The translations under genes and the position numbers were made by a program. Shown here in pieces: positions 1 through 16,838 of a stretch of DNA of 16,838 bases. The notes under the pieces are model-generated. The model ran no database searches. It worked only from the letters and a program-made list of their open reading frames with translations, and was not told the origin of the DNA. Numbering within the stretch: the first letter of the stretch is position 1; every line of letters begins with the position of its first letter. The stretch is from an uncultured Planctomycetaceae bacterium (GTDB lineage: Bacteria; Planctomycetota; Planctomycetia; Pirellulales; Thermoguttaceae), in NCBI GenBank assembly GCA_964618095.1, contig CAZUAM010000069.1:1-16838 (forward strand). The letters are read 5' to 3'.

Positions 1-1208
1 CAGCGGACGGCCAGGCCCGGGCCGGGGAACGGATGTCGCCAGACGATCTCCTCGGGCAGGCCCAGGGCCAGCCCCAGACTGCGGACCTCGTCCTTGAACA
101 GGTCCCGAAGCGGCTCGATCAGCTCGAACTGGAGGTCCTCGGGCAGCCCGCCCACGTTGTGGTGCAGCTTGATCGTGGCGGCCGGGCCGTCGCGGGCGCC
201 GCCGCTCTCGATCACGTCGGGGTAGAGGGTGCCCTGGGCGAGGAACCGGGCCCCTTCAATCCGGGCGGCCTCGTCGGCAAAGCACTCGATGAACGCATGG
301 CCGATTCGCCGGCGTTTCTCTTGGGGGTCGATCACACCGGCCAGGGCCGCCAGAAACTTCTCCTCGGCCCGGACCACGTGCAGGTCGGTCTGGAAATGAT
401 CGCTGAACTCCTCGATGACCGATTCGGCCTCGCCTTTGCGCAGCAGGCCGTTGTCGACCAGGATGCAGGAGAGCCGGCTGCCGACGGCCTCCCAGAGCAG
501 TGCGGCGACGACCGACGAATCGACCCCGCCCGAAAGCCCGCAAATCACCCGGTTCTCGCCAACCTGGTGGCGCATTCGGTCGATGGTCTCCCGGGCGAAA
601 TCGCCCAGCTTCCAGGTGCCGGAACACTTGCAGACGTCGCTGAGGAAGTTGCCCAGGATCTGGGTGCCCTGGGGCGTGTGGGTCACCTCGGGGTGGAATT
701 GCAGGCCGTAGACCGGCAGGCTGCGGTGCCTGACCGCGGCGAAGGGGCAGGTGTCGGTGGCGGCCAGCGGCAGAAAGTCGGCGGAGACCTCGGCCACCTG
801 GTCGCCGTGGCTCATCCAGACTTGGGTCTCCGGGGATACGCCGGCCAGCAGCGGGTCGGGGGCGACGATCCGGCAGCGGGCACGGCCATACTCCCGCGCC
901 GGCGTGCCTTCCACCTTGCCGCCCAACGCCTCGCAGGCCAACTGCATGCCGTAGCAGATGCCCAGCACGGGCAGCCCCAGCCGGAAGATGCCCGGGTCGC
1001 ACTTCGGGGCCCCCTCGTCGTAGACGCTCCGCGGCCCGCCGGAGAGAATGATCCCCATCGGGCCAAGCTGGCGGATTCGCTCGACGGGGAGGTCGTGGCG
1101 GATGATCTCGCAGTAGACCTCTTGCTGGCGGACGCGGCGGGCGATCAGTTGCGCGTACTGCGAGCCGAAATCGAGGACCAGCACCTTCTCGTCGGCAATC
1201 CGGCTCAT
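1..1208 (-). CDS. guaA: GMP synthase (glutamine-hydrolysing). The 3' end is truncated by the window edge. The N-terminus and start codon are inside the window.
   Basis: The reverse-complement translation from the ATG at 1208 reads [27 protein letters not shown]..., which is the class-I glutamine amidotransferase N-terminus of GuaA. It then continues through ...SGGVDSSV (ATP-PPase P-loop) to ...[19 protein letters not shown] at the window edge, with no stop codon. The frame runs to position 2. The + strand ORF 33..1241 is its antisense shadow. Confidence 0.9.
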
Positions 1209-1245
1209 CGGGTCCTCCCGGGGGAAAACGGGGCATTATAGAACC
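1209..1245 (-). promoter_or_regulatory. guaA 5' leader. A GGGAGG Shine-Dalgarno sits 5 nt before the ATG, and a consensus TATAAT -10 hexamer lies about 27 nt upstream of the ATG on the minus strand.
   Basis: The minus-strand sequence reads ...TTCTATAATGCCCCGTTTTCCCCCGGGAGGACCCGATG. TATAAT is the complement of + strand 1235-1240 and GGGAGG is the complement of 1214-1219. I could not find a convincing -35. Confidence 0.35.
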
Positions 1246-1569
1246 GGGCCGCCCGTCCGGCCAGTGGCCTGTGGCACTGAATCGAGGCTGTTCGGGAACT
1301 CGGATTCGTGGAAAGCCGCGACCAGTGGTCGCGGAATTCCGCCGCCACTGGCGGCGGCTTTACACGGCGAACTGGGGCATCGAAATCACGTGTTCGCGAG
1401 AGTTTCCCGCGACGCGTTGCGTCCCGGCTACAAGCCATTACTGCTGCGACAAACCACTGGTGGAGCGAAGGGCCCGGGAATTGCCCTTTCCCCCCAAAGG
1501 AATTGCCGCAACTCGTTTTCGCGCCGCGGGTTACGATTCCGGCCGTTGAAAGCTCGGGCGGGCCTGGTT

Positions 1570-2499
1570 ATGATGGAGTTAGCCCTCATGGAAGGTGGAA
1601 GGACCCGTGTTTCTCAGCAGCAGTCCGCTGGCGTGCTCATCCTACTGACCAACGACGACGGAGTATATGCCCCCGGCTTGGCCGCGCTCGAACGCCAGTT
1701 GCGGCGCCTGGGCGAGCTCTGGGTGGTGGCTCCGGCGGCAGAGCAAAGCGGGGTGGGACACTCGATCACCTATCTGACGCCGCTGATCGTCAAGGAGGTC
1801 TTCCACGGCAAACGGCGCTGGGGCTGGGCGGTCGAGGGCAGCCCGGCCGATTGCGTCAAGCTGGGCATTACGGACCTCTGTCCCCGGCCGCCGGAGCTGA
1901 TCGTCAGCGGGATCAACGGCGGGCTAAACGCGGGGATCAACGTGCTCTACTCGGGCACGGTGGCGGCGGCAATCGAAGGGGCGTTTTTCGGGATTACCAG
2001 TGTGGCGGTCTCGTTGGAGTACGACGAGCACGCCCAGTTCGACAAGGCCGCCCGGCTGGCACGCGAGATCATCCAGCAGGTCCTGGAAAAGAAGGGACCC
2101 GAGCCGCAACTGTACAACCTGAATATCCCCACGGCCGCCCTGGAGGGGACGCCCAAGGTGAGCATCGTGCCCATGGACGTCACCCGATACGGCGACAAAT
2201 TCGAGAAGCGAACCGATCCCTGGGGTCGCGAGTACTATTGGCTGACGGGCGAACCGCCCACGGCAACCGAAGGAGAGGAGACCGACCTCTCGGCATTGGC
2301 CAAGGGCCAGGTGACGCTGACGCCGTTGGACTACAACATGACCAGAAAGTCGGTCCTGGCCCAGATGCAGCCGTGGCAGTTCCGCCTGGCCGAGGTTCGG
2401 TCGGAGGATGGTCCGGAGGACGAAGCCGGCTCGCGAAGGCCGGTGATCAGATCGGCACGAAAAATGCGGCAGGTGGTATCTGATCAACCTGACCAGTAG
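1570..2499 (+). CDS. surE: 5'/3'-nucleotidase SurE, with a roughly 50-aa C-terminal extension beyond the usual SurE fold.
   Basis: The translation contains ...GVLILLTNDDGVYAPGLAALERQL..WVVAPAAEQSGVGHSITYLTPL..SGINGGLNAGINVLYSGTVAAAIEGAFFGITSVAVSL...LTPLDYNMT, which is a canonical SurE N-terminal DDG motif and core. The start is uncertain. In-frame ATGs occur at 1570, 1573 and 1588, and a GTG at 1633 would give the classic M-ILLTNDDG N-terminus. The ORF-track start at 1264 is far upstream of the conserved domain. The TAG stop is at 2497-2499. Confidence 0.85.
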   Translation: MMELALMEGGRTRVSQQQSAGVLILLTNDDGVYAPGLAALERQLRRLGELWVVAPAAEQSGVGHSITYLTPLIVKEVFHGKRRWGWAVEGSPADCVKLGITDLCPRPPELIVSGINGGLNAGINVLYSGTVAAAIEGAFFGITSVAVSLEYDEHAQFDKAARLAREIIQQVLEKKGPEPQLYNLNIPTAALEGTPKVSIVPMDVTRYGDKFEKRTDPWGREYYWLTGEPPTATEGEETDLSALAKGQVTLTPLDYNMTRKSVLAQMQPWQFRLAEVRSEDGPEDEAGSRRPVIRSARKMRQVVSDQPDQ

Positions 2500-2584
2500 T
2501 CCGCCAGTCTTGAGTCGAGCGAATTATTGGAGTTTGCATACACTCACTTGCCGATAGCCGGTGGCTGACGGTCACTGGGCCGGC

Positions 2585-2605
2585 CCGGCAGGCAACGCCT
2601 GCCGG
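2585..2605 (+). terminator. GC-rich hairpin downstream of surE: CCGGCAGGC-AAC-GCCTGCCGG, a 9-bp stem with a 3-nt loop. It could be a terminator or a stability element.
   Basis: The inverted repeat is perfect. It lies 86 nt after the surE stop. A short T run (TTCAGTTTT, 2621-2629) follows only after a 15-nt gap, so it is not a textbook intrinsic terminator. Confidence 0.25.
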
Positions 2606-2659
2606 CCACATAGGAGATGTTCAGTTTTGCCACCCGGCAGCTAACAGGAGGGTGAGAAA

Positions 2660-3199
2660 ATGCAACGGAACCTGACGGCGTTGATCCTGACGACGATCGT
2701 CATCGCCGGCTGCGGAGGCGACGATCCCTTCGACCCCGACAGGCCCCGCCGGGGGCCGGCCACCCAGTTGGGAGGGCAACTGGCGCCGGTCGATGAGCAG
2801 GGGCAGCCCGTGGGCGGTCAGCCGGCTCCCCCGCCGCCGCCATCCTCCGGGCAGCAATCGCAGAACGGGGGCGCACTGCCGCCACCGCCTCCTCCGCCGG
2901 GCGTGAACACGGTGCAAGAGGAAGCCCAACCGGGTGTGACCGGCAAAGGCCAGGACTACGGCGGCGGACTGATCACCACGCCGGTTGCCGCTTACTTTTC
3001 CACCGGGGAACGGATCGTCTTCAACATCCAGATCCCGCATACGCTGCGGAACTACACGGCCTTGCATGGCCCACCGAAAACGCACGAGGAGTTCATGGAG
3101 AAGGTCATCAAGGGTATCGCGCTGCCGGATCTGCCCGACGGCCACCGGTACGTCTTCGACCCGGAAAGGCAACAACTGATGGTGGAACACCCCAGGTAG
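2660..3199 (+). CDS. Small lipoprotein of unknown function. It has a Pro/Gly/Gln-rich linker and a C-terminal domain of about 80 aa.
   Basis: The start is MQRNLTALILTTIVIAGC GGDD, a signal peptide with a lipobox (IAGC). A strong RBS (AGGAGGGTGAGAAA) sits immediately upstream of the ATG. The low-complexity stretch PAPPPPPSSGQQSQNGGALPPPPPPPG is followed by a non-repetitive C-terminal region. Confidence 0.8.
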   Translation: MQRNLTALILTTIVIAGCGGDDPFDPDRPRRGPATQLGGQLAPVDEQGQPVGGQPAPPPPPSSGQQSQNGGALPPPPPPPGVNTVQEEAQPGVTGKGQDYGGGLITTPVAAYFSTGERIVFNIQIPHTLRNYTALHGPPKTHEEFMEKVIKGIALPDLPDGHRYVFDPERQQLMVEHPR

Positions 3200-3324
3200 G
3201 AACGTCGTGCAAGAGAAGCAGGAAAGGACGGGAAGGAACGCAGGCATTTTGACACCTTGAGGTCTCGGCGTTTGGGCACTTCGGCCGCGCGTCGAAACCA
3301 CGCAAGCAACAGGTTTGACTCCCC

Positions 3325-3852
3325 ATGAGACGGCACCTTGCTCTTGTGATCGCCGTGTCGGCGATCGCGCCGGTTTGTGCCACCCCCGCACAAGCCGAAA
3401 GTTGGCTCTTCAAGCCTTCCACGTTCAGCCATCACCCGGTGACGGGCGCCCGGGTCAACCAGTACGCCGCGAAGAAGCCCTCGTACGTACGTACGGATGG
3501 GACTTATCTGGAGAGCGGTTACCGGCACATGCGCTTCAACATCCGCGCCGGCGGCAGCGCCGACCGGCTGCACGTGGTACAGAGCTGGGGCGCAGGCGAA
3601 GCCATCCGGCCCTACGGCGAATGGCAATTTCCCTTCCGTGCCGGCGCCACGCCCTATGGCCCTTGGGGTAATCCGCGGGGACCGTGGACGATGCCGTACG
3701 ACTCCTGGGTAAACCCCTACGGCCAGTGGAACCGCTATCCCTATCTCCCCTGGGGGCCCGGATCCGTCCGTCCGCCTGCCCCCGGGCACGGCCCTCCGGC
3801 TGCGACGCCGTATCAAGCGACGCCTCAACATCCGTCTGGGTATCCCTACTAA
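3325..3852 (+). CDS. Secreted protein of unknown function with an aromatic-rich repeat region (P-Y/W-G-x-W motifs).
   Basis: The N-terminus MRRHLALVIAVSAIAPVCATPAQA|ESW is a Sec signal peptide with an AQA cleavage motif. The C-terminal half has six or more copies of short motifs: PYGEW, PYGPW, PRGPW, PYDSW, PYGQW and PYLPW. It ends in a Pro-rich tail. Confidence 0.7.
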   Translation: MRRHLALVIAVSAIAPVCATPAQAESWLFKPSTFSHHPVTGARVNQYAAKKPSYVRTDGTYLESGYRHMRFNIRAGGSADRLHVVQSWGAGEAIRPYGEWQFPFRAGATPYGPWGNPRGPWTMPYDSWVNPYGQWNRYPYLPWGPGSVRPPAPGHGPPAATPYQATPQHPSGYPY

Positions 3853-3854
3853 GG

Positions 3855-3985
3855 GCCAATCCCAGAACCCGACGCACGAGGAATGGGTGCCTGGGGTCGA
3901 GCGCAGCGAGCCCCCAGGAAGCGAGACCCTAGGGCGTCGCTGCGCTCCGCCGCCAGCCACCCCGATTCCGGTTCTGGGATAGGCT
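3855..3985. repeat. MITE/REP-like palindromic element, copy A. It has roughly 16-bp imperfect terminal inverted repeats and a long internal palindrome.
   Basis: The termini are GCCAATCCCAGAACC (3855-3869) and GGTTCTGGGATAGGCT (3970-3985). The internal palindrome is GGGTGCCTGGGGTCGAGCGCAGCGAGCCCCC ... GGGCGTCGCTGCGCTCCGCCGCCAGCCACCC. CTAAGG flanks both ends (3849-3854 and 3986-3991) and may be a target-site duplication. The core shares more than 30 nt with the element at 8315-8393. The element has no coding capacity. The ORF-track peptides GSLRSTP read through it on both strands because of the palindrome. Confidence 0.55.
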
Positions 3986-4620
3986 CTAAGGATCGGCCGA
4001 CAAACAACTTGGGGAGCGTCCCGATTTTTGCGCAGCGAAAATGGGGCTGTTTCCTTCTGGAATCCTCCGGCGGGGCGTTTTCGAGCGGCTGCTTGGACTC
4101 CGGCCCCCGCTTCTGGAGATCCCTCCCGGCCCCTACAACCGGCCGTTTGCGAAATTCCGCTGGAAATTCGTTTTACGTCACAGCCGGGGAGTCGAACGAA
4201 ACGTACGATTCAGTAGCGGCTCAAAGTTCGATAACAACGGTTCAATTCTCCAGAGCCCCAACGGGGGCCAGAGTCAATCGGCAGAATCGTTTCGCCTTGG
4301 TGTGAAGACGGGAATGCTATGGGGGATTCTGAAGGGACAACAGAAGTGTACCTTCTACCCGTCTGTCGCCTCAAGGCGCTTCGATCCCGACGCGCGCCGT
4401 CTTGGCCGGGACCGACATCCCGGGCAATTGACCGCCGCGTTCCCGGGGCCGAGAGTCAGAGACCGCAGAGCAAGAGTGGGGGGGTGTTCTTTGAAGACCA
4501 TTTGGCTGGGACGGTTCATCAGCGACTCACGTCGCACGGGCATCTTGCCCGCGTTTCCCAGTCACGGGTTCCCAGCCGCGGGCCGGAAGTCTGTGCTACG
4601 CCCCCTGTGAACGATTCGGG

Positions 4621-6012
4621 TTGGACGTTCGGACAAGGCGGGATCGACAGACGGAGAGCACGGTGCAGATCACTCAGAAGACGAGCTTGCAGGGTACAAG
4701 GCTGCTGGGGAAGTGTGCCGGATGTTCGTTGCCCCTGCCGTTGCGACTGCCGGACGGTGACGAGCGGGCCTCGGAGTGGGTGTGCGTCGGCTGCGGCACG
4801 AGCTACAAGGCAATCCTGCTGGAGGACTGGCCGCCCGAGTTTCGTCGATACGTTCGCCGGGCGGCTTCTGGATCCGAGCAGAAGGAGACACCTGTTTCGC
4901 GGGAGGCGCCGGCGGATTTTGCAGTCGAGCACGGTGAGCCGCAGCAGGAACCCGTTGCCACCGGTTTGCCGAGCCGACGGGGAACTCGCTGCGAGATCGA
5001 GACCGCTCTGAGCCGCCGGTTCGACGCGGAAATCGCCCTGGGAATGAACCTCGAGGTACGGCCGCAAGGCGCACCGTTTGTCAAGCGAATCCGCTGGCAC
5101 GGCGTCCAGCCCTACGAGGAGCGGGCAATTCTGCGGTTTCGCGAGCTGATTCACCACGCTTCCGAGCAACTGGGCGATCTGTTTACCGCCTTGAAAGTCG
5201 GCAACTCGGCCGAGCTCCGCGTCACCGAATCGATCTCCCAGGACGGGCTTTCCCGGGTGGCCGAGGACCGCGACCTGTTCGTCAACCTGGGCATCACCTT
5301 GCCTTCGGACGACTACCCCAGTCAGCACGCCCTGCGCGTGAGCATGTTGGCCATGTCGGTCGGGGCAACCCTGGGTTGGGACGAGAGAACGCTCCTCGAC
5401 CTCGGGATCGGCTGTCTGATCCATGACCTGGGGATGTTGAGCCTCGACCGTGCGACGTACCGGGACAAGCGGGTCCTCTCCGCCGCCGATTTCGCGGAAA
5501 TTGCCAAGCACCCCCTGCTCACCTTCGAATTGCTGCACCAACATCTGGACCGCATTCCCACCGCCGCCCGAATGGTCGCCTACCAAATCCACGAACGCTG
5601 CAACGGGACCGGCTACCCTCGCGGCTATCCGGGAAATCGGATTCACAATCTGGCCGGAATCGCCGCCGTGGCCGACGTGTTCGTGGCACTGGTATCTGAA
5701 CGTCCCTATCGACCGGGAATAATTCCTTACCAGGCGGTGAGGAGGATCCTGCACGATACGAGAGACGGTCTCTTCGACGCGGGAGTCGTGCGCGGGCTGC
5801 TGGAGACCGTTTCGCTGTTTCCGATCAGCTCCTACGTCAAGTTGAACGACGGGCGGGTGGGAAAAGTCATTCGTTCCACCGCAGAGCACTATGACCGGCC
5901 GATTATTGAACTCTCGGGGCGCGGCGATCCACTCCAGAAGGCGGATGTGATTGATCTTTCCGGGCAACCGGAAGTGCATATCGCCAGCGTTCTTGCCCAG
6001 CCGGGCTCATAG
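4621..6012 (+). CDS. HD-GYP domain phosphodiesterase (cyclic dinucleotide phosphodiesterase family) with an N-terminal CxxC...CxxC zinc ribbon.
   Basis: The HD-GYP hallmarks are present: HALRVSMLAMSVG, LIHDLGM (the HD motif) and IHERCNGTGYPRGY (the HHExxDGxGYP-type GYP motif). The N-terminus has GKCAGCS...(19)...CVGCGTSY. No ATG is available. The candidate starts are TTG at 4621 or GTG at 4663. Confidence 0.85.
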   Translation: MDVRTRRDRQTESTVQITQKTSLQGTRLLGKCAGCSLPLPLRLPDGDERASEWVCVGCGTSYKAILLEDWPPEFRRYVRRAASGSEQKETPVSREAPADFAVEHGEPQQEPVATGLPSRRGTRCEIETALSRRFDAEIALGMNLEVRPQGAPFVKRIRWHGVQPYEERAILRFRELIHHASEQLGDLFTALKVGNSAELRVTESISQDGLSRVAEDRDLFVNLGITLPSDDYPSQHALRVSMLAMSVGATLGWDERTLLDLGIGCLIHDLGMLSLDRATYRDKRVLSAADFAEIAKHPLLTFELLHQHLDRIPTAARMVAYQIHERCNGTGYPRGYPGNRIHNLAGIAAVADVFVALVSERPYRPGIIPYQAVRRILHDTRDGLFDAGVVRGLLETVSLFPISSYVKLNDGRVGKVIRSTAEHYDRPIIELSGRGDPLQKADVIDLSGQPEVHIASVLAQPGS

Positions 6013-6062
6013 CCGGGGCTAACCAAAGGCTCGTCGAAAACCCTGCAGCCAGGCAACCGGAT

Positions 6063-6680
6063 TCAGAATCTCCCCGGGTCGTTCTTCCACTCGTAACCCA
6101 CGATCCTCCAGCCCTCCGGTGTCCGGCGCAGGCGGAGAGTAAGATCCTTGATCGGGTAGTTGTCGTGGATCATTTGCCCGGTCAGGTCCTCGAACCGGAC
6201 GTGGCCGGTGATCTGGGCCGTGGCGGTGGGCGGGCTGGTCAGGCGATTGATCTTGATCTCCAGATCGGTGATCTTAACCTTCGTGAATTCGATGCGATTC
6301 AGCGCATAGCGCACCCGCTCCCGCGTTTCCACGGCCGATTCGGCGAGGTACTCTTCTGAGCCGAGCAGGCGGGTTTGGTCGTTGGCCTGGAGTGCCGCCG
6401 CTGCGCCCTCCAGGGTGGCCTCCACCTGCTCCCACTCGGTCACCACCAGCCGCTCCAGGCCCACCCCGCCCAGCACCAGGACCAGCACGCCGGCCATCGC
6501 CCACAGAACCACGCCGCGTCCGCTCATCAGCAGGATGATGCCCAGCACGGCTTCGGCAACGACGCCGAAGAGGATGACGGGCATGGGGTTTTCAACAAGC
6601 GTGGTCATTGCGGAACGCCCAATCTCGAATGACGACTGACGCACACGCCGATGACGCTTATGTTTAGCCGCCGCCGGCAC
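6063..6680 (-). CDS. Membrane protein of unknown function. It has two N-terminal TM helices and a soluble C-terminal domain of about 130 aa.
   Basis: The translation reads ...MTTLVENPMPVILFGVVAEAVLGIILLMSGRGVVLWAMAGVLVLVLGGVGL (two hydrophobic helices) and then a charged domain. A GTG start at 6680 gives a basic N-tail and follows TAGGG by 10 nt. An alternative ATG start at 6608 is possible. Confidence 0.6.
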   Translation of the reverse strand: MPAAAKHKRHRRVRQSSFEIGRSAMTTLVENPMPVILFGVVAEAVLGIILLMSGRGVVLWAMAGVLVLVLGGVGLERLVVTEWEQVEATLEGAAAALQANDQTRLLGSEEYLAESAVETRERVRYALNRIEFTKVKITDLEIKINRLTSPPTATAQITGHVRFEDLTGQMIHDNYPIKDLTLRLRRTPEGWRIVGYEWKNDPGRF

Positions 6681-6695
6681 GGCGGCGCAGCCCTA
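6663..6695. repeat. GC-rich hairpin element TTTAGCCGCCGCCGGCACGGCGGCGCAGCCCTAA. It belongs to the same family as the elements at 16351-16417.
   Basis: It aligns to 16351-16380 (TTTAGCCGCCGATGGCACGTCGGCGCGGCA) with about 4 mismatches over 30 nt. It is internally self-complementary (CGCCGCCG / CGGCGGCG). Confidence 0.4.
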
Positions 6696-6740
6696 ATTGC
6701 AAATTGAAAACTGAAAACTGCAAATTGCAAATTGGACCGG
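6696..6740. repeat. AT-rich heptanucleotide tandem array a, with about 6 units: ATTGCAA ATTGAAA ACTGAAA ACTGCAA ATTGCAA ATTGG.
   Basis: The 7-bp periodicity is perfect. GC content is about 30% in a genome of about 67% GC. The array lies between the eno stop (6790) and the next minus-strand gene start. It shares the 13-mer TGCAAATTGAAAA with the array at 13196-13240. Confidence 0.6.
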
Positions 6741-6789
6741 AGAGTGCAGGGGATCCTTGGCGCCGCCCGTCCGATCCGCTCAAGCCAGC

Positions 6790-8397
<1,608 letters not shown>

Positions 8398-8811
8398 TCA
8401 GATTTGGAAGTACTGACTTTGCCACGGTTGCGGCCTATGCCAGGTTTGTCCGGAGTCCTGCGAATCGCAGATTCAAGGCCCTACTCTCCCTCCAGGAGAG
8501 GGTTAGGATGAAGGAGGGTGGCGAAGATTCTGCCCCTCCAATTCTCTCAGATGACGAATCTTCCTTTCCCCCAACCCTCCCCGGGAAGCAGAGGGAGGTG
8601 TTGGTGGAGTCCTCCGAACAAGCTGCAAACTCCCGGTCCGCCCTTGTTCATGCCATCGCAGCAAGGTACCCTGCATCATAGACAGGGCTTTGCGCCATTC
8701 AAACAAGGTGCTGCGCGGTTTGGGCATCGGGCGCATCAGGGCAGAAACGTGGCAGCCCTCGGCACCGAGTTGGACATGGAACTCAAACCTGCCACCGATA
8801 GGACGGGGATT

Positions 8812-11100
8812 ATGAGCAGACAGATTACGTGGCTTCTGGCGGTAGCGGTCTTCGCGGGTACCGTGCAAGTCAGATTTGGCGCAAAGACGTGCCAACTCGC
8901 CGGCGGCGAGAATCGCGCGTTCGGAGAAGAACGGGTAGCTCGTGTCGGACACGCCGGCAGCTATCGCCTGACGCGCCCGCAGCCGTGCAAACCGCTGCCC
9001 GGCAGAATCCACAAGACCGAAAACGTCAAGGGCGCCGTGGTCACCAACCAATGGTGGAGTTCGCTTCTCTGGCAGCAGAAGAAATTCGGGCAGCCACTCT
9101 TTGCCCACCCGCTTGTGGCAACCTGTTCGGAGAGCGGGCTGGCGATTGGCTATCCCGGCGCAGTGGTCCACGGCAACAACTCGGGCATTTTCGGTGGCGG
9201 CGTGGGAAGAGACGGCGACTTGAAACTGGGCCACTCGGCCGCTCCGACGTTTCGGCAGGTGGACTGCGACGGTTACTCCGACTGGTTCATCGCGGCGTTG
9301 TTTACAGACGGCCAGGCGCGGATGCGTGTGACTCTCGGCCATGGTTCGCCGTTCGTTTATTGCCTTTATCATGGAGGCAACCCGACGGTGAGTTTCACCG
9401 CGCCGCCTCGAGTCTGGTCGGGCAGGGAAGAGCAGCCGATCCTCGGCGTCACCATCCGCGGCCACCACTACGGTCTTTTCGGGCCTGCCGGCTCGCGTTG
9501 GTCCGGGCTGGGAGGGAAGGTCCTCACCAACGAGGCCCCGGGCAAGGGCTATTTCTCCATCGCTCTGCTTCCGGACAACCGCCCGGAGACGCTCGGGCTG
9601 TTCCGCCAATATGCACACCATCATGTCACCGATACCAGGCTGGAGTGCAAGATCGACGGCGGTGTCGTGAAATCGACTTATCGCATGACGTTCAAACGGT
9701 ACGAGGGCGACGACACCCCCGGCACGCTGGTGGCGCTCTATCCGCACCAGTGGAGATACACCACCACGAAACTCACGGACATGACCTACGGATCGGTTCG
9801 GGGAACGATGAGAGTCTGCGCGGGCGAATCGTTCGCCACGGAAGTGCCGGTCCAGGGCGTGCTGCCGATGTTCCCGCCACGGGGCGTTCAGAACAAGGAG
9901 CGGATGATCGGGTATCTGAAAGCCGAAGCCGCCAAGAAGCCCGGCCGATCCGCCGACACCTATTGGGAAGGCAAGCTCCTCGGCCGGCTGGCGACGCTCA
10001 GCGGCATCGCAGAAGCCGTGGGCGATGCCGGCCTGCAACGGGTTTTCGTCGACGAAATCAAGCGCCGGCTCGAGAGTTGGTTCACGGCGACAGCGGAAAA
10101 GGACAGGACGGTCTTCTACTACAACGCCGCCTGGGGCACCCTGATCGGCAGTCCGCCGTCGTACGGCAGCGACATGCCGCTGAACGATCATCATTTCCAC
10201 TACGGCTATTTCATTCGCGCCGCCGCGGAAGTGGCGCGTGTCGATGGCGCATGGGCCAGGAAGTGGGGACCGATGGTCGAGTTGCTCATTCGTGAGATCG
10301 CCTCGCCCGACCGCCGGGACCCCCTGTTCCCTTACCTTCGCTGCTTCGACAAGTACGCGGGCCACTCCTGGGCCTCCGGTGACGCAAACTTTGGGGACGG
10401 CAACAACCAGGAGTCGTCCTCGGAATCGTTGAACGCTTGGTACGGCATGACGCTTTGGGGCCAGGCCACCGGCGACACCGCAATCCGCGATACGGGCCTG
10501 TTTCTCTACAACACGGAACGGACGGCCATCGAGGAGTACTGGTTCGACGTCTCGGCAGAAAACTTCCCGAAAGACTATCCCCAGGTAGCTCTGGGCATGA
10601 TCTGGGGCGGCAAGGGCGCTTTTGCCACGTGGTTCTCCGGCGACATCGATTGCATTCACGGCATCAACTGGCTGCCCTTTACACCCGCGTCGGTCTACAT
10701 GGGTCGCCACCCCGACTACGTGAAAAAGAACTTTGACCGGGTCGTCGCAAGGCGCAAGAGCGGCCAAGACTTCAACACCGGCTGGGGCGATCTGGTGGTG
10801 ATGTTCGGCGCGCTGAGCGATCCCGCCGCCGCCGCCAAGTACATCGACGCGCATCCCGATTGCAGGCTCGAAGGCGGCAACTCACATGCCTTCATGTACC
10901 ACTGGATCTACACGCTCAGGAACCTCGGCCGCAATGACGCCGGCGTCACGGCCGACTATCCGATCCAAAACGTCTTCCGCAAGAACGGCGCCAAAACGTA
11001 TCTGGTCTACAACTATCACGGCTCGCCCTTGACCGTGAGATTCTCCGATGGAAAGATCGTGCAGTCCACCAGCAAGGGGCTTACGACGAGCGGCAAGTGA
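8812..11100 (+). CDS. Secreted glycoside hydrolase family 81 (endo-beta-1,3-glucanase-like).
   Basis: Signal peptide: MSRQITWLLAVAVFAGTVQV. The GH81 catalytic-region signatures are present: SDMPLNDHHFHYGYFIRAAA, DKYAGHSWASG and NNQESSSESLNAWYGMTLWG (the E..E acid pair). I chose the ATG at 8812 over the ORF-track start at 8518, which runs through non-domain Arg-rich sequence. The minus-strand ORF 8503..10854 is an antisense shadow. Confidence 0.85.
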   Translation: MSRQITWLLAVAVFAGTVQVRFGAKTCQLAGGENRAFGEERVARVGHAGSYRLTRPQPCKPLPGRIHKTENVKGAVVTNQWWSSLLWQQKKFGQPLFAHPLVATCSESGLAIGYPGAVVHGNNSGIFGGGVGRDGDLKLGHSAAPTFRQVDCDGYSDWFIAALFTDGQARMRVTLGHGSPFVYCLYHGGNPTVSFTAPPRVWSGREEQPILGVTIRGHHYGLFGPAGSRWSGLGGKVLTNEAPGKGYFSIALLPDNRPETLGLFRQYAHHHVTDTRLECKIDGGVVKSTYRMTFKRYEGDDTPGTLVALYPHQWRYTTTKLTDMTYGSVRGTMRVCAGESFATEVPVQGVLPMFPPRGVQNKERMIGYLKAEAAKKPGRSADTYWEGKLLGRLATLSGIAEAVGDAGLQRVFVDEIKRRLESWFTATAEKDRTVFYYNAAWGTLIGSPPSYGSDMPLNDHHFHYGYFIRAAAEVARVDGAWARKWGPMVELLIREIASPDRRDPLFPYLRCFDKYAGHSWASGDANFGDGNNQESSSESLNAWYGMTLWGQATGDTAIRDTGLFLYNTERTAIEEYWFDVSAENFPKDYPQVALGMIWGGKGAFATWFSGDIDCIHGINWLPFTPASVYMGRHPDYVKKNFDRVVARRKSGQDFNTGWGDLVVMFGALSDPAAAAKYIDAHPDCRLEGGNSHAFMYHWIYTLRNLGRNDAGVTADYPIQNVFRKNGAKTYLVYNYHGSPLTVRFSDGKIVQSTSKGLTTSGK

Positions 11101-11224
11101 GTTCCAGCCTCTGGGCGGACCGCCCGAAGCAAACAGGGCTCGCGGCACCGCCGCCCTTTCCCCGGGACGCCCCCATGCGGTATGATGAACCCGATCAGCC
11201 CCACCGGCCTGAGGAGAAAACCCC

Positions 11225-11734
11225 ATGCCCGAGCCCCGAGACCATACCGAGCAGCGTAACCTGGTCGAGAGCATCCTCCGGCACATCCCGGGCTTCCGGG
11301 GCTACCTGGAGAAGGAATATCGCCGGGAAAGCGACGATCTGCAGCGGGACTGGCTGGCGGACCGCCTACAGCGCTCCAAGCGGGCGATCGATGAGCTCAG
11401 CCGCCCCCTGGCCGACGCCGGACAGATCGACCTGTTGCCCCAGGTCGATCGGCTCCGCGGACGGCTCGACAAGCTGATCGGGCGGATCCGCGGCGCCGTG
11501 CAGGGCTACAGCGGATTCTTCGACCTAGTCCGGGTCGATGAAGAGTTGCTGGATCGGGTCTACGAGCACGACGTGGCCCTGATGGGGCAGGTCGACGTCC
11601 TGGCCCGCGCCGTCGAAGAGCTGCCGGAAAAGCAGGAGAAACTGGCCGCCCTGCTGCCCGATCTGCTCCGCCAGACCGACGAGCTGGAACGCCTGTGGGA
11701 CGTGCGGGAAGATATGCTCAAGGGGCTGGAGTGA
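11225..11734 (+). CDS. Hypothetical protein, predicted to be an alpha-helical coiled coil. It is probably co-transcribed with the downstream SPFH gene.
   Basis: A good RBS (GAGGAGAAAA) sits 4 nt before the ATG. A TATGAT -10-like hexamer lies at 11180-11185. The protein is rich in E/R/L/D heptad-like segments (LQRDWLADRLQRSKRAIDELSRPL..., LDKLIGRIRGAV..., LPEKQEKLAALLPDLLRQTDELERLW). I found no recognisable catalytic motif. Confidence 0.7.
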   Translation: MPEPRDHTEQRNLVESILRHIPGFRGYLEKEYRRESDDLQRDWLADRLQRSKRAIDELSRPLADAGQIDLLPQVDRLRGRLDKLIGRIRGAVQGYSGFFDLVRVDEELLDRVYEHDVALMGQVDVLARAVEELPEKQEKLAALLPDLLRQTDELERLWDVREDMLKGLE

Positions 11735-11735
11735 G

Positions 11736-11790
11736 GAATGCTGGATGCTGAATGCTGAATGCCAAGTGCTGAATGCTGAATGCTGAACGA
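11736..11790. repeat. Heptanucleotide tandem array b, with about 7 units of (T/A)GAATGC: GAATGCTG GATGCTG AATGCTG AATGCCA AGTGCTG AATGCTG AATGCTG AAC.
   Basis: The 7-bp periodicity is strict. The array starts 2 nt after the stop of the coiled-coil gene and ends 32 nt before the SPFH start. It is followed by CTGCAATTAGGGAG, which contains the SD. The same TGCAATTAGGG precedes the minus-strand gene at 6680. Confidence 0.6.
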
Positions 11791-11821
11791 CAGAGAGGCC
11801 CTGCAATTAGGGAGTCTTCAC

Positions 11822-13189
11822 ATGGCGATACGTATGGAAGTGATCAAGTTTTTCGACGAGACGAACCGCTCGCTGGTTCATCGGGAGCCGCCGCAGGGCT
11901 CGACCGACATCAAGGTCGGTGCCCAACTGATCGTGCAGGAGAACCAGGAGGCGGTCTTCTTTCGCGACGGCAAGGCGATGGACTGCTTCGGCCCCGGCCG
12001 CCATACGCTGACCACGCAGAACGTGCCGATCATCACCCGGATCCTCACGATCCCCTGGCAGGAGTCGCCCTTCCAGGCCCAGGTCTACTTCGTCGGCAGG
12101 CAGACCTTCCTCGACCAGAAGTGGGGCACCCGCCAGCCGATCACCTTCCGCGACGCCGACTTCGGCATGGTGCGGCTGCGGAGCTTCGGCAAGTACTCCT
12201 TCCGCGTGGTCGACTCGGCATTGTTGATCAACACGCTGGTCGGCACCCAGGGGAAGTACACCACCGACGAGGTGAGCGCCTTCCTGAAGGACCTGATCGT
12301 CGCCCGGCTGGCCGACCTCCTGGGGACGTTGGGGATCAGCCTGCTCGATCTGCCGGCGAAGTACGACGAGGTCGCCGCGGGCACCCGGGCGAAGGTGACC
12401 GAGGAGTTCGGCAAGTACGGCCTGGAGCTGGTCGATTTCTTCATCAACGCGGTCACCCCGCCCGAGGAGGTCCAGAAGGCCATCGACGCCCGAAGTGCCA
12501 TGGGGGCGGTGGGAGATCTGAACGCCTTTATGAAATTCCAGGCGGCCAACAGCATGTCGAAGCTGGCCGAGCAGCAGGGCGGCCCGGGCGGCGGCATGGG
12601 GGCCGGGGCGATGGGGATGGGGATGGGGGCCGGGTTCGGCATGATGATGCCGGGGATGATCCAGCAGGCCATGGCCGGCGGCAGCCACCCCGCACCCGGG
12701 ACATCGCCGCCCGCCACGCCGGCTCCGGCTGCTAAGCCGCAAGCGGCCGCGGGGCCCGATTTCGCCGACCTGGCCCCGGTGACTACCGATCCGAAGTCGA
12801 TGGTCCGCAACGTGGCCCAGGCCGCCGGCTACAAGATCGCCGAGTCGGGCAACACGATGCAGATCACCGTCCCGATCGGCTCCCTGCGGAAGCAACTGGT
12901 CACAGTCGATTTCGGCAAGACCGACGAGTCGGGCCACTCGATGGTCGGCTACTGGTCGATCTGCGGCCCGGTGAGCGAGAAGAACGCCATGTCGCTGTTG
13001 CGCTACAACACGCAGCTCCTCCACGGGGCCTTCGCCGCCAGACAAGTCGGCGGCGCCGAGGTGGTCGTGATCCAGGCCAACCAGCTCGCCGAGACCCTCG
13101 ACCCGCTGGAGGTCAGCCGCGTCCTCTCGGCGGTGGCCTGGCAGGCCGACCAGGTCGAGCAGAAGCTCGTCGGCGAGGATGAGTATTGA
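11822..13189 (+). CDS. SPFH/Band-7 family protein (Band_7_1/YdjI-like N-terminal domain) fused through a Gly/Met/Pro-rich linker to a YbjN/T3SS-chaperone-like C-terminal domain.
   Basis: The N-terminus is [72 protein letters not shown]... It is followed by a typical SPFH core and the stretch [37 protein letters not shown]. The roughly 130-aa C-terminal domain ([30 protein letters not shown]...GYWSICGPV...[13 protein letters not shown]...) has the pattern of the putative sensory-transduction-regulator (YbjN) fold. The start ATG at 11822 sits 8 nt after AGGGAG. The ORF-track start at 11780 lies inside the tandem repeat. Confidence 0.85.
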
Positions 13190-13190
13190 G

Positions 13191-13240
13191 GATCCCAGAT
13201 TGCAGACTGCAAATTGAAAAATGCAAACTGTAAATTGACG
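13191..13240. repeat. AT-rich heptanucleotide tandem array c, with about 6 units: CAGATTG CAGACTG CAAATTG AAAAATG CAAACTG TAAATTG.
   Basis: It starts 2 nt after the SPFH stop and ends 33 nt before the permease GTG. It belongs to the same AAAYTGM family as the array at 6696-6740. It contains an extended -10-like TGTAAATT. Confidence 0.6.
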
Positions 13241-13272
13241 AGTCGGCGAGCGAAAACACCAGTGGCCGCACT

Positions 13273-14799
13273 GTGGATGGTCGCACTTGGAGCCTGGCGC
13301 TGAACACCCTGCTGCTTTGCGGGGCCACCTGCGCGATCAGTCTGCCGCTGGGCAGTGTCTTGTCTTGGCTGCTTGCGCGGACGGATCTGCCGGGGCGGCG
13401 GATCGGGATGCCGCTGTTGGGGCTGATGCTCTTTGTGCCGCTCTATCTCCAGGCCGCCGCGTGGAACGCCGGGTTCGGCGTGCAGGGATGGTTTACGTCG
13501 GCCGTCGCGCTGCCCGCGTGGCTGGAAGAGTGGACGTTGCTGGAAGGCTGGCGGGCGGCGATCTGGATTCATAGCATGGCCGCCGTGCCCTGGGTGGCAC
13601 TCATCGTGGGCCTGGGGCTGCTCCTGGTCGAGCCCGAGCTGGAGGAACAGGCCCTGCTCGACGGCTCGCCGCGGCAGGTACTCTTCCGCGTCACGCTCCG
13701 CAGTGCGCTGCCGGCGGTGGGGGTCGCCGCACTCTGGGTGGCCGTGGTCACGGCGGGCGAGGCGACCGTCACCGAGCTGTTTCAGGTGCGGACCTACGCC
13801 GAGGTGCTGTTTACCCGGCTGGGACCCATGCGCATGGAGCCTGGCGAAGCCGTCCTGGGGATGGGCCCCGGGCTGGCTTTGAGTGCCGGGCTGGTCGTGG
13901 CGGTGCTCCTGGTGTGCGCCAGGCTGCTGCCGCGCCGGCGGCCGATCAGCCTGCGGCGCCGATGGGTCTTCCGGCTGGGCCTTTGGCGGGTGCCGCTGGG
14001 GCTTGCGGTGGGACTGGTGCTGCTGCTGTTGGTCGGCGTGCCGCTGGTGAACCTCTGCTACAAGGCCGGCGTGGTGATCACCCGGACCGACACCGGCTGG
14101 GTGTGGACCTGGTCGGTGCGGAATTGCGGCCGGATGGTGGCCGAATGTCTGGTGGACCATCGCCGCGCGTTCGGCTGGTCGTTGGGCATCGGCGCGTTGG
14201 CGGCCACCGCGGCGGTGGTCGCGGCGATTGCCCTGGCATGGCCGGCCCGGCGTGGCGGCCTGCGGGCGGTGCCGGCCCTGGTGGCTACGGCGGTTTTCCT
14301 GGCGCTGCCGGGGCCGGTGGTCGGGCTGGGGATCATCTGGCTGTTCAACTTTCCGAATTCTCGGCGGCTGTTTTGGCTTTACGACCAACCGATCCCGGCC
14401 CCTTGGATGGCCTTGACGCTTCGCGCCGTGCCGCTGGCGACCTTGATCATGTGGCACGCGCTGCGATCCGTCCCGGCAGAGCTGCTCCAGAGCGCGGCCA
14501 TCGACGGAGCCGGTCCGCTCCGGCGGCTCTGGAGCGTCGCCCTGCGGTGCCGGCTGTCCGCCGTGGCCCTGGCCTGGGTGGTGGCCCTGGCGGTGGCCCT
14601 GGGCGATCTGGGGGCAAGCTTCCTGGTGGTACCCCCTGGAGTGGAGATCCTGTCCATGCTGATTCGCGAAAAGGTCCACTCCGGCCAGGAGTTCGAGGTG
14701 GCCGGGATCTGCCTGGTCCTGGTTCTCCTGTTTGCCGCCGTGGCCGGGATCGCCGCCTGGCTGGCGCGGCGTTGGGGCCGCGGCGTCACCACCGGGTAG
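13273..14799 (+). CDS. Fused two-domain ABC transporter permease (FbpB/ThiP/CysW-type inner-membrane component), with a 5+6 TM arrangement. It is an orphan: no ATPase or substrate-binding gene is nearby.
   Basis: Two EAA loops are present: LEEQALLDGSPRQVLFRVTLRSALPAVG and AELLQSAAIDGAGPLRRLWSVALRCRLSAVAL. There are about 11 hydrophobic helices. It has a GTG start. The N-terminal half begins directly with the conserved NTLLL...LARTDLPGRR helix, so it lacks the extra first TM and loop that the second half has. Confidence 0.8.
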   Translation: MDGRTWSLALNTLLLCGATCAISLPLGSVLSWLLARTDLPGRRIGMPLLGLMLFVPLYLQAAAWNAGFGVQGWFTSAVALPAWLEEWTLLEGWRAAIWIHSMAAVPWVALIVGLGLLLVEPELEEQALLDGSPRQVLFRVTLRSALPAVGVAALWVAVVTAGEATVTELFQVRTYAEVLFTRLGPMRMEPGEAVLGMGPGLALSAGLVVAVLLVCARLLPRRRPISLRRRWVFRLGLWRVPLGLAVGLVLLLLVGVPLVNLCYKAGVVITRTDTGWVWTWSVRNCGRMVAECLVDHRRAFGWSLGIGALAATAAVVAAIALAWPARRGGLRAVPALVATAVFLALPGPVVGLGIIWLFNFPNSRRLFWLYDQPIPAPWMALTLRAVPLATLIMWHALRSVPAELLQSAAIDGAGPLRRLWSVALRCRLSAVALAWVVALAVALGDLGASFLVVPPGVEILSMLIREKVHSGQEFEVAGICLVLVLLFAAVAGIAAWLARRWGRGVTTG

Positions 14800-14834
14800 C
14801 CGACGCCCCCCAAGGCAAGCCGGTCCATCCCGGG

Positions 14835-14840
14835 TATAAT
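14835..14840 (+). promoter_or_regulatory. Consensus TATAAT -10 hexamer, 36 nt after the permease stop and 190 nt upstream of the DUF1570 gene.
   Basis: CCGGGTATAATAAAG, followed 5 nt later by TTGAGG. There is no clear -35. Confidence 0.3.
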
Positions 14841-14865
14841 AAAGTTGAGGGCATCAACAACAATC

Positions 14866-15028
14866 GCATAAAGCCGCGACGCAACAATCGCATAAAGCCG
14901 CGACCGTTGGTCGCGCCAGAAGGGAGAGGGCATAGGGGCGCGACGAACGGTCGCGGGTCTGTAAGAACGGCGCGACCAACGGTCGCGGCTTTATGGGAAG
15001 GGCGCGACGAACGGTCGCGGGTTTGTGA
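14866..15028 (+). promoter_or_regulatory. Array of palindromic repeats, either operator-like or a structured 5' leader. It has two direct copies of CAACAATCGCATAAAGCCGCGAC, four CGCGAC(C)-N3-5-(G)GTCGCG palindromes and a perfect 26-bp inverted repeat.
   Basis: 14894-14919 (CATAAAGCCGCGACCGTTGGTCGCGC) is the exact reverse complement of 14969-14994 (GCGCGACCAACGGTCGCGGCTTTATG). GCGCGACGAACGGTCGCGGGTYTGTRAG is repeated at 14937-14964 and 15001-15028. The array abuts the GTG start at 15029. Confidence 0.5.
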
Positions 15029-16189
15029 GTGACGAAGACAACGGTGAACAGCGTGAAGCGACTGACGTGCTTGATCGTACTCTGTTTCGGCTGGGCCGAT
15101 GCTGCGGCCGCCCTGGACCACGTGGTGCTGCGGCGAGGGGGGAAGCAGATCCACGTCGACGGCCGGCTGCTGGTGACCGCCCAGGACGGCGGCCTGTTGG
15201 TGCTGGCCCGCGACGGCGTGCTCTGGGCGGTTCCGCCCGAGCAGCAGGTCAAGCACAGCAGCGACGAGCTGCCCTTCAAACCGCTCTCGCGCGAAGAGAT
15301 GTCGAATCGGCTGCTGGCCGAATTGCCGCCGGGCTTCGACGTTCACCAAACGGCGAATTATCTGATTTGCTATAACACCTCTCGGGCCTACGCGCAGTGG
15401 TGCGGGTCGTTGTTCGAGCGGCTGTACCGGGCGTTTACCAACTACTGGACCCGCCGGGGGTTCAAGCTGTCCGAGCCCGAGTTCCCCTTGGTGGCCGTCG
15501 TATTTGCCGATCAGCGTTCCTACACCGAGTTTTCGAAATCGGAGCTGGGCGACGCGGCCCCTTCGATCATCGGTTACTACAGTCTGCGGACGAGCTGGAT
15601 GATGACGTATGATCTGACAGGCATGGAGGCGCTCAGCCGGTTTGGCAACCGGCGTGCTACGACGGCCCAGATCAACCGGATTCTGGCCCGGCCCGACGCC
15701 CTGCGCCAGGTTTCGACGATCGTCCACGAGGCGACGCATCAGATCGCCTTCAACTGCGGCCTGCACACCCGCTACAGCGATTGCCCGCTGTGGTTCAGCG
15801 AGGGGATCGCGATCTACTTCGAGACGCCCGACCTGCGGAGCAAGCAGGGCTGGAGCGGGATCGGGGGGGTCAACCGGCCGCGGCTGGTGCGGTTTCACCA
15901 GTATCTGAAGCGCCGGCCGCCCGATTCGCTTCAGACCCTGATCGCGGGCGACGAGCGTTTCCGCGATCCCAAGCAGAGCCTCGACGCCTACGCCGAGGCC
16001 TGGGCGCTGACCTACTACCTGATCCGGCGGCACCCGAAGCAGTACCTCGCCTACCTGAAGTCGCTCTCCGAGAAGAAGCCGCTGCTGTCGGACGGTCCCA
16101 AGGTTCGATTGGAGGAGTTCCAGCGGACCTTCGGCGACTTGGAGCAGGTGGATGCCGCGTTTGTGCGGTATCTGATCGGGATTCGTTGA
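15029..16189 (+). CDS. DUF1570-like secreted protein with an HExxH...E zinc-metallopeptidase-type motif (putative gluzincin-like).
   Basis: The signal peptide is VKRLTCLIVLCFGWADAAAA. In-frame GTG starts occur at 15029, 15044 and 15053. The motif HEATHQIAFNCGLHTRYSDCPLWFSEGIAIYFE matches HExxH plus a downstream Glu. The overall size (about 380 aa) and composition match the planctomycete-expanded DUF1570 family as I recall it. Confidence 0.7.
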   Translation: MTKTTVNSVKRLTCLIVLCFGWADAAAALDHVVLRRGGKQIHVDGRLLVTAQDGGLLVLARDGVLWAVPPEQQVKHSSDELPFKPLSREEMSNRLLAELPPGFDVHQTANYLICYNTSRAYAQWCGSLFERLYRAFTNYWTRRGFKLSEPEFPLVAVVFADQRSYTEFSKSELGDAAPSIIGYYSLRTSWMMTYDLTGMEALSRFGNRRATTAQINRILARPDALRQVSTIVHEATHQIAFNCGLHTRYSDCPLWFSEGIAIYFETPDLRSKQGWSGIGGVNRPRLVRFHQYLKRRPPDSLQTLIAGDERFRDPKQSLDAYAEAWALTYYLIRRHPKQYLAYLKSLSEKKPLLSDGPKVRLEEFQRTFGDLEQVDAAFVRYLIGIR

Positions 16190-16350
16190 CGATTGCCCTG
16201 GGTTGCTTGCTCCCGGCCGGGTGATTGGTTATGTTGTGGGAGACGACTCCGGTCGCCCATTCCTGCGGGAGGGGAATCTGCCGGCGAGCAGCGTGTGCAA
16301 GATCGCACGCCGGAGACACCGATCGGCCGCTACGGCAGCCTCCTACCCAT

Positions 16351-16417
16351 TTAGCCGCCGATGGCACGTCGGCGCGGCAACGAGCAGTGTCAACGCCGAT
16401 GTGCCGTCGGCGGCTAA
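16351..16417. repeat. Inverted pair of TTTAGCCGCCG...GGCACG elements, giving a 25-bp imperfect inverted repeat with a 17-nt spacer. Each unit is itself a small hairpin.
   Basis: TTTAGCCGCCGATGGCACGTCGGCG (16351-16375) and CGCCGATGTGCCGTCGGCGGCTAAA (16393-16417) are reverse complements with 2 mismatches. Within each unit, CGCCGA-N7-TCGGCG forms a hairpin. The pair lies 47 nt upstream of the oxidoreductase start. The same element occurs at 6663-6695. Confidence 0.5.
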
Positions 16418-16463
16418 ACCAGGCAGCGGAAGTTATTCCCTGACAATTATCAAGGAGCCAACC

Positions 16464-16838
16464 ATGCCCAAACAAGACGACTCACAAGCACCGCGGCAAC
16501 CTTCCCGACGAGACTTCCTGAAGACCTCGACTGCGGCGGTTGCGGGGGCGATGGCCGGCGGCCTGACCCTGGAGCGCAGTGCCCACGCCGCTGGCGACGA
16601 CACCTTGAAGGTGGGCCTGATCGGTTGCGGCGGCCGGGGGACCGGTGCGGCCCGCGACGCGCTCAGCGCCGATGAGAACTGCATCCTGACCGCCATGGCC
16701 GACGCGTTCGAGGACCGGCTCGGGCGGAGCCTAAAGAGTCTGAAGACGTCAATGGGCAATCGGATTGCCGTGGACGCGGATCGCTGCTTTGCCGGATTCG
16801 ACGGATACCGGAAGGTGATCGACAGCGGCGTGGACGTG
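16464..16838 (+). CDS. Gfo/Idh/MocA-family oxidoreductase with a Tat signal peptide. This is the 5' part; it continues past the window end.
   Basis: The AAGGAG RBS sits 7 nt upstream. The translation reads MPKQDDSQAPRQPSRRDFLKTSTAAVAGAMAGG...AHA (twin-arginine motif SRRDFLK), then KVGLIGCGGRGTGAARDAL (Rossmann GxGxxG). It stays in frame to the last base with no stop. Confidence 0.85.
   Translation, partial: MPKQDDSQAPRQPSRRDFLKTSTAAVAGAMAGGLTLERSAHAAGDDTLKVGLIGCGGRGTGAARDALSADENCILTAMADAFEDRLGRSLKSLKTSMGNRIAVDADRCFAGFDGYRKVIDSGVDV

Follow-up and report, generated by a model that had tools for sequence, protein, structure and literature searches.

The palindromic block ahead of the DUF1570 gene in the 16,838-nt stretch of DNA analyzed here (the window) is made up of about 4.5 copies of a single hairpin unit of about 26 nt, with the consensus (Y)ATAAAG-CCGCGACC-NNN-GGTCGCGG. 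In our judgment, a short palindromic element of the REP/BIME/REPIN kind, dispersed and common in Planctomycetota, has probably formed a local cluster here.

One half copy and one full copy of the unit lie on the minus strand of the block, and three copies lie on its plus strand (Table 1). At least five independent loci (L025, L066, L092, L098, and the enolase gap of L128) also show a full unit with a half unit after it. Unit 3 matches the family consensus perfectly, and unit 2 has three mismatches to it. An earlier, sequence-only reading of this region had reported two direct repeats, four short palindromes of the CGCGAC type, and a perfect inverted repeat of 26 bp. The direct repeats are two copies of CAACAATCGCATAAAGCCGCGAC, at 14858-14880 and 14882-14904, identical at 100% of positions and with a period of 24 nt. 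All four palindromes are present, at 14899, 14939, 14971, and 15003; with a fifth at 1317, the window contains five exact matches to CGCGAC-N5-GTCGCG, compared to 0.01 expected from 200 shuffles. The inverted repeat is also perfect, but it is 27 bp long rather than 26, with its left arm at 14891-14917 (not 14894-14919) and its right arm at 14969-14995. The left arm is the repeat unit itself in the opposite orientation, which is why the two arms match, and so the inverted repeat is no separate feature. The plus-strand copies form a 32-nt tandem repeat of 2.8 copies, spanning 14937-15026. The 30-nt repeats at this 32-nt period suggested a CRISPR-like array, which we rejected, given the absence of spacers and the dispersal of the unit elsewhere.

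The window has a second site, an inverted pair of units at 1312-1361; the gap that holds it separates two divergent genes, one GATase/NAD-synthase-like (minus strand), the other SurE (plus strand). The partner unit of this pair differs at two stem positions, each altered on both arms, which keeps the pairing.

Table 1. Hairpin units and neighboring features in the window
Feature	Position	Strand	Remarks
Consensus unit	1312..1333	-	First member of the second-site doublet
Partner unit	1340..1361	+	CGCCGCC-ACT-GGCGGCG-GCTTTACA; compensated stem variant
ABC-type permease gene (BPD_transp_1)	13273..14799	+	Upstream of DUF1570
TATAAT	14835..14840	+	Exact hexamer; probable -10 box of the DUF1570 promoter
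Half unit (3' arm, foot, 10-nt flank)	14858..14880	-	Minus-strand reading GTCGCGGCTTTATGCGATTGTTG; first member of the 24-nt direct repeat
Full unit	14891..14917	-	Plus-strand reading CATAAAG-CCGCGACC-GTT-GGTCGCG-CC; left arm of the inverted repeat
Unit 2	14937..14965	+	CGCGACG-AAC-GGTCGCG-GGTCTGTAAG; variant in loop-closing pair and tail
Unit 3	14969..14995	+	GG-CGCGACC-AAC-GGTCGCG-GCTTTATG; right arm of the 27-bp inverted repeat
Unit 4	15001..15027	+	CGCGACG-AAC-GGTCGCG-GGTTTGTG; 93% identity to unit 2
DUF1570 (HExxH-type) gene	15053..16189	+	Pfam PF07607, E = 2e-40; start revised to the more likely GTG at 15053

The sequence-only reading had the last repeat end at the GTG start of the DUF1570 gene. 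The final unit does stop beside a GTG, at about 15027-15029, but the GTG at 15053 is the likelier start. Orthologues have a length of 378 aa, and the one in L001, 95% identical, has an ATG at the codon equivalent to this second GTG. With a start at 15053, the last hairpin of the block would end 33 nt upstream of it. The perfect TATAAT that had been reported just upstream of the block is there, and most orthologues, at 57 to 81% identity, have a TATAAT at the equivalent place, including ones with a different upstream gene. A consensus promoter scan found no -35 partner for it and no sigma-70 pair. We take this hexamer to be a putative promoter element. The permease stop codon lies about 60 nt ahead of the first repeat, and the order of the permease and DUF1570 genes is kept in L003, L125, and L128. 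Since the block lies between the -10-like TATAAT and the start codon, it would make up a heavily structured 5' leader, as the sequence-only reading had suggested for one of its alternatives. The predicted fold of 14845-15055 has an energy of -100.8 kcal/mol (z = -7.4 relative to shuffles).

What defines the family is a compact unit. In a position matrix of 148 copies, conservation was limited to positions -1 to +24, and the flanks were random. An A/T-rich foot, Y-A-T-A-A-A-G, marks one end and S alone the other, and between them a perfect, G+C-rich stem of 7 to 9 bp (CCGCGACC/GGTCGCGG) closes a 3-nt loop that is asymmetric (A-M-Y) relative to the foot. Compensated stem variants, CGCGGCC/GGCCGCG and CGCCGCC/GGCGGCG, are rare. 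When species-representative genomes were scanned for CGCGACNNNNGGTCGCGGNTTT, at least 119 stretches were found, and nearly all of those listed came from Planctomycetota MAGs of at least two classes; the assemblies include Pirellulales, Planctomycetaceae, Thermoguttaceae, and Phycisphaerae. Among the matches listed, single MAGs carried the unit on up to seven or more separate contigs, and in unbiased DNA of close relatives the density was roughly one site per 8 to 19 kb. Viral contigs gave only three matches, and thus there is no sign of a phage origin. In the searchable literature we found no published description of the unit sequence, or of a REP, REPIN, terminator, or palindrome in Planctomycetes. 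The unit showed no link with the heptamer microsatellites of the window (2/129 compared to 8/259).

The gene context of these copies is broad. Although 74% of the DNA is called coding, 138 of the 162 hairpins (85%) are intergenic. The unit occupies 59 of 286 tandem gaps and 22 of 80 convergent gaps, but only 9 of 75 divergent gaps, so that divergent promoter gaps are depleted. Genes adjoining the copies belong to at least 128 different Pfam families. The sequence-only reading had raised the possibility that such sites cluster at other DUF1570 genes; an hmmsearch of 113 repeat-bearing tiles (778 kb, among the matches listed) found no DUF1570 gene beside the dispersed copies. A search of the window against Rfam 15 gave nothing at gathering thresholds, and what appeared at E values up to 10 were chance matches to long hairpins. 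Given that the unit stands beside unrelated genes regardless of context, the outcome that the sequence-only reading itself had named as refuting its proposal, and given the lack of an Rfam match, neither the gene-specific, multi-site operator nor the dedicated cis-regulatory or small RNA envisioned earlier is supported.

The copies also follow strict rules of arrangement. They occur as singles, as palindromic singles (22 cases), and as inverted doublets, and the doublets are always tails-out (23, compared to 0 tails-in), with spacers that are not conserved. One-sided singles turn the foot side towards the 3' end of a gene in 39 of 53 cases, at a median distance of 10 nt, and their other side is never closer than 16 nt. 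In 17 of 84 cases, the foot itself provides the TAA of the neighboring gene. ORFs lying between nearby copies were ordinary genes only. We also considered the ATG or GTG in the tail of the unit as a start codon and rejected this, since the frames were not enriched (41 compared to 29 and 34).

These rules bear on the idea that a dimeric DNA-binding protein, either a repressor of DUF1570 or a global regulator, binds the 7-3-7 dyad CGCGACC-N3-GGTCGCG. The perfect dyad symmetry, the strongly conserved sequence of the arms, and the presence of several neighboring sites in the stretch from the -10 box to the start would all fit an operator. However, the sites concentrate beside stop codons and are scarce in the divergent gaps where promoters lie, and their neighbors are functionally unrelated. 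The asymmetric loop and the one-sided foot travel with the unit, compensated variants change both arms of the stem, and a tails-out rule would be meaningless for a dyad operator. We therefore consider such an operator very improbable. For annotation, the palindrome is best masked in Planctomycetota as a dispersed repeat, rather than called locus by locus as an operator, riboswitch, terminator, or sRNA; it can mislead the calling of starts and stops and cause fold-back artefacts in assemblies.

The closest general likeness is to the REP, BIME, and REPIN sequences of Proteobacteria, which are associated with RAYT proteins. Like the unit, these are short (20 to 40 nt), imperfect palindromes, extragenic and dispersed. 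They are found singly, in inverted doublets, and in clusters, in many cases close to the 3' ends of genes, and their content changes rapidly between related genomes. Here, too, repeat content differs between L003 and L128 in the gaps that they have in common. The likeness is not complete. The unit has neither the GT[AG]G nor the CGTC tag of REPs and REPINs, its foot being Y-A-T-A-A-A-G. Because the doublet spacers are not conserved, the doublet is unlike a replicating REPIN unit. A RAYT gene flanked by its own repeat is a feature of REP/REPIN systems, whereas none was found for the unit in the sampled DNA. Finally, the unit sequence is common to at least two classes of one phylum. Selfish REPs are seldom nearly identical over 26 nt across two classes, which may be a sign of conserved function here. 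This would be a phylum-wide REP-like family in which neither a canonical tag nor, in the sampled DNA, a RAYT partner was found, and which has strict rules, tails-out doublets and feet set against stop codons, which offer a handle on how such elements get copied and targeted.

Could the hairpins instead be a family of non-mobile terminators or insulators, selected as bidirectional transcription stops, which here would terminate transcription of the permease gene and keep the DUF1570 promoter and leader insulated? Intrinsic terminators, including bidirectional ones, likewise have a stable G+C-rich stem-loop followed by T residues (TTT in the unit) and lie after genes. Palindromic copies are flanked by an A-run and a T-run, as bidirectional terminators are; these and tails-out doublets put a T-run after the final hairpin on both strands. 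The position of copies near gene 3' ends and their depletion in divergent gaps would also fit. Other features do not. A U-tract has at least 5 U's in 8, and the T-run of the unit is too short for one, with only three to four T's (tails GCTTTATG, GGTTTGTG, and GGTCTGTA); a terminator scan passed no hairpin unit, its sole call in the block being a weak 6-pair stem on the minus strand, at 14863-14880, over the half-unit tail and its flank. The one-sided singles at gene ends (the 39 of 53 above) face the wrong way for termination of the adjacent gene, so that the RNA of that gene would lack a U-run following the hairpin. Within the window, the conserved TATAAT precedes the units, which do not separate the permease stop from the promoter. 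Nor are terminators normally identical in sequence across loci and classes, whereas the copies of the unit are all of one sequence. On balance, we think termination unlikely to be what the family was selected for.

DNA uptake sequences of Neisseria are conserved within a taxon and over-represented after genes, often as inverted, hairpin-forming pairs. In all of these respects, as a short, taxon-conserved sequence common after genes and often paired in inverted orientation, the unit resembles them. It differs in being itself a hairpin with a foot, and apposition to stop codons is no feature of uptake sequences. The organisms that carry the unit are also not known to have a competence system.

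We also looked for a partner enzyme. A regular-expression search for HuH/Y motifs gave a single RAYT-like ORF in the sampled DNA, at 4342-4906 of L063; it is flanked by GTAGGGTGGGTCGAGCG..., which belongs to a different, GTAG-tagged REP family. In the same DNA, which is a small sample, no transposase was flanked by the YATAAAG hairpin unit. A different lead comes from the class 3 HuH-Y1 proteins, which are described as occurring principally in Planctomycetes and whose genes are flanked by hairpins of the form CnGA-GCCGCGACC-GTnA-GGGAGCG, with a high copy number, about 600, reported for one host, Solibacter (PMC6006769 and its table S1). These hairpins, like the unit, are about 26 nt long and begin with a 5' foot followed by the identical 9-nt arm, GCCGCGACC. 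They differ from it in the foot (CnGA compared to (A)TAAA), in the loop (4 nt compared to 3 nt), and in the 3' arm, where GGGAGCG pairs weakly, with G-A and A-G mismatches, and GGTCGCG completes a perfect stem; the two 3' arms differ at 2 of 7 positions. The sole planctomycete example in that table (PMC6006769, table S1) has a sequence different from that of the unit. A motif search of 1.5 Mb of loci found no class-3-like HuH-Y1 gene.

We imagine that units would be copied and inserted as hairpin-forming single-stranded DNA by an enzyme that acts in trans and recognizes foot and hairpin; by analogy, this could be an enzyme of the HuH-Y1 type. Insertion would take place next to A/T-rich, ATAAA-like sequence, for example at stop codons or just downstream of a TATAAT box. 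Once inserted, the units would be transcribed as very stable RNA hairpins, which might act generically, for instance in transcription pausing or insulation between the permease and DUF1570 genes, or through an effect on leader stability, rather than as a sensor or operator dedicated to DUF1570. The family is also relevant to the question of whether the class 3 HuH-Y1 proteins, so far poorly understood, are the enzymes responsible.

To compare the DUF1570 leader across orthologues, we gathered loci by a protein-guided scan of metagenome contigs that was blind to the repeat; an exact-pattern search of such contigs with the start region of DUF1570 had given no matches. In the loci gathered, the unit occupied 5 of about 70 leaders, compared to about 2 of 236 other gaps, an enrichment of roughly 10-fold, which marks the leader as a persistent or preferred insertion site. 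The layout recurs as well, with a minus-strand unit 9 to 27 nt after the TATAAT and a plus-strand unit 10 to 40 nt before the start. A purely generic model must therefore assume a hot spot or long retention. A local role of the units in this leader is possible. One version of such a role is that units of generic origin have been retained by selection as a structured 5' UTR governing mRNA stability, attenuation, or translation for DUF1570, with, in one form, the 5'-terminal hairpin and the start-proximal hairpin pairing alternatively with each other. The enrichment and recurrent layout would agree with this, as would the presence of units in several clades of the orthologue tree (65 to 95% identity) and the long-range pairing predicted by the fold described above. 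Against it, units are absent from many orthologues (L132, at 81% identity, L134, L138, L127, and others), and several copies at the site show decay (in L137 and L003 the plus unit, in L148 the minus unit, and also the copies in L142 and L125). Elsewhere the same leader holds unrelated hairpin families (L132, L154, L143, L139, and L147), and copy number and spacers vary freely. Single stem mismatches have no strand bias (8 G-U compared to 6 A-C), and we rejected strand-specific RNA selection on the unit for this reason. Retention by selection as a regulatory 5' UTR seems to us quite unlikely.

One can also envision a reading that joins several of these strands, although we hold it tentatively and lean against it as a whole. 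This would be an undescribed Planctomycetota hairpin family, with a YATAAAG foot and a CCGCGACC-NNN-GGTCGCGG stem, kept near-identical across classes by a conserved hairpin-recognizing protein, possibly class 3 HuH-Y1. It would insert foot first at stop codons, sometimes giving the TAA, would always pair tails-out, and would have been co-opted as a structured regulator in the DUF1570 leader.

For the dispersed element that we favor, the leader is a place, downstream of a conserved -10 box, where units repeatedly land or are retained, and whether a generic repeat becomes regulatory is directly testable there. The number and arrangement of units differ among the window, L001 (whose protein is 95% identical), L002, L003, and L128. 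Together with the perfect 24-nt and 32-nt tandem duplications, these differences indicate that the array grew by insertion and then by local duplication. L125 and L127 have about 46 to 50 nt between TATAAT and the start codon; this spacing rises to about 130 nt in L003 and L128 and to 212 nt in the window. Originally, before the array grew, the leader was 20 to 50 nt long.

The repeat block lies between the permease stop at 14799 and the DUF1570 gene, and all of its features go back to one unit, about 26 nt long, which reads foot-first as (Y)ATAAAG-CCGCGACC-NNN-GGTCGCGG (see the table). The elements described by the sequence-only reading are present: an exact TATAAT upstream, two direct repeats, which are perfect, and four CGCGAC-type palindromes (five CGCGAC-N5-GTCGCG in the window as a whole, versus 0.01 expected). 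A perfect inverted repeat, put at 26 bp, also exists but measures 27 bp; it arises because two unit copies lie in opposite orientation. The block is predicted to fold far more stably than shuffles (-100.8 kcal/mol, z = -7.4). The last repeat had been thought to end at a GTG start codon at 15029. The GTG at 15053 is the likelier start, however, since the closest homologues are 378 aa long and the one with 95% identity (in L001, a locus fetched for comparison, as are all L-numbers here) has an ATG at that codon.

The window holds one further site, 13.5 kb from the block. Both stem arms of its right member are altered (CGCCGCC/GGCGGCG), and thus pairing is kept. The long SurE ORF begins at 1264, but its SurE domain only at residue 126; translation probably starts near 1600-1640, so that this hairpin doublet would be in non-coding DNA. 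A separate 27-nt tandem repeat (15157-15218, 2.3 copies) within the DUF1570 coding sequence gives the protein a repeated DG(R/G)LLV-type peptide close to its N-terminus.

Repeats and related features in the window (first column of positions) and in comparison loci
Feature	Window position	Comparison loci	Remarks
TATAAT	14835-14840		exact hexamer
Direct repeat	14858-14880, 14882-14904		23 nt, perfect
Half unit, duplicated	14858-14880		3' arm, foot and 10 nt of flank
Full unit	14891-14917		minus strand
Inverted repeat	14891-14917 vs 14969-14995		27 bp, perfect
CGCGAC-N5-GTCGCG palindromes	14899, 14939, 14971, 15003		four in block
Tandem repeat	14937-15026		32 nt, 2.8 copies
Three unit copies	14937-14965, 14969-14995, 15001-15027		plus strand
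Inverted unit pair	1312-1361		divergent gap, GATase/NAD-synthase-like gene / SurE
Full plus half unit	14858-14904	L025, L066, L092, L098; L128 about 2990-3040	
Second hairpin family, GTTTAGC(N)GCCGCCGGCACGGCGGC	6663-6690	L009, L062, L097, L143, L144, L154, L165, L171	
Heptamer tandem repeats	6695-6734, 11736-11787		intergenic; AATTGCA x5.7, GAATGCT x7.4
dnaA		L003 12827-14239, L125 13511-14938, L127 16383-17834, L128 11819-13231	1.5-5 kb downstream of DUF1570

A scan for CGCGACNNNNGGTCGCGGNTTT, with one genome per species, returned at least 119 stretches, a sample biased towards perfect copies by the exact-match pattern. By the labels of the deposited MAGs, all but about six of the matches listed fall in Planctomycetota assemblies (Pirellulales, Pirellulaceae, Thermoguttaceae, Planctomycetaceae and Phycisphaerae) or in one Nealsonbacteria-labelled bin, which carries consensus copies; several MAGs supplied from four to at least seven contigs each. 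Conservation across 148 aligned copies is confined to positions -1 to +24, with random flanks, and therefore the element is the 26-nt unit itself, without a larger body. Genes were called with a home-made codon-usage caller that reproduced public calls on control loci. Among the matches listed, 138 of 162 hairpins are intergenic, though 74% of the DNA is coding. The adjacent genes represent at least 128 Pfam families, for the most part housekeeping enzymes. An HMM of DUF1570 orthologues found no DUF1570 gene in the tiles that carry the repeat (778 kb), and no clustering upstream of DUF1570 paralogues is seen there. This is the dispersed repeat in unrelated gene contexts that the sequence-only reading had itself set against its proposal, and a dedicated operator or leader RNA for DUF1570 is largely refuted. 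Uma2 is the most frequent neighbor family (4/106 neighbors among the matches listed); in L085 (2297-5220), tandem Uma2-family genes, putatively restriction endonuclease-like, sit among four copies.

Placement follows strict rules. Among the matches listed, the unit occupies 59/286 tandem, 22/80 convergent and, lowest, 9/75 divergent gaps. The 129 sites listed include 97 singles, of which 75 have a foot on one side and 22 are full palindromes with a foot at each end, and 23 inverted doublets with feet outwards, the arrangement to which both window sites conform; none of the 129 is a doublet with feet inwards. In one-sided singles among these matches, the foot side faces a gene 3' end in 39/53 cases, at a median distance of 10 nt, while the other side stays at least 16 nt from any gene end. 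The TAA of the foot (...A-TAA-AGCCGCGACC) is the neighboring gene's stop codon in 17 of 84 cases listed, making up 17 of the 19 "TAA AG" stops in that sample; start codons in the same matches show no comparable coincidence.

An operator for a dimeric repressor fits the dyad symmetry and nothing more; the location of the sites, the unrelated neighboring genes and the asymmetric foot and loop all speak against it. A family of bidirectional terminators or insulators would explain the T-run found past the last hairpin, on both strands, at palindromic and doublet sites, but that run is too short, most one-sided copies are antisense to the adjacent gene, and the window units lie downstream of a promoter. 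Single stem mismatches among the matches listed are G-U (8) about as often as A-C (6), and thus selection on one RNA strand is not apparent; compensated two-arm variants occur but are rare.

The properties of the family instead match those of REP/BIME/REPIN-type elements, which are short, hairpin-forming intergenic repeats, paired in inverted orientation and subject to rapid turnover. Turnover is visible here: gaps common to two close relatives, L003 and L128, do not hold the same repeats, and the arrangement in the DUF1570 leader varies among the window, L001, L002, L003 and L128. At five or more unrelated loci, the window included, a full unit is followed by a tandem duplicate that begins at the loop or 3' arm and extends past the foot into a few bases of flank (period, 15-43 nt); this pattern points to a break or template switch in the hairpin region. 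A trans-acting enzyme may recognize foot and hairpin on single-stranded DNA, with insertion next to A/T-rich, ATAAA-like sequence, as with HuH-Y1 transposases; this is suggested by the strand specificity of the foot, the asymmetry of the loop and the way in which the foot meets stop codons. Two facts speak against simple REP membership: there is no GTAG or CGTC tag, and the sole RAYT-like gene in the sampled DNA has another REP at its flanks. This HuH-Y1 gene (L063, 4342-4906; motifs HLH and YVHWNP) has classical GTAG-tagged REPs (GTAGGGTGGGTCGAGCGCAGCGAGCCCCACC) at 4240-4330, 4915-4990 and 3322-3350 and represents a REP system of its own within the phylum. A concrete lead to the enzyme comes from class 3 HuH-Y1 genes, described as principally found in Planctomycetes, whose adjacent hairpins, CnGA-GCCGCGACC-GTnA-GGGAGCG (PMC6006769), share a 9-nt arm with our unit. 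Neither Rfam, in which no family matches, nor full-text searches of the literature on REPs, REPINs, terminators and palindromes in Planctomycetes yielded a description of the unit, although one may exist elsewhere. The family is thus REP-like, without canonical tag or partner, common to a phylum and strict in its architecture.

It also has a recurrent home in the DUF1570 leader. A protein-guided scan of metagenome contigs, blind to the repeat, gave 80 orthologue loci (55-81% identical, 548 kb). The TATAAT is kept in most. The leader is shortest, at 20-50 nt, in L134, L138, L141, L125 and L127, and in L125 it holds a unit remnant only. Units lie between TATAAT and start in L133, L135, L137, L140, L142 and L148 (65-78% identity), which fall in several clades of a neighbor-joining tree; in the recurrent layout, TATAAT is followed at 9-27 nt by a minus unit, and a plus unit precedes the start by 10-40 nt. 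Only two or three further sites occur elsewhere in the 548 kb, giving an occupancy of about 5/70 leaders versus about 2/236 other gaps. Many orthologues, including L132 (81% identity), have no unit in the leader, several copies are decayed, and leaders without a unit often bear unrelated hairpin or inverted-repeat families (L132, L154, L143, L139 and L147). We imagine that units in this leader could have been co-opted for mRNA stability or attenuation, but consider this unlikely. In our reading, the leader, which follows a strong -10 box, tolerates or attracts incoming units, and these persist and duplicate there.

The L002 contig opens (1-125) with a diverged reverse-complement copy of the DUF1570 5' end and its last hairpin, which together point towards the real gene; this segment comes either from a divergent paralogue, as a fragment, or from the assembler folding back at the inverted repeats. 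Given dnaA downstream in relatives, the locus is probably close to the replication origin; L003 and L128 carry hairpin copies at the dnaA 3' end.

Short-period repeats like the window heptamers lie near hairpins in other genomes (e.g., L034, L048 and L089) and are not enriched next to the unit (2/129 versus 8/259). The second dispersed hairpin family, partly in inverted pairs, numbers 14 in the 1.5 Mb fetched; in L154 it sits in the DUF1570 leader, as does a diverged relative, GTTTAGCCGCCGCGTCCACGCGGCG, in L143.
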